In this document: piece by piece, positions 1 through 64,000 of the stretch
Numbering within the stretch: the stretch's first letter is position 1
Layout of the letters: the number at the start of each line of letters is the position of its first letter
Assembly: GCF_055900595.2 (NCBI RefSeq)
Contig: NZ_CM148325.1
DNA length: 64,000 bases
Direction: 5' to 3' (one strand)
Translations under genes and position numbers: made by a program
The notes under the pieces: model-generated
Seen by the model: only the letters and a program-made list of their open reading frames with translations
Databases searched by the model: none
Told to the model about the DNA's origin: nothing

Positions 1-145
1 CTTCCTGGTATGCGGATTCTTTCGGGAGATAGTAATTGGCATCCGCCCATTCAACGGCGGTCTGTGGCTCCGGCCTGAACAGTGAGCGAAGCCCGGCGCG
101 GACAAAATGCCGCAGCCTGTTAACCTGACTGTTCGATATATTCAC
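1..145 (-). CDS. Terminase large subunit (lambda A-like), N-terminal part, truncated by window edge
   Basis: Reverse translation from GTG at 145 reads (M)NISNSQVNRLRHFVRAGLRSLFRPEPQTAVEWADANYYLPKESAYQE, which matches the lambda gpA N-terminus from memory; overlaps the end of Nu1 as in lambda. Confidence 0.7.
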   Translation of the reverse strand, partial: MNISNSQVNRLRHFVRAGLRSLFRPEPQTAVEWADANYYLPKESAYQE

Positions 146-665
146 TCAGCAACCCCGGTATCAGTTCATCCAGCGCGGCTGCTTTGTTCATGGCTTTGAT
201 GATATCCCGTTTCAGGAAATCAACATGTCGGTTTTCCAGTTCCGGAAAACGCCGCTGCACCGACAGGGGGATCCCGTCGAGAATACTGGCAATTTCACCT
301 GCGATCCGCGACAGCACGAAAGTACAGAATGCGGTTTCCACCACTTCAGCGGAGTCTCTGGCATTTTTCAGCTCCTGTGCGTCGGCCTGTGCACGCGTAA
401 GTCGGTGGCGTTCGTACTCAATAGTCCCTGGCTGGAGATCTGTCTCGCTGGCCTGCCGCAGTTCTTCAACTTCCCGGCGCAGCTTTTCGTTCTCAATTTC
501 AGCATCCCTTTCGGCATACCATTTTATAACGGCGGCAGAGTCATAAAGCACCTCATTACCCTTGCCACCGCCTCGCAGAACGGGCATTCCCTGTTCCTGC
601 CAGTTCTGAATGGTACGGATACTCGCACCGAAAATGTCAGCCAGCTGCTTTTTGTTGACTTCCAT
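120..665 (-). CDS. nohD: Terminase small subunit (Nu1-like)
   Basis: 181-aa ORF MEVNKKQLADIFGASIRTIQNWQEQGMPVLRGGGKGNEVLYD..., recognised as lambda Nu1 / DLP12 NohD. Confidence 0.9.
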   Translation of the reverse strand: MEVNKKQLADIFGASIRTIQNWQEQGMPVLRGGGKGNEVLYDSAAVIKWYAERDAEIENEKLRREVEELRQASETDLQPGTIEYERHRLTRAQADAQELKNARDSAEVVETAFCTFVLSRIAGEIASILDGIPLSVQRRFPELENRHVDFLKRDIIKAMNKAAALDELIPGLLSEYIEQSG

Positions 666-679
666 TGTTCATTCCACGG

Positions 680-900
680 CCAAAAACAGAGAAAGGAAAC
701 GACAGAGGCCCAAAAGTTCGTTTTCAGCACCTGTCGCTTCCTTTCTTTTCAGGGGGTATTTTAAATAAAAACATTAAGTTACGACGAAGAAGAACGGAAA
801 CGCCTTAAACCGGAAAATTTTCATAAATAGCGAAAACCCGCGAGGTCGCCGCCCCGTAACCTGTCGGATCGCCGGAAAGGACCCGCAAAATGATAATAAT
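680..900. other. cos region (cosN cohesive-end site at about 843..854, flanked by cosB/cosQ-like sequence)
   Basis: AGGTCGCCGCCC at 843..854 is the reverse complement of the lambda 12-nt cohesive end GGGCGGCGACCT, directly upstream of Nu1 on the minus strand. Confidence 0.6.
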
Positions 901-1053
901 TATCATCTACATGTCACAACGTGCATCTACGCCATCAAACCACGTCAAATAATCAATTATGACGCAGGTATCGTATTAATTGATCTGCATCAACTTAACG
1001 TAAAAACAACTTCAGACAATACAAATCAGCGACACTGAATACGGGGCAACCTC

Positions 1054-1248
1054 ATGTCAACTAAGAACAGAACCCGCAGAACAACAACCCGCAACATCCG
1101 CTTTCCTAACCAAATGATTGAACAAATTAACATCGCTCTTGAGCAAAAAGGGTCTGGGAATTTCTCAGCCTGGGTCATTGAAGCCTGCCGTCGGAGACTA
1201 ACGTCAGAAAAGAGAGCATATACATCAATCCAGAGTGATGATGAATAA
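1054..1248 (+). CDS. ylcI: Small prophage protein at the lambda right end (YlcI-like)
   Basis: 64-aa ORF MSTKNRTRRTTTRNIRFPNQMIEQINIALEQKGSGNF...; position between cos and bor as in lambda/DLP12. Confidence 0.55.
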   Translation: MSTKNRTRRTTTRNIRFPNQMIEQINIALEQKGSGNFSAWVIEACRRRLTSEKRAYTSIQSDDE

Positions 1249-1607
1249 ACATCCCGGTTTCTTCCACCATCGCACCGGAAAAGCGACTATGAGGGTAACC
1301 CTGCGTCTGTCAGCACAGTAAAACCCGGTGTGCATCGTTTTTGATTATTCCCGCACACTCACGCAGAAGGAATTCCCCGTCGGGCTACGGTCATGGTTAA
1401 TGCGGGAATACGGCGACGATACAGCGCAGCTAAAAGGGTAATGGACAGAAAGAGCGGTTTATTTCATTCCACAGGATTCTGAGTGCCCCCCTCCTCCAAT
1501 AGGCTGAGCATCCACCTATATAGTTTTAATTTTCATCAATCCATTTAACTATCGTTTAATTGTTGTCACATAGGATTCTGCCGTTTTTAACAATGCAGGA
1601 TAATAAG

Positions 1608-1901
1608 ATGAAAAAAATGTTGTTTTCTGCCGCTCTGGCAATGCTTATTACAGGATGTGCTCAACAGACGTTTACTGTTGGAAACAAACCGACAGCAGTA
1701 ACACCAAAGGAAACCATCACCCATCACTTCTTCGTTTCGGGAATTGGACAGGAGAAAACTGTTGATGCAGCCAAAATTTGTGGCGGCGCAGAAAATGTTG
1801 TTAAAACAGAAACCCAGCAAACATTCGTAAATGGATTGCTCGGTTTTATTACTTTAGGCATTTATACTCCGCTGGAAGCGCGTGTGTATTGCTCACAATA
1901 A
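1608..1901 (+). CDS. borD: Bor lipoprotein (serum-resistance family)
   Basis: MKKMLFSAALAMLITGC... signal peptide with lipobox Cys; matches Bor. Start taken at the internal ATG 1608 of the track ORF 1560..1901. Confidence 0.9.
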   Translation: MKKMLFSAALAMLITGCAQQTFTVGNKPTAVTPKETITHHFFVSGIGQEKTVDAAKICGGAENVVKTETQQTFVNGLLGFITLGIYTPLEARVYCSQ

Positions 1902-1932
1902 TTGCATGAGTTGCCCATCGATATGGGCAGCT

Positions 1933-2394
1933 CTATCTGCACTGCTCATTAATATACTTCTGGGTTCCTTCCAGTTGTTTTTGCATAGTGATCAGCCTCT
2001 CTCTGAGGGTGAAATAATCCCGTTCAGCGGTGTCTGCCAGTCGGGGGGAGGCTGCATTATCCACGCCGGAGGCGGTGGTGGCTTCACGCACTGACTGACA
2101 GACTGCTTTGATGTGCAACCGACGACGACCAGCGGCAACATCATCACGCAGAGCATCATTTTCAGCTTTCGCATTAGCTAACTCCTTCGTGTATTTTTCA
2201 TCCAGTGCAGCAACATCACGCTGGCGCATCTGCATGTCAGTAATTGCCGCGTTCGCCAGCTTCAGTTCTCTGGCATTTTTGTCGCGCTGGGCTTTGTAGG
2301 TAATGGCGTTATCACGGTAATGATTAACAGCCCATGACAGGCAGACGATGATGCAGATAACCAGAGCGGAGATAATCGCGGTTACTCTGTTCAT
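1933..2394 (-). CDS. rzpD: Rz spanin (i-spanin)
   Basis: [65 protein letters not shown]..., lambda Rz-like; 4-bp overlap with the lysozyme stop. Confidence 0.85.
1992..2174 (-). CDS. rzoD: Rz1 spanin (o-spanin lipoprotein), embedded in Rz in the +1 frame
   Basis: 60-aa [27 protein letters not shown]...[21 protein letters not shown], proline-rich lipoprotein wholly inside Rz. Confidence 0.8.
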
Positions 2395-2888
2395 TGCTGA
2401 CCCCACAAACAGATTTCACGCTCAATCTCACGACGAGTCATGAGACCTTTCCATTGCTTACCGCCAGCATATGTCCAGCGACGTAGCTGATCACATGCGC
2501 CTTTGATATCGCCCTGGTTTATTTTGCGAAGAAGCGTCGATGTTCTGAAATTGCCAGCGCCCACGTTGTAAACGAACGAGTAAAGAGCGCCGCGCGTTGT
2601 TTCCGGTATATCAACTTTTATGTACGGGTTAATTTGTCTGGCGACCGTGGCAAGGTCTTTATTCAGGAGGGCTTTGCATTCTGCTTTGGTATACGTTTTA
2701 CCGAGCATGATGTCTTTTCCTGTATGCCCGTGACATACAGTCCATACACCAACAATATCTTTGTATGGTATGTAGCTGACACCTTCCAGACCATCGTTAC
2801 CACTTGGGCCAGTGATTAACACTGATGCTATAGCAATTGCTCCGCCACCAATAGCAGCAGCAACGGCTTTTCGTAATGATGGAGGCAT
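2391..2888 (-). CDS. rrrD: Phage endolysin (lysozyme)
   Basis: 165-aa ORF with ...[25 protein letters not shown]...[12 protein letters not shown]..., recognised as DLP12 RrrD-type lysozyme. Confidence 0.9.
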
Positions 2889-3103
2889 TATTCACCTCTC
2901 GCAGCCTTGCGCTTATCTTCTTTAATCTTGAAATAAAGGTTTGTCAGGTACGTCAGCAGGCCAAATACCAGGCTACCCAGCACACCTATTGCTGCCCACT
3001 GTGAGGGCGTGACTTTATCGAGCAGCTGTAAAAACCAGTAACCGGCACTACCTGCTGAGGTGCCATAGGCGACACCCGTTGTTAACTTATCCATGGATTT
3101 CAT
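2888..3103 (-). CDS. essD: Holin
   Basis: [71 protein letters not shown]; small membrane protein directly upstream of the lysozyme. Confidence 0.8.
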
Positions 3104-3813
3104 AACCCCACCTCGCAGACAAAGCGGGTGTAAATTGAGGGAATACAACGTATCGCAAAAAAGCAGAAACGTAACAGACTCGGAGTCAGTGAATAACTCA
3201 GGTATTGAGTTATCAGCTAATATCGAGACTCAAAAAATGGAAAAACCAGCTCGACGGCGGGTTTAAGCTGTGTGACGAAGTAACCACTCTTAACAGCATA
3301 ACCAATTTTTTACGTACGTAAACCACTGAATGATATTTATGAGAATGCTACCGAGTGTTCAAAACACCACCACAAATATATAAGAAAACCTCAACAAATA
3401 ACCAATAAATAATTTCCGGCGTTATTTTTAGTTGATTTGAATTAAACCACCGAATTATAGAACCCCCATAAATAACAGCCATTAATATAAATTAGCTAAT
3501 AGGTTTATTTTTGTTCAAATAAGAGCCATAAATAGGTTTCGATAGAAAAAGTTCAGATAAAAATAGAGATCTACTTCACAAATTAAATGAGAAACTAAAA
3601 CTTACATCTTGAAATAATCACATTGATTAGATGAATATTTATCGCGCAGTGACATCATTTTTTAATAATAGTTCAAAAAAAAGGGCTCACGATGAAAAAA
3701 TTAACAGTGGCAATTTCTGCTGTAGCTGCATCAGTACTGATGGCGATGTCTGCTCAGGCAGCTGAAATTTATAATAAAGACAGTAACAAGCTGGATCTGT
3801 ACGGGAAAGTTAA

Positions 3814-3822
3814 TGCCAAGCA
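3814..3822. repeat. Left copy of the 9-bp IS10 target-site duplication (TGCCAAGCA)
   Basis: Identical 9-mer abuts both IS10 termini. Confidence 0.8.
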
Positions 3823-5151
3823 CTGATGAATCCCCTAATGATTTTGGTAAAAATCATTAAGTTAAGGTGGATACACATCTTGTCATATGATCAAATGGTT
3901 TCGCCAAAAATCAATAATCAGACAACAAAATGTGCGAACTCGATATTTTACACGACTCTCTTTACCAATTCTGCCCCGAATTACACTTAAAACGACTCAA
4001 CAGCTTAACGTTGGCTTGCCACGCCTTACTTGACTGTAAAACTCTCACTCTTACCGAACTTGGCCGTAACCTGCCAACCAAAGCGAGAACAAAACATAAC
4101 ATCAAACGAATCGACCGATTGTTAGGTAATCGTCACCTCCACAAAGAGCGACTCGCTGTATACCGTTGGCATGCTAGCTTTATCTGTTCGGGCAATACGA
4201 TGCCCATTGTACTTGTTGACTGGTCTGATATCCGTGAGCAAAAACGGCTTATGGTATTGCGAGCTTCAGTCGCACTACACGGTCGTTCTGTTACTCTTTA
4301 TGAGAAAGCGTTCCCGCTTTCAGAGCAATGTTCAAAGAAAGCTCATGACCAATTTCTAGCCGACCTTGCGAGCATTCTACCGAGTAACACCACACCGCTC
4401 ATTGTCAGTGATGCTGGCTTTAAAGTGCCATGGTATAAATCCGTTGAGAAGCTGGGTTGGTACTGGTTAAGTCGAGTAAGAGGAAAAGTACAATATGCAG
4501 ACCTAGGAGCGGAAAACTGGAAACCTATCAGCAACTTACATGATATGTCATCTAGTCACTCAAAGACTTTAGGCTATAAGAGGCTGACTAAAAGCAATCC
4601 AATCTCATGCCAAATTCTATTGTATAAATCTCGCTCTAAAGGCCGAAAAAATCAGCGCTCGACACGGACTCATTGTCACCACCCGTCACCTAAAATCTAC
4701 TCAGCGTCGGCAAAGGAGCCATGGATTCTAGCAACTAACTTACCTGTTGAAATTCGAACACCCAAACAACTTGTTAATATCTATTCGAAGCGAATGCAGA
4801 TTGAAGAAACCTTCCGAGACTTGAAAAGTCCTGCCTACGGACTAGGCCTACGCCATAGCCGAACGAGCAGCTCAGAGCGTTTTGATATCATGCTGCTAAT
4901 CGCCCTGATGCTTCAACTAACATGTTGGCTTGCGGGCGTTCATGCTCAGAAACAAGGTTGGGACAAGCACTTCCAGGCTAACACAGTCAGAAATCGAAAC
5001 GTACTCTCAACAGTTCGCTTAGGCATGGAAGTTTTGCGGCATTCTGGCTACACAATAACAAGGGAAGACTCACTCGTGGCTGCAACCCTGCTTACTCAAA
5101 ATCTATTCACACATGGTTACGTTTTGGGGAAATTATGAGGGGATCTCTCAG
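3823..5151 (+). mobile_element. IS10 insertion sequence (1329 bp)
   Basis: Begins CTGATGAATCCCCTAATGATTTTGGTAAAAATCATTAAG and ends ...ATTATGAGGGGATCTCTCAG (IS10 outside/inside ends from memory); length 1329 bp; encodes the transposase. Confidence 0.9.
3930..5138 (+). CDS. IS10 transposase
   Basis: 402-aa [70 protein letters not shown]..., recognised as Tn10/IS10 transposase. Confidence 0.9.
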
Positions 5152-5160
5152 TGCCAAGCA
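5152..5160. repeat. Right copy of the 9-bp IS10 target-site duplication (TGCCAAGCA)
   Basis: Same 9-mer as 3814..3822; removing IS10 plus one copy restores ...VNAKHYFSS... in frame. Confidence 0.8.
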
Positions 5161-6250
5161 CTACTTTTCCTCTAACGATGCAGATGATGGTGATACTACT
5201 TATGCCCGTCTTGGCTTCAAAGGTGAAACCCAAATCAACGATCAACTGACTGGTTTCGGTCAGTGGGAATATGAATTCAAAGGCAACCGCGCTGAATCTC
5301 AAGGTTCCTCCAAAGACAAAACCCGTCTTGCATTTGCAGGCCTGAAATTCGGTGACTACGGCTCAATCGATTACGGCCGTAACTACGGTGTAGCATACGA
5401 CATCGGTGCGTGGACTGACGTCCTGCCAGAATTCGGTGGTGATACCTGGACCCAAACAGATGTGTTCATGACTGGTCGCACTACTGGTGTTGCAACTTAT
5501 CGTAACAACGACTTCTTTGGTCTGGTCGATGGCCTGAACTTTGCTGCTCAGTATCAGGGTAAAAATGACCGCACTGACGTAACTGAAGCCAATGGTGATG
5601 GTTTCGGTTTCTCCACTACTTATGAGTATGAAGGATTCGGCGTGGGTGCAACCTATGCTAAATCAGATCGCACTGACGGTCAGGTCGCCTATGGTAAGAG
5701 CAAATTCAATGCCTCCGGCAAAAATGCGGAAGTATGGGCTGCAGGCCTGAAATATGATGCGAACAATATCTATCTGGCTACCACATATTCTGAAACTCAG
5801 AATATGACCGTTTTTGGTAATAACCATATTGCAAACAAAGCACAAAACTTTGAAGCAGTAGCACAATATCAGTTTGACTTCGGTCTGCGCCCATCTGTTG
5901 CTTACCTTCAGTCAAAAGGTAAAGACCTTGGTGTTCATGGTGACCGAGACTTAGTCAAGTATGTCGATGTCGGTGCTACTTACTACTTTAATAAAAACAT
6001 GTCCACTTTTGTTGATTACAAAATCAACTTAATTGACGATAGTAAGTTTACCAAAACAGCTGGTATTGATACTGATGACATCGTTGCTGTAGGTCTGGTT
6101 TACCAGTTCTAATCTGATTACGAAAAAGATATGTTGCGGGAGGCGTTGCCTCCCCAACATATAAGTGGCTCCCTCAAGCCACTTCCTTTAGAAGCACAAC
6201 CTTGCTTCTAACTATATAAACCTTCTGTTATATATTACCCTTTATTTTTG

Positions 6251-6275
6251 GGGGCGTCTCAACGCCCCATTTTTA
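6251..6275 (+). terminator. Rho-independent terminator downstream of nmpC
   Basis: GGGGCG-TCTCAA-CGCCCC hairpin followed by ATTTTTAATAATTTTT. Confidence 0.55.
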
Positions 6276-6301
6276 ATAATTTTTAGTAAACAATTGGCAT
6301 A

Positions 6302-6700
6302 TTAATTAGAGTTATTAACAACGATATCCATCTCTAACCGGATATCTAATGCCATTAACATCCCTTCAATTATGCCCTCAGCCTTTTGTAACCTTTTCCC
6401 GATATAACCATCAGAGCAGCAATGCTTACCTGCCAGTGACATGAATGTCATACCGACTACATAATAATCTACTAATAAATCGTGCAAATCGCTGTTGTTC
6501 TTTTTCAGACGGGCCATGCACCCGCAAATGATCATCGCGTCATCGTCACAACATTGCGGGCGAGATTTTACTTTTGAAGGAATTAATCCCTTAAAACCGG
6601 CGGCAATGGACGACCAGGTCACATCTTCATGATTATTAGCCGCCCACGCTCCCCAACGCTCAAGAACCATCTGAATATCACGCATCAACTTACTCCACAA
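6302..6700 (-). CDS. quuD: Late-gene antiterminator Q-like protein
   Basis: 132-aa ORF ...[18 protein letters not shown]...[36 protein letters not shown]...; Q position upstream of the lysis cassette; recognised as DLP12 QuuD. Confidence 0.75.
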
Positions 6701-6767
6701 AACTCAGACCAGAACGCCAATTACAAGCAAAAATCAACAAAACAGTATTAGTTGATTGTTATCTCTG

Positions 6768-6908
6768 ACTTCATACTCCTGCTCCTGTCAGTGTTTTGGC
6801 GTAATTCTTCAGTATTCGGTAATCGGTCAAAACAGAGCCGGGGAAACGATATAAGCGCAGACGCCCCCAGCGGTGGCGAAGAAGTTCTGCCATATTAAAC
6901 TCAAACAT
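6768..6908 (-). CDS. ylcG: Small prophage protein (YlcG-like), 46 aa
   Basis: Manual translation [45 protein letters not shown]; start overlaps the rusA stop. Confidence 0.4.
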
Positions 6909-7270
6909 CATTCATTCCCCATTTCGGTGATGGTCAGTTCCAGCCTCCCACCTTTGGTAACAGGCATCTTCACAACGCGGTAATCAACGACCTGAGCATC
7001 ATCCAGCCAGAAACCTGCTTTAGTGAGTGCGTCAAAAGCGGCTTTTTGCAGATTATCCAGGTCACGGCGACGGCGATCCGGCATGTGGCACTCAATGCGG
7101 ATTTTCACAGGCATAGCCAGGCCGATATCCAGCATTGCGTTTTTAATGATTCGGGCGACGTTATCGCGGTATGCCTGCCCCTCTGCGCTGACGTGCGTGC
7201 GCCCGCGATTATGGCGGTAATAGCGATTATTGCTCGGAGGCCAGGGTAGTGTGATGTGGTAAGTATTCAC
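6908..7270 (-). CDS. rusA: Holliday-junction resolvase RusA
   Basis: 120-aa [54 protein letters not shown]..., recognised as RusA. Confidence 0.9.
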
Positions 7271-7559
7271 GCCTTAATTACCCTCTCTTTCAGCCAGATA
7301 ACCTGCGTTCTCGCCATACCTTCCAGCGCGCATTCTTTTGCATATCCAGCGTCAACAAAATGCGTGCGGCGGTCGATTTCGTCGTGGCAGGCAGAACATG
7401 CAATGGTGGCAATCAGGTCTGGCGGTTTGATACCGGTACCGCACAATCCAGCCAGCCGGATATGTGCCAGTACAGACGTCTCAGAATTGCCATTACATAC
7501 GCCAGGGATTCTTACCTGGCATTCCCGACCACGCGCTGCTTTTCTCAAATCAGCCATGA
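7267..7559 (-). CDS. ybcO: Nin-region protein YbcO (Cys-rich, putative nuclease)
   Basis: [62 protein letters not shown]...; start at the internal ATG of the track ORF. Confidence 0.8.
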
Positions 7560-7720
7560 TTCCTCCTTGCTGCCAGTCGCAACCATTTTTTATCAACCAG
7601 GCTAGCGGTATATCCGAGCAGTGTTGGTATTTCGGATGGCTTCAGCTCAGGCTTACGCTTACGACGATTTGATACTCTGTAGATGTGTCCGTTCATGACA
7701 CGAATAAGCGGTGTAGCCAT
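7547..7720 (-). CDS. ninE: NinE-like small protein
   Basis: Manual translation [56 protein letters not shown]; start overlaps the ybcN stop, stop overlaps the ybcO start. Confidence 0.55.
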
Positions 7721-8175
7721 TACGCCTCCTGCTTGTCGCGGAGCAGCTGGAACTCGCAGCTCTGCGGAATAGTCAGGTGGCAGCCAATATTCATCGCCCA
7801 GGCTTCAACCTTACACAGGAAGACATACATCTCTCCGGTATCAAGATTGGAGGTATGGCGTAACGACTGGATAGTGGTGATATCACCGGTTACGACATCA
7901 ACCAGGTCTTTGGTTTCATAACCGAGATATGTGTGTTTGAGAGCATCTTTTACCCAAGCTGGAGTGGCGAACGTTTTACCCCTGCTGATGAGGTATTCAC
8001 TGATTTCGCTGTACCACATGTGGCTGAGTGCATTCTGGGAAAGACTGCGTTTCTCACGCCACGGTTTAAGCACCAGGCGAAAGCATTTGCCCTCCTCCAG
8101 ATAAGGCTGGATCTGCCGACCGATAGCGGTGAAGTTGCCGCGATGTAATTTGATGCCGTCTTGTGAGAGGTTCAC
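7720..8175 (-). CDS. ybcN: NinB-family recombination protein
   Basis: 151-aa ORF (GTG start) [55 protein letters not shown]..., recognised as DLP12 YbcN. Confidence 0.85.
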
Positions 8176-8208
8176 GCTTCCCCTCCGCAGAGGTCAAACG
8201 TTGGATGC

Positions 8209-8333
8209 AAAAAAACGCAGGTGCATTTCTGCATCTGTGAAGGGAGAAGAGAGTTTGGATTGTATGTGCGCATAAACGTCCCCGTTTAGCGCAGAAGTCA
8301 CCGGAGTTGTTCAGGCTCCGATGACATGATTAT
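8209..8333. repeat. Direct repeat A (about 125 bp) flanking the accessory cassette
   Basis: AAAAAAACGCAGGTGCATTTCTGCATCTGTGAAGGGAGAAGAGAGTTTGGATTGT... aligns with 10596..10720, with about 16 substitutions and one 1-bp indel by manual alignment. Confidence 0.75.
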
Positions 8334-8359
8334 GGCGGGTTGATTATTGAAAATCAAAG

Positions 8360-9037
8360 TTAATCGTACGAGTCGAGTATGTTCTGAAACGCCCAGCCAT
8401 CCTCCTTAGGAACACAAGACAGAATCGAATGAATTAGATCCCCTGCGGAAAGAAGTAACCCTTCTTGCCCTTCAAGAAAATAACGCCATTTAGGTCCATG
8501 AAACAGATTGTTCCGTAACCGGAAACAAACGAACAAGCACACTGCAAGCTGAGTCTCAGGCTCGGTTGTCATAGCTTGCATGGCTGAAAAACAGTCATCT
8601 CTCGCCTTTTGAGAGGTGTGGTGTAATTCCCCGCATAGGCTTTCAAACTTGCTTTTATCATTTACATAGCGTTCTGAAAAAAAATCGTATGTACACTTGA
8701 GAACCCCCAGATCCACAACCTCCATTTGCAAAAGACGATTGGCATATTTCGCACTTTTGCCTTGCCCCCCAGCGCAATTAAGAAGTAGAGACTCGAAGAA
8801 AGAGAAGTACAAAAAATAACGATTAACGGCGGTAAGGATAGATGGGGTAATCCTGCCTTCTGCATTAATCAACTCGTCAAATTCTGATGAAAAATCCAAC
8901 TGTTCATCCTTTTCCATTATATTCGGCCATTTATTGATATTGCACATCAGTCGCTCTTGGCAATGACAGGTTTGCTCTCGGTAATGTCTCAAACGCCCCA
9001 AAAAGTAGTCTCGCAAATGCTCTAGTTGCTCGCGCAT
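8360..9037 (-). CDS. Hypothetical protein with a HEPN-like Rx4H motif (possible abortive-infection RNase)
   Basis: 225-aa ORF; C-terminal region contains ...CLFVCFRLRNNLFHGPKWRYF... (R-x4-H); AT-rich; weak RBS, start codon uncertain (alternative MEKDEQLDF...). Confidence 0.45.
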   Translation of the reverse strand: MREQLEHLRDYFLGRLRHYREQTCHCQERLMCNINKWPNIMEKDEQLDFSSEFDELINAEGRITPSILTAVNRYFLYFSFFESLLLNCAGGQGKSAKYANRLLQMEVVDLGVLKCTYDFFSERYVNDKSKFESLCGELHHTSQKARDDCFSAMQAMTTEPETQLAVCLFVCFRLRNNLFHGPKWRYFLEGQEGLLLSAGDLIHSILSCVPKEDGWAFQNILDSYD

Positions 9038-9161
9038 AACAACTTCGGCGATAACCGGCTATTCGGTCGTTCTTTATACGCTACGCTTGAAGGCGCAAGG
9101 CCAACGCTTACCTTGTCACGTTCCTATTGCGGTTTTGCTGCAATGTTCCTGTCAGTCTGAC

Positions 9162-9189
9162 ATAAAAAACCCCTCAATCATCTGAGGGG
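9162..9189 (-). terminator. Rho-independent terminator after the 66-aa gene
   Basis: On the minus strand CCCCTCA-GATGAT-TGAGGGG followed by TTTTTTAT. Confidence 0.55.
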
Positions 9190-9197
9190 ATTAGACA

Positions 9198-9398
9198 TCA
9201 TTGCTTCCAATACTTTTGAACCCGGATATTCATTGGCACACAAACATTTTCATAGATAGGGCCGCTAACAGTCATGACTATATAAATACCATCAAGACCA
9301 TCAATATTAAGCGAGAGTCTATCTCCGGCTCTAACCTCACGCTCTAGTTCAATATCTTCTACTCGTCCAGTATCATCGAAAGTCACTGAATACATCAT
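9198..9398 (-). CDS. Hypothetical small protein (66 aa)
   Basis: ORF MMYSVTFDDTGRVEDIELEREVRAGDRLSLNIDGLDGIYIVMTVSGPIYENVCVPMNIRVQKYWKQ followed by its own terminator; no recognisable family. Confidence 0.35.
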   Translation of the reverse strand: MMYSVTFDDTGRVEDIELEREVRAGDRLSLNIDGLDGIYIVMTVSGPIYENVCVPMNIRVQKYWKQ

Positions 9399-9560
9399 TT
9401 CAAATTTCCATCTAAGTGCATGAGGTGTCTAACGAAAATACCATAAAGAGAATTTGATTACATTGAACTTTTTCAGTGCTTACTTGGCTTATCTGAAGCC
9501 TTAATCATTGCCGCCCAGTGCGCTACCTGCTTGCATCCATTCAGCGCCTAATATGTAAAA

Positions 9561-10169
9561 CTATTGCAATCTAGCCTGACGCAAATGTGGCAATACCCTG
9601 CTCCACTTATTATCCTGCCAAGGCTGGAATTTTACATGTGCCGTTTTTCTGGCAAGGATTTCGCGCGCCTTATGTAGTATCTGGGGATATTCTTGCTCGA
9701 TAGAAGTAAAGCGACCGGCTTCGCGGTGTTCCGCAACCTGAAGAAGTGGAGTAACGTTCTGGCAGGCGGTTAACATCGTATCACTTGCTCGCCATAACCA
9801 AGCAAGTGTGCAAAGTTCGTTATCAGTGAATTGTTTTGTGATCGGGGATTGTTGAACTTCTCGATCGAGAATATCCAGAACCCAGCGGCGGAACTCTTTG
9901 GCTACAGGAGTTCGTGCAAACATGGCGATCAAATGGGCTCCGCGAAGGCTAAATACTCGAGACTCCTGCATTCCACGAGGGGTGGTCACTTTGACCACCC
10001 TTGTCATCATATCTGTAAATTCATCTGAGTGACGAGAGTAAATGCGCTGAACTGCTTTATCGTCCGCATATTCCAGAGCTAAACCAACTTCAGTGGCAGT
10101 AAGCCAAATTCTGTTATTGTGGCAAATTGGGGTAAACGTCGTTTTGTGGAATGCTAATTGAGTAGTCAT
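9561..10169 (-). CDS. Bro-N-like / phage antirepressor-family protein
   Basis: 202-aa ORF with N-terminal ...FHKTTFTPICHNNRIWLTATEVGLALEY...RGMQESRVFSLRGAHLIAMFARTPVAKEFRRWVLDIL...; good SD (GAGGTGA) 5 nt upstream of ATG. Confidence 0.55.
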   Translation of the reverse strand: MTTQLAFHKTTFTPICHNNRIWLTATEVGLALEYADDKAVQRIYSRHSDEFTDMMTRVVKVTTPRGMQESRVFSLRGAHLIAMFARTPVAKEFRRWVLDILDREVQQSPITKQFTDNELCTLAWLWRASDTMLTACQNVTPLLQVAEHREAGRFTSIEQEYPQILHKAREILARKTAHVKFQPWQDNKWSRVLPHLRQARLQ

Positions 10170-10331
10170 AGTATCACCTCATCAGGTTAACCATCACCAC
10201 CAACGACGCCAATCGACTGGTGGTGAACTGTGCAAGGTTGGCGTAACCGGCTACTCAAACCCGGCGCTCCCGAAGAAGCCCTCACACAGCCCACCATAAT
10301 TTGGGCGTAGCCGTGCTTAGCGCATAAAAAA

Positions 10332-10346
10332 ACCGCTTAACGCGGT
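10332..10346 (-). terminator. Possible rho-independent terminator upstream of the Bro-N-like gene
   Basis: Minus strand ACCGC-GTTAA-GCGGT followed by TTTTTTTAT; short stem. Confidence 0.35.
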
Positions 10347-10432
10347 ATGCGTTGAGTAGTATTCCGGGACGCCAATCCCGTGTGCCGATTTTGCGGCAAC
10401 GCACAGAATATAGCGCCGGATAAATAATGTCG

Positions 10433-10621
10433 TCAACCCTTGCAAATGGGTGGCGCGATGATCACTACTACCACTATAACCGCTCCAACTGTTGCAACTA
10501 CTTTAGGCCAAGACATCAAGATTTCCATATCACCTTTAGCTGCGAAACGAACAGAGGTTCCCATCTCTATACTGCCGAGGCCAAACACCGAATATAAAAA
10601 ACCGCAGGTGCATTTCTGCAT
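10433..10621 (-). CDS. Possible small hydrophobic peptide (about 31 aa from the internal start MEILMSWPKVVATVGAVIVVVVIIAPPICKG)
   Basis: Track ORF of 62 aa; internal ATG preceded by AAAGGTGAT; hydrophobic C-terminal segment; starts inside direct repeat B. Confidence 0.2.
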   Translation of the reverse strand: MQKCTCGFLYSVFGLGSIEMGTSVRFAAKGDMEILMSWPKVVATVGAVIVVVVIIAPPICKG

Positions 10622-10720
10622 CTATGACGGGAGAAGATAGTTTGGATTGTGTGGGCTCATAAACTCCCCGTTTGGTGCAGTAGTCACCGTAGTTGTTCAT
10701 ATTCTGATGACATGATAATT
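10596..10720. repeat. Direct repeat B (about 125 bp), partner of 8209..8333
   Basis: AAAAAACCGCAGGTGCATTTCTGCATCTATGACGGGAGAAGATAGTTTGGATTGT..., same orientation as repeat A. Confidence 0.75.
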
Positions 10721-10917
10721 TCCTATTGAATAGAAAAAATTAACACTACTCATTCTTATGACTAGAAAAAGCAATCATGCTAATAATCATTGTTGTTCCA
10801 GTTCCAAATGCAGCGAAATAATCACTAATATTTTTTCTACCGGTTTCGACTTTGATGCTATATTCTGCTAACACCTAACTAACACTACGTTTCACACAGC
10901 AATTACATGGAAATAAC

Positions 10918-11265
10918 ATGACTATCAAAGCGACTGACATAGAGATTCTTCATCGTTATGCTGAAGGGGTAATGGAACGTTCTAACCATCATGCAAAAAA
11001 TGTTGGTGCAGCCGCTCTTACATTGCTAGGAGGTGTTATCTGGAAAGCCCTGCCCGGCTCAATCGAGATAAGAACGTATAACGGAAGTCTTGCAAATATG
11101 GTGTGGTGGCAAAGCGAAAGAACATTAAAAAATTATGCAATCTCATACAACCATAATTCATGTGAAATTGAAATGAGAGATGAATCAGTCAAAGGTGCTG
11201 TATTATTTAGCATTTCCAACGAAACCACTCCAGAAAAAATATTATCACAGCTTTCTGAGCTTTAA
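10918..11265 (+). CDS. Hypothetical protein (115 aa), oriented against the surrounding early operon
   Basis: ORF MTIKATDIEILHRYAEGVMERSNHHAKNVGAAALTLLGGVIWKALPGSIEIRTYNGSLANMVWWQSERTL...; AT-rich; no family recognised. Confidence 0.45.
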   Translation: MTIKATDIEILHRYAEGVMERSNHHAKNVGAAALTLLGGVIWKALPGSIEIRTYNGSLANMVWWQSERTLKNYAISYNHNSCEIEMRDESVKGAVLFSISNETTPEKILSQLSEL

Positions 11266-11270
11266 TTAAA

Positions 11271-11288
11271 GGCGGTGCTAACACCGCC
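11271..11288 (-). terminator. Hairpin terminator between P and the 115-aa gene (tR2-like position)
   Basis: GGCGGTG-CTAA-CACCGCC; on the minus strand followed by TTTAATTAAA. Confidence 0.45.
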
Positions 11289-11469
11289 CATACCATTACT
11301 CCACATCTTACGCAACTTGATAATTATGCTCTATTAAATACCCACAATATTTCATCAATGCATGGGTCAGCTATAAAATGTTTACCGTGGTAATTCCTGT
11401 TTTCGCAACATCTCAAAAGAACAATAAACACTGTATTTCTTCAAGTAACGAAGAATCTTTCTTTGCCCG

Positions 11470-12171
11470 TCATACACTTGCTCCTTTCAGCCCAAACTTA
11501 GCTTTGATTTCTGCGATCTTCGCCAGAGCCTGTGCACGATTTAGAGGTCTACCGCCCATGACAGGAAGTTGTTTTACTGGTTCAGGTATCGCCTCACCAC
11601 GGTTAATTCGCGCGGTCATACAGGTCAGCTCATCGGCAGCTTTACGCCGTAATTCCGCGTCAGTCAGCGCATTGGCCCGCATGTTCTGGTACAGGTTGGT
11701 AACCAACCAGTAGTGCGCGTTTGATTTCCATGGATAAGACTCTGCGTCCGGATACAGGCCACGCTTCCGGCAATACTCGTAAACCATATCAACCAGCTCG
11801 CTAGCGTTTGGCAGCCCGGCGGTAACGGATGCTTCTTCCCGGCACCAGGCAACAAACTGCCCGGGTGATGGCAGGAATGGTCGATTCTGCCGACGGGCTA
11901 CGCGCATTCCAGCGTTAACCTGTTCCATCGTGGTGATCCCATTTTCCCGGAAAGCCAGAACCCACTGGCGGCGGATTTCGTTCAGTTCGTTCTGGTCACG
12001 GTTAGCCAGGCTCGCAGGGAAAGTTGCCAGTAACTGGCTGAACACACCGTTGATGATCTGCGCTACCTGCTGTACCTGCGGCTTTTCGTCGTACTGTTCC
12101 GGCATGTTGTTGGCGATCCGACGCATCTGCTCACGGTCAAAGTTAACCATCTGTGCGGCGATGTTTTTCAT
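11470..12171 (-). CDS. P: Replication protein P (DnaB helicase loader), lambda-like
   Basis: 233-aa ORF MKNIAAQMVNFDREQMRRIANNMPEQYDEKPQVQQVAQIINGVFSQLLATFPASLANRDQNE..., recognised as near-identical to lambda P. Confidence 0.92.
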   Translation of the reverse strand: MKNIAAQMVNFDREQMRRIANNMPEQYDEKPQVQQVAQIINGVFSQLLATFPASLANRDQNELNEIRRQWVLAFRENGITTMEQVNAGMRVARRQNRPFLPSPGQFVAWCREEASVTAGLPNASELVDMVYEYCRKRGLYPDAESYPWKSNAHYWLVTNLYQNMRANALTDAELRRKAADELTCMTARINRGEAIPEPVKQLPVMGGRPLNRAQALAKIAEIKAKFGLKGASV

Positions 12172-13097
12172 AGATCAACCCCGTAAATCCAGTCTGTGTT
12201 TGTCAGGTCGAGTTTTGGTTTGCTGGCTGTCACGCCTGCCTGTTGCTTGTTACGGTTGATTTCGAGCTGGGTCCACTTGTCGCGGAGTTTGGCCGGACTT
12301 AGCACGTTACCGGACCAGAAGTTGTCCTGGCATGCCCAGCGGAACAGCACGCACATGTCGCGGTGGTTACGTCCGTCACGTTCACGCATCAGGCGGATAT
12401 CGTTAGCCCACCCTGCAAAATTCGGTTTTCTGGCTGATGGCGCGATGGTCTTCACCATGTCAAACATCCACTCTGCGGCGGTCAGGTCTTCTGCTGTCCC
12501 CCACTTGCTGCCGCTCTGAATCGCAGCATCCGGTTTCACCACAGGAAGGTCGTTTTCTGGCTGATCAGAGGATTCGCCAGAATTCTCGGACGAATAAGGT
12601 TTTATATTGTCTTTTGTTAGTTTGTCTTTTGTGTTTACCTGATTCGGGTAAACGCCTTTACCTGATTTGGGTAAACTTTTCTTACCTGATTCAGGTAAAT
12701 TTACCTCTTTCAGGTAAACTTTATTTTTCTTACCTGATTCGGGTAATGTTGACCATTCACTGACCACATTATTAATACCGATATTCCGCCCGCTCTGAAT
12801 CAAAATCCCACGCTTTACCAGAACACTTTTTGCAGCAGAACACTTGTGCGGTAATATCTCGGTCAATCCAGACAGTTGCTCGTTGCTCACCCAATCCAGT
12901 TTTTTATTAAAGCCATATGTTTTGCGCATGACAGCCAGGAAGACCAGAAGCTGGTGCTGTGTTAATCCGGCCAGCATCACAGCTTCCAGCAACTCATTTG
13001 CAATGCGCGTATAACCATCATCGAGATCTGCCACGCGCGGCTCCTTTTGTGCCGCATCCGGCACTGGAAAATTGAATATCTCAGCAGTGTTTGCCAT
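12168..13097 (-). CDS. O: Replication initiator O (lambda-like C-terminus, divergent iteron-binding N-terminus)
   Basis: Start taken at MANTAEIFNFP... (SD GGGAGGA upstream) inside track ORF 12168..13187; C-terminus ...WMFDMVKTIAPSARKPNFAGWANDIRLMRERDGRNHRDMCVLFRWACQDNFWSGNVLSPAKLRDKWTQLEINRNKQQAGVTASKPKLDLTNTDWIYGVDL matches lambda O. Confidence 0.85.
   Translation of the reverse strand: MANTAEIFNFPVPDAAQKEPRVADLDDGYTRIANELLEAVMLAGLTQHQLLVFLAVMRKTYGFNKKLDWVSNEQLSGLTEILPHKCSAAKSVLVKRGILIQSGRNIGINNVVSEWSTLPESGKKNKVYLKEVNLPESGKKSLPKSGKGVYPNQVNTKDKLTKDNIKPYSSENSGESSDQPENDLPVVKPDAAIQSGSKWGTAEDLTAAEWMFDMVKTIAPSARKPNFAGWANDIRLMRERDGRNHRDMCVLFRWACQDNFWSGNVLSPAKLRDKWTQLEINRNKQQAGVTASKPKLDLTNTDWIYGVDL
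12635..12746. repeat. Phage replication origin: five iterons (TTACCTGATTCGGGTAAA-like inverted repeats) inside the O gene, next to an AT-rich stretch
   Basis: Copies at about 12635, 12658, 12682, 12701 and 12730, each with TTACC...GGTAA arms; AT-rich run at 12600..12634. Confidence 0.65.
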
Positions 13098-13183
13098 AAT
13101 TCCTCCCGCAATGAGTGTGTTACGATTTGCACCTGAAAGTCGGTTCTGTTCCAGCAGACCGGCTTTCGCCATTTCTGAACCTG

Positions 13184-13723
13184 TCATATCGCCCCCAGCA
13201 TGGTAGTAACCATCGCCATCAATGGACCAGCCAGATCTGGGTCCACACGAAACATCGATACAATACCTTCACTAATTTCCTTCAGTTTCTGGTGGCGTGG
13301 TGCGTTGAGAATGACAGCCTGTTTTGCCTCACTGAGTTCCTTTTCCATTTCAGCCAGCCGAGCTATGAAGCTATCCTGCTCAACCAGGTGGCCGCGATAT
13401 TCCAGCGGTAGTACCGCCAGAATTGCCGGGGTCAGTTCACGCACGTTATTTCGGTATTTTTCAGAATCGAATTTGTTATCGAGGAAGCGGAACAGCTTCT
13501 GGCGTGCACGGCTGACATCATCAGGGAAATCGATGGTGCCGCCGCCCTGCTCCCGATACTCATTCACAATGAGTGCGGCAACGACATCCTGATTATCTAC
13601 AGCCGACCAGGCGCGGACGGCATCACGGATTTTTTCGTGGCCTGGAGCTTGTTTTGTTTGAGAACGATTTATCACCGCAGTCGGGCTAAATCCGCTAGTC
13701 TGTTGGTATGTAAGTGGTTGCAT
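13184..13723 (-). CDS. CII-position regulator, YdaT-like
   Basis: 179-aa ORF with strong SD (AAAGGAG); ...VNEYREQGGGTIDFP...LTPAILAVLPLEYRGHL... resembles Rac YdaT (EEYLRQGGGELPL / LIPAILAILPRELRHRL, from memory). Confidence 0.55.
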   Translation of the reverse strand: MQPLTYQQTSGFSPTAVINRSQTKQAPGHEKIRDAVRAWSAVDNQDVVAALIVNEYREQGGGTIDFPDDVSRARQKLFRFLDNKFDSEKYRNNVRELTPAILAVLPLEYRGHLVEQDSFIARLAEMEKELSEAKQAVILNAPRHQKLKEISEGIVSMFRVDPDLAGPLMAMVTTMLGAI

Positions 13724-13792
13724 AATTGACTCCTTTAGTTTGAATTGACTGTTAAGTTGATTGCTTATTGTTAAAGAGCGTGAAATGGAAAT

Positions 13793-14023
13793 TTAAGCTG
13801 CGTTCTTTTCAGTGTGTGGAAACAACTTCGGAAGATCCGGGCGAATCTGGTATGCCTTCACTACTCCACCAGTAGCCGTAACAATGCTGCCGACATGTTC
13901 AGGGGATACCTTTGCTTTGTTGTGAAGCCACTTATAGACGGCCTGCTGTGAAACTTCGCAGGCAGCGCCTAGTTTCTTTTGTGAACCAACGATATTGATC
14001 GCTGTTTTGATGGCTGGGTTCAT
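13793..14023 (-). CDS. cro: Cro-like HTH repressor (YdaS-type)
   Basis: 76-aa ORF MNPAIKTAINIVGSQKKLGAACEVSQQAVYKWLHNKAKVSPEHV...; divergent from cI. Confidence 0.6.
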   Translation of the reverse strand: MNPAIKTAINIVGSQKKLGAACEVSQQAVYKWLHNKAKVSPEHVGSIVTATGGVVKAYQIRPDLPKLFPHTEKNAA

Positions 14024-14127
14024 AACAACCTCCGTGGTTAATTTGAATCAAGATTAAAACTATGGTTGTTTTTAGTCAACAACCATTTTCGTTTGATGAA
14101 ATAAAACCTTGGTTGTACATTTGGACT
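14024..14127. promoter_or_regulatory. Divergent cro/cI control region (oR-like operators with pR/pRM)
   Basis: Perfect palindrome ATGGTTGTT-tttagtc-AACAACCAT at 14062..14086 plus further TGGTTGT/ACAACA half-sites; cI AUG at 14128 lacks an SD, consistent with a leaderless pRM-type transcript. Confidence 0.5.
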
Positions 14128-14817
14128 ATGAAAACAACACTCTCAGAAAGACTTAAAGAAGCCAGATTAGCGCGAGGCCTTACACAAAAGGCGCTTGGGG
14201 ATTTGGTCGGGGTTAGCCAAGCAGCTATTCAGAAAATCGAAACAGGGAAAGCTAACCAAACAACTAAAATCGTGGAGATCGCGAACGCTTTGGGTGTGCG
14301 CGCAGAATGGTTATCTTCTGGCGTTGGAAATATGTCAGACAGTACAGTGCAACCAATACAAACAACTGTCAGCCATTCCAAATACTTTAAGATTGACGTT
14401 CTTGATATCGAAGTGAGTGCCGGGCCGGGAGTCATCAACCGTGAGTTTGTAGAAGTTCTACGTTCGGTTGAGTATTCGTTTGACGATGCTCGTCACATGT
14501 TCGATGGCAGGAAGGCGGAAAATATCCGTATCATTAACGTACGCGGTGACAGCATGTCAGGAACGATCGAACCAGGTGATCTGCTATTCGTTGATATCAC
14601 TGTTAAATCTTTCGACGGTGATGGTATCTATGCGTTTCTGTACGACGACACAGCCCATGTAAAGCGCCTGCAAATGATGAAGGATAAACTGCTGGTTATC
14701 TCTGATAACAAGAGCTACTCACCGTGGGACCCAATCGAGAAAGACGAGATGAACCGGGTATTCATCTTCGGGAAAGTCATCGGGAGCATGCCGCAGACGT
14801 ATAGGAAGCATGGATAA
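14128..14817 (+). CDS. cI: CI-type prophage repressor (N-terminal HTH, C-terminal LexA-like S24 peptidase)
   Basis: MKTTLSERLKEARLARGLTQKALGDLVGVSQAAIQKIETGK... then ...EVSAGPG...INVRGDSMSGTIEPGDLLFVD...HVKRL... (Ala-Gly cleavage site, Ser/Lys dyad). Confidence 0.85.
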   Translation: MKTTLSERLKEARLARGLTQKALGDLVGVSQAAIQKIETGKANQTTKIVEIANALGVRAEWLSSGVGNMSDSTVQPIQTTVSHSKYFKIDVLDIEVSAGPGVINREFVEVLRSVEYSFDDARHMFDGRKAENIRIINVRGDSMSGTIEPGDLLFVDITVKSFDGDGIYAFLYDDTAHVKRLQMMKDKLLVISDNKSYSPWDPIEKDEMNRVFIFGKVIGSMPQTYRKHG

Positions 14818-14912
14818 TTCGACATAAATTCAACAAGTTAACTTTGGCTTCAAAAAAGCATCGATAACATTGCATTATATTTTTCCTTTTGTCTAACTTA
14901 AAAGGATGAACA

Positions 14913-15638
14913 ATGGAAGAACGTGGGAATTACCTAATAGACCCCCTAGAAGTAATTGGTTCTGGCGGTTTTGGCCTTGTAGAAAAAATAAGGTTATATA
15001 ACTCACAAAGAAAAATTTGTGGTCTATATGCCAGAAAAATTTTACGACCTGATGCAACAGATCCTGAACTCTTTACCAGATTTGAACGAGAAGTAAGATA
15101 TCAAACTGAATGCCTGCATACTAATATTGTCCAAATATTCATATGCCACTTACAGAATGCTCAGCCTTGGTTCGTAATGGAACTAGCAGAAACAAATCTT
15201 GAAGAAGAAATAAAAAGTGGAACTCTTACAAAGGCTGAAAAAATCTCTATTGTAAAAATGGTACTAAATGCCGTCGGATGGATTCATAAGAAAGGATATC
15301 TTCATCGGGATATAAAACCACTAAATGTACTAAAATTTAAAGATGGAATTTATAAGTTATCTGACTTCGGCCTTGCAAAAAATGTGTCACCAGATGCCAA
15401 TACACAGCTATTAACACAAATTGGCCAATACCCCGCTACTCCTAAATACTTTGATTACAACGTTTTCCTCAACGGATATTCAAAACAATCAGATATATAT
15501 TCAATTGGTATTTTAATTGAAGAATTAAATATTGATGGTTTTGATGATATAATAAACAAATGTACGCATAGACAACTTAACAAAAGATTCCTGACCGTAG
15601 AGCAGATCTTTGAGGAATTGGAGTTGAAACGCTTATGA
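14913..15638 (+). CDS. Hanks-type (eukaryotic-like) Ser/Thr protein kinase, compact catalytic domain only
   Basis: 241 aa; glycine-rich loop GSGGFG; catalytic loop HRDIKPLN; DFG motif SDFGLAK; SD AGGA 7 nt upstream; AT-rich. Confidence 0.85.
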   Translation: MEERGNYLIDPLEVIGSGGFGLVEKIRLYNSQRKICGLYARKILRPDATDPELFTRFEREVRYQTECLHTNIVQIFICHLQNAQPWFVMELAETNLEEEIKSGTLTKAEKISIVKMVLNAVGWIHKKGYLHRDIKPLNVLKFKDGIYKLSDFGLAKNVSPDANTQLLTQIGQYPATPKYFDYNVFLNGYSKQSDIYSIGILIEELNIDGFDDIINKCTHRQLNKRFLTVEQIFEELELKRL

Positions 15639-16378
15639 TTAGCATACTCTCATCATCCATATTTTCTGTACCAAAACATAATGGCAGGGAAAATCAAGAT
15701 AGCGTGCTTTATCCACTTCAAACACCAAATGGTTATCTTATGGCTATAGCTGATGGGGTTGGTGGTTATAAAGGAGGAAAAGAAGCATCTGCAGCAGTAA
15801 TAAATCATTTGTATAGTATTAAAGACAGCTTCACTCATGAAGACAATGTCTTATCCTTACTTAAGACCCTACAAGAAAAGGTGGCATCTCTTTCGTCAGT
15901 TGATAAAGAATTAGCATCTGCTGCTACAACTTTAACAATGTGCCTACTTCACAATCAAGGTCTAACAATTATACATGTAGGTGACTGTCGTGTTTATTTA
16001 AAAAATGGAAATAAGCTAATCCAATTAACAACAGATCATACTCAACATCAAATGTTGATAGATAGCGGTATTTATACAGCTCGACAGCTCAAAAATGCAA
16101 AAGGTAAAAATATTATTACAACTGCACTTGCTGCCAAGATCCCCCTTCAACATCAAGTCATAAATATTGATAAAGATGAACTTCCTCTTGACGATGGTGT
16201 TCTATCTCTATTCATCATGTCTGATGGCGCGCATACCTTTTGGGAGCAACGCCCACGATTTTCTTACCGTACATTGTCAACCGCATCAAGGTTTGCCTCC
16301 AGCCTAATGCGAAGAATAGAGACAAAAGGCCCGACTGACGATTATTCTCTTATAGCGGTAAATGTAAAGTATTTGTAA
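15635..16378 (+). CDS. PP2C-family (PPM) Ser/Thr protein phosphatase
   Basis: 247 aa; AIADGVGG and HVGDCRVYL metal-binding motifs, ...FIMSDGAHT...; start ATG overlaps the kinase stop (ATGA). Confidence 0.8.
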   Translation: MISILSSSIFSVPKHNGRENQDSVLYPLQTPNGYLMAIADGVGGYKGGKEASAAVINHLYSIKDSFTHEDNVLSLLKTLQEKVASLSSVDKELASAATTLTMCLLHNQGLTIIHVGDCRVYLKNGNKLIQLTTDHTQHQMLIDSGIYTARQLKNAKGKNIITTALAAKIPLQHQVINIDKDELPLDDGVLSLFIMSDGAHTFWEQRPRFSYRTLSTASRFASSLMRRIETKGPTDDYSLIAVNVKYL

Positions 16379-16382
16379 ACTT

Positions 16383-16410
16383 CCCGGCCACCGTGCCGGG
16401 TTTTCTTTTA
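16383..16410 (+). terminator. Rho-independent terminator ending the cI-kinase-phosphatase operon
   Basis: CCCGGC-CACCGT-GCCGGG followed by TTTTCTTTTAT. Confidence 0.6.
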
Positions 16411-16479
16411 TCCCCTCCCCTCATCACGTATACCGTTCAAAAAACCACCACAATCTCCCTTCAGTTATCGCTATGCGAT

Positions 16480-16620
16480 GCAAGTCACAAAATAAATCCA
16501 TCCTAAATACAACCAGTTACATCTAAAACAACCAATAAAACAACTTTTGTTGTTGACGATAAAACAACTATAGTTTTAAATAAATTCATCGCAACAACAC
16601 AACGATACGGCAACCACCTG
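16480..16620 (+). promoter_or_regulatory. Putative oL/pL region (operator half-sites and a candidate leftward promoter)
   Basis: Several ACAACCA/ACAAC half-sites similar to the oR sites; candidate -35 TTGACG and -10 TAAATA with an 18-bp spacer reading toward gam-bet-exo. Confidence 0.35.
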
Positions 16621-16774
16621 ATTCACCGTTGCGATGACCGCTTAGATCCGCAGCTTGAATTTCAGCAGGCTTCGGGGAGTGCGAGGGATGAAACGGACGC
16701 GTGAACGTCGGTGTGACCAGCTGAAATCAACTCAACATTTCATACCTTAGTCGCTTCAACGAGGCGGCTTAGTT

Positions 16775-17065
16775 ATGACAACCGGCGGCCATCCACCGCC
16801 TGAATACGCGCAGAAGTCTTTATATGTTCAGCAGCCCAGCTTACGGGCAGGAGTTTTTATGGTTCATCAACATTACGGAACGCAGACCGTTAATCGAGGT
16901 GCGGTCATGCCAGGAATGCTGGTCAAACACAAAGATGGTACCTGGACTGCATCAGCTAATTTACGCGGACGGCTTTATCTGCATCGCGGCATCGAGCGCA
17001 CTTATACCCGTGATTTGCTCGTGGAAGTTTTTCTCGACGGACGCGGTAACGGCCTGAATCACTAA
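16775..17065 (+). CDS. Hypothetical small protein between pL and gam (96-aa track ORF; an internal start with SD AGGAG at 16859 gives 68 aa)
   Basis: ...[68 protein letters not shown]; occupies the kil/cIII position; not recognised as N. Confidence 0.35.
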
Positions 17066-17141
17066 CCCCCCTTTCCTGTTTTCCTTATCAGCCTGGCATT
17101 TCGCGGGCGATATTTTCACAGCCATTTTCAGGAGTTCAGCC

Positions 17142-17438
17142 ATGAACGCTTATTACATTCAGGATCGTCTTGAGGCTCAGAGCTGGGCGCGTCACTACCA
17201 GCAGATCGCCCGTGAAGAGAAAGAGGCAGAACTGGCAGACGACATGGAAAAAGGCCTGCCCCAGCACCTGTTTGAATCGCTATGCATCGATCATTTGCAA
17301 CGCCACGGGGCCAGCAAAAAAGCCATTACCCGTGCGTTTGATGACGATGTTGAGTTTCAGGAGCGCATGGCAGAACACATCCGTTACATGGTTGAAACCA
17401 TTGCTCACCACCAGGTTGATATTGATTCAGAGGTATAA
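17142..17438 (+). CDS. gam: Gam (RecBCD inhibitor), short form
   Basis: 98-aa [63 protein letters not shown]..., matches lambda GamS; an in-frame TGA at 17055 precludes a long form from an upstream ATG. Confidence 0.9.
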
Positions 17439-17443
17439 AACGG

Positions 17444-28626: not shown

Positions 28627-29493
28627 ATGGCAGCAAAGATTATTGACGGTAAAACGATTGCGCAGCAGGTGCGCTCTGAAGTTGCTCAAAAAGTTCAGGC
28701 ACGTATTGCAGCTGGACTGCGGGCACCAGGACTGGCCGTAGTACTGGTGGGTAGCAACCCTGCATCGCAAATTTATGTCGCAAGCAAACGCAAAGCTTGT
28801 GAAGAAGTCGGGTTCGTCTCCCGTTCTTATGACCTCCCGGAAACCACCAGCGAAGCGGAGCTGCTGGAGCTTATCGATGCGCTGAATGCCGACAACACCA
28901 TTGATGGCATTCTGGTTCAACTGCCGTTACCAGCGGGTATTGATAACGTCAAAGTGCTGGAACGTATTCACCCGGACAAAGACGTTGACGGTTTCCATCC
29001 TTATAACGTCGGTCGTCTGTGCCAGCGCGCGCCACGTCTGCGCCCCTGCACCCCGCGTGGTATCGTCACACTGCTTGAGCGATACAACATCGATACCTTC
29101 GGTCTCAACGCCGTGGTGATTGGCGCATCGAATATCGTCGGTCGCCCAATGAGCATGGAACTGCTGCTCGCAGGTTGCACCACCACCGTGACTCACCGCT
29201 TCACTAAAAATCTGCGTCATCACGTAGAAAATGCCGATCTGTTGATCGTTGCCGTCGGTAAACCGGGCTTTATTCCTGGTGACTGGATCAAAGAAGGCGC
29301 GATTGTGATTGATGTCGGCATCAACCGTCTGGAAAATGGCAAAGTTGTGGGCGACGTGGTGTTTGAAGACGCGGCTAAACGCGCCTCATACATTACGCCT
29401 GTTCCGGGCGGCGTTGGCCCGATGACGGTTGCCACGCTGATCGAAAACACGCTACAGGCGTGCGTTGAATATCATGATCCACAGGGTGAGTAA
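28627..29493 (+). CDS. folD: Bifunctional methylenetetrahydrofolate dehydrogenase/cyclohydrolase
   Basis: 288-aa [54 protein letters not shown].... Confidence 0.95.
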
Positions 29494-29494
29494 C

Positions 29495-29707
29495 ATGGCG
29501 ACATTTTCTTTAGGTAAACATCCGCACGTTGAGCTGTGCGACTTGCTGAAACTGGAAGGCTGGAGCGAAAGCGGCGCGCAGGCGAAAATCGCGATTGCCG
29601 AAGGCCAGGTGAAAGTCGACGGCGCGGTTGAAACGCGCAAACGCTGCAAAATCGTCGCCGGTCAGACAGTGAGTTTTGCAGGTCACAGCGTACAGGTTGT
29701 TGCCTGA
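29495..29707 (+). CDS. ybcJ: S4-domain RNA-binding protein
   Basis: MATFSLGKHPHVELCDLLKLEGWSESGAQAKIAIAEGQVKVDGAVETRKRCKIVAGQTVSFAGHSVQVVA. Confidence 0.8.
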   Translation: MATFSLGKHPHVELCDLLKLEGWSESGAQAKIAIAEGQVKVDGAVETRKRCKIVAGQTVSFAGHSVQVVA

Positions 29708-29814
29708 TCCCTTTCCCGGCCTGTATCAACAGGCCGGTTCTCTTTTCAGACTTTTTCCCTCTACGCCCCGTTCATCCATGCTGATAGCATCGACATTTTG
29801 CCGAAGCGACCATC

Positions 29815-30336
29815 ATGCCAACCGTTATTACGCACGCCGCCGTTCCCCTTTGCATTGGTTTAGGGTTGGGTTCGAAAGTCATCCCTCCGCGCCTGTTATT
29901 TGCCGGAATCATCCTGGCGATGCTGCCCGATGCCGACGTATTGTCGTTTAAATTTGGCGTTGCTTACGGCAATGTTTTTGGTCATCGCGGGTTTACCCAT
30001 TCGCTGGTGTTTGCGTTTGTTGTCCCGCTGTTATGTGTGCTGATTGGACGTCGATGGTTCAGGGCTGGGCTGATTCGCTGCTGGCTGTTTTTAACCGTTT
30101 CGTTGCTATCGCACAGCTTGCTGGATTCGGTAACCACTGGCGGTAAAGGCGTTGGCTGGCTGTGGCCGTGGTCAGATGAACGCTTTTTCGCTCCCTGGCA
30201 GGTGATTAAAGTCGCGCCGTTTGCATTGTCTCGTTACACCACGCCGTACGGGCATCAGGTGATTATTTCTGAATTGATGTGGGTGTGGTTGCCGGGGATA
30301 CTACTGATGGGAATGTTGTGGTGGCGCAGACGATAA
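29815..30336 (+). CDS. ybcI: Inner-membrane metal-dependent hydrolase family protein
   Basis: 173-aa hydrophobic ORF MPTVITHAAVPLCIGLGLGSKVIPPRLLFAGIILAMLPDADVL.... Confidence 0.8.
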   Translation: MPTVITHAAVPLCIGLGLGSKVIPPRLLFAGIILAMLPDADVLSFKFGVAYGNVFGHRGFTHSLVFAFVVPLLCVLIGRRWFRAGLIRCWLFLTVSLLSHSLLDSVTTGGKGVGWLWPWSDERFFAPWQVIKVAPFALSRYTTPYGHQVIISELMWVWLPGILLMGMLWWRRR

Positions 30337-30371
30337 CCGGATGCGAAAACTCGCATCCGGCAATAGCGCAA

Positions 30372-31757
30372 TTACTTACGACGCCAGGTGGTCCCTTGCG
30401 GGCCATCTTCCAGCACGATCCCCATCTCGTTAAGACGGTCACGCGCCGCATCTGCCGCCGCCCAATCTTTCGCTTTACGGGCATCCAGACGCTGTTGAAT
30501 TAAGGCTTCAATCTCAGCCACTTCGCTGTCGTCTGCCTGCGCGCCGCTTTGTAGGAACGCTTCCGGTTCTTGCTCCAGCAGGCCCAGCACGGCTGAAAGT
30601 TTACGCAGATGAGACGCCATCGCGTTTGCCGCTGCCATATCTTCTGCTTTCAGACGGTTAACTTCACGCGCCATATCAAACAGCACGGAATAGGCTTCCG
30701 GGGTGTTGAAATCGTCGTCCATCGCTTCAATAAAGCGCACTTCAAACGCTTCGCCACCGGCAGGAGCAACGGTTTTGTCTGTGCCGCGCAGCGCAGTGTA
30801 GAGACGCTCCAGCGCCGCGCGTGCCTGCTTCAGGTTCTCTTCGCTGTAGTTCAGCTGGCTGCGATAGTGGCCCGACATCAGGAAGTAACGCACGGTTTCC
30901 GCGTCGTAGTATTTCAGCACATCACGCACGGTAAAGAAGTTACCCAGCGATTTGGACATCTTCTCTCGGTCAACCATTACCATCCCCGAGTGCATCCAGT
31001 AGTTCACATACTGACCATCATGCGCACAGGTAGACTGCGCGATTTCGTTCTCGTGGTGCGGGAACATCAGGTCAGAACCGCCGCCGTGGATATCAAAGTG
31101 GTTACCTAACTGCTTGCAGTTCATTGCCGAACATTCAATGTGCCAGCCTGGACGGCCCGCGCCCCACGGAGACGGCCAGCTCGGTTCGCCCTCTTTCGAC
31201 ATCTTCCACAGAACGAAGTCCATCGGGTTGCGTTTGTCGTCGACCACGTCAACGCGCGCGCCCGCCTGCAGCTGGTCGAGATCCTGACGCGACAGCACGC
31301 CATAGGTTGGATCGGTCGGTACGTCGAACATCACGTCGCCGTTGTCCGCCACATAAGCGTGACCTTTGGCGATCAGTTGCTCAGTGAGCTCAATAATTTC
31401 TGCGATATGGTGCGTCGCGCGCGGCTCCATATCCGGGCGCAGAATGTTCAAAGCATCAAAATCTTTGTGCATTTCGGCGATCATGCGATCCACCAGCGCT
31501 ACAAAGCTTTCGCCATTTTCATTGGCGCGTTTGATGATTTTGTCGTCGATATCGGTAATGTTGCGCACATACTTCAGCTTATAGCCGAGGAAACGCAAAT
31601 AGCGTGCAACCACGTCAAAGGCAACAAAGGTACGCCCGTGACCGATATGACAGAGATCGTAAACGGTGATTCCACACACGTACATGCCGACTTCCCCGGC
31701 GTGAATAGGCTTAAATTCCTCTTTTTGGCGTGTCAGAGTATTGAAGATTTTTAGCAT
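30372..31757 (-). CDS. cysS: Cysteinyl-tRNA synthetase
   Basis: 461-aa [47 protein letters not shown]... with HIGH and KMSKS motifs. Confidence 0.95.
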
Positions 31758-31930
31758 CGAAGATTCCGTTTAGACATGTGTGGGTAATTGAGTTGCGTAT
31801 AATACCCATATTTCCCGCGCGAATCAGCATACATTGCGTGATGATCCGATCGTGCGGTTATGCTATAACACCACCCTATATATGACCCGAATCGGGTTGA
31901 AGCACCAATCAAACGGAACAGGATGCAAAA

Positions 31931-32425
31931 ATGGTTACTTTCCACACCAATCACGGCGATATTGTCATCAAAACTTTTGACGATAAAGCACCTGAAACAG
32001 TTAAAAACTTCCTGGACTACTGCCGCGAAGGTTTTTACAACAACACCATTTTCCACCGTGTTATCAACGGCTTTATGATTCAGGGCGGCGGTTTTGAGCC
32101 AGGCATGAAGCAAAAAGCCACCAAAGAACCGATCAAAAACGAAGCCAACAACGGTCTGAAAAACACCCGCGGTACGCTGGCAATGGCCCGAACTCAGGCA
32201 CCGCACTCTGCAACTGCACAGTTCTTCATCAACGTGGTTGATAACGACTTCCTGAACTTCTCTGGCGAAAGCCTGCAAGGTTGGGGCTACTGCGTATTTG
32301 CCGAAGTGGTTGAAGGCATGGACGTGGTAGACAAAATCAAAGGTGTTGCAACCGGTCGTAGCGGTATGCACCAGGACGTGCCAAAAGAAGACGTTATCAT
32401 TGAAAGCGTGACCGTTAGCGAGTAA
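31931..32425 (+). CDS. ppiB: Peptidyl-prolyl cis-trans isomerase B
   Basis: 164-aa [58 protein letters not shown].... Confidence 0.95.
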
Positions 32426-32427
32426 TC

Positions 32428-33150
32428 GTGGCGACACTCTTTATTGCAGATCTTCATCTCTGCGTGGAAGAACCGGCGATCACCGCCGGTTTTCTGCGTT
32501 TTTTAGCGGGGGAAGCCCGCAAGGCCGACGCGCTGTATATTCTTGGCGATCTGTTTGAAGCATGGATTGGCGATGACGATCCCAACCCACTCCATCGCCA
32601 GATGGCCGCAGCGATCAAAGCGGTATCCGATTCCGGCGTTCCCTGTTATTTCATTCATGGCAACCGTGATTTTCTGCTTGGCAAACGCTTTGCCCGTGAG
32701 AGTGGCATGACGTTATTGCCGGAAGAAAAAGTGCTCGAACTTTATGGTCGTCGGGTGTTGATTATGCATGGCGACACGCTGTGCACCGATGACGCGGGTT
32801 ATCAGGCTTTTCGCGCCAAAGTCCACAAGCCGTGGTTGCAAACGCTATTCCTCGCCCTGCCGTTGTTTGTGCGCAAACGCATTGCCGCGCGAATGCGAGC
32901 GAACAGCAAAGAAGCCAACAGCAGTAAATCGCTGGCGATCATGGACGTTAACCAAAACGCGGTGGTCAGTGCGATGGAAAAACATCAGGTGCAATGGCTG
33001 ATCCACGGGCATACCCATCGCCCGGCGATCCATGAACTTATCGCCAATCAGCAACCTGCTTTCCGTGTCGTGTTGGGTGCCTGGCATACGGAAGGTTCAA
33101 TGGTGAAAGTCACGGCGGATGACGTTGAGCTGATTCATTTTCCGTTTTAA
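32428..33150 (+). CDS. lpxH: UDP-2,3-diacylglucosamine hydrolase
   Basis: 240-aa [54 protein letters not shown].... Confidence 0.9.
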
Positions 33151-33266
33151 ATACCCGCAACTTTGCTGATTTCACAGCCACGCAACCGTTTTCCTTGCTC
33201 TCTTTCCGTGCTATTCTCTGTGCCCTCTAAAGCCGAGAGTTGTGCACCACAGGAGTTTTAAGACGC

Positions 33267-33776
33267 ATGTCTTCCCGCAATAATCCGGCGCGTGTCGCCA
33301 TCGTGATGGGGTCCAAAAGCGACTGGGCTACCATGCAGTTCGCCGCCGAAATCTTCGAAATCCTGAATGTCCCGCACCACGTTGAAGTGGTTTCTGCTCA
33401 CCGCACCCCCGATAAACTGTTCAGCTTCGCCGAAAGCGCCGAAGAGAACGGTTATCAGGTGATTATTGCGGGCGCAGGCGGCGCAGCGCACCTGCCGGGC
33501 ATGATTGCCGCCAAAACGCTGGTACCAGTGCTGGGCGTGCCAGTACAGAGCGCCGCACTGAGCGGTGTCGATAGCCTCTACTCCATCGTACAAATGCCGC
33601 GCGGCATTCCGGTGGGTACACTGGCGATTGGTAAAGCTGGCGCGGCAAACGCGGCGTTACTGGCAGCACAAATTCTTGCGACTCATGATAAAGAACTGCA
33701 CCAGCGTCTGAATGACTGGCGCAAAGCACAAACTGATGAAGTACTGGAAAACCCGGACCCGCGAGGTGCGGCATGA
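33267..33776 (+). CDS. purE: N5-carboxyaminoimidazole ribonucleotide mutase
   Basis: [52 protein letters not shown]...; SD AGGAG upstream. Confidence 0.9.
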
Positions 33777-34840
33777 AACAGGTTTGCGTCCTCGGTAACG
33801 GGCAGTTAGGCCGTATGTTGCGCCAGGCAGGCGAACCGTTAGGCATTGCTGTCTGGCCGGTCGGGCTGGACGCTGAACCGGCGGCGGTGCCCTTTCAACA
33901 AAGCGTGATTACCGCTGAGATCGAACGCTGGCCGGAAACCGCATTAACGCGCGAGTTGGCACGCCATCCAGCCTTTGTGAACCACGATGTGTTCCCAATT
34001 ATTGCCGACCGTCTGACTCAGAAGCAGCTTTTCGACAAGCTTCACCTGCCGACCGCACCGTGGCAGTTACTTGCCGATCGCAGTGAGTGGCCTGCGGTGT
34101 TTGATCGTTTAGGTGAACTGGCGATTGTTAAGCGTCGTATTGGTGGCTATGACGGTCGCGGTCAATGGCGTTTACGCGCCGATGAAACCGCACAGTTACC
34201 GGCAGAGTGTTACGGCGAATGTATTGTCGAGCAGGGCATTAACTTCTCTGGCGAAGTATCGCTGGTTGGCGCGCGCGGCTTTGATGGCAGCACTGTGTTT
34301 TATCCGCTGACGCATAACCTGCATCAGGACGGTATTTTGCGCACCAGCGTCGCTTTCCCACAGGCCAATGCGCAGCAGCAGGCACAAGCCGAAGAGATGC
34401 TGTCGGCGATTATGCAGGATTTGGGCTATGTGGGCGTGATGGCGATGGAGTGTTTTGTCACGCCGCAAGGTCTGCTGATCAACGAACTGGCTCCGCGTGT
34501 ACATAACAGCGGTCACTGGACACAAAACGGTGCCAGCATCAGCCAGTTTGAGCTGCATCTGCGGGCGATTACCGATCTGCCGTTACCGCAACCGGTAGTG
34601 AATAGTCCGTCGGTGATGATCAACCTGATTGGTAGCGATGTGAATTATGACTGGCTGAAACTGCCGCTGGTGCATCTGCACTGGTACGACAAAGAAGTGC
34701 GTCCGGGCCGTAAAGTGGGGCATCTGAATTTGACCGACAGCGACACATCGCGTCTGACCGCGACGCTGGAAGCATTAATCCCGCTGCTGCCGCCGGAGTA
34801 TGCCAGTGGCGTGATTTGGGCGCAGAGTAAGTTCAGTTAA
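33773..34840 (+). CDS. purK: N5-carboxyaminoimidazole ribonucleotide synthetase
   Basis: 355-aa ATP-grasp [33 protein letters not shown]...; overlaps the purE stop. Confidence 0.9.
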
Positions 34841-34859
34841 CCTGGTACTCATATTCCTG

Positions 34860-35255
34860 CCGGATGCGGCGTGAACGCCTTATCCGGCCTACTAATCCGG
34901 TACCCATTGTAGGCCTGATAAGACGCGTCAAGCGTCGCATCAGGCATGGTGCGCCGATTACCGGATGCGGCGTGAACGCCTTATCCGACTACCAATCCGG
35001 TACCCATTGTAGGCCTGATAAGACGCGTCAAGCGTCGCATCAGGCATGGTGCGCCGATTACCGGATGCGGCGTGAACGCCTTATCCGACTACCAATCCGG
35101 TACCCATTGTAGGCCTGATAAGACGCGTCAAGCGTCGCATCAGGCATGGTGCGCCGATTACCGGATGCGGCGTGAACGCCTTATCCGACTACCAATCCGG
35201 TACCCATTGTAGGCCTGATAAGACGCGTCAAGCGTCGCATCAGGCATGGTGCGCC
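34860..35255. repeat. Tandem BIME/REP array (four units of about 100 bp, each holding two inverted REP palindromes)
   Basis: Unit CCGGATGCGGCGTGAACGCCTTATCCG...GTAGGCCTGATAAGACGCGTCAAGCGTCGCATCAGGC repeats at 34860, 34961, 35061 and 35161 with near-identical content. Confidence 0.8.
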
Positions 35256-35273
35256 ATATGCTGGATGCTCCCA

Positions 35274-36170
35274 TCACGACAGCGAAATACAGGTCCCCGC
35301 TTCGCCCGCCAGCGTCTCTTCAATCCGCGATAACGCCCCAATCCACGCAGGTTTACCACGGCTTCTGACATAGCCACTCACCGCCGTTACCTTCGGTCCC
35401 ATCGCCCCATCGGCTTTGGCAAATGGCGCTAACTCATCCGGTGTGGCATGGCGAATGGCACGTTGCTGCGGCGTTCCCCAGTTTTCATATACCGCGTCAG
35501 CATCGGTGAGGATCACCAGTCCATCGGCATTAATCTGCTCGGCAAGCAACGCCGCGGCGAGATCTTTATCAATCACAGCTTCACTCCCTGCTCCGTCATC
35601 CGTCACCGGAACACCGCCGCCGCCACTGCAAATCACCACATGCCCCTCTTTGAGCAACAACTCGATGGCTTCACTGTCGAGAATTTTACGCGGTTGCGGA
35701 GATGCCACCACCCGGCGTAAATATTTGCCATCACGCTTCATTTGCCAGCCGTAAGTCGTTTCCAGTGCCTCTTGTTCTTCTGGCTGATAAACCGGGCCGA
35801 TAAACTTCTCTGGCTGCAAAAACGCCGGATCATCAGGCGAAACTTCAATGCGCGTCAGCACCGTCGTGACAGGCGGCATCTGCGGCTGTGCGCTCAAGCT
35901 CTGCGCCAGCATATAGCCAATCATCCCCTGGCTTTCCGCCACCAGCACATCCAGCGGATACGGTTCTACCTCTTTCCACGCCAGATTCTGTAACGCCAGC
36001 AGCCCCACCTGTGGCCCGTTGCCGTGAACAATCGCCAGCCGATAAGAACGGGCCAGGCGCGCCAGTGCGGGTACAGCACTGGCAATATTGCGATATTGAT
36101 TTTCTGCCGTCAGCGCCTCACCGCGCTGGAGTAAGGCATTGCCCCCAAGAGCTACAACCAGTGTTTTCAT
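35274..36170 (-). CDS. ybcF: Carbamate kinase-like protein
   Basis: 298-aa [59 protein letters not shown].... Confidence 0.85.
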
Positions 36171-36982
36171 GGTGTTCCTTGTAATAATTGTTGACCAAGC
36201 CAGAACCCCAGCAGCGTATCTGCCCCTGACGTATGCCCCAGCGCCAGCAGCGAATCAATCGCCACAGCGGTACGTTTCGGGCAACTCAGAGCATGAACAA
36301 AGTGCAGGAGTGGCGAGGCGAAATATCCTTGCGCGGCATAACGTAAATAATTAACGCTCACCGCCGTGGTAACGAGTTGAAGATTGTCGGAACAGGCAAA
36401 AAACGGGCGACCGGAGCGCGCATCTAAAGCGCTATAATACCAGGCTGCCAGCAGCATTCCGCTCAACGTGTCATCATGACTCGGCGTTAATCCGGGGCCT
36501 TTACCCAGCCAGTGCCGCCAGTCGGTCTTAACGCCATTGAGCGCGGCCTGAAAACAGTGGCGAAACTGGCGTAATTCAGCAGGCAGCGGATCGCCTGCCG
36601 CCAACGCCAGCGGCCCGAAAAGCCCGGTTTCCTCCGCGCGTTGCATCCATGCCGCTGCAAGCGGTTGAGGATGCGCAGGCGGCGTAATACGCAGCAAACA
36701 ATAACGCTGTGGCTGTTTAACCGTGAAACGCCCGAGGCGAATCCCTTGAGCCACAACCTGTGGTCGTTCATTGCCGCATAATCCACCGCATAACGCATCG
36801 AATTGTGCGCGGCGAAGCACCCATCCTCCGGGACCGAAACCACTACCCTGACGATGCAGCGTTAACAATTCACCGCTTTCCGTCATCAGGTTAATCGCCC
36901 GCCGCCACACGCCCGCTAACCGCCAGGACTGGCGATAATTCGGTGCGCTACGGCTGGCAAGCAGAGGAAGGATGATCGTCAT
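36167..36982 (-). CDS. ylbF: Conserved protein YlbF
   Basis: Start at [24 protein letters not shown]... inside the track ORF 36167..37075. Confidence 0.7.
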
Positions 36983-36992
36983 TGCGCGTTCC

Positions 36993-38252
36993 TCAACCAA
37001 TCCCCATGCTTTCAGCCAGAGCTTCCAGCGCCTGTTCAAAGCACGCCAGCGGTGCCCGCACAGTGCCTGCACCAATCTGCCCGATCCCCGCCTCTTTATG
37101 GGCGATACCCGTATTGATGAGTGGTGTAATGCCGGTTTCTACCACGCGACGAATATCCAGCCCCAGACACGCGCCCTGGAAATCCCAGCCAGGGATCTGC
37201 AACTGCATATTGCGCTCAAGGAAGATTTCTGCCATCTCTTCAGATACTGCTCTGGCTGCTTCCATACCACCCGCACCGACAAAGCGTGTTACGCCAGGGG
37301 CGGCGATCATTGCCGCACCACCGATACCAAAGGTTTCGGTAATCGCGCTATCGCCCATATCCGGGTTCGCCTGCTCCTGCGAGAAGCCGGTGAAAAACAG
37401 ACCTTGCGGAGTGTTAACTGGCGCAGTAAACCAGCGCTCGCCCAGCCCACTTACCCGAATCCCGAACATATTGCCGTTGCGGGTCATAGCCGTGACGATG
37501 CTGCCCGCGCGGATCATCGCGCCTGCATCCATCGCCGCCTTGCAATAGGCCATCGCGAGGTTGAGGAAGAACTGATCGGTCACGCTGAGGAAATCCATTA
37601 CTTCCGCGATGTGCTGTTTATTGTGATCGAGGCGGGCAATTTGCGGTGCCAGCGCGCGCATCAACAGTGCTGAGGATGCAATGTTGCGCTGATGGAACTC
37701 ATCGCCCATCGTAATGCCCTGTGCCATCATCGCGGTGAGATCGATACCGCGCTCCATGCGCCCCAGCGCCGCGCTTAATACTGGCATTAACACATCGCGC
37801 ATCCAGCGATGGCGAGTCAGGACATCTTCGCCGTAAGCGCCAAAACGCATCACTTTACCGATACCTTCGTTGAGGTTGCAGTACGCCCGGTTGCCGTCGG
37901 TCACGTTCTCGACCACCAGCATCGGCATACTGGCAGAAGTAATGCCACCCATTGGCCCGACGGCATTCACATGGTGACAAGGAATGAAGTTCACTTCCCC
38001 CTGCTCCAGCATCGCCAGCGCCTGCGCTTCATCTTTCGCCCAACCTTCGAACAGACATGCGCCCACGCACGCCCCTTTCATGGGGCCGGTCATCTCCTGC
38101 CAGCGCATTGGCGGCCCGGCGTGAAGCAGTGTTTTGCCCGGGTGTAGTTCGCTGATAAGTGAAGAAGCCGGTTGCACATCCAGCCAGTGTGGACGAGCGC
38201 GACGAATTTGTTCGATAACCGCAGCATTGGCTTGCGCCACTGATGTAAACAT
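36993..38252 (-). CDS. ylbE: Conserved protein YlbE (intact here)
   Basis: Uninterrupted 419-aa [43 protein letters not shown].... Confidence 0.8.
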
Positions 38253-38261
38253 GGGAACCCC

Positions 38262-39929
38262 TTATTGCAAACGTTCTAATAAACGAGCCAGTTTTTTATT
38301 GCCGCCGGCGACTGGTGACCATTGGTAATGCACAACCGGTTTGCTGGCGCTTTGTAGTTCCAGCGCAAAGCTGCGTAATCCGATGTTAATCACGGCGACG
38401 TTTTCCAGTAATGACGGTGTGTGTTGCTGTGTGGCAGGCGAGAGCGGATGAATTAACGCCGCCGCCAGCAAAGTGGCTTCTGGCAGCGAACTCACTACCG
38501 CGATCCCTGCATCTTCCAGCGTGGCGATTTGCTGCGAGCGGCATTGCGGGTCACGTTCAGTGCCTGTCACCGTGGCAATGGCATACAGTGGTTGATTGTC
38601 TGATCGCACGGCACAGGCTTTTTGCCAGGCGCTTACCAGCGAGGCGGCAGGATCGGCGGTCGCACCGAAGCCAATCACCACATCAAGCAGCAACACGCGC
38701 ACTTGCGGTTTAGCGCCGAGATCGGCAATTAACAGGTTGCGTAAGGTCGGGTCGATCATCGGATGGGGACGCCCGACGGTGTAAAAATCATCGCCCAGGT
38801 CGAGGATCTGATGTCCGTCGGCGTCCAGCATCATGCCATGTTGATGGGTATCGTCGGCTTCCACGCCAAGGTGTCCGGCAAGTAATCCCGCCGCTTCAGC
38901 AGCCAGCGTACCGCCGGTATACAAACCGCAAATAAATCCGCTGCTGACAGGCGCTATCGCGTTACGTCGCGCAGTGACGCGTGAAAGCAGGCAAGCCAGA
39001 CGCGCGGCCTCATCCAGCGAGGAGGCAAACCAGACATTTTCGTCGCGGGCCACCGCCGGGATATAACCTAAAAACAGCGCCACCGTTGGTTTGCCGGTTG
39101 CTTTCATGGCATTAACAATTTTCAGACGTACAGCTTCGGCAGGCGGTTTTGAAACAAACGCCAGCACTTCGCTTTTCTCGTCTACACTGAGCATTTCCAG
39201 CGCCGTTAGCGCACTGATGCCGCCCACTTCATGGCTGAGGTCGCGCCCGCCAAGACCAATCGCGTGAGTAATTCCCTCACCTGCCAGTGCAATCTGCGAA
39301 CACAGCTCCTGAATCCCGGTACCGGAAGCGCCAATGACGCCAATGTTGCCTTCCGGCATCACGTTAGCAAAAGCCAGCGGCGTGGCGGCAATCATCGATG
39401 TACCGCAGTCCGGCCCCATCACCAGCAAGCCTTTTTCCCGCGCGCGGGTTTTAAGTTGGATTTCATCTTCCAGCGTGACGTTATCGGAGAACATCATCAC
39501 GTTGAGGTTGCGATCCAGCGCCTGATTCGCCAGCTCCGCCGCATACTCGCCAGCCACTGAAATCAGCGCCAGATTGGCATCGGGTAATTTCTGACAGGCA
39601 CTGTCCCAGCGACGCACCAGCGTCAACGCCTGGCTGCTGCCCGTTCCCTGCGCCAGTTGCTTTAGCGCCTCTTCAAGCTGCTGCATAATCGCCTGCGCGA
39701 TCCCCGCATCCGCCGCTTCGCTACGAATTGCCACACAAATATCGTTCGGCGTGGCGTTATTAAAATCGTCATGCCAGAAACCTGTGGTATCTAATAACGC
39801 TTTATTGGCGGGCGTACCCATCATTACGGAAACATCATCAACATTTTCTGATTCGCTGAGTTTTCGTGAAATAATCATTAAACTGACCGAATCCTGAAAA
39901 CACCCTTTTTTAATAAAGGCGTGGATCAT
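38262..39929 (-). CDS. fdrA: FdrA (acyl-CoA synthetase/succinyl-CoA synthetase alpha-like)
   Basis: 555-aa ORF MIHAFIKKGCFQDSVSLMIISRKLSESENVDDVSVMMGTPANKALLDTTGFW.... Confidence 0.85.
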   Translation of the reverse strand: MIHAFIKKGCFQDSVSLMIISRKLSESENVDDVSVMMGTPANKALLDTTGFWHDDFNNATPNDICVAIRSEAADAGIAQAIMQQLEEALKQLAQGTGSSQALTLVRRWDSACQKLPDANLALISVAGEYAAELANQALDRNLNVMMFSDNVTLEDEIQLKTRAREKGLLVMGPDCGTSMIAATPLAFANVMPEGNIGVIGASGTGIQELCSQIALAGEGITHAIGLGGRDLSHEVGGISALTALEMLSVDEKSEVLAFVSKPPAEAVRLKIVNAMKATGKPTVALFLGYIPAVARDENVWFASSLDEAARLACLLSRVTARRNAIAPVSSGFICGLYTGGTLAAEAAGLLAGHLGVEADDTHQHGMMLDADGHQILDLGDDFYTVGRPHPMIDPTLRNLLIADLGAKPQVRVLLLDVVIGFGATADPAASLVSAWQKACAVRSDNQPLYAIATVTGTERDPQCRSQQIATLEDAGIAVVSSLPEATLLAAALIHPLSPATQQHTPSLLENVAVINIGLRSFALELQSASKPVVHYQWSPVAGGNKKLARLLERLQ

Positions 39930-40246
39930 AACAACTCCTTAAAAATTGCACCCATGGCAATTGCACGAGCAGTGTTAATGTGGCGATTACGGTATCGATG
40001 GATGGTGACAAATAAGGTGATGAATATCACACGGAGATTATTAGCAAAAGAATTCAAATAACCGCCAGACTATTACACGTTATTTTTTAACAAGCGTGGT
40101 TATTTTAAATAATCAGGTTAAAAACACGAGGATTATCAAATAAATTCTAACTATATTTTTTTGCCTGTCTGGATCACATAATCCAGATATTTTCCCTGTA
40201 TGTTAATTGCAGTCATGCTTCACACCGTCGTTAAAAAGGAAGACAG

Positions 40247-41296
40247 ATGAAAATCAGTCGGGAAACACTCCACCAGCTAATCGAGAATAAACTCTGCCAG
40301 GCTGGGTTAAAACGTGAGCACGCTGCAACCGTGGCTGAAGTATTGGTTTACGCCGATGCCAGAGGGATCCACTCTCATGGCGCGGTGCGCGTTGAATACT
40401 ACGCAGAGCGCATATCAAAAGGCGGCACCAACCGCGAACCAGAGTTTCGTCTTGAAGAAACCGGACCGTGCTCGGCAATTTTACATGCTGACAATGCCGC
40501 CGGACAGGTCGCGGCAAAAATGGGTATGGAACATGCCATCAAAACTGCCCAGCAAAATGGCGTTGCGGTGGTCGGTATCAGCCGGATGGGTCACAGCGGC
40601 GCAATCTCTTATTTTGTGCAGCAGGCAGCCCGCGCCGGATTGATTGGCATTTCGATGTGCCAGTCCGATCCAATGGTGGTGCCGTTTGGCGGCGCGGAAA
40701 TTTACTACGGCACTAACCCACTGGCCTTTGCCGCGCCGGGAGAAGGCGACGAGATTCTTACTTTTGATATGGCGACTACCGTACAGGCATGGGGAAAAGT
40801 GCTCGACGCCCGCTCGCGCAATATGTCTATCCCGAATACCTGGGCGGTCGATAAAAACGGTGCACCAACAACCGATCCATTTGCAGTTAACGCTCTGCTC
40901 CCCGCCGCTGGGCCGAAAGGGTATGGCCTGATGATGATGATTGACGTCCTCTCAGGCGTCTTACTCGGCTTACCGTTCGGGCGACAGGTTAGTTCGATGT
41001 ATGACGATTTACACGCCGGGCGTAATTTAGGGCAATTACATGTAGTTATTAACCCGAATTTTTTCTCCTCCAGCGAATTATTCCGTCAACATCTTAGCCA
41101 GACCATGCGCGAATTAAATGCCATAACCCCCGCGCCCGGTTTTAACCAGGTTTATTATCCCGGACAGGATCAGGATATTAAACAACGCAAAGCCGCCGTC
41201 GAAGGCATCGAAATTGTTGATGATATTTACCAGTATTTAATTTCCGACGCGCTTTATAACACGTCATACGAAACGAAAAATCCCTTTGCGCAATAA
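40247..41296 (+). CDS. allD: Ureidoglycolate dehydrogenase
   Basis: 349-aa ORF MKISRETLHQLIENKLCQAGLKREHAATVAEVLVYADARGIHSHGAVRVEYY.... Confidence 0.9.
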   Translation: MKISRETLHQLIENKLCQAGLKREHAATVAEVLVYADARGIHSHGAVRVEYYAERISKGGTNREPEFRLEETGPCSAILHADNAAGQVAAKMGMEHAIKTAQQNGVAVVGISRMGHSGAISYFVQQAARAGLIGISMCQSDPMVVPFGGAEIYYGTNPLAFAAPGEGDEILTFDMATTVQAWGKVLDARSRNMSIPNTWAVDKNGAPTTDPFAVNALLPAAGPKGYGLMMMIDVLSGVLLGLPFGRQVSSMYDDLHAGRNLGQLHVVINPNFFSSSELFRQHLSQTMRELNAITPAPGFNQVYYPGQDQDIKQRKAAVEGIEIVDDIYQYLISDALYNTSYETKNPFAQ

Positions 41297-41317
41297 TTGT
41301 TGAGACAGGACTTTCTT

Positions 41318-42553
41318 ATGATTACACATTTCCGTCAAGCCATAGAAGAAACGCTGCCCTGGCTTTCCTCTTTTGGTGCTGACCCAACGGGTGGAATGAC
41401 CCGTTTACTTTATTCGCCGGAGTGGCTGGAAACCCAGCAGCAATTTAAAAAAAGAATGGCAGCAAGTGGGCTGGAAACACGTTTCGATGAAGTGGGGAAT
41501 TTATACGGCCGCCTGAACGGCAGCGAATACCCTCAGGAAGTGATTCTGAGCGGTTCGCATATTGATACCGTGGTTAACGGCGGTAACCTCGACGGACAAT
41601 TCGGCGCACTGGCGGCGTGGCTGGCGATTGACTGGCTGAAAACGCAATACGGCGCGCCGCTGCGAACGGTCGAAGTGGTGGCAATGGCGGAAGAAGAAGG
41701 CAGCCGCTTCCCGTATGTCTTCTGGGGCAGTAAAAATATCTTTGGGCTGGCGAATCCTGACGACGTGCGGAATATCTGTGATGCCAAAGGAAATAGTTTT
41801 GTCGATGCAATGAAGGCTTGCGGATTTACTCTGCCGAACGCCCCACTAACTCCGCGTCAGGATATTAAAGCCTTTGTCGAACTGCATATCGAACAGGGTT
41901 GTGTGCTGGAAAGTAATGGTCAGTCAATTGGCGTGGTGAATGCAATTGTCGGGCAACGTCGCTATACGGTGACGCTGAACGGCGAATCAAACCATGCAGG
42001 CACAACGCCGATGGGTTATCGTCGTGATACGGTTTACGCTTTCAGTCGCATTTGCCATCAGTCAGTTGAGAAAGCGAAAAAGATGGGCGATCCGCTGGTG
42101 CTGACCTTTGGCAAGGTGGAGCCGCGCCCGAATACGGTGAATGTAGTGCCGGGTAAAACCACGTTCACTATTGATTGTCGTCATACCGACACTGCCGTGT
42201 TGCGCGATTTTACCCAACAGTTAGAAAACGACATGCGGGCGATTTGCGATGAAATGGACATTGGTATTGATATCGATTTATGGATGGACGAAGAACCCGT
42301 GCCGATGAACAAGGAGCTTGTCGCCACCCTGACAGAATTGTGTGAAAGCGAAAAACTGAATTACCGGGTAATGCACAGTGGTGCCGGGCACGACGCACAA
42401 ATTTTCGCGCCTCGCGTGCCGACCTGCATGATTTTCATTCCCAGCATCAATGGAATCAGCCATAACCCGGCGGAACGCACCAATATTACCGACCTTGCCG
42501 AAGGGGTCAAAACGTTGGCACTCATGCTTTATCAACTTGCCTGGCAGAAATAA
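41318..42553 (+). CDS. allC: Allantoate amidohydrolase
   Basis: MITHFRQAIEETLPWLSSFGADPTGGMTRLLYSPEWLETQQQFKKRMAASGL... (M20 peptidase family). Confidence 0.9.
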   Translation: MITHFRQAIEETLPWLSSFGADPTGGMTRLLYSPEWLETQQQFKKRMAASGLETRFDEVGNLYGRLNGSEYPQEVILSGSHIDTVVNGGNLDGQFGALAAWLAIDWLKTQYGAPLRTVEVVAMAEEEGSRFPYVFWGSKNIFGLANPDDVRNICDAKGNSFVDAMKACGFTLPNAPLTPRQDIKAFVELHIEQGCVLESNGQSIGVVNAIVGQRRYTVTLNGESNHAGTTPMGYRRDTVYAFSRICHQSVEKAKKMGDPLVLTFGKVEPRPNTVNVVPGKTTFTIDCRHTDTAVLRDFTQQLENDMRAICDEMDIGIDIDLWMDEEPVPMNKELVATLTELCESEKLNYRVMHSGAGHDAQIFAPRVPTCMIFIPSINGISHNPAERTNITDLAEGVKTLALMLYQLAWQK

Positions 42554-42563
42554 GGAGTTATAA

Positions 42564-43349
42564 ATGGGATATTTAAATAACGTCACCGGTTACCGCGATG
42601 ATTTACTGGCTAACCGTGCGATTGTGAAACACGGTAATTTCGCACTGTTAACCCCGGACGGTCTGGTAAAAAATATTATTCCGGGCTTTGAAAATTGTGA
42701 CGCGACAATCCTCTCCACGCCAAAGCTGGGGGCCTCTTTTGTTGATTATCTGGTCACACTGCATCAAAACGGCGGTAACCAACAGGGCTTCGGTGGTGAA
42801 GGAATTGAAACGTTCCTGTATGTGATCTCTGGAAATATCACTGCCAAAGCTGAAGAGAAAACATTTACCTTAAGCGAAGGTGGCTATCTTTATTGCCCGC
42901 CAGGCTCCTTAATGACGTTTGTTAACGCCCAGGCCGAAGACAGCCAAATCTTTTTATATAAGCGTCGCTATGTTCCGGTAGAAGGTCATGCGCCGTGGCT
43001 GGTTTCTGGCAATGCCAGCGAACTGGAACGCATTCATTATGAAGGCATGGACGATGTTATTCTGCTGGATTTTCTGCCCAAAGAGTTAGGTTTTGATATG
43101 AACATGCATATCCTCTCTTTTGCGCCAGGTGCCAGCCACGGTTATATCGAAACACACGTTCAGGAACACGGTGCCTATATTCTTTCCGGTCAGGGGGTTT
43201 ATAACCTCGACAATAACTGGATCCCGGTGAAAAAAGGCGATTACATCTTTATGGGCGCTTATTCTTTACAGGCTGGTTATGGCGTAGGGCGTGGTGAAGC
43301 GTTCAGCTATATATACTCGAAAGATTGCAACCGCGACGTAGAGATTTAA
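42564..43349 (+). CDS. allE: (S)-ureidoglycine aminohydrolase (cupin)
   Basis: 261-aa ORF MGYLNNVTGYRDDLLANRAIVKHGNFALLTPDGLVKNIIPGFENCDATILSTPK.... Confidence 0.9.
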   Translation: MGYLNNVTGYRDDLLANRAIVKHGNFALLTPDGLVKNIIPGFENCDATILSTPKLGASFVDYLVTLHQNGGNQQGFGGEGIETFLYVISGNITAKAEEKTFTLSEGGYLYCPPGSLMTFVNAQAEDSQIFLYKRRYVPVEGHAPWLVSGNASELERIHYEGMDDVILLDFLPKELGFDMNMHILSFAPGASHGYIETHVQEHGAYILSGQGVYNLDNNWIPVKKGDYIFMGAYSLQAGYGVGRGEAFSYIYSKDCNRDVEI

Positions 43350-43477
43350 CTCATACCACTCGCCTGATTATTTTTAGCTATGTTGGATTTTGCCACGGTT
43401 TATACCGTGGCTTTTTTTGTAGTCAATTCAGGTAAAAAAAGATGCGATATAAATCGCATCCGCTTTAAAGGTAAGGG

Positions 43478-44623
43478 TCAGTTTTTAATTCCCTGACCTA
43501 TTTTAATGGCGCAGGCAATATTTCGCGCACTGTTGAAGAGATTGGTTTCACCGCTTGCGAGCACTTCGGCTAAAGGTGCCAGACGTGGCAAAATGCTGAA
43601 TACCGCGTCAATGCCGTACTGGTGCACCACTTCCACGCCATCACCCAATACGCCAGCAATCCCAATCACCGGGACATTAAACTGCTTCGCCACCGATGCC
43701 ACACCCAGCGGCGCTTTACCACCTGCCGTTTGCGAGTCGATGCGCCCTTCCCCGGTGATCACCAGTGCTGCACCCTGCACCGCCTGCGCAAGATTGACCG
43801 CATTCAACACAATCTCAATACCCGGTTTAATATCCGCATTGAGGAATACCGCCGCCGCAATGCCCATACCGCCCGCCGCACCGCCGCCCGCCATCTGGCA
43901 GACGTTGATTTCAGTTAGCTGTTGTAAAACACGGGCGTAATTTTGCAGCCCCTGTTCCAGCTCTTCGACCATTTCTGGCGTTGCCCCTTTTTGCGGGCCA
44001 AACACCGCCGCCGCGCCGCGTGCCCCTACCAACGGATTATCTACATCGCACGCTACTTCAATATGGCAGTTCGCCAGACGCGGATCGCATTCATCCATCT
44101 CAATACTTGCCACGCGAGCTAAATTGCCACCGTTAGCCGCCAGCGCCTGACCGTCGGCATCAAGGAAACTCGCACCAAGCGCCTGCGCCATGCCCATACC
44201 GCCGTCGACCGTCGCGCTACCACCAATGCCGAGAATAATATGGCGAATACCGTTATCCAGCGCATGACGAATCAGCTCGCCAGTGCCATAACTTGACGCC
44301 AGCAACGGATTACGCTTCTCAGGCGCGACCAGCATCAGGCCACTTGCCGCCGCCATCTCAATCACCGCCGTTTTCCCGTCGCCGGTAAGGCCATAAAAAG
44401 CATTCACTTTTTCCCCCATCGGTCCACAGACTTCAAGTGTCACGATTTTGCCGCCCGTCGCGGCGACCATCGCCTCCACCGTCCCTTCGCCGCCATCCGC
44501 TATCGGCAAACAGATATAGTGCGCATCGGGAAAGAGGGTCGAAAACCCGGCTTTAATTGCCTGACAACATTTTTCTGCACTTAAGCTCTCTTTAAACGAG
44601 TCTGGTGCAATGACAATTTTCAT
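43478..44623 (-). CDS. glxK: Glycerate kinase 2
   Basis: [53 protein letters not shown].... Confidence 0.9.
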
Positions 44624-44644
44624 TATCAATCCTTTTTCAACAAA

Positions 44645-45952
44645 TTATTCGATGCGTTCCCACGGAATAAGATTATCCATAAGAACAGCCAGTAAAATTC
44701 CGACCAGTAAGCCGTTACTGAGCAGAGGACGAAGCGTTAATGGAAGGTCTTGCAGATACACAGGCGGTAATGCCATTAAAAATATGCCGACAAATAACGG
44801 CAATGCGAGTCGATAAATATTGCGAGCGGTAAACGTGATTTGCTGGCTAAACACCAGCGCGGAAAAGAGTAAAGGCAGATAAGAAACCAGCATGACCGCG
44901 CTACTCACTGGTAAGGGGATACTGCAAAACAGTCGCGTGAGTGCCGGAACCAGTGCCACCAGCAGGCAAATAACGCTGCCATAAATAAACGAACGCCGCG
45001 TGTAATCGCCAGTCTGGGTTAATAAACCAATGGATGAAACAAACGGTGAAAATGGAATTACCGCCAGCGGCACGGTTATCAGCGTCATAAATCCGGTCGC
45101 CACAAAGCTGCGACGATAACGCGTATTCCCCGCGCCCTGTTGCGGATAAAAAACATCCGTGCCACGAATCGCACCGTAGGTATTGCTGATATTTACCAGA
45201 CCTGTAATCACCGCCGTCAGAATAATCCCCGGCAACAAAGCACCGCCACTGCCAAGCGGGAACCACTGCCAGTGCAACTCACCGGAAAGCGAGTGCGAAG
45301 AAGGAAAGCAAAAGTACCACAACAACCAGCCGGTTATGGTACCGACCAGCAGGCCATAACGGGCAAAACGTTGCGGCAGGAAGATAATCATCGCCAGTAC
45401 CAGGCACATCACCGCCACCGAGAGCGCGAACGGCGGTAACTGAATTTTAAAATTCGGGTCGGCTATGCCAAACGGCAGGCCGAGCATACCTTTGAAAAAG
45501 ATAGTGGTCAGCTGCGCGCCCAGCATCAACATAAACAAGACCATCACCGACGGCGTAAATAACCGCGCCAGGCGATGACCTAATCCGCTAAAACCAATCA
45601 ACATCGTCAGCACGCCAGAAATCGCAATCCCCACCGCCAGACTGGTAGCGATATCGTTGATCGGGGTCCCGCGCGATGCTTCGCCAAGGGTGATAGTAAG
45701 GATGGTTCCCCACCACAGGCCGCCCGGACCTTCCATAATAGCGCGACGATGACCGCAGAACGCCTGAGCGAAGCAGGCCAGTGCGGTAGCAAGAAAAGCA
45801 TATTGCGTGAGCGTAAGCAGGCTACTTTGCGGCAACTGAAAAGCAGAAAGTAGCGTAGGAGGAACCACAACAGTGTTGCAAAAAATAAAGAAAAACCACT
45901 GAAATCCTGATAACAGGCTTTCGCGGCTGACTGCAAAATTGAACATAAACAC
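44645..45952 (-). CDS. ybbY: Putative purine/uracil permease
   Basis: 435-aa polytopic membrane ORF; allantoin cluster position; exact start uncertain. Confidence 0.85.
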   Translation of the reverse strand: MFMFNFAVSRESLLSGFQWFFFIFCNTVVVPPTLLSAFQLPQSSLLTLTQYAFLATALACFAQAFCGHRRAIMEGPGGLWWGTILTITLGEASRGTPINDIATSLAVGIAISGVLTMLIGFSGLGHRLARLFTPSVMVLFMLMLGAQLTTIFFKGMLGLPFGIADPNFKIQLPPFALSVAVMCLVLAMIIFLPQRFARYGLLVGTITGWLLWYFCFPSSHSLSGELHWQWFPLGSGGALLPGIILTAVITGLVNISNTYGAIRGTDVFYPQQGAGNTRYRRSFVATGFMTLITVPLAVIPFSPFVSSIGLLTQTGDYTRRSFIYGSVICLLVALVPALTRLFCSIPLPVSSAVMLVSYLPLLFSALVFSQQITFTARNIYRLALPLFVGIFLMALPPVYLQDLPLTLRPLLSNGLLVGILLAVLMDNLIPWERIE

Positions 45953-46002
45953 ACCTTAACCGGAGAATGCCCGCCGCAAGGACGGGCATTGCAGGGGCCA
46001 GA

Positions 46003-47364
46003 TTACTGCTGATGTTTAAGGATAAATTGACCTTTCGGCGCAACAGGGAAGCCCTGTTCGATGTCGTAAATCACATCACCACGTAAGAGGGTTTTCGTGA
46101 TACGCGCGCCAATGGTACGGCCAACATACGGGCTGACTTTGTGGCGATATTCCAGATCGTCATTGGTAAGAACATAGCTGCTATTCGGCTGAATGAAGAC
46201 GAAGTCGGCATCTTTTCCTGGGGCGATACGGCCTTTTTGCTGCAGACCGAAAATATCTGCTGCGTTAGTCGCCATTAATTTGCCGAACATCGGCAGAGAC
46301 ATACCGCGTTTCTGTACTGCTTCATCGAACATCACGTCCATGCAGCTTTGCAGACCGGCGATACCGCCCCATGCTTTCATAATGTTACCGGCTTTCATTT
46401 CCGGCGGGCATGGAGAGTGGTCGGAAACCAGGCAGTCGATTTCACCGTTAAACAGTTTTTCCCACATGCCTTTCTGGTTTTCCAGATCGCGGATCGGCGG
46501 TGAACACTTCGCCAGGGTGCCAATTTCTTCGAACTGATCGGTATCCAGCACAAAGTAATGCGGGCAGGATTCACAGGTAACATCCTGGCCTTCCTGACGT
46601 GCACGAGTCACTTCCTCAACACCTTCCGGGCTGCTGATGTGGCAAACGTGCAGACGGCAACCAGCAACTTTCGCCAGGTACAGTACGCGGCGAATCGCTT
46701 CCACTTCGGTAAACACCGGACGCGAAGCCACATAGTCATGTGCGGTTACGCGACCTTCACGTTTCGCTTCTTCGCCCAGTTCGTCACAGATCAGCGCGTT
46801 TTCGCAGTGCACCAGCACCGGCTGTCCCAGTTCGCCCAGCTTCTGCGCACCTTTGAAGAACTGCCAGTCATTGACGTCACGGAAGTCGTTGTCGATACCG
46901 CGATCGCCACAGGTCGCAACGAAGCATTTGAAGCCGACAACGCCCACTTCATCCAGCTCATGCAGACGGTCGATGTTGTAAGACACCAGGCCACCGAGTT
47001 GCGCCGCATCGATAGTCAGCTTGCCTTTAGCGGCATCAAATTTCAGTTCAATCGATGCGCGGTCAACCGTTGCAGGCAGCTGGTTGAGCGGCATTTCGAT
47101 CATGGTGGTGATACCCCCTTTTGCCGCTGCGCGAGTACCCGTTTCATAACCTTCCCAGTGGCTACGACCCGGTTCAGAAATATGGGTGTGCGCATCAACC
47201 ATGCCTGGCGAAACCACCAGACCAGACGCATCCATAACTTCTTTTGCATCGCCCAGATCCTGACCGATAGCGGCAATTTTTCCGCCTTTAACGGCGATAT
47301 CTACAACGCGAGCTTCGTTTTCTAAAATAACGGTGCCGTTTTTAATGATTAAATCAAAAGACAT
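46003..47364 (-). CDS. allB: Allantoinase
   Basis: [66 protein letters not shown]... (amidohydrolase). Confidence 0.9.
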
Positions 47365-47424
47365 AACAAACTCCTTGTAAAATACAGATTGGTTTTTTAA
47401 CTCAATGTTCAATATCGGGATTAA

Positions 47425-48879
47425 TTAACCTGTGACTTTTTGTTCTCCTGTTTTTTCTGCTGCAGTACGTTTCTTTAATAAGGCGTAGGCCGCAAAGGCG
47501 ACAATAACGCCGACAAACCATGAAACGCGTGATAAAGGCTCCATGAACGGAATAAATTTACCACCGAGAGATAAAATAACGGCGACCAAAGTTACTGAGA
47601 ACGCGGTGAGGTTAAAGCCGTTATCATAATATTTATAATCGCCTGCTGCGGTGTACAGCTCATCAAGATTAATTTGCCCACGCATCACCACAAAATAATG
47701 CGCCATCATGACACCAATGACCGGACCAAGCATTCCGCCGATAATATCGAGGAACAGATAAATACTGTCCTGATTTTCCATTAATTTCCACGGGCAGATC
47801 AGCAGGCTGATAATACTGGCAATCAGTACGCCGTTTTTATAGGTCAGTTTCGTCGGTGCAATAGCGGCAATCTGATAACCAGCCGGAATAATATTACCGG
47901 TGGCGTTAGTGGAGATAGTCGTCATCAGAATAACCAGTACCGCAAAGAACGAGGCAAACAGGCTATCCCAACGCTGAACAATATCCAGCACGTTCCAGGT
48001 GTCAGCGCCGTAGTGAATACTGGCTCCGGCAATAATACATACCCCGGCGACCGCAAACAGAATATAGGCCACAACTAAACCCAGCGTTTGCCCCAGCGCT
48101 TGCTCACGAAACGAGTGGGCGTTTTGCGTAAAGTCGGATGCGCTCACCGCCGGTGCCGCCCAGACCGCAACTACCGCGTTAATCACCACCAGGAACAGGA
48201 AGCCACCGTTTTCTGCTTTCTGAATACCGCTCGGAATGTAGTCAAAGATTGGACCGATCCCGACCAGCGAAATCGCCCAAATCGCCATACCGCCGAAGAC
48301 AACATAGATACACGGGTTAAGAATGGCGGTGAATTTATTTAAAACTTTGCCACCACCGAAACCGATTCCGACGTTCACCAGCCAGAAGAGTAAGAAAGTG
48401 ATTAAGCCCGGTAGAGAAAGCCCTAACAGGGTAAAATCACCACCGAGAGTTAAAAATCCCGGCCAGATTTTGCCAATCAGGATCAAGCAGGCCAGCGATC
48501 CGGCGTAACATTGCAGGCCAAACCACATAATGGCAGCAATCCCGCCTCTTAATAATCCGGGAAACAGTGCACCACGTACGCCATAAGAAGCACGCAGGAT
48601 CATGGCAAATGGTACGCCGTATTTACTGCCCGCAGCACCGTTTAATACCATTACCGCGGCAATGAAAAAGGCGCTGAGGATAATTGCCAGCATAATACTA
48701 AAGGTAGACAAGCCGAGAATAAAAAAGCCGCCGACCATCACATAATTGGGAACGTTATGAACCGAACCCATCCATAAGGTAAAATAGTTAAATGTTTTCC
48801 AGGTCCGCTGGCTTTGCGTTTTCGGCAATAGATCTTCGCTATAGCCGCGTTGCTGGAATAGTTTTCTCTGATGTTCCAT
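47425..48879 (-). CDS. ybbW: Allantoin permease (NCS1 family)
   Basis: 484-aa polytopic membrane ORF MEHQRKLFQQRGYSEDLLPKTQSQRTWKTFNYFTLWMGSVHNV.... Confidence 0.9.
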   Translation of the reverse strand: MEHQRKLFQQRGYSEDLLPKTQSQRTWKTFNYFTLWMGSVHNVPNYVMVGGFFILGLSTFSIMLAIILSAFFIAAVMVLNGAAGSKYGVPFAMILRASYGVRGALFPGLLRGGIAAIMWFGLQCYAGSLACLILIGKIWPGFLTLGGDFTLLGLSLPGLITFLLFWLVNVGIGFGGGKVLNKFTAILNPCIYVVFGGMAIWAISLVGIGPIFDYIPSGIQKAENGGFLFLVVINAVVAVWAAPAVSASDFTQNAHSFREQALGQTLGLVVAYILFAVAGVCIIAGASIHYGADTWNVLDIVQRWDSLFASFFAVLVILMTTISTNATGNIIPAGYQIAAIAPTKLTYKNGVLIASIISLLICPWKLMENQDSIYLFLDIIGGMLGPVIGVMMAHYFVVMRGQINLDELYTAAGDYKYYDNGFNLTAFSVTLVAVILSLGGKFIPFMEPLSRVSWFVGVIVAFAAYALLKKRTAAEKTGEQKVTG

Positions 48880-49048
48880 AAATCCCTCTTAATTTCACGT
48901 ATCGAATAACGTCTTTTTAATCTAGCTATGAGGAACAAATAAAATAAAAATATTATTTTTAATACTGAAGCAACATCTTTGGCTGCTTTCTTTTTTTAAT
49001 ATTGCTGGCCGATTCATTTTCTGATATCGGCCATTTTTATTGCGGGTA

Positions 49049-49927
49049 TCAGGCCAGTTTATGGTTAGCCATTAATTCCAGCGCCTGCACTAACGCAGAG
49101 TGATCCAACTGGCTGCCACCGTTTGCCGCACAGGTATTAAATAACTCCTGGCAGGTCGCGGTGTTTGGCAGGTTCAGCGCCAGTGCTTTCGCACTTTGCA
49201 GTGCCAGGTTGAGATCTTTCTGGTGCAGCGCAATTTTAAAACCTGGATTAAAGGTGCGTTTAATCATGCGCTCACCGTGAACTTCCAGAATACGTGAGGA
49301 AGCAAAGCCGCCCATCAGCGCCTGCCGCACCCGTACCGGATCCGCTCCGGCTTTTGAAGCAAACAGCAGGGCTTCAGAAACCGCTTCAATATTGAGCGCC
49401 ACGATAATCTGGTTTGCTACTTTGCAGGTCTGGCCGTCACCGTTACCGCCTACGAGGGTGATATTTTTACCGAGCAGTTCAAACAGCGGTTTAACACGTT
49501 CAAATACCACTTCGTCACCGCCAACCATAATCGACAACGTCCCTTCACGCGCGCCGATTTCGCCGCCAGAGACGGGTGCATCGAGATAATCACCACCCAG
49601 TTCATTCACCTGACGAGCGAAACGTTTAGTTTCGATCGGGGAAATGGAGCTCATATCAACAATGGTTTTGCCCTTCAGCGAGGCTTTGGTACAACCATTT
49701 TCACCAAACAGAACTTCTTCAACCTGTGGCGTATCCGGCACCATAATAAAAATGATGTCCGATGCTTCCGTTACCTGGCGCGCAGTTTCAACACTGACGG
49801 CACCCAGTGACAGTAATTCATCAGCAACCGGACCAATGGTTGTGACATGCAGTTGATGACCGGCACGCGCCAGATTAATGGCCATCGGTGTACCCATAAT
49901 GCCTAAGCCAATAAATCCCAGTTTCAT
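49049..49927 (-). CDS. glxR: Tartronate semialdehyde reductase
   Basis: 292-aa ORF MKLGFIGLGIMGTPMAINLARAGHQLHVTTIGPVADELLSLGA... (NAD-binding GxGxxG). Confidence 0.9.
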   Translation of the reverse strand: MKLGFIGLGIMGTPMAINLARAGHQLHVTTIGPVADELLSLGAVSVETARQVTEASDIIFIMVPDTPQVEEVLFGENGCTKASLKGKTIVDMSSISPIETKRFARQVNELGGDYLDAPVSGGEIGAREGTLSIMVGGDEVVFERVKPLFELLGKNITLVGGNGDGQTCKVANQIIVALNIEAVSEALLFASKAGADPVRVRQALMGGFASSRILEVHGERMIKRTFNPGFKIALHQKDLNLALQSAKALALNLPNTATCQELFNTCAANGGSQLDHSALVQALELMANHKLA

Positions 49928-50026
49928 AATTAACCTCTTTTAAATTTCGCTTTTCCTGAATTCAGACAACACGATCCCCTGCCAACTTAGCGGCCTAAAA
50001 AAGCATTGCCTGAACAGCGTTACGTT

Positions 50027-50803
50027 TTAACGGTACGGATCCATCCAGCGTAAACCGGCTTCCGTGGTGGTTTGGGGTTTATATTCACAGCCAACCCAAC
50101 CGTTGTAATCCGAATTTTCAATTACCTTAAAGAGATATTCGTAATTAATTTCTCCGGTCCCCGGTTCGCCGCGATGCGGATTATCGGCAATTTGCAGGTG
50201 ACCAATTTTATCGGCCCATTGAGTCATAGTGTTGGTTAATTCACCTTCCATCCGCTGCATATGATAAATGTCATACTGAATTTTCAAATTGCAGCAACCA
50301 ACATCATCAATCAATTTCAGCGCCTGCCGAGTTCCGGTGAGATGGAAACCAGGAATATCAAAATGGTTGATAGGTTCAATCAGTAATAAAATATCTTCTT
50401 TCATCAGCATATTCGCGGCATAACGCAGGTTTTCTACAAGCGTTGCGTGAATCTGTTCACTGCTGAAACCAGCCGGCGTTTTACCGACCAGACAGTTAAT
50501 TTTTTTATTACCCAGCGCACGAGCATAACGAATCGCTGCTGCAACGCCATCCCGAAACTCTTCTTCACGGCCAGGAATACAGGCAATACCGCGCTCGCCC
50601 GCCGCCCAGTCACCCGCCGGTAAATTGTGCAGCGTATGTTCGAGTTTATTACTCGCCAGCACCTGTTTTAATTCTTCAATGTCGTAGTCATAAGGAAACA
50701 TAAATTCAACGCCGCGAAAACCACACTGCGCTGCTTTCTCAAAACGGGCGAGAAAATCATATTCACCAAATAACATCGATAAATTCGCAGAGAAACGTAA
50801 CAT
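50027..50803 (-). CDS. hyi: Hydroxypyruvate isomerase
   Basis: 258-aa ORF MLRFSANLSMLFGEYDFLARFEKAAQCGFRGVEFMFPYDYDIEELK.... Confidence 0.9.
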   Translation of the reverse strand: MLRFSANLSMLFGEYDFLARFEKAAQCGFRGVEFMFPYDYDIEELKQVLASNKLEHTLHNLPAGDWAAGERGIACIPGREEEFRDGVAAAIRYARALGNKKINCLVGKTPAGFSSEQIHATLVENLRYAANMLMKEDILLLIEPINHFDIPGFHLTGTRQALKLIDDVGCCNLKIQYDIYHMQRMEGELTNTMTQWADKIGHLQIADNPHRGEPGTGEINYEYLFKVIENSDYNGWVGCEYKPQTTTEAGLRWMDPYR

Positions 50804-50815
50804 TATTTATCTCCC

Positions 50816-52597
50816 TTATTCATAGTGCATGAAGCAGGTTTCAGTCGGTGCGTCCGCTGCGTTATCGGCGATATCTTCAAATTCCATGACGTTATCCAGT
50901 TCGCTGCCCATCGAAATATTGGTCACACGCTCGAGAATAACTTCCACGACTACCGGTACCCGATATTGCGCCATTAAGGCTTTCGCCTGTTCAAAGGCCG
51001 GTGCAATATCTTCCGGTTTGAAGACCCGAATCGCTTTACAACCTAAACCTTCCGCTACTTTTACGTGGTCGACGCCGTAACCGTTCACTTCGCTGGAGTT
51101 AATATTTTCGAACGCGAGCTGTACGCAGTAATCCATATCAAACGCGCGTTGCGACTGACGAATCAGACCCAGATAGGCGTTATTCACCAGCACATGGATG
51201 TACGGAATGTTGAACTGCGCGCCAACGGCTAATTCTTCAATCAGGAACTGGAAGTCGAAGTCACCGGAAATCGCCACCACATTGCGCTCTGGATCAGCGG
51301 CACACACGCCCAGCGCCGCCGGAATGGTCCAGCCCAACGGGCCTGCCTGCCCACAGTTGATCCAGTGGCGGTCTTTAAAGACATGCAGCATTTGTGCCGC
51401 AGCGATTTGTGACAGACCAATGGTGGTGACATAACAAACATCGCGACCAAAGGCTTTGTTCATCTCTTCATACACGCGCTGCGGTTTCACCGGCACGTTG
51501 TCGAAGTGGGTTTTGCGCAGCAAAGTGCGTTTGCGCTGCTGGCAGTCGGCGACCCATTCTTTACGACACGGCAGACGACCCGCTTTTTGCATCTCCTGCG
51601 CCACTTCAACCAGTAAAGTCAGGGCAGCTTTAGCATCAGAGACAATCCCCAGATCCGGGCACAGCACGCGGCCAATTTGCGTCGGCTCAATATCGATATG
51701 GACGATTTTGCGCCCTTCGGTGTATTTCTCTACCGAACCGGTATGACGGTTGGCGAAACGGTTACCGATACCAAACACCATATCGGACGCCAGCAGCGTT
51801 GCATTACCGTAACGATGCGCGGTTTGCAGACCCACCATCCCGGCCATCAGTTCGTGGTCATCCGGAATACAGCCCCAGCCCATTAGCGTTGGGATTACCG
51901 GAACGCTGGTCAGTTCAGCAAACTGTTGTAACAGTGCAGCTGCGTCAGCATTGATGACCCCGCCCCCGGCAACAATCACCGGACGTTCAGCCTGGATTAA
52001 CATTTCGACCGCTTTTTCGATCTGCATACGGCTGGCCGCTGGTTTGTAGACCGGCAACGGTTCGTACATGTCAGGATCAAACTCGATTTCCGCCACCTGA
52101 ACGTCGAACGGTAAATCCACCAGTACCGGACCCGGACGACCAGAACGCATCAGGTGAAATGCCTGTTGCAACACACGAGGCACCAGTGCCGCTTCACGTA
52201 CTGTAACCGCCATTTTGCTGACCGGTTTAGCGATAGCTTCGATATCTACGGCCTGGAAATCTTCTTTATGCAGACGAGCACGCGGTGCCTGACCAGTGAT
52301 GCACAAAATAGGAATGGAATCAGCAGAAGCGGAATAGAGCGCGGTGATCATGTCCGTGCCCGCAGGACCGGAAGTCCCCAGACATACGCCGATATTCCCT
52401 GCCGTTGCGCGGGTATAACCTTCCGCCATGTGCGAAGCACCTTCCACATGACGCGCCAGAATGTGGCGAATACCGCCGTGCTTACGCATCGCTGAGTAGA
52501 ACGGATTGATTGCAGCTCCCGGAACGCCGAAGGCGGTGGTGATACCTTCTTTCTCCAGCACATACATTGCCGCGTCAACGGCTCTCATTTTTGCCAT
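50816..52597 (-). CDS. gcl: Glyoxylate carboligase
   Basis: [53 protein letters not shown]... (ThDP enzyme); start at the internal ATG of the track ORF. Confidence 0.9.
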
Positions 52598-52686
52598 TTT
52601 ATTCCTACCTCTATTAATTGGAAAAATTTTCCAACTTTCAAATTTTGTCAAAAAAACCCGCTCCGCAGAGCGGGATGCGACAGACA

Positions 52687-53502
52687 CTATGGATGTGCTT
52701 TCAGTCCCAACGCCGTGCTGATATCGCGGGCGGTGTCTCTGACCAGCTCACCCTGACTGACAAAACGATCTTCTGTCAGTCTTGATGAAGGCCCGGAGAT
52801 GGAGATAGCGGCAACAACGCTACCTACATCATCGTAAATTGCTGAAGCTATGCAATTCAGACCTACAACATGCTCTTCTTTATCTACGGTATAGCCCAGT
52901 TCACGCGCTTGTTCCAGGTCCTTCAGCAAGGTGGGCATATCCACAAGCGTAGTTGGCGTAAACTGCTGCAAACCGGTTTGCAAGATGATGCTCATCAACT
53001 CCTCTTCCGCCAGCGGATAAAGTAGCGCTTTGCCCGCACCGGAAGCATGCAACGGCAGACGACTGCCCAGCGGCGCACACATCCTGACCATCGATTTACA
53101 TTCTAACTGACCAATTAATACTGCTTCATTGCCGTTACGAATCGCGACATTGACCGTTTCGCCGGAAAGTAACATCAGGCGGCGCATAAACGGCCCGGCG
53201 ACGGAGAGGACATCGCGGTTATGGATGTACGCCGCACCGACGTTAAAGACACCTAATCCTATATGCCACCAGCCTAACTGACTGTCCTGATAGACAAAAT
53301 CCGCTGCCTGTAAAACCTTCAGCAAGCGAAAGGTCGTGGAGAGCGGCAAATCCAGATTGAGAGAAATATCGCTAACCGACGAACTTCCCCCACTTTTTTC
53401 CAGATATTGCAGAATCGCAATTCCCCGCTCTAACGCCTGTGCGCCCTTTTGTGCCACAGGCTCCGCCTGTCCTGGCCTGCCGCGCCGTCTAACTTCCGTC
53501 AT
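52687..53502 (-). CDS. allR: IclR-family allantoin regulon repressor
   Basis: 271-aa [53 protein letters not shown].... Confidence 0.9.
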
Positions 53503-53579
53503 ACCTACGTTAACTCCGACCTACAAGTGAGCATAAACAATGAACAATTAATTTATCTTATGCAAGTCGGTTACAGGCG

Positions 53580-54062
53580 TCACGCAAAACAGAGTTCCTG
53601 TTCAGGAATACTTTCAACATCACAGTTGTCACTGCCGCCGCGATCGATGGTCAGAAAATCGGTGACGCGCTGCCAGGCGAAAAGTGGGTGATGCCAGACG
53701 TTACGATGGTAATTCACTCCCTGTTCACCGTTGGTAATAAACGCCCGCAGGGTTGACAGGTCTGGTTTGTCGTCACCTAACGCCACGACCACCACAAACA
53801 CTTCCCCTTTCATCGGAATAAAGGCCTGAGTGCCCAGCGGATGACGTTCGAGTTCGTGAATGGTCAGCGGCAGATTCGCCGGTTGCGCGCGGTTAATGCT
53901 AATAAGCGTACGGTCTTGCTCAAGAATCTCAACCAGCGCCAAATCGTGGTAACGCTCCACCAGGCCATTGTTAATATGGAAAAAATCCCGTTGCTGCGTT
54001 TCGATTACGTCGCCATAAGCACTAAAGGCTTCCTGACTTAACGGTAATACCTGAAGTTTCAT
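53580..54062 (-). CDS. allA: Ureidoglycolate lyase
   Basis: 160-aa [54 protein letters not shown].... Confidence 0.9.
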
Positions 54063-54290
54063 CTTTTTGTCCTTGTAACATAATTCCGTTCAACCACCGC
54101 CGACCGGTCAATGTGGTTCAATAACAGGCAATCTAAAACCTTAAGAGAACAACATCAATACAAAAGTTGGAATATTTTTCCAAAACTAGATTTAGTCCAC
54201 AAATCACACAGGGTTATCATGTAAAAATACTGATAAATCAGAGGATAAGAAAATCACGCAACTTGCGGATTTAAAAGGGGATACCTGAAG

Positions 54291-55217
54291 ATGTTCGATC
54301 CAGAAACCTTGCGGACTTTCATTGCGGTTGCTGAAACAGGAAGTTTTTCAAAAGCGGCAGAACGATTATGTAAAACCACGGCGACGATCAGTTATCGCAT
54401 TAAACTTCTGGAAGAGAATACCGGAGTGGCGCTGTTTTTCCGCACGACTCGCAGCGTGACGTTGACAGCGGCTGGCGAGCATCTACTTTCTCAGGCCAGA
54501 GACTGGCTGAGCTGGCTGGAAAGTATGCCCAGCGAGCTGCAACAGGTGAATGATGGCGTGGAACGCCAGGTGAATATTGTCATCAACAACCTGCTCTACA
54601 ACCCCCAGGCCGTCGCCCAGCTGCTGGCGTGGCTGAATGAACGTTACCCCTTTACCCAGTTTCACATCTCACGACAAATCTATATGGGCGTCTGGGACTC
54701 GCTATTGTACGAAGGTTTTTCACTGGCTATCGGCGTCACGGGAACCGAGGCGCTGGCAAATACCTTTAGTCTTGATCCCTTAGGATCGGTGCAATGGCGC
54801 TTTGTCATGGCGGCGGATCATCCGCTGGCGAAAGTTGAAGAGCCGCTAACAGAAGCGCAGTTGCGGCGCTTTCCGGCGGTTAATATTGAAGACAGCGCTC
54901 GCACCTTAACCAAGCGCGTCGCCTGGCGTTTGCCGGGGCAAAAAGAGATTATTGTTCCCGATATGGAAACGAAAATCGCCGCCCATCTGGCGGGCGTTGG
55001 CATTGGTTTTTTGCCAAAATCACTTTGCCAGTCAATGATCGATAATCAACAATTGATCTGCCGGGTAATCCCAACGATGCGCCCTCCTTCGCCATTGAGT
55101 CTGGCATGGCGCAAATTTGGCAGTGGCAAAGCGGTAGAAGATATTGTGACCTTGTTTACTCAGCGCAGGCCGGAAATCAGCGGATTTTTAGAAATTTTCG
55201 GCAACCCACGCAGTTAA
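54291..55217 (+). CDS. allS: LysR-family activator of the allantoin regulon
   Basis: 308-aa [57 protein letters not shown].... Confidence 0.9.
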
Positions 55218-55270
55218 AAATCAAGTTTCCTTGCGCGTTGGCGCGTAAAATAGCGTGCAAGCTGATTTGA

Positions 55271-56380
<1,110 letters not shown>

Positions 56381-56394
56381 TAGGCGGTATTCTG

Positions 56395-56505
56395 TGCACG
56401 CTGTTCATGCCGGATGCGGCGTGAACGCCTTATCCGGCCTACGGTTAAGTGCAGTTTTGTAGGCCTGATAAGACGCGCCAGCGTCGCATCAGGCAATCTA
56501 ACACC
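56395..56505. repeat. REP/BIME element (inverted pair of REP palindromes)
   Basis: GCCGGATGCGGCGTGAACGCCTTATCCGGCCTAC ... GTAGGCCTGATAAGACGCGCCAGCGTCGCATCAGGC between convergent selU and ybbP. Confidence 0.7.
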
Positions 56506-56510
56506 TGTCA

Positions 56511-58925
56511 TCACCCCGCAAACTGCCTGAACAGCGCCTTCCCTTTTACCAGTCGCGCGCCCAGCCAGCCGCCGCAAAGCGACAGCAGCAGCGCACCGCT
56601 GCACGGTAGCACAATCCACAATCGCCAGTCTGGCTCCCACGGGAAATCAAACACTTTCGCCTGCAACACTGCCAGTGCCGTTTCCGCACCAATTGCGGCC
56701 ACCAGGCCGGATACAAACCCGAGCATGGCGAACTCACACCACAATGTCGTGCGCAGCAGTTTTTTGCCCGCACCGAGAGTGCGCCACACCACCAGCTCCT
56801 GATGACGCTGACGCATTCCCACCTGCACCTGTGCCAGCAACAGCAACATACCGCAGGCGGTGACCAGCACCACCATCACTTCCAGCGCCCGGCTTACCTG
56901 CTCCAGCACCTGACTGACCTGTTTTAAAATCGCGCCAATGTCTAACAGGCTAATGGTAGGGAACTGGCGGTTGAGTTGCGTCAACATGCCGTTGCCATTC
57001 TCCCAGCGGAAACTGGTAAGCCAGCTCTGCGGTTGCCCGTCTAATGCCCCTTCAGGGAAAATAAAATAGAAATTAGGCCGCAGACTTTCCCAGTCCACTT
57101 TGCGCAGGCTGGTCACTTTAGCGCGGAACTCCTGGGTATCGCCCATAAAAGTCACGGTATCACCGAGGGCAACGTTTAAGCGTTTCGCCAGCCCCTCTTC
57201 CATCGACACTTCATCGGCTTTTGGCGGCCAGTTACCGGCGACAATCGGATTATGATCGGGCCGCGTATTTTGCCAGGTAAGATTGAGTTCGCGATTGAGC
57301 GCCTCATCTTCATTGCCTTCTGTCGGCTTATCGTTAATCGCCGTCAACCGCGCCCGCACTACCGGATAAAACGATTCCGGGACTATTTGATGTTCCGCGA
57401 GGAACGCTTTTAGCGGCGTAACCTGTTCTGTGGCGATGTTGATTAAAAAGTAGTTCGGGCTTTCTGGCGGTAGCTGCTGTTGCCAGCGGTCGAGCAGATC
57501 GCCACGCAACACCAGCAACAGTGCCAGCAGCATAAAGGAGAGCGAAAATGCCGAAAGCTGGCTTAACGTTGACCACGGCTGACGTAACAGGCGGCTGACC
57601 GCCAGACGCAGAGGTAGCGATTTTAGCGTCAGGCGGCGAAGTACATTCAGCAGCATCCAGCCCAGCACACCGCACAGCAAAGCCAGCACTACCGCGCCCG
57701 CCAGCACTGCCCAGAGCAGCATACTGCCGCCCATCAGTCCGGCGAGCAACAGCACAACCACCACAGTGACAATAGGCAGATAAAACTTCAGCGGCCAGAC
57801 GTTCGCGACCACATCATTACGCAATACGCGTAAAGGCTGCGTTGCCAACAACAAGCGGTACGGTCGTAGCCCCACCAGCAGCGAGATGACTGTCATGGTG
57901 CCCAGCGCCCACAGCCACGGCCAGAGGCTGGCTGGCGGTAATGCAGCAGGCAGAACGGGCTTGAGCAGCACCATCAACACGTTTTCGAACAACAGGCCTA
58001 TCGCCCCGCCGGTAACGGCTGAAAGCGCCAGCACCATCAACCACTGGCCGACGATTAGCTTACGCAATTGCGCTCGCCCTGCTCCCAGCGTTTTGAGGAT
58101 CGCCACCAAGTCGTAGCGACTGCGACAGTAATGATTCATCGCCACCGCGACCGCCGCCACCGCCAGCAGCAAGGTCAGAAGCGCCGAAAGCAGCAGGAAC
58201 TGTTGCGAGCGTTCCATCGAGCGCCCCAGCGCGCCTTCGTCCTGTTCCAGACCGTACCAGCGTTGTTCTGGTTTAAGCTGTGGTAACAGCCATTTCTCAT
58301 AGCCGTCGAGCTGGTTCTCGTTGCCGCCGAATTTATAGCGCCAGGTGACCCGACTCCCCGGCTGCACGGCTCCGGTTTTATCGACATCCGCCAGATTCAT
58401 CATCAGACGCGGAGCCATCTGGAAGGGGTTAAAACCGGAATCCGGTTCCTGAATCACTTCTCCGGCAATCCGCAAGGTGGCATCGCCCACGTCAATGGTG
58501 TCGCCCGTTTTCAGGTTAAGCAGTGCCATCAGGCGTGGGGCCAGCAATACGCTGCCCGCCTGCGGTTTCAGGCCAGGGGGATTGGTTTGCAGATCGCCAT
58601 ACATCGGGTAGATATCATCCACCGCTTTAACATTCGCCAGCTGCGGTGTGTCGCCTGCAAATGTCATGGTGGCGAAAGTCAGCTGCTTGCCGACTTTCAG
58701 GCCGCGCTTTTGCGCTTCCTCCAGCCACGCTTGCGGCACTTCGCGCGAACTGCGCAACGCCCGATCGCCCGCCATAAACTCACGGCTCTGCTGGCTTAAG
58801 CCCTTCTCCATGCGATCGCTGATATTGCCCAGCGCCAGCACGCAGGCCACCGCCAGGCTTAGCGCCAGCCAGACAATTAACAGCGACGGCGAGCGCCATT
58901 CGCGCCAGAACCAACGTGCAATCAT
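56511..58925 (-). CDS. ybbP: ABC transporter permease (FtsX-like)
   Basis: 804-aa polytopic membrane ORF; 4-bp overlap with the upstream ATPase gene. Confidence 0.85.
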   Translation of the reverse strand: MIARWFWREWRSPSLLIVWLALSLAVACVLALGNISDRMEKGLSQQSREFMAGDRALRSSREVPQAWLEEAQKRGLKVGKQLTFATMTFAGDTPQLANVKAVDDIYPMYGDLQTNPPGLKPQAGSVLLAPRLMALLNLKTGDTIDVGDATLRIAGEVIQEPDSGFNPFQMAPRLMMNLADVDKTGAVQPGSRVTWRYKFGGNENQLDGYEKWLLPQLKPEQRWYGLEQDEGALGRSMERSQQFLLLSALLTLLLAVAAVAVAMNHYCRSRYDLVAILKTLGAGRAQLRKLIVGQWLMVLALSAVTGGAIGLLFENVLMVLLKPVLPAALPPASLWPWLWALGTMTVISLLVGLRPYRLLLATQPLRVLRNDVVANVWPLKFYLPIVTVVVVLLLAGLMGGSMLLWAVLAGAVVLALLCGVLGWMLLNVLRRLTLKSLPLRLAVSRLLRQPWSTLSQLSAFSLSFMLLALLLVLRGDLLDRWQQQLPPESPNYFLINIATEQVTPLKAFLAEHQIVPESFYPVVRARLTAINDKPTEGNEDEALNRELNLTWQNTRPDHNPIVAGNWPPKADEVSMEEGLAKRLNVALGDTVTFMGDTQEFRAKVTSLRKVDWESLRPNFYFIFPEGALDGQPQSWLTSFRWENGNGMLTQLNRQFPTISLLDIGAILKQVSQVLEQVSRALEVMVVLVTACGMLLLLAQVQVGMRQRHQELVVWRTLGAGKKLLRTTLWCEFAMLGFVSGLVAAIGAETALAVLQAKVFDFPWEPDWRLWIVLPCSGALLLSLCGGWLGARLVKGKALFRQFAG

Positions 58926-59608
58926 GCTTCCTCCTGCAACTGCCCGTTAACCAGTCGTAAGCAGCGATCGCAGCGTGCCGCCAGTTGCAGGTCGTGAGTC
59001 ACCATAATCAACGTGGTGCCATGCTCACGGTTGAGGGAAAACAGCAGGTCGGCAATTTTATCGCCCGTCTGGCGGTCAAGATTACCGGTGGGTTCGTCGG
59101 CAAACAGCACATCAGGCCGACCATTAAAAGCTCGCGCCAGCGCCACTCGTTGCTGTTCGCCGCCGGAAAGCTGTGCCGGAAGATGATCAAGACGTTTACC
59201 CAGCCCTAACTGTTCGAGCAACGCTTTCGCCCCATTACGACTTTCCGCGCTACTTTCACCGCGCAGCAGCGCCGGAAGCTCGACGTTTTCCAGCGCGTTA
59301 AGGGTAGGAATTAACATAAATGACTGAAAAACAAAGCCTACGTGCTTCGCGCGCAACTTTGCCCGCGCTTCTTCGTCCATATTATGTAGCGGTTGTCCCA
59401 CCAGACTCACTTCGCCACTGCTGCCGTCATCCAGCCCGGCGAGGATCGCCAGCAAGGTTGACTTACCCGATCCCGACTCGCCCACCAGCGCGATGGTCTC
59501 GCCACGTTTGACAACCAGCTCAACTCCGGTGAGGATGGAGAGTTCATGCTCCCCCTGACCGACGGACTTCTTAAGATGATGAACTTCAACAATGTTTTCC
59601 GCTGGCAT
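58922..59608 (-). CDS. ybbA: ABC transporter ATP-binding protein
   Basis: 228-aa ORF with Walker A GESGSGKST, signature LSGGEQQRVALARA and Walker B. Confidence 0.85.
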   Translation of the reverse strand: MPAENIVEVHHLKKSVGQGEHELSILTGVELVVKRGETIALVGESGSGKSTLLAILAGLDDGSSGEVSLVGQPLHNMDEEARAKLRAKHVGFVFQSFMLIPTLNALENVELPALLRGESSAESRNGAKALLEQLGLGKRLDHLPAQLSGGEQQRVALARAFNGRPDVLFADEPTGNLDRQTGDKIADLLFSLNREHGTTLIMVTHDLQLAARCDRCLRLVNGQLQEEA

Positions 59609-60202
59609 TTGCCCTTCCTGTTCCTGGTCCTGTTAACCTTCCGTGCCGCCGCAGCGGACACGTTATTGATTCTGGGTGATAGCCTGAGCGCCGGGTATCG
59701 AATGTCTGCCAGCGCGGCCTGGCCTGCCTTGTTGAATGATAAGTGGCAGAGTAAAACGTCGGTAGTTAATGCCAGCATCAGCGGCGACACCTCGCAACAA
59801 GGGCTGGCGCGCCTTCCGGCTCTGCTGAAACAGCATCAGCCGCGCTGGGTGCTGGTTGAACTGGGCGGCAATGACGGTTTGCGTGGTTTTCAGCCACAGC
59901 AAACCGAGCAAACGCTGCGCCAGATTTTGCAGGATGTCAAAGCCGCCAACGCTGAACCATTGTTAATGCAAATACGTCTGCCTGCAAACTATGGTCGCCG
60001 TTATAATGAAGCCTTTAGCGCCATTTACCCCAAACTCGCCAAAGAGTTTGATGTTCCGCTGCTGCCCTTTTTTATGGAAGAGGTCTACCTCAAGCCACAA
60101 TGGATGCAGGATGACGGCATTCATCCCAACCGCGACGCCCAGCCGTTTATTGCCGACTGGATGGCGAAGCAGTTGCAGCCTTTAGTAAATCATGACTCAT
60201 AA
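59576..60202 (+). CDS. tesA: Thioesterase I / protease I / lysophospholipase L1
   Basis: MMNFNNVFRWHLPFLFLVLLTFRAAAADTLLILGDSLSAGY... (SGNH hydrolase GDSL motif); start at the internal ATG of the track ORF, overlapping divergent ybbA. Confidence 0.85.
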   Translation: MMNFNNVFRWHLPFLFLVLLTFRAAAADTLLILGDSLSAGYRMSASAAWPALLNDKWQSKTSVVNASISGDTSQQGLARLPALLKQHQPRWVLVELGGNDGLRGFQPQQTEQTLRQILQDVKAANAEPLLMQIRLPANYGRRYNEAFSAIYPKLAKEFDVPLLPFFMEEVYLKPQWMQDDGIHPNRDAQPFIADWMAKQLQPLVNHDS

Positions 60203-61001
60203 AGCAACGGAGATCCTGACAGGTAAAGTTATGCAAAAATCGGTCTTAATTACCGGATGTTCCAGTGGAATTGGCCTGGAAAGCGCGCTCGAATTAAAAC
60301 GCCAGGGTTTTCATGTGCTGGCCGGTTGCCGGAAACCGGATGATGTTGAGCGCATGAACAATATGGGATTCACCGGAGTGTTGATCGATCTGGATTCGCC
60401 AGAAAATATTGATCGCGCAGCCGACGAAGTGATCGCCCTGACCGATAATTGTCTGTATGGGATCTTTAACAATGCCGGATTCGGCATGTATGGCCCCCTT
60501 TCCACCATCAGCCGCGCGCAGATGGAACAGCAGTTTTCTGCCAACTTTTTCGGCGCACACCAGCTCACCATGCGCCTGTTACCCGCTATGTTACCGCACG
60601 GTGAAGGGCGTATTGTGATGACCTCATCGGTGATGGGATTAATCTCCACGCCGGGTCGCGGCGCTTACGCAGCCAGTAAATATGCGCTGGAGGCGTGGTC
60701 AGACGCACTGCGCATGGAGCTGCGCCACAGCGGAATTAAAGTTAGTCTGATCGAACCCGGTCCTATTCGCACTCGCTTCACCGACAACGTCAACCAGACG
60801 CAAAGTGATAAACCAGTCGAAAATCCTGGCATCGCCGCCCGCTTTACGTTGGGACCGGAAGCGGTGGTCGACAAAGTGCGCCATGCTTTTATTAGCGAGA
60901 AGCCGAAGATGCGCTATCCGGTAACGCTGGTGACCTGGGCAGTAATGGTGCTTAAGCGCCTGCTGCCGGGGCGCGTGATGGACAAAATATTGCAGGGGTG
61001 A
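60192..61001 (+). CDS. ybbO: Short-chain dehydrogenase/reductase
   Basis: 269-aa ORF ...SVLITGCSSGIGLESALELKRQGFHVLAG... (SDR TGxxxGxG). Confidence 0.85.
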   Translation: MTHKATEILTGKVMQKSVLITGCSSGIGLESALELKRQGFHVLAGCRKPDDVERMNNMGFTGVLIDLDSPENIDRAADEVIALTDNCLYGIFNNAGFGMYGPLSTISRAQMEQQFSANFFGAHQLTMRLLPAMLPHGEGRIVMTSSVMGLISTPGRGAYAASKYALEAWSDALRMELRHSGIKVSLIEPGPIRTRFTDNVNQTQSDKPVENPGIAARFTLGPEAVVDKVRHAFISEKPKMRYPVTLVTWAVMVLKRLLPGRVMDKILQG

Positions 61002-61019
61002 GTTGAAGCGCGCGCTTAA

Positions 61020-61916
<897 letters not shown>

Positions 61917-61924
61917 TTTTCCGT

Positions 61925-62035
61925 TGAAATGCGATGTGCTGGTTTGTAGGCCTGATAAGACGCGCCAGCGTCGCATCAGGCATCCGCGCATAGCCGCCGG
62001 ATGCGGCGTGAACGCCTTATCCGGCCTACCAAACC
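61925..62035. repeat. REP/BIME element
   Basis: GTAGGCCTGATAAGACGCGCCAGCGTCGCATCAGGC ... GCCGGATGCGGCGTGAACGCCTTATCCGGCCTAC downstream of ybbN. Confidence 0.7.
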
Positions 62036-62050
62036 GTGCTAATTCAATAT

Positions 62051-62830
62051 TTATTTCTTCGTCAATTGCGTCACCACCAACTGGTGGCGCGAATTATAAA
62101 ACTTACGATAGGTTAAATAGCAGGCAATAATGGTCGACAAGCTGGCGGTTGAGAGCAGCATAAAGGTCACCATAATCTGATATTTAATCGCCTTCACCGG
62201 ATCAATCCCGGCAAATATCAGCCCGGACATCATTCCCGGTAAACTCACTAAGCCAACCGTTTTTGCTGAATCGACCGTCGGAATTAAAGCCGCGCGAATA
62301 CTGTCGCGAATCAATATCGCTGAAGCCTGTTTCGGCGTCGCGCCAAGACTCAGTTTCTCCTGAATCTGTTGTTGTTCGCTAATCACCCGTTGCCCTAAAT
62401 TGTTATAACACAGCCCTACCGCCACCATCGCGTTACCAGCAATCATCCCGGCAATAGGAATCACCTGCATCGGGATAAACTCAATCGACCCTGAGAGTAT
62501 CAGCACCGCCAGGGTAATTCCCGCCCCGACCGTAATAGCAATAAACGATGAAACAAAGGCTTTAGCAATATATTTACTGCGTTTTTGCGCATTCCACGCC
62601 GCATTAAAGCAGATAAATAACACCATCAATAATGTCAGGCTGGTATCATCCACGCTGAAAATATACTTCAGCACATAGCCGACAATAATCAGCTGAATTA
62701 TAGCGCGCCCGACGCTCCAGAGAATATCTTTCTCCAGCGCCAGTTTTTCTTTATGGCTAATTAAGATTGCCACCACCACCAGCATTAATGCCAGTGCTAA
62801 TGATTCGTTAGTAATATTATGCGAGTTCAT
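62051..62830 (-). CDS. fetB: Iron-export ABC transporter permease
   Basis: Start at MNSHNITNESLALALMLVVVAILISHKEK... inside the track ORF; polytopic membrane protein. Confidence 0.85.
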   Translation of the reverse strand: MNSHNITNESLALALMLVVVAILISHKEKLALEKDILWSVGRAIIQLIIVGYVLKYIFSVDDTSLTLLMVLFICFNAAWNAQKRSKYIAKAFVSSFIAITVGAGITLAVLILSGSIEFIPMQVIPIAGMIAGNAMVAVGLCYNNLGQRVISEQQQIQEKLSLGATPKQASAILIRDSIRAALIPTVDSAKTVGLVSLPGMMSGLIFAGIDPVKAIKYQIMVTFMLLSTASLSTIIACYLTYRKFYNSRHQLVVTQLTKK

Positions 62831-63494
62831 AGCGTGCTTCCTGCATTTCTCCGGCATGCGGTTGCAGTGTAATCACTTTATCCGCATGATTAATTTCGTC
62901 TTTATCGTGTGTCACCCACAGCACGGCAATATTTTGCTCGCGCACATAACGGTGGATCATCTCATTGACGTTATGTTTATTACTTTCATCCAGTGCACTG
63001 GTGATTTCGTCGAGCAATAATACCTTTGGCATAAATTGCAGGTTACGAATCAATGAGATGCGTTGTTTTTCACCACCAGATAGCTCGGCGATATTCTTTG
63101 TCAAAATGCTGTCCGGCAAAGCGAAGCGTTCGAGAAAATCGAGAAAAATGGCTGGGTCAGGCTGCTGGTTACGGATCTGCCAGGGAAAGATCAGATTATC
63201 GTATACCGTATCGCCAAACAGCGTCGGCGTCTGGGCGCAGTAAGATACTTGCTGGCGGTAGATTTCTGGCTTGAGTGTACTGACATCCTCACCTTCAAAC
63301 AGCAACGTTCCGCTGGTTGGGCTGATTAATGAAGCAACAATTTTCAGCAGCGTACTTTTGCCACAACCGGAAGGGCCGGTAATTAACTTAAATTCGCCAG
63401 CACGTAGCGAAAAATTGATGTTATTAAGAATCTTCGTATCACCCGCCAGATATCCTACGTTTTGTAGCTGAAGCAAAGGACTATTTTCCTGCAT
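62817..63494 (-). CDS. fetA: Iron-export ABC transporter ATP-binding protein
   Basis: 225-aa ORF with Walker A GPSGCGKST and signature LSGGEKQRISLIRNL. Confidence 0.85.
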   Translation of the reverse strand: MQENSPLLQLQNVGYLAGDTKILNNINFSLRAGEFKLITGPSGCGKSTLLKIVASLISPTSGTLLFEGEDVSTLKPEIYRQQVSYCAQTPTLFGDTVYDNLIFPWQIRNQQPDPAIFLDFLERFALPDSILTKNIAELSGGEKQRISLIRNLQFMPKVLLLDEITSALDESNKHNVNEMIHRYVREQNIAVLWVTHDKDEINHADKVITLQPHAGEMQEARYELA

Positions 63495-63638
63495 CGCTGT
63501 TCCCTTTTTCTGATTTTTACTAAAAACAGTTTATCCTTCGCAGGAATAAGGGGGAACTCTCTTTCAGTAATCAGGTATAATTTGTTTAATCAAGCAGCAA
63601 TTTTGCTGATTATGGACGGTACAACAGGAGGTTTTTCC

Positions 63639-64000
63639 GATGCTTATCTTTATCCCGATTCTCATTTTTGTCGCGCTGGTCATTGTTGGCGCGGGAGTCA
63701 AAATCGTGCCGCAGGGCTATCAGTGGACAGTAGAACGTTTTGGTCGCTATACCAAAACGTTACAGCCGGGGCTCAGTCTGGTCGTGCCGTTTATGGATCG
63801 CATTGGTCGTAAGATCAATATGATGGAGCAAGTGCTCGATATCCCTTCTCAGGAAGTTATCTCGAAAGATAACGCCAACGTTACGATCGACGCGGTCTGT
63901 TTTATTCAGGTAATTGATGCCCCGCGCGCGGCTTATGAAGTCAGCAATCTGGAGCTGGCGATCATCAATCTGACCATGACTAACATCCGTACCGTACTGG
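63639..64000 (+). CDS. qmcA: SPFH/band-7 family protein QmcA, 5' part (runs off window end)
   Basis: SD AGGAGG then [69 protein letters not shown].... Confidence 0.8.

What the first reader, a model, noticed from the sequence alone, without database searches (positions are those of the whole stretch)
14913..16410. Ser/Thr kinase plus PP2C phosphatase operon in the rexAB slot downstream of cI: candidate lysogen-expressed phage-exclusion module
Directly downstream of the cI repressor, on the same strand and before the operon terminator and putative oL/pL, lie two translationally coupled genes (ATGA overlap at 15635..15638). The first is a compact 241-aa Hanks-type kinase (GSGGFG glycine loop, HRDIKPLN catalytic loop, SDFGLAK). 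The second is a 247-aa PP2C-type phosphatase (DGVGG and GDCRV metal-binding motifs). This is the position where lambda carries rexA/rexB and where other lambdoid phages carry lysogen-expressed exclusion genes; from memory, phage 933W carries a Stk kinase there that excludes HK97. Both genes are visibly more AT-rich than the flanking cI and Red genes, consistent with moron acquisition. I do not recall a characterised kinase-phosphatase pair in this prophage context; the phosphatase could act as a built-in reset or antitoxin-like partner for a kinase that shuts down the infected cell. I rate this the most likely new system in the window.
Basis: partly seen in the sequence, partly recalled or inferred. 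Interest (0 to 1): 0.85.

Follow-up and report, generated by a model that had tools for sequence, protein, structure and literature searches.

The report
Prophage kinase-phosphatase cassette beside cI
A two-gene cassette encoding a small protein kinase and a matching protein phosphatase sits in the accessory-gene slot just after a prophage's repressor gene; it belongs to a widespread family for which I found no published test, and it probably works like the published KKP kinase-phosphatase toxin-antitoxin phage defence.

Summary
Window 14913..15638 encodes a 241-aa Hanks-type Ser/Thr kinase. Window 15635..16378 encodes a 247-aa PP2C phosphatase. The two genes overlap by ATGA, follow a cI-like repressor on the same strand, and end at an intrinsic terminator (16383..16410). 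All catalytic residues are invariant across each family.

Sister phages are 97% identical up to the cI stop codon and again from the first terminator base. The cargo is therefore exactly 14818..16381, in a slot that elsewhere holds other two-gene modules or nothing.

The kinase-then-phosphatase pair is a mobile unit. It was intact as a pair in all 80 phosphatase-seeded and all 80 kinase-seeded viral loci. It lies after cI, after Q, after Rz or after N in lambdoid phages, and also in Klebsiella satellite-like elements. All recognised members are Gammaproteobacteria. The kinase is sometimes decayed or absent beside an intact phosphatase; the reverse was never seen.

The concept is not new. KKP (Guo et al. 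2024) is a prophage kinase-kinase-phosphatase toxin-antitoxin defence. This cassette fails KKP's defining architecture, and I found no paper on it.

Verdict: a plausible, untested defence or toxin-antitoxin module, and a new variant of a known kind.

The parts
13793..14023 (-). cro-like regulator, divergent from the repressor (context)
   Evidence: ORF. Annotated as a transcriptional regulator or Cro in the same backbone.
14062..14817 (+). cI-like HTH + S24 peptidase repressor (PGAP start is 14128); first gene of the inferred operon
   Evidence: PHROG 4 at 4e-73 and PHROG 6201 (CI-like) at 2.5e-46. Annotated as S24 family peptidase in L001.
14818..16381 (+). The exchangeable cargo cassette: spacer, kinase and phosphatase
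   Evidence: Homology to sister phages PhiR47_2 and PhiR5_1 (97%) stops at 14816/14817 and resumes at 16382/16383. G+C is 0.32-0.37.
14902..14906 (+). Shine-Dalgarno AAGGA, 6 nt before the kinase ATG
   Evidence: Read from the sequence.
14913..15638 (+). Compact Hanks-type Ser/Thr protein kinase, 241 aa, kinase domain only; proposed toxic effector
   Evidence: Pfam Pkinase 7e-32. PHROG 2361 at 2e-60. Invariant catalytic residues. AF2 model with pLDDT 87 and a kinase fold at TM 0.75-0.82.
15635..16378 (+). PP2C/PPM Ser/Thr phosphatase, 247 aa, translationally coupled through an ATGA overlap; proposed antidote and possible sensor
   Evidence: Pfam PP2C_2 1e-11. Invariant metal-binding Asp residues. 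AF2 model with pLDDT 91, matching PstP, tPphA and Stp1 at TM 0.72-0.82. Overlap read.
16383..16410 (+). Intrinsic terminator of the immunity operon; part of the conserved phage backbone, not of the cargo
   Evidence: CCCGGC-loop-GCCGGG followed by TTTTCTTTT. Backbone homology resumes at 16382/16383.
16539..16590 (+). Putative oL/pL: operator-like palindrome AACAACTTTTGTTGTT, then TTGACG, a 17-nt spacer and TTAAAT (inferred)
   Evidence: One match in the window against 0.04 expected. Related half-sites GGTTGT/ACAACC occur between cro and cI. Sequence read.

Best explanation
**What it is.** The cargo at 14818..16381 is a mobile two-gene phosphorylation switch carried as a prophage accessory module.

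**Proposed mechanism.**
- In this lysogen it is transcribed together with cI from the maintenance promoter and stops at the shared terminator. This is inferred from the layout.
- The first product is a minimal, constitutively competent Ser/Thr kinase. It has no sensor or docking domain, and the alpha-G helix is missing. It would be harmful if unrestrained, because it would phosphorylate host or phage proteins needed for growth.
- The second product is a PP2C phosphatase. Its start codon overlaps the kinase stop codon, so it is made whenever the kinase is made.
- The phosphatase keeps the kinase's activation loop (conserved Thr168) and its substrates dephosphorylated.
- Infection by another phage upsets this balance. 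The most likely route is a phage protein that blocks the phosphatase, as T4 Gp59 does to KKP's PfpC.
- Kinase activity then arrests the cell and aborts the infection, which protects the lysogen population.

**Shown here:** gene families, intact catalytic sites, coupling, exact cassette borders, mobility as a pair, and kinase-only decay.

**Inferred:** expression in lysogens, kinase toxicity, the antidote role, the defence role and the trigger.
For: **Both enzymes look active.** Every canonical catalytic residue is invariant across 28 kinases and 26 phosphatases down to 40% identity. The structure models are confident.

**Coupling is conserved.** The junction is a 4-nt ATGA overlap in 60 of 80 loci and lies within about 8 nt in nearly all the others.

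**Pairing is obligate.**
- All 80 phosphatase-seeded viral loci have the kinase directly upstream.
- All 80 kinase-seeded loci have the phosphatase directly downstream.

**Decay is asymmetric.**
- The kinase carries a nonsense mutation (L052), a frameshift (L181) or a 5' deletion (L071, L075/L076, L081).
- The kinase is absent altogether in L178 and L192.
- In each case the phosphatase beside it is intact. The reverse was never seen.

**Location fits an accessory or defence module.**
- The slot is bounded exactly by the cI stop codon and the terminator. In sister prophages it holds other two-gene cargo, or nothing. The other cargo includes pairs their depositors annotated as toxin/antitoxin, and an ImmA/IrrE + DUF4411 pair.
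- The same slot holds stk in 933W-type phages.
- The pair also sits in other moron slots of lambdoid phages and in Klebsiella satellite-like elements.

**Kinase resemblance.** It matches anti-phage kinase models: mad6 5e-39, PD-T4-6 1e-34, Stk2 2e-27.

**Precedent.** In KKP the PP2C is the antitoxin and the phage-sensing point (PMC11341870).
Against: - There are no expression, toxicity or plating data.
- Roughly half of the viral contexts lie after Q or after Rz, inside the late region. Transcription there is expected mainly during lytic growth, which fits a phage-benefit function as well as defence.
- The PADLOC kinase hits cover only the generic kinase domain. PD-T4-6 models also catch housekeeping kinases (PMC11514479).
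- The phosphatase matches only one candidate model weakly (PDC-M21C, 8e-9).
- The decay asymmetry rests on 7 loci with a decayed or missing kinase, in sets that were not dereplicated.
- No conserved promoter travels with the cassette.
- In KKP a single kinase alone is neither toxic nor active, so toxicity of a lone kinase cannot be assumed.
Confidence: 0.5

Rival explanations
1. The module regulates the prophage's own life cycle. The kinase-phosphatase balance would set the phosphorylation state of the repressor, or of a host nucleoid or silencing protein. That would tune induction or lysogeny, as KKP does through MvaU in Pseudomonas.
For: The cassette sits in the cI operon here and in 11 of 71 viral loci, including Rac-like phages. 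KKP has exactly this second function.
Against: Most copies are far from the immunity region: after Q, after Rz, after N, or in satellite-like elements. Sister phages with the same cI carry unrelated cargo or none, so the switch does not need the module. No target is known.
Confidence: 0.15
2. The module is a lytic-cycle host-takeover or counter-defence function. The kinase would modify host machinery or host defence proteins during phage growth, in the manner of T7 Gp0.7. The phosphatase would limit or time the effect.
For: About two dozen viral loci place the pair directly after the Q antiterminator and before the lysis genes. About ten place it after Rz, and four after an N-like antiterminator. 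These are positions transcribed during lytic development.
Against: Here the pair lies in the repressor operon, upstream of the terminator, so it should be made in the lysogen and switched off on induction. It also occurs in satellite-like elements. A stoichiometrically coupled antagonist and recurrent loss of the kinase alone are not expected for a simple takeover enzyme. Late-region morons such as bor, lom and stx often have their own promoters (established knowledge).
Confidence: 0.15
3. The module is a lysogenic-conversion signalling pair. It would alter host physiology, for example stress tolerance or virulence, with no role in phage-phage conflict. This is comparable to chromosomal Stk/Stp pairs.
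For: The nearest NCBIfam models are the Stk1 and Stp1 families. From memory, the Salmonella Typhi prpZ-prkY-prkX cluster was linked to survival in macrophages.
Against: Scores are far below the family cut-offs (105 against 450, and 110 against 230). There is no sensor, PASTA or membrane segment. The distribution is that of a phage or satellite moron, present in only 14 of 5426 complete E. coli genomes.
Confidence: 0.1

Closest known systems
KKP (PfpC-PfkB-PfkA) kinase-kinase-phosphatase module of Pf6, P2, P4 and Mu-like prophages (Guo et al. 2024, PMC11341870)
   Same: Both are prophage- or satellite-borne, and both combine Hanks-type Ser/Thr kinase(s) with a PP2C (PF13672) phosphatase. In KKP the phosphatase is the enzymatic antitoxin and the point where a phage protein (T4 Gp59) triggers defence. 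That is the logic proposed here.
   Different: KKP has three genes in the order phosphatase-kinase-kinase, each 900-1300 bp. Its kinases carry C-terminal FHA and cold-shock domains, and both are required for activity and toxicity. The cassette here has two genes in the order kinase-phosphatase, with one 241-aa kinase and no extra domain. Sequence relatedness to KKP proteins could not be measured, because no KKP sequence was available in the tools.
Stk of Shiga-toxin phage 933W / phi24B (Friedman et al. 2011, cited in PMC9122126; region seen)
   Same: A eukaryotic-like kinase encoded between cI and oL. From the cited title, it causes abortive infection of a heterologous phage.
   Different: Stk is a single gene of 348 aa with a C-terminal extension and HFD instead of HRD. 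It is only 26% identical to the kinase here, and no partner phosphatase is annotated.
Single-gene anti-phage kinases Stk2 (Staphylococcus) and PD-T4-6 (E. coli)
   Same: Both are Hanks-type kinase domains. The PADLOC models match at 2e-27 and 1e-34.
   Different: Both are stand-alone, longer proteins (profiles of 292-547 positions). Only their kinase core aligns, and neither has a phosphatase partner. PD-T4-6 models are not specific.
TerY-P triad (Gao et al. 2020; recalled from memory)
   Same: A defence system that contains both a Ser/Thr kinase and a PP2C phosphatase.
   Different: It needs a TerY (vWA) protein as a third component. The cargo here holds only two genes, and no TerY-P phosphatase model matched.
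Lambda RexAB
   Same: RexAB occupies the same position, downstream of cI in the pRM/pRE transcript. It is expressed in the lysogen and excludes other phages (established knowledge).
   Different: The proteins and mechanism are unrelated.
Housekeeping kinase/phosphatase pairs PknB/PstP and Stk1/Stp1
   Same: These are the best structural and sequence matches for both proteins. In them the phosphatase dephosphorylates the kinase's activation loop (established knowledge).
   Different: Their gene order is usually phosphatase first. Their kinases are long, membrane-anchored and carry PASTA sensor domains. NCBIfam scores here are far below the cut-offs.

Membership tests
Hanks-type (eukaryotic-like) Ser/Thr protein kinases, Pfam PF00069 | Gly-rich loop, VAIK Lys, alpha-C Glu, HRDxKxxN catalytic loop, DFG | tested here: met
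   Pfam 7e-32. G18, G21, K42, E60, H131-R132-D133, K135, N138 and D151-F152-G153 are invariant in 28 family members. The AF2 model has a kinase fold.
Hanks-type (eukaryotic-like) Ser/Thr protein kinases, Pfam PF00069 | Complete C-lobe (alpha-F, G, H, I) | tested here: not met
   The Pfam match stops at model position 190 of 263. About 36 residues are missing relative to StkP between alpha-F and alpha-H. The model has only two helices after alpha-F. The whole family is 241-260 aa. I read this as loss of alpha-G, not as inactivation.
PP2C/PPM phosphatases, Pfam PF13672 / PF00481 | Metal-binding Asp residues of motifs 1, 2, 8 and 11, and the PP2C fold | tested here: met
   Pfam 1e-11 and 1.5e-7. 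D22, D40-G41, D117, D197-G198 and D235-D236 are invariant. TM 0.72-0.82 to PstP, tPphA and Stp1.
KKP (Guo et al. 2024) | Gene triplet in the order PP2C, kinase, kinase | tested here: not met
   There are two genes, in the order kinase then PP2C. The cargo is bounded by the cI stop codon and the terminator. The order is conserved in all 80 + 80 viral loci.
KKP (Guo et al. 2024) | PfkA-type kinase fused to a cold-shock domain, and PfkB-type kinase fused to an FHA domain | tested here: not met
   The kinase is 241 aa, and only Pkinase/PK_Tyr_Ser-Thr domains were found.
KKP (Guo et al. 2024) | Located in temperate prophages or satellites | tested here: met
   Lambdoid prophages and Klebsiella satellite-like elements.
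KKP (Guo et al. 2024) | Kinase toxicity neutralised by the phosphatase; defence against lytic phages | not testable with these tools
   Only indirect evidence: kinase-only decay.
933W-type Stk | Orthology to Stk (348 aa, C-terminal extension) | tested here: not met
   26% identity over the kinase core. Stk has HFD where this protein has HRD, and there is no C-terminal extension.
933W-type Stk | Position between cI and oL | tested here: met
PD-T4-6 / Stk2 single-gene defence kinases (PADLOC) | Full-length match to the system's model | tested here: inconclusive
   E-values of 1e-34 and 2e-27, but only over the kinase core (profile positions 15-205 of 327, and 129-352 of 500). The models are known to hit housekeeping kinases.
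MADS MAD6 kinase | NCBIfam NF047741 at or above its cut-off of 460 bits | tested here: not met
   66.7 bits.
Stk1 / Stp1 (PASTA kinase and its phosphatase) | NCBIfam NF033483 at or above 450 bits and NF033484 at or above 230 bits; PASTA domains | tested here: not met
   105 and 110 bits. The kinase has nothing beyond residue 241.
TerY-P | Adjacent TerY (vWA) gene | tested here: not met
   The cargo contains only the two genes.
Type VII toxin-antitoxin systems (enzymatic antitoxin) | The antitoxin inactivates the toxin, or reverses its action, by chemical modification | not testable with these tools
   Consistent with the enzyme pair, the coupling and the asymmetric decay. No assay was possible.

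The most novel reading that the evidence does not exclude
The compact kinase-then-PP2C pair is a self-contained, two-enzyme abortive-infection switch, distinct from KKP. It would consist of one alpha-G-less kinase held off by a translationally coupled phosphatase that acts as the phage sensor. It moves as a unit between the cI, N, Q and Rz accessory slots of lambdoid phages and satellites across Gammaproteobacteria. This would make it the simplest known phosphorylation-based immune module and a common, overlooked cargo of prophage hotspots.
Probability: 0.4. Interest if true: 0.65.

Novelty: new variant of a known kind. Interest (0 to 1): 0.55.

Why it matters
Phosphorylation-based phage defence is known from only a few systems: Stk of 933W, Stk2, PD-T4-6, TerY-P and KKP. 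Mechanistic detail exists for very few of them.

If this pair defends, it would be the minimal form of the KKP logic. That form has one kinase and one phosphatase, with no accessory domains. It would be easy to dissect for trigger sensing and substrate choice.

It is also common enough to affect phage-therapy host range. It is frequent in Klebsiella satellite-like elements, and it occurs in lambdoid prophages of many Enterobacterales, Pasteurellales, Vibrionales, Pseudomonas, Xanthomonas and Acinetobacter.

Current PADLOC-type annotation does not call it as a system.

The exact cargo borders found here also define a clean, polymorphic slot between the cI stop codon and the terminator. That slot can be mined for further lysogen-expressed modules.

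Tried and rejected
**Literature**
- Searches for the depositors' names of the alternative cargo (GevT/GevA, HipD, PhiR phages) returned nothing relevant.
- Searches for a two-gene kinase/PP2C defence found only KKP.
- The PDC candidate with a PP2C in Payne et al. is mentioned only in a figure legend.

**Relatedness to other cargo**
- The pair annotated 'HipA/HipD' in the same slot of PhiR5_1 is unrelated by BLASTP and has no NCBIfam hit.

**Cassette-borne promoter**
- The spacers upstream of the kinase are not alignable between cassettes beyond the ribosome-binding site.
- The consensus scan found no + strand promoter between cI and the kinase.

**Search for KKP-like sequences to compare against**
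- The weak phosphatase hits (under 30% identity) from the genome scan were inspected as possible KKP-like loci.
- They are ordinary phosphatase-then-membrane-kinase pairs with a single kinase.
- No KKP sequence could be obtained with the tools, so relatedness to KKP was not measured.

**Curated family models**
- All hits are far below their cut-offs, so the proteins cannot be filed under any named equivalog.

**Neighbouring low-GC ORFs** (8360-11265)
- No NCBIfam or PADLOC hit.
Full report
**1. What is in the sequence**

Two ORFs lie head to tail on the + strand. The first runs 14913..15638 (241 aa) and the second 15635..16378 (247 aa). The stop codon of the first overlaps the start codon of the second in ATGA at 15635..15638.

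The first ORF is preceded by AAGGA, 6 nt before its ATG. It begins 95 nt after the stop codon of a cI-like HTH + S24 repressor at 14062..14817 (PHROG 4 at 4e-73, CI-like PHROG 6201 at 2.5e-46). That repressor is divergent from a cro-like gene.

Four bases after the second ORF's stop codon comes a GC-rich hairpin with a T-run (16383..16410). After that comes an operator-like palindrome, AACAACTTTTGTTGTT, at 16539..16554. It occurs once in the window against 0.04 expected, and it overlaps a TTGACG / 17-nt spacer / TTAAAT promoter-like site. Then follow kil, gam, bet, exo and int.

G+C falls to 0.32-0.37 over the pair, against 0.46-0.52 on either side.

**2. The two proteins**

The first protein is a Hanks-type kinase.
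- Pfam Pkinase scores 7e-32 and PHROG 2361 'serine-threonine kinase' scores 2e-60.
- In an alignment of 28 family members down to 40% identity, the following are invariant: the Gly-loop (G18, G21), the ATP-binding Lys (K42), the alpha-C Glu (E60), the catalytic loop (H131, R132, D133, K135, N138), DFG (151-153), and D194, G199 and R225.
- A Thr in the activation loop (T168) is nearly invariant.

The kinase is unusually small.
- The Pfam match ends at model position 190 of 263.
- Compared with StkP, about 36 residues between alpha-F and alpha-H are missing.
- The AlphaFold model (pLDDT 87, pTM 0.85) has only two helices after alpha-F and a disordered activation loop at 155-172.
- It superposes on PknB and FGFR2 kinase domains at TM 0.75-0.82.

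I read this as a catalytically intact kinase that lacks the alpha-G docking helix and has no sensor or targeting domain. That reading is inference.

The second protein is a PP2C phosphatase.
- Pfam PP2C_2 scores 1e-11 and PP2C 1.5e-7.
- D22, D40-G41, D117, D197-G198 and D235-D236 are invariant, together with a family-specific FWExRPRF motif.
- The model has pLDDT 91 and matches PstP, tPphA and Stp1 at TM 0.72-0.82.
- All NCBIfam hits for both proteins are far below their curated cut-offs.

**3. The slot**

Sister lambdoid phages PhiR47_2 and PhiR5_1 are 97% identical to the window up to 14816/14817, which is the cI stop codon. They are 97% identical again from 16382/16383, which is the first base of the terminator stem. 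The cargo is therefore exactly 14818..16381, and the terminator belongs to the backbone.

The same slot holds different cargo in other phages and prophages.
- A pair the depositors call GevT/GevA, a 353-357-aa protein plus an ASCH-domain protein.
- A pair they call HipA/HipD, unrelated to the pair here.
- A single 313-aa hypothetical gene.
- An ImmA/IrrE + DUF4411 pair, behind a different repressor.
- Essentially nothing, in PhiR34_1 and Turner, judged from the lengths of the matches.

The terminator-side flank is present in 336 of 5426 complete E. coli genomes. The kinase-phosphatase cargo is present in only 14 of them, at 99.7-99.9% identity.

The absence of a terminator between cI and 16383, and the shared terminator after it, argue that the cargo is co-transcribed with cI in the lysogen, as rexAB is in lambda. 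This is inference. No RNA data were available, and no cassette-borne promoter was found.

**4. The pair is a mobile unit**

Homologous pairs (40-47% identity) lie between Rz and the small terminase gene in phage Flotzy, and between Q and the lysis genes in Cronobacter phage phiES15.

A scan of IMG/VR seeded with the phosphatase family returned 80 loci. All 80 have the kinase directly upstream on the same strand. The junction is a 4-nt overlap in 60 of them and lies within about 8 nt in nearly all the rest. A scan seeded with the kinase family returned 80 loci, all with the phosphatase directly downstream.

Flanking genes were clustered and annotated with PHROGs. Of 71 loci with an upstream flank:
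- 11 have the pair after a cI-like repressor, with cro and cII/YdaT divergent from it;
- about two dozen have it after a Q antiterminator, though many of these are near-identical;
- about ten have it after Rz;
- four have it after an N-like antiterminator;
- a few have it next to Ant.

The loci were not dereplicated.

In Klebsiella the pair is very common. It was listed in 885 index blocks, and it sits in elements with D5_N or DUF927 primases, AlpA and Phage_ASH, which look like satellites. In Raoultella it again follows the repressor of a Rac-like prophage. In Xanthomonas the pair is also preserved.

In one genome per species (100,044 species), about 31 true family members were found. All are Gammaproteobacteria, from Enterobacterales, Pasteurellales, Vibrionales, Oceanospirillales, Pseudomonas, Xanthomonas and Acinetobacter.

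**5. Asymmetric decay**

Several loci have an intact phosphatase beside a damaged or missing kinase.
- Nonsense mutation in the kinase: L052.
- Frameshift in the kinase: L181.
- 5' deletion of the kinase: L071, L075/L076, L081.
- No trace of the kinase at all: L178, L192.

No locus had a kinase without a phosphatase. This pattern is expected if the kinase is harmful without its partner. The numbers are small and the sets were not dereplicated, so I treat this as suggestive.

**6. Comparison with known systems**

The kinase matches PADLOC models of anti-phage kinases: mad6 5e-39, PD-T4-6 1e-34, Stk2 2e-27. The matches cover only the kinase core, and PD-T4-6 models are known to hit housekeeping kinases (PMC11514479). 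The phosphatase matches only one candidate model weakly (PDC-M21C, 8e-9).

933W-type phages do carry stk between cI and oL. But Stk is 348 aa, has HFD in place of HRD, and is only 26% identical.

The closest [19 protein letters not shown] is KKP (Guo et al. 2024, PMC11341870).
- It consists of a PP2C (PfpC) followed by two kinases (PfkB with an FHA domain, PfkA with a cold-shock domain), and it is found in more than 1000 prophages.
- The two kinases together are the toxin and the phosphatase is the antitoxin.
- T4 Gp59 binds the phosphatase and triggers defence.
- KKP also controls Pf prophage production through MvaU phosphorylation.

The cassette here fails KKP's defining architecture. It has two genes rather than three, the opposite gene order, and a single kinase without FHA or cold-shock domains. 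I therefore do not file it as KKP. KKP's search strategy looked only for phosphatase-kinase-kinase triplets, so it would have missed this family.

I found no paper on a two-gene compact kinase/PP2C cassette in the held library. That library is incomplete.

**7. Most likely mechanism and rivals**

Best supported, at about 0.5: a toxin-antitoxin-like phosphorylation switch used for phage exclusion. It would be expressed with cI. The kinase is the effector. The coupled phosphatase is the antidote and the probable sensing point.

Rivals:
- Control of the prophage's own switch (0.15). This is favoured by the cI linkage and the KKP precedent, and disfavoured by the many other locations.
- A lytic-cycle takeover or counter-defence function (0.15). 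This is favoured by the post-Q and post-Rz locations, and disfavoured by the repressor-operon location here, by the satellite-like elements and by kinase-only decay.
- Lysogenic conversion of host physiology (0.1).

None of these can be settled without experiments.

**8. Verdict**

The thing is real, and in the held library I found no paper that describes it. It is widespread and easy to test.

The underlying idea, a prophage kinase restrained by a PP2C antitoxin that provides defence, has been published. I therefore rate it a new variant of a known kind, with interest 0.55.

Noticed in passing
window 14818..16381, compared with L013, L014, L250, L251, L252: The interval between the cI stop codon and the immunity terminator is a sharply bounded, polymorphic cargo slot. 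It holds the kinase/PP2C pair, a 353-357-aa protein plus an ASCH-domain protein ('GevT/GevA'), a 'HipA/HipD'-labelled pair, a single 313-aa hypothetical gene, ImmA/IrrE + DUF4411, or nothing. 336 of 5426 complete E. coli genomes share the terminator-side flank.
   Followed up: partly
window 8360..11442: This is a mosaic segment absent from the sister prophage L001, which has an alpha/beta hydrolase, ybcK and emrE there. Its right-hand part, about 10400..11400, has G+C 0.37-0.42. It carries ORFs at 8360..9037 (-), 9561..10169 (-) and 10918..11265 (+). None has an NCBIfam or PADLOC hit. It may be a second accessory-gene slot next to the replication genes.
   Followed up: partly
window 20383..21638: The integrase (20383..21546) abuts a tRNA-Arg(tct) gene (21562..21638, - strand). 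The otherwise 98% identical immunity and recombination region in E. coli ChlosBP-23-1 (L001) ends in a different integrase next to icd. The same early region is thus joined to different integration modules.
   Followed up: partly
L049 / L127 (IMG/VR 2548876519_000008); protein P0123 (Yersinia enterocolitica, 366 aa): This is a variant locus. The phosphatase ORF is about 390 aa and scores 540 bits against the family profile, against about 385 bits for normal members. It is separated by about 740 nt from a kinase that is cut off by the contig end. This may be a partial duplication or an insertion. It was not examined.
   Followed up: no
kinase residues 176-186 (window about 15438..15470); alignment A1: More distant family members keep the canonical APE motif at the end of the activation segment (e.g. 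YMAPEV). The enterobacterial clade that includes this protein has YFDYNV/YFDHGV instead. The invariant Arg225, which normally pairs with the APE Glu, is retained.
   Followed up: no
window 15635..16378: PHROG 5650, the phosphatase's best phage family (1.4e-53), has a 565-position profile of which the protein matches only 276-519. Some members may be kinase-phosphatase fusions or merged gene calls.
   Followed up: no
window 13184..13723 (-): The gene in the cII position is a YdaT-toxin-domain protein according to the PGAP annotation of the same backbone (L001). The depositors of the sister phages call it cII (L013). It has no NCBIfam or PADLOC hit, and its role is unclear.
   Followed up: partly
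L250 6181..7074 (E. coli SCU-152): A DGQHR-domain protein sits directly after exo and DUF1317 in a sister prophage. The window and L001 have other genes there, and the window and L001 themselves diverge between 19060 and 19344. This may be another variable accessory position.
   Followed up: no

Follow-up and report, generated by a model that had tools for sequence, protein, structure and literature searches.

An early-left control region without gene N in a DLP12-type lambdoid prophage

How are the kil, gam and Red genes of a lambdoid prophage reached when no gene N lies between the leftward promoter and gam? This question is raised by a stretch of about 730 bp (positions 16411-17141 of the window, that is, of the whole 64-kb stretch of DNA that was analysed), which extends from the terminator of a cI-kinase-phosphatase operon to the ATG of gam at 17142. 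An earlier note on this DNA had described the interval as lacking a recognisable N antiterminator, and had proposed two ways of accounting for it: either a deletion had left the Red genes under a repressor-controlled promoter without N, or antitermination proceeds by a mechanism that is independent of N.

Upstream of the interval, on the plus strand, lie the genes of a cI-like S24 repressor (14062-14817), a Ser/Thr kinase (14913-15638) and a PP2C phosphatase (15635-16378), whose lysogenic transcript ends at an intrinsic terminator at 16383-16400 on the same strand (six G-C pairs and a T run; CCCGGCCACCGTGCCGGG followed by TTTTCTTTT). This terminator is kept in relatives that carry different moron genes. 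The opposite (minus) strand encodes the cro-like YdaS, YdaT, O and P, and downstream of gam the plus strand continues with bet, exo, small genes, xis, int (20383-21546), a tRNA gene and fimZ. Within the interval, the OL operators and the pL promoter (16535-16587, plus strand) form an inverted copy of the OR/pR region: positions 16561-16579 are 95% complementary to 14054-14072, and 16535-16563 matches 14069-14097. The -35 (TTGACG, 16553-16558) and -10 (TTAAAT, 16576-16581) motifs of pL, as read from the sequence, are separated by a 17-nt spacer, and transcription is predicted to start at an A at about 16588, 6 nt past the -10 motif. Homology with prophages of other immunity types begins at 16588/16589, which is evidence that a transcribed module common to these prophages begins there. 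That the Red and gam genes stand directly under a repressor-controlled promoter, as had been proposed, is borne out by the way in which OL/pL (16535-16581) mirrors OR/pR (14054-14097).

The search for an N function covered proteins, nut sites and RNA elements. The whole 64-kb window was compared by tblastn with six N-type queries, namely the N proteins of lambda, phi80 and phage 21, Nun of HK022, gp24 of P22 and a P22-like gp24 fragment, and gave only noise, the matches listed covering lambda N and phi80 N; the best match among those listed that touches the interval was with lambda N (E 0.6) and lies at 17101-17262, mostly within gam. No ORF of at least 20 aa in the interval matched an antiterminator family in PHROGs, and neither did the main ORFs in Pfam or NCBIfam. 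A boxA motif could not be detected anywhere in 16411-17141 at up to two mismatches to GCTCTTTAACAA, and a scan of 13500-18000 against Rfam 15 (E <=10) returned chance matches only, with nothing in 16411-17141. HK022 is a lambdoid phage that has no N and uses put RNA. We built a covariance model from eight genuine put RNAs, which recovered the untrained putR of UPF_BP1 (54 bits) and of phiEt88 (51.7 bits). True put sites score 52-101 bits, versus a best score of 4.9 bits in 11000-21600 with filters off and of no more than 8.3 bits anywhere in the 64-kb window; nor was put RNA found by the same model in the related loci and contigs with the DLP12-type leader described below. A put-like RNA as the substitute for N is thereby ruled out, in the window as well as in its relatives. 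The homology search proposed in the earlier note thus yielded no homologue of N or Nun (tblastn, Pfam, PHROGs, NCBIfam), and its failure to find an N-like protein or nut hairpins is borne out by tblastn, the HMM libraries and the boxA scan; put-like elements are absent from the interval as well. Its suggestion of an N-independent antitermination falls as regards the put type, and no positive evidence for another alternative mechanism was obtained.

What the interval does encode is a kil gene. The 68-aa ORF at 16859-17065 (plus strand) has a ribosome-binding site to itself, AGGAG at 16849-16853. It matches phrog_294 ("Kil protein for bacterial septation inhibition") over residues 1-68 with E-values of about 1e-38 to 1.3e-37, and NCBIfam NF008465 (FtsZ inhibitor protein) over residues 1-68 and profile positions 1-70 of 73 with an E-value of 1.8e-17. 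The score against NF008465, 63 bits, lies below the subfamily cut-off of 92, meaning that the protein is a more distant member. It is 36% identical to Rac KilR (E 9e-13), the alignment running from Met1 to Met1, and is unrelated to lambda Kil; the copies in relatives are annotated as Kil or as cell division inhibitor. By homology, the 68-aa ORF is a Kil protein of the KilR type, and its membership of this FtsZ-inhibitor family suggests that it would inhibit FtsZ and cell division. The earlier note had correctly recognised an ORF of 68 or 96 aa preceded by AGGAG, and it is the function, which it could not assign, that phrog_294 and the 36% identity to Rac KilR now supply. The 96-aa form is an extended version of the same ORF (16775-17065, plus strand), whose 28 extra codons are not conserved as coding sequence.

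The start of gam has a history of its own. The short form, GamS, of 98 aa (17142-17438, plus strand), is followed by bet and exo; it matches Pfam PF06064 with an E-value of 3.4e-65 over residues 1-98 and all 98 positions of the profile, a model that itself has only 98 positions, and where its DNA can be aligned with lambda the identity is about 98%. Immediately upstream, 82 bases at 17060-17141 (plus strand) align with lambda gam as a remnant of the 5' part of the long form (GamL codons ~17-40), including the GamS ribosome-binding site. This remnant is about 95% identical to lambda and has been put out of frame by two 1-nt insertions; before it, the end of the KilR-type gene stands in place of lambda sequence. 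Reading back from the gam ATG, the first in-frame stop is a TGA at 17055, with no start codon upstream. The 138-aa long form of Gam is thus not encoded, and GamS alone would be made. The observation that gam-like sequence continues upstream of the ATG and is closed by an in-frame TGA, leaving a 98-aa Gam only, was accordingly accurate, with the lambda alignment now adding the two insertions.

Between pL and kil, the untranslated leader extends over about 270 nt and holds no conserved ORF. Its 5' part, 153 nt at 16588-16740 (plus strand), is specific to one lineage. It occurs in 16 phage records only, all at 94% identity or more, including 4A7 (genus Bievrevirus), Lambda_4C10, Perceval, IdasGreatGrand and Turner, and in 2231 of 5426 complete E. 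coli genomes (41%). By nhmmer each phage has a single copy, and the pR operon has none. In these phages the gene order is cI, variable defence-like morons, terminator, pL, leader, kil, gam, bet and exo. No N is annotated in any of the 16 phage records; there is none in the full annotation of phage 4A7, which lists a Q-like antiterminator, and none in the NCBI gene annotations of five E. coli prophages. Near-identical prophages carry intD, tRNA-Arg, fimZ, quuD, essD and rrrD in their NCBI annotation. The prophage in the window is an intact lambdoid prophage of the DLP12 type, next to a tRNA-Arg gene and upstream of fimZ, and the interval is one more copy of a common, already sequenced N-less architecture. 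Judged from these genomes and records, the lineage has no N gene at all, and its absence is the normal state.

The 153-nt part is predicted to fold into a 5' stem-loop at about 16586-16637, and over its first 60 nt the leader is rich in C and poor in G (C/G ratio 1.9-3.0). Two candidate relatives were rejected: Rac kilS is unrelated in sequence, and AgvB is located at PR', not at pL. A weak resemblance to the leader of lambda N was found, with 24 of 33 positions identical, a value matched or beaten by 6 of 1000 shuffles. The two leaders are in the same register from +1, both starting with AUC and both having GGCUU(Y)GGGG at +81 to +90.

The remainder of the leader is of a different kind. A conserved structured RNA of 60 nt at 16741-16800 (plus strand), which we call the kil-leader motif, was defined by covariation, a covariance model and folding. 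It consists of a long irregular hairpin, P1 (16741-16777), and a GC hairpin, P2 (GGCGG-CCAUCCA-CCGCC, 16784-16800), both on the plus strand. The base of P1, CAUAC(C)/G(U)UAUG, contains the AUG at 16775; above it the middle stem varies, and the top, UUC...GAG, is conserved. The motif was found in phi80, HK225, HK639, CobraSix, S9-5, KO-TP1, ENT1 and more than 120 IMG/VR contigs; phages of Enterobacter, Klebsiella and Salmonella are among those that have it. In HK225 the motif block is about 95% identical, versus about 75% for the adjacent kil coding sequence. When 61 distinct sequences of the motif are fitted to this model, pairing holds in 97.5% of cells, and at seven pairs both partners change; covariation scores 0.331, compared with 0.120 for shuffled alignments (none of 500 reaching 0.331) and at most 0.051 for slid partners. 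Since the search pattern held GTTATGA and P2 constant, the invariance of these parts is not evidence, and the support from covariation applies to P1. The copy in the window scores 86.9 bits with the covariance model and folds on its own into the model structure (MFE -23.9 kcal/mol, z -3.4). Across phages the model finds one sense copy each, at 66-88 bits, together with P1-only relatives upstream of cIII in lambda and HK022. Rfam has no match for the motif in the window, nor for the phi80, S9-5 and HK639 copies at E <=1; in lambda the Rfam search matched only the neighbouring Lambda_thermo element, which the P1 hairpin adjoins but outside which it falls.

Several other interpretations of the motif were considered and rejected. 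It is not a leader peptide (MTTGGHPPP), since the spacing of AUG and P2 differs by 2-5 nt among copies, so that the nucleotides are kept and the frame is not. It does not belong to the opposite strand, since the many G-U pairs assign the structure to the sense strand, and the model scores much lower on the antisense strand. No second copy of the leader or of the motif was found in the rightward operon, in the manner of putL and putR, and the small ORFs that lie between motif and kil in other phages have no Pfam support as cIII. The lambda homologue of P1 presumably belongs to the tL2 cluster of termination sites. No terminator features are annotated in the two lambda records consulted, and in the PreS preprint tL2a lies between ral and ea10. 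If its lambda homologue is a tL2 site, P1 could itself be a partial terminator upstream of kil.

The position of the motif relative to its neighbours gives an indication of what has been lost. In phi80 the order is gene N, tL1A and then directly the motif, and in HK639 and HK225 one or more genes and a terminator precede it. More generally, 136 copies of the motif were collected, for the most part from IMG/VR: 88 come directly after a T run, 41 have the DLP12-type leader and 2 have putL immediately upstream. In the lineage studied here, the 153-nt leader meets the common kil module at the first base of the motif block. The lineage thus lacks exactly the cassette made up of the first gene (N in phi80) and its terminator that phi80, HK225, HK639 and many other lambdoid phages carry.

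A second trace is found on the rightward side. Between the cro-like ydaS and ydaT, a perfect boxA (CGCUCUUUAACAA) lies at 13768-13780 on the minus strand, without a boxB hairpin, and its 12-nt core GCTCTTTAACAA is the sole exact copy in the 64-kb window. In other phages a hairpin of 5-6 bp, e.g. GGCUGA-AUUA-UCAGCC, stands about 18 nt past the same boxA, and one locus with the same N-less leader retains such a hairpin (GACUG-AUUAA-CAGUC). In the window none follows the boxA (-0.8 kcal/mol): here and in 17 other loci the boxB hairpin has gone through a 12-nt deletion between TTAACAG repeats. The boxA is restricted to one type of cro module, and the 4A7 type is without it. The presence of a boxA at the nutR position with its boxB deleted, taken together with the weak, in-register similarity to the lambda N leader, suggests that the ancestor of the lineage probably used N. 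An ancient loss of a cassette of N and tL1 throughout the lineage would fit the comparison with phi80, HK225 and HK639, the relic nutR and the leader similarity.

Is N still needed? From pL to the end of exo, a terminator scan gave only weak matches, with 5-6 pairs and poor T runs, among them hairpins at 17008 and 17091 whose weakness is a prediction. With no strong intrinsic terminator found ahead of the Red genes, kil, gam, bet and exo can probably be reached without N. Past pL, a convincing terminator-like site first occurs at 19562-19580, ahead of xis and int, and is conserved in 4A7; terminator-like hairpins also lie between P and Q on the rightward side (10346-10332 and 9189-9170), with comparable sites in 4A7. 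Such hairpins in the distal parts of both early operons imply that there is some means of read-through, or promoters within the operons. In the literature searched, no account was found of how early transcripts of this lineage get past the terminator-like sites ahead of Q and of xis-int. Candidates are internal promoters, the leader RNA, and boxA with host Nus factors. A promoter-like sequence (TTGATT-17-CATAAT) is present upstream of ybcN in the window phage (8357-8329, minus strand) and in 4A7 and is a candidate internal promoter.

Taking these results together, the explanation that we consider fairly likely is that the interval is an N-less early-left control region of a DLP12-type prophage, derived from an N-using ancestor, in which kil and the Red genes are reached without N. 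The order is OL/pL, a leader of about 270 nt, kil of the KilR type, the frameshifted gamL relic, gamS, bet and exo. Upon cleavage of the LexA-like (S24) repressor, transcripts from pL would run through kil, gam, bet and exo, and N would not be required for expression of Kil, Gam and Red. The long C-rich leader and the motif would be the likely point at which the toxic kil is controlled, probably by Rho/NusG-dependent attenuation as for Rac kilR, the expression of which is held down by NusG-dependent termination (PMC5793797). The C-rich, G-poor first 60 nt together with the NusG precedent of Rac kilR make Rho attenuation of kil the reading that we would prefer, with the +1 position, the absence of Rho sites and the weak hairpins at 17008 and 17091 all being predictions.

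Of the alternatives, the one that turns on host Nus factors survives best, although we consider it unlikely. In this case the Nus factors alone, without any phage protein, would act at the boxA of the rightward operon and suppress Rho-dependent termination, as they do in rrn operons, suhB and CRISPR leaders. The boxA is an exact match to the rrn type, is unique as an exact copy in 64 kb, stands at the nutR position and is conserved in 18 loci that have this cro module. However, the pL leader has no boxA, and relatives with other cro modules, e.g. 4A7, have none at all and have yet been deposited as phages. Furthermore, boxA-only complexes are known to act against Rho and not against intrinsic terminators such as those in the nin region, and the boxA is explained equally well as a relic.

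It could also be supposed that the pL leader itself, whether through the 153-nt part, the motif or both, is a cis-acting anti-termination RNA, an analogue of put that is unrelated to it in sequence. Conservation of the leader begins exactly at +1 in at least three immunity types, as does that of putL; in two loci the place of the leader, adjoining the motif on its upstream side, is taken by a true putL; the motif resembles put in size and is made of two hairpins; and such an RNA would account for the N-less passage of the terminator-like sites downstream in both operons. Against this, there is no match to the put covariance model and no second copy in the rightward operon, which has terminators too. 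Moreover, the motif is also present in phages with N (phi80) or put (HK639, CobraSix, S9-5), where it lies downstream of the first terminator, meaning that it is not specific to N-less phages, and the 153-nt part shows too little variation for its structure to be tested. On balance we regard an antiterminating leader as rather improbable. An equally tentative idea, to which we give a low probability, is that the motif represents a new family of cis-regulatory RNAs that gates kil and Red in enterobacterial lambdoid phages as a Rho- or translation-linked attenuator, and that in the DLP12-type lineage it may, together with the 153-nt leader, also provide an RNA-only, N-independent read-through unrelated to put.

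That N might persist in miniature was suggested by a short Arg-rich ORF, which the earlier note had described as ending after about 20 codons and which is indeed found at 16688-16750 on the plus strand (20 codons, MKRTRERRCDQLKSTQHFIP and a stop). It would be a small or fused N-like RNA-binding antiterminator, given that KRTRERR resembles, by eye, the arginine-rich motif TRRRERR of lambda N, and that in some relatives, such as 4A7 and SE15, the frame is open into kil and would be read as a protein of 125-136 aa. This is very improbable and already close to refuted. Among 27 variants of the leader the start is mostly GTG, about 8 have a TAG stop, and in at least 7 the frame has been uncoupled from that of kil by indels, a variation in stops and frame that rules out the ORF as N or as an N-Kil fusion; like the extra codons of the 96-aa form, the frame is not conserved as coding sequence. 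In addition, the Arg-rich stretch is present, but the 20-codon ORF lacks the downstream part of an N protein (about 100 aa, with NusA- and RNAP-binding regions), has no boxB-like hairpin as partner, and showed no similarity to any N and no relatives outside the lineage by HMM or by tblastn against 50,697 phage records. A fusion is further contradicted by the alignment of Kil to KilR from its own Met1, and by HK225, in which the upstream frame closes after 21 codons.

Lastly, a recent deletion of N, ral, sieB and cIII from a single defective prophage, which the roughly 2.3 kb of genes absent relative to lambda could be taken to suggest, is exceedingly improbable and, on the comparative data, refuted, since the identical architecture recurs in 2231 genomes, 16 phage records and one ICTV-classified species. 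Of the deletion proposed in the earlier note, then, the local or private form does not stand, and an ancient, lineage-wide loss of the N and tL1 cassette does fit.

The architecture described here is the commonest lambdoid early-left arrangement in E. coli (about 41% of complete genomes), and it governs a toxic inhibitor of cell division as well as the Red genes. What is new is that put has been excluded for the lineage, that the loss has been mapped to the N/tL1 cassette, and that a relic nutR and an RNA motif supported by covariation have been found. The comparison offers a concrete evolutionary account of how N was lost, with a junction that falls on the conserved RNA motif, and the motif itself is a defined RNA element that is open to direct mutational testing.

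How does the region compare with known systems? Like the early-left region of lambda, it has a repressor-controlled pL with mirrored operators, nearly identical gamS, bet and exo, and a P1-type hairpin (CAUACC...GUUAUG) upstream of the cIII/kil module. In contrast to lambda, the window is without nutL, N, sieB, ral, ea10 and cIII, the gamL start is lost, and Kil is of the KilR type, unrelated to that of lambda; moreover, lambda has P1 only, followed by the cIII thermoregulator element RF01804. The phages phi80, HK225 and HK639 share with the window the same 60-nt motif followed by a kil module, but phi80 has nutL and N, HK225 a phi80-like nutL and HK639 putL, none of which is found in the window. 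Furthermore, what separates pL from the motif includes, in these three phages, at least one gene and an intrinsic terminator; in the window it is the 153-nt leader alone. The resemblance to the put system of HK022 is one of position only, in that an RNA element starts at the +1 of pL in a phage without N; the leader of the window matches put neither in sequence nor in structure, and has no partner site in the rightward operon. Another lambdoid phage without N is LLS (PMC12315714).

The Rac kilR locus is alike in its YdaS/YdaT-type immunity, the absence of N, a homologous Kil and a long untranslated region upstream of kil (PMC5793797). Its leader, with the annotated sRNA kilS, is nevertheless unrelated to that of the window, kilS being unlike it, and no match to the motif model was obtained in the Rac locus. 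DLP12 of E. coli K-12 shares with the window the tRNA-Arg/fimZ neighbourhood, intD, ybcN, ninE, rusA, quuD, essD, rrrD and an nmpC/ompC porin. The K-12 copy of DLP12 no longer has its immunity and early-left region; in the window that region is intact.

In many enterobacterial lambdoid phages, the kil module begins with a 60-nt RNA motif made up of two hairpins, P1 and P2, and an intrinsic terminator is usually found immediately 5′ of it. In the window this motif heads the kil module at 16741-16800 (plus strand), and other copies were identified in the compared phage and prophage loci L009 (3004-3062), L010 (2983-3041), L003 (4004-4063) and L022 (782-822, minus strand). Covariation in P1 is strong, and no match for the motif was found in Rfam. 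In lambda and HK022, by comparison, only P1 has been kept, at a position upstream of cIII. A further kil leader is that of the E. coli K-12 Rac prophage (L016), for which RefSeq annotates a small RNA, kilS, at 6406-6503 on the minus strand, within the untranslated stretch that precedes kilR. In sequence, kilS is not similar to the pL leader of the window, but its presence shows that stable RNAs can arise from kil leaders.

The 5′ stem-loop of this pL leader carries in its loop the sequence CAACAACACAAC (16592-16603, plus strand), which is perfectly complementary over 12 nt to the R1 seed of GcvB (GcvB nt 72-83). A match of that length was obtained in 4 of 2000 shuffles, and the extended duplex between the leader and GcvB has a computed energy of -33.7 kcal/mol. 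The leader variants of the 7784 type and of locus L063 do not contain the complementary stretch. The leader sequence could be a target or a sponge of GcvB, or else a chance match within a CA-rich stretch. Upstream of the operators OL, the spacer that follows the terminator of the cI-kinase-phosphatase transcript (16411-16530, plus strand) is conserved across immunity types. This spacer includes a run rich in C and, at about 16468-16480, the palindrome ATCGCTATGCGAT.

Within the pL operon, a terminator-like hairpin of 8 pairs followed by TTTTTATTATT (19562-19580, plus strand), also conserved in the related phage 4A7, separates the exo-distal small genes from the TraR/DksA-like gene, xis and int. 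The excision functions beyond this hairpin would be expressed only by read-through or from an internal promoter. The rightward operon carries two strong terminator-like hairpins between P and Q (10346-10332 and 9189-9170, minus strand), and a promoter-like site (TTGATT, 17 nt, CATAAT; 8357-8329, minus strand) upstream of ybcN-ninE-rusA-Q, which is identical upstream of ybcN in 4A7. The interval from the cro-like gene ydaS to ydaT holds a perfect rrn-type boxA (13768-13780, minus strand) without boxB. Relative to L113, a locus with the same N-less leader that has kept a boxB-like hairpin, the hairpin after the boxA has been removed by a 12-nt deletion between TTAACAG repeats. This boxA appears to be a relic of nutR in a phage lacking N.

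Near the Q/porin region are two large ORFs of 402 and 325 aa (3930-6112, plus strand). Among the complete E. coli genomes of the collection, matches to the 3500-17200 region of the window cover at most 71% of it, meaning that this prophage mosaic is unrepresented in the collection. Between cI and pL, the window encodes a Ser/Thr kinase and a PP2C phosphatase (14913-16378, plus strand), and in relatives the same slot is occupied by a SIR2 protein, a HipA-like kinase with DUF3037, an ASCH protein or DUF6932. The slot is a hot spot for likely defence or exclusion morons that are cotranscribed with the repressor; in lambda, the slot is filled by rexAB instead.

Follow-up and report, generated by a model that had tools for sequence, protein, structure and literature searches.

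In Escherichia coli K-12 MG1655 the genes selU and ybbP stand on either side of a large RhsD element, and in the strain studied here they face each other across a gap of little more than a hundred bases. The question raised by this locus is whether so short a junction, found within a continuous stretch of 64 kb of DNA (the window), represents a site in its state before Rhs insertion, a site that has lost its cargo or a false join in the assembly, and what kind of DNA fills the gap.

The selU-ybbP junction carries no Rhs element

The selU gene (also mnmH), encoding tRNA 2-selenouridine synthase, occupies positions 55286..56380 on the plus strand as a 364-aa ORF with a TAA stop codon at 56378-56380, and ybbP, encoding a putative ABC transporter permease, occupies positions 56511..58925 on the minus strand as an 804-aa ORF whose stop codon is the complement of 56511-56513. 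Both identities were obtained with NCBIfam equivalog models, NF008749 for SelU/MnmH (755 bits against a cutoff of 548) and NF041854 for YbbP (1462 bits against a cutoff of 999), and both names are also used in the RefSeq annotation of an identical sequence from Z0117EC0005. Between the stop codons of these two convergent genes lie 130 bp (56381..56510), with allS upstream of selU and ybbA and tesA beyond ybbP, so that the coordinates, the convergence and the gap of about 130 bp given in the original prediction were exact by both the ORF list and the NCBIfam models.

In the MG1655 genome (NC_000913.3), the 7,301 bp between the end of ybbP (522830) and the selU stop codon (530132) contain rhsD, ybbC, ylbG and the pseudogenes ylbH', ybbD' and ylbI'. 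This bears out the placement, given in the prediction, of the RhsD element and its associated genes between ybbP and selU in that strain. The K-12 segment showed the usual Rhs composition, with a GC content of 28% in the upstream region, 64% in the core and 40% in the tail. In a blastn comparison, homology between the window and MG1655 broke off immediately after the selU stop codon (56381) and resumed at 56505, 6 bp short of the ybbP stop codon; because homology breaks essentially at the two stop codons, the spacer has been wholly replaced in K-12 and not interrupted. No REP was found inside the MG1655 Rhs segment even with up to six substitutions allowed, and K-12 therefore does not preserve the spacer. 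Neither blastn of the 7,301-bp MG1655 segment nor tblastn of RhsD detected any Rhs DNA or protein in the 64-kb window, and a large YD-repeat core ORF with its C-terminal tip and immunity gene is missing between ybbP and selU, making this an empty allele. Since neither Rhs DNA nor RhsD protein matches the window, both a collapsed element and a relic of one were rejected.

The same picture could in principle arise from an assembly in which an Rhs element present in the strain had been collapsed or skipped and selU falsely joined to ybbP, multi-copy Rhs cores being, as a general consideration and not as a result of our searches, a frequent cause of breaks in short-read assemblies. However, six complete genomes of canine and human origin from different countries matched the 3.8 kb across the junction (55200-59000) with 100% identity, two further complete genomes differed by about 1 base across the junction, and the two genes are adjacent in hundreds more complete genomes. 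SMS-3-5 and many others shared the same total junction length with 96.5% identity. A collapse would also have left Rhs or Rhs-flank sequence at the join, of which there is none in the window, and the sequence at the join is homologous to the E. albertii spacer. Assembly across a collapsed repeat, named beforehand as an outcome that would overturn the prediction, is thus excluded by six identical complete genomes and a window free of Rhs, and we give an artefact of this kind a practically negligible probability.

The window was 96-98% identical to MG1655 over its full length, in agreement with the proposed non-MG1655 lineage. A local introgression at the junction was considered and dropped because the identity of ~96% is not local, the whole window being 96-98% identical to MG1655. 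An intact ylbE had also been put forward as a mark of the lineage; the gene is indeed an intact 419-aa ORF (36993-38252, minus strand), but it does not distinguish the strain because ylbE in the current MG1655 RefSeq record (b4572) is likewise an intact CDS of 1,260 bp. The suggested difference in DLP12 content stood, with window positions 1-20288 matching MG1655 only in patches. Within this DLP12-like region the matching patches covered 1-1265, 1554-3824 (94%), 5152-6037 (84%), 6071-8358 and two pieces of ~300 bp, ~12 kb had no K-12 similarity, and the K-12 IS3 and IS5 insertions were absent.

The spacer is a pair of opposed REPs

Read from selU towards ybbP, the spacer opens with a unique part (56381..56408), TAGGCGGTATTCTG followed directly by TGCACGCTGTTCATGCC, which is conserved in E. 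albertii and B2 strains in the spacer comparison (alignment A1). It continues with a 34-nt Y-type REP, or palindromic unit, on the plus strand (56409..56442; GCCGGATGCGGCGTGAACGCCTTATCCGGCCTAC), a 16-nt linker of the short "S" type read from the sequence (56443..56458; GGTTAAGTGCAGTTTT) and a 36-nt Z2-type REP on the minus strand that is opposed to the Y REP (56459..56494; GCCTGATGCGACGCTGGCGCGTCTTATCAGGCCTAC). A second unique part (56495..56510; AATCTAACACCTGTCA) adjoins the ybbP stop codon and is kept beside ybbP in the Rhs-bearing allele of O157:H7. The names Y and Z2 and the description as a BIME-2-type unit with a short S linker are used in what we take to be the sense of the Gilson/Bachellier nomenclature. 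The earlier statement that one REP/BIME occupies the gap is therefore right as to one BIME but not as to a single REP, the spacer holding two opposed REPs, Y and Z2.

Each of the two units has 14-nt arms that are 86% complementary, was recovered in the inverted-repeat search (I3 for Y, I2 and I5 for Z2) and forms a hairpin in the MFE fold. Both are imperfect palindromes of the ~35-40-nt kind, with the GCC(G/T)GATG...CCTAC architecture of REPs, and together they show the make-up of a BIME, i.e. REPs of differing types in alternating orientation (Y on the plus and Z2 on the minus strand) joined by a 16-nt linker. The spacer as a whole folded far better than its shuffles, with z values of -4.8 and -4.2 for the two strands. 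In the 64-kb window, exact copies of Y were found at 34859 and 61996 and an exact copy of Z2 at 61946, against an expectation by chance of 0 exact copies of either (100 dinucleotide-preserving shuffles), and the central ~100 bp of the spacer matched a median of at least 39 places per E. coli genome, mostly unannotated. The units are thus dispersed, multi-copy and extragenic, as REPs and BIMEs are, and the spacer is non-coding repeat DNA. The copies at 61946-62029 form a second BIME in the window, made of the same exact Z2 (61946-61981, minus strand) and Y (61996-62029, plus strand) in reversed order, and the copy at 34859-34892 is a solitary exact Y REP.

The REP hairpins lie 28 nt past the selU stop codon and 16 nt past the ybbP stop codon. 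A role of REP hairpins in protecting mRNA 3' ends is established, and by analogy the two hairpins here, located where the convergent selU and ybbA-ybbP transcripts would end, probably protect these ends from exonucleases and attenuate read-through. No intrinsic terminator (hairpin plus T run) was detected on either strand of 56200-56700, the REP hairpins being without a T tail. As regards protein binding, BIME-2 is associated with gyrase and BIME-1 with IHF, and a Y-Z2 pair is of the type reported to bind DNA gyrase; by the same kind of analogy, the Y-S-Z2 unit is possibly a gyrase-binding BIME-2 site.

A more active role would be that of a functional REP-derived sRNA, a nucleoid-associated RNA like naRNA4, encoded by the spacer in place of a passive repeat pair. 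The strong predicted structure of the spacer would suit such an RNA, as would matches on both strands to the REP325-derived family RF02564 (naRNA4) in Rfam, with 38.9, 38.2 and 34.0 bits and E values of ~1e-5. Yet scores of 34-39 bits fall below the gathering score of 59.5, as is expected for any Y/Z2 REP, no sigma-70-like promoter was found in the spacer in a promoter scan, and the spacer is dispensable, being wholly absent in K-12 and in B2 strains. We consider an sRNA here very improbable.

Alternative contents of the junction in E. coli genomes

The occupancy of the junction was counted in 5,426 complete E. coli genomes. A K-12-type ybbP-rhsD junction (at least 80% covered) was present in 2,859 genomes (~53%), ybbP and selU were close together in 1,861-1,899 (~35%), and a Hcp-family T6SS protein (tssD, 667 aa) with DUF2931 genes was present in 574 (~11%), these three classes together making up ~98% of the complete genomes. 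A dinQ-like module of ~570 bp, or its 462-bp deleted form, was detected in 1,315 of the 5,426 genomes (~24% of all) and was placed within the close-together class because it has a single location per genome and because of the rows that were sampled. The remaining few hundred genomes with close genes have REP-only or REP-free spacers in several forms, namely 58 bp in the B2 strain IHE3034, 140 bp with a Y-L-Z1 unit, 130 bp with the Y-S-Z2 unit of the window and 234-240 bp with both units. Of the 21 genomes with close genes in a rough stratified sample (60 rows), 14 carried the dinQ-like module, three the 240-bp, one the 140-bp and two the 58-bp spacer, in addition to the window's own type. The exact 130-bp Y-S-Z2 spacer with flanks at least 99% identical was rare (12-13 of ~5,470 records).

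The dinQ-like module, labelled "DinQ type I toxin" in RefSeq, sits at a position equivalent to that between 56394 and 56395 of the window, and the breakpoint with the locus L003 also falls at 56394/56395. It was examined at L003:2196-2765, L008:11322-12033 and L015:3232-3949, contains a small ORF, MKTFLDKVLIVLKALIALLELIRQFIE, and is flanked on both sides by copies of a 26-bp direct repeat, AAAAAAACCGACATGACAGTYGGTTT, of which a solo copy remains as a scar at L013:11085-11345. The module is also present at this site in Escherichia sp. E1V33. At megablast level it showed no match to the dinQ locus of K-12, and we found no description of such a module at the selU-ybbP site in the literature. The scar-bearing genome, SCPM-O-B-8794, is a species representative labelled "E. 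coli" in GTDB, and since it shows only 92-94% nucleotide identity to the window it probably belongs to a separate Escherichia species cluster.

The third type of content, found at L011:14237-19133 in JKHS006 and at L014:1071-4654 in E. whittamii, is an orphan T6SS effector cassette made of a Hcp-toxin of the Hcp-ET type (a tssD gene with a C-terminal extension, 666-667 aa) and two to four DUF2931 genes; its carriers include ST131 strains and E. whittamii. In JKHS006, the sole allele of this kind examined for the point, the C-termini of both flanking genes were altered (ybbP of 816 aa and mnmH of 368 aa). A hairpin on the ybbP side, TACCTGGTAGAAATAAACGGCTTTATCACA, is common to the 58-bp spacer of IHE3034 and the junction of the Hcp cassette.

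Direction of change at the junction

The wider history of the site was approached with one SelU scan of a species-representative genome collection. The convergent selU-ybbP pair was conserved in Escherichia, Citrobacter, Kluyvera, Pseudenterobacter, Kosakonia, Superficieibacter and Buttiauxella, with outgroup spacers ranging from ~65 bp to ~5.5 kb, and the slot is variable across Enterobacteriaceae. The spacer of Citrobacter and Kosakonia (L018:11090-15191 and L033:11057-15367) held three genes for a metNIQ-like ABC transporter and a porin-like gene (~377 aa), that of some species only the porin-like gene (L023), and that of Buttiauxella just 65-70 bp with a hairpin. An E. coli-like selU (95-98% amino-acid identity) was also encountered in a MAG contig of an uncultured Alistipes sp. 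(L048), which carries a K-12-type Rhs junction as well, and in a 394-bp contig of Trinickia soli (L088); both are probably contamination.

Closer to E. coli, the one E. albertii genome compared carries at this site a 245-bp composite BIME of the order Y-S-Z2-s-Y-L-Z1 and no Rhs, and the composite BIME of E. coli EC-10 has the identical architecture (240-245 bp in the two). In alignment A1 the window was colinear with the composite on both flanks and through Y-S-Z2, and its spacer equals the composite minus 110 bp, from the end of Z2 through most of Z1. The endpoints of this deletion fall within CGCATCAGGCA, a sequence common to the ends of Z2 and Z1, so that it is a REP-to-REP deletion; the 140-bp allele corresponds to the complementary Y-to-Y deletion. 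A long 35-nt linker with an IHF-like site, AATCAATATATTG, is present in DLL7555, EC-10 and E. albertii and absent from the window, which lacks this linker and the second Y REP because of the 110 bp deleted.

Further evidence came from the edges of the Rhs element in the two strains whose junctions were compared, O157:H7 TR01 (L093:13987-14100 and 19653-20081) and MG1655 (L001:5832-6261 and 13018-13132). In the Rhs allele of TR01, the sequence beside selU comprises GGCGGTATTCTG and, from the left end of the dinQ-like module, ~35 bp; beside ybbP, a Z1 REP survives as its distal half, followed by AATCTAACACCTGTCA, the ybbP junction reading ...CCTGATAAGCGTAGCGCATCAGGCAATCTAACACCTGTCA followed by TCACCCC. 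The element itself is common to O157 and K-12 up to ...AATTTAAACA, and the short sequences joining it to the flanks differ, MG1655 having 51 bp beside selU and 40 bp beside ybbP that are unlike those of O157. Among all the loci compared, the sole match to these MG1655 stretches was the K-12-like contaminant contig L048. As remnants of the spacer stand on both sides of the element in O157, Rhs would therefore have landed in a REP-bearing spacer like that of the window and deleted its middle, and because the O157 allele keeps these pieces, the junction of the window can be called the pre-insertion (empty) state. The BIME-only spacer of E. albertii and the O157 remnants thus justify the term "empty site for Rhs insertion" used in the original prediction, but the site is not specific for Rhs, since in other lineages a dinQ-like module or a Hcp-toxin cassette is the cargo.

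As judged from the O157 remnants, a single E. albertii genome and published work, the Rhs-free state is most likely ancestral, and we hold it highly probable that the window carries the unoccupied, ancestral-type allele of the known polymorphic site Rhs "locus 3" (ybbA/ybbP - ybbB/selU).

The alternative is a secondary loss, by which a former allele with RhsD or other cargo was replaced by the BIME-only spacer through homologous recombination in selU and ybbP with a Rhs-free donor. Recombination around the junction has some support. The nucleotide identity to most E. coli was 95-96% for selU and ybbP against 97-99% for allS and ybbA, a higher divergence than that of the neighbors, as is expected around a recombination hotspot, and over its last 200 bp ybbP fell to only ~92% identity with K-12 in a subset of strains that is probably B2 (1,183 records at 90-95%). 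This divergence of selU and ybbP suggests old allelic lineages around the hotspot and, being unusually high between lineages, makes allelic replacement by recombination plausible. K-12 and O157, which share the element and differ in the junction remnants, also indicate that junctions get reshuffled, and widespread loss of rhs genes has been described among related strains (Jackson et al. 2009, PMC2935791). Nevertheless, the spacer of the window contains no remnant of Rhs, of an H-repeat, of the dinQ-like module or of the Hcp cassette, but for one REP-REP deletion it runs colinear with the BIME of E. albertii, and its closest flanks are those of L003, another Rhs-free allele with the same Y-S-Z2 unit. 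A secondary loss is thus distinctly unlikely, and an unoccupied, ancestral-type allele is the reading that we retain.

A broader proposal, which we put forward tentatively and rate as rather unlikely, is that the junction is a long-lived multi-allelic slot for conflict cargo. Through recombination in the divergent flanks, mutually exclusive RhsD, Hcp-toxin and dinQ-like cassettes and BIME-only spacers would pass from one lineage to another and even across species of Escherichia, with REPs perhaps serving as breakpoints, and the resulting polymorphism would be balanced under selection and not a product of neutral gain and loss.

Under the preferred reading of an unoccupied, ancestral-type allele, the spacer of the genus Escherichia would originally have been the composite BIME Y-S-Z2-s-Y-L-Z1 of about 240 bp. 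In the lineage of the window, a 110-bp deletion between the CGCATCAGGCA ends of Z2 and Z1 would have reduced it to the single 130-bp Y-S-Z2 unit, while in other lineages toxin-type cargo would have replaced part or all of the spacer. The RhsD element would have been acquired by K-12, B, W, O157 and others; ST131-like strains carry the Hcp-toxin/DUF2931 cassette and many strains the dinQ-like type I toxin module.

Relation to Rhs locus 3 and to known BIMEs

The position of the junction is that of Rhs locus 3 (between ybbA and ybbB, at 523.6 kb), described as a conserved locus with variable occupancy by Jackson et al. (2009, PMC2935791). In that study locus 3 was inferred to be a duplicate of position 6 that arose within E. 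coli once a group of pathogenic strains without the Clade I rhs expansion had branched off, and E. albertii was reported to have rhs only at positions 1, 5 and 6. In the table of Archer et al. (2011, PMC3032704), the strains K-12, B and W have rhsD in the corresponding interval b0496-b0503, and Crooks has an empty site there. Because both studies report it, the presence/absence polymorphism is already documented, and the junction of the window is an ordinary, published and hence already known case of it.

For annotators, the junction signals that the strain is not K-12-like and that one Rhs toxin locus is missing, and the spacer can serve as a clean reference for Rhs locus 3 before insertion. 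The site also neatly illustrates a chromosomal hotspot for genes of interbacterial conflict, of a kind already documented; researchers working on such hotspots may find modest use in the four-way allelic series of toxin cargo, the REPs at the breakpoints and the remnants in O157.

Compared with known systems, the window agrees with the empty state of Rhs locus 3 in ATCC 8739 (Crooks) in both chromosomal position and flanking genes. The alleles with a dinQ-like module or a Hcp-toxin cassette occupy the same selU-ybbP spacer, whereas the window has neither. The spacer itself resembles a BIME-2-type REP pair in likewise consisting of two opposed imperfect palindromes that are extragenic and highly repeated, here placed between convergent genes, and differs from BIME-2 clusters, of which tandem arrays are typical, in having a single Y-Z2 unit.
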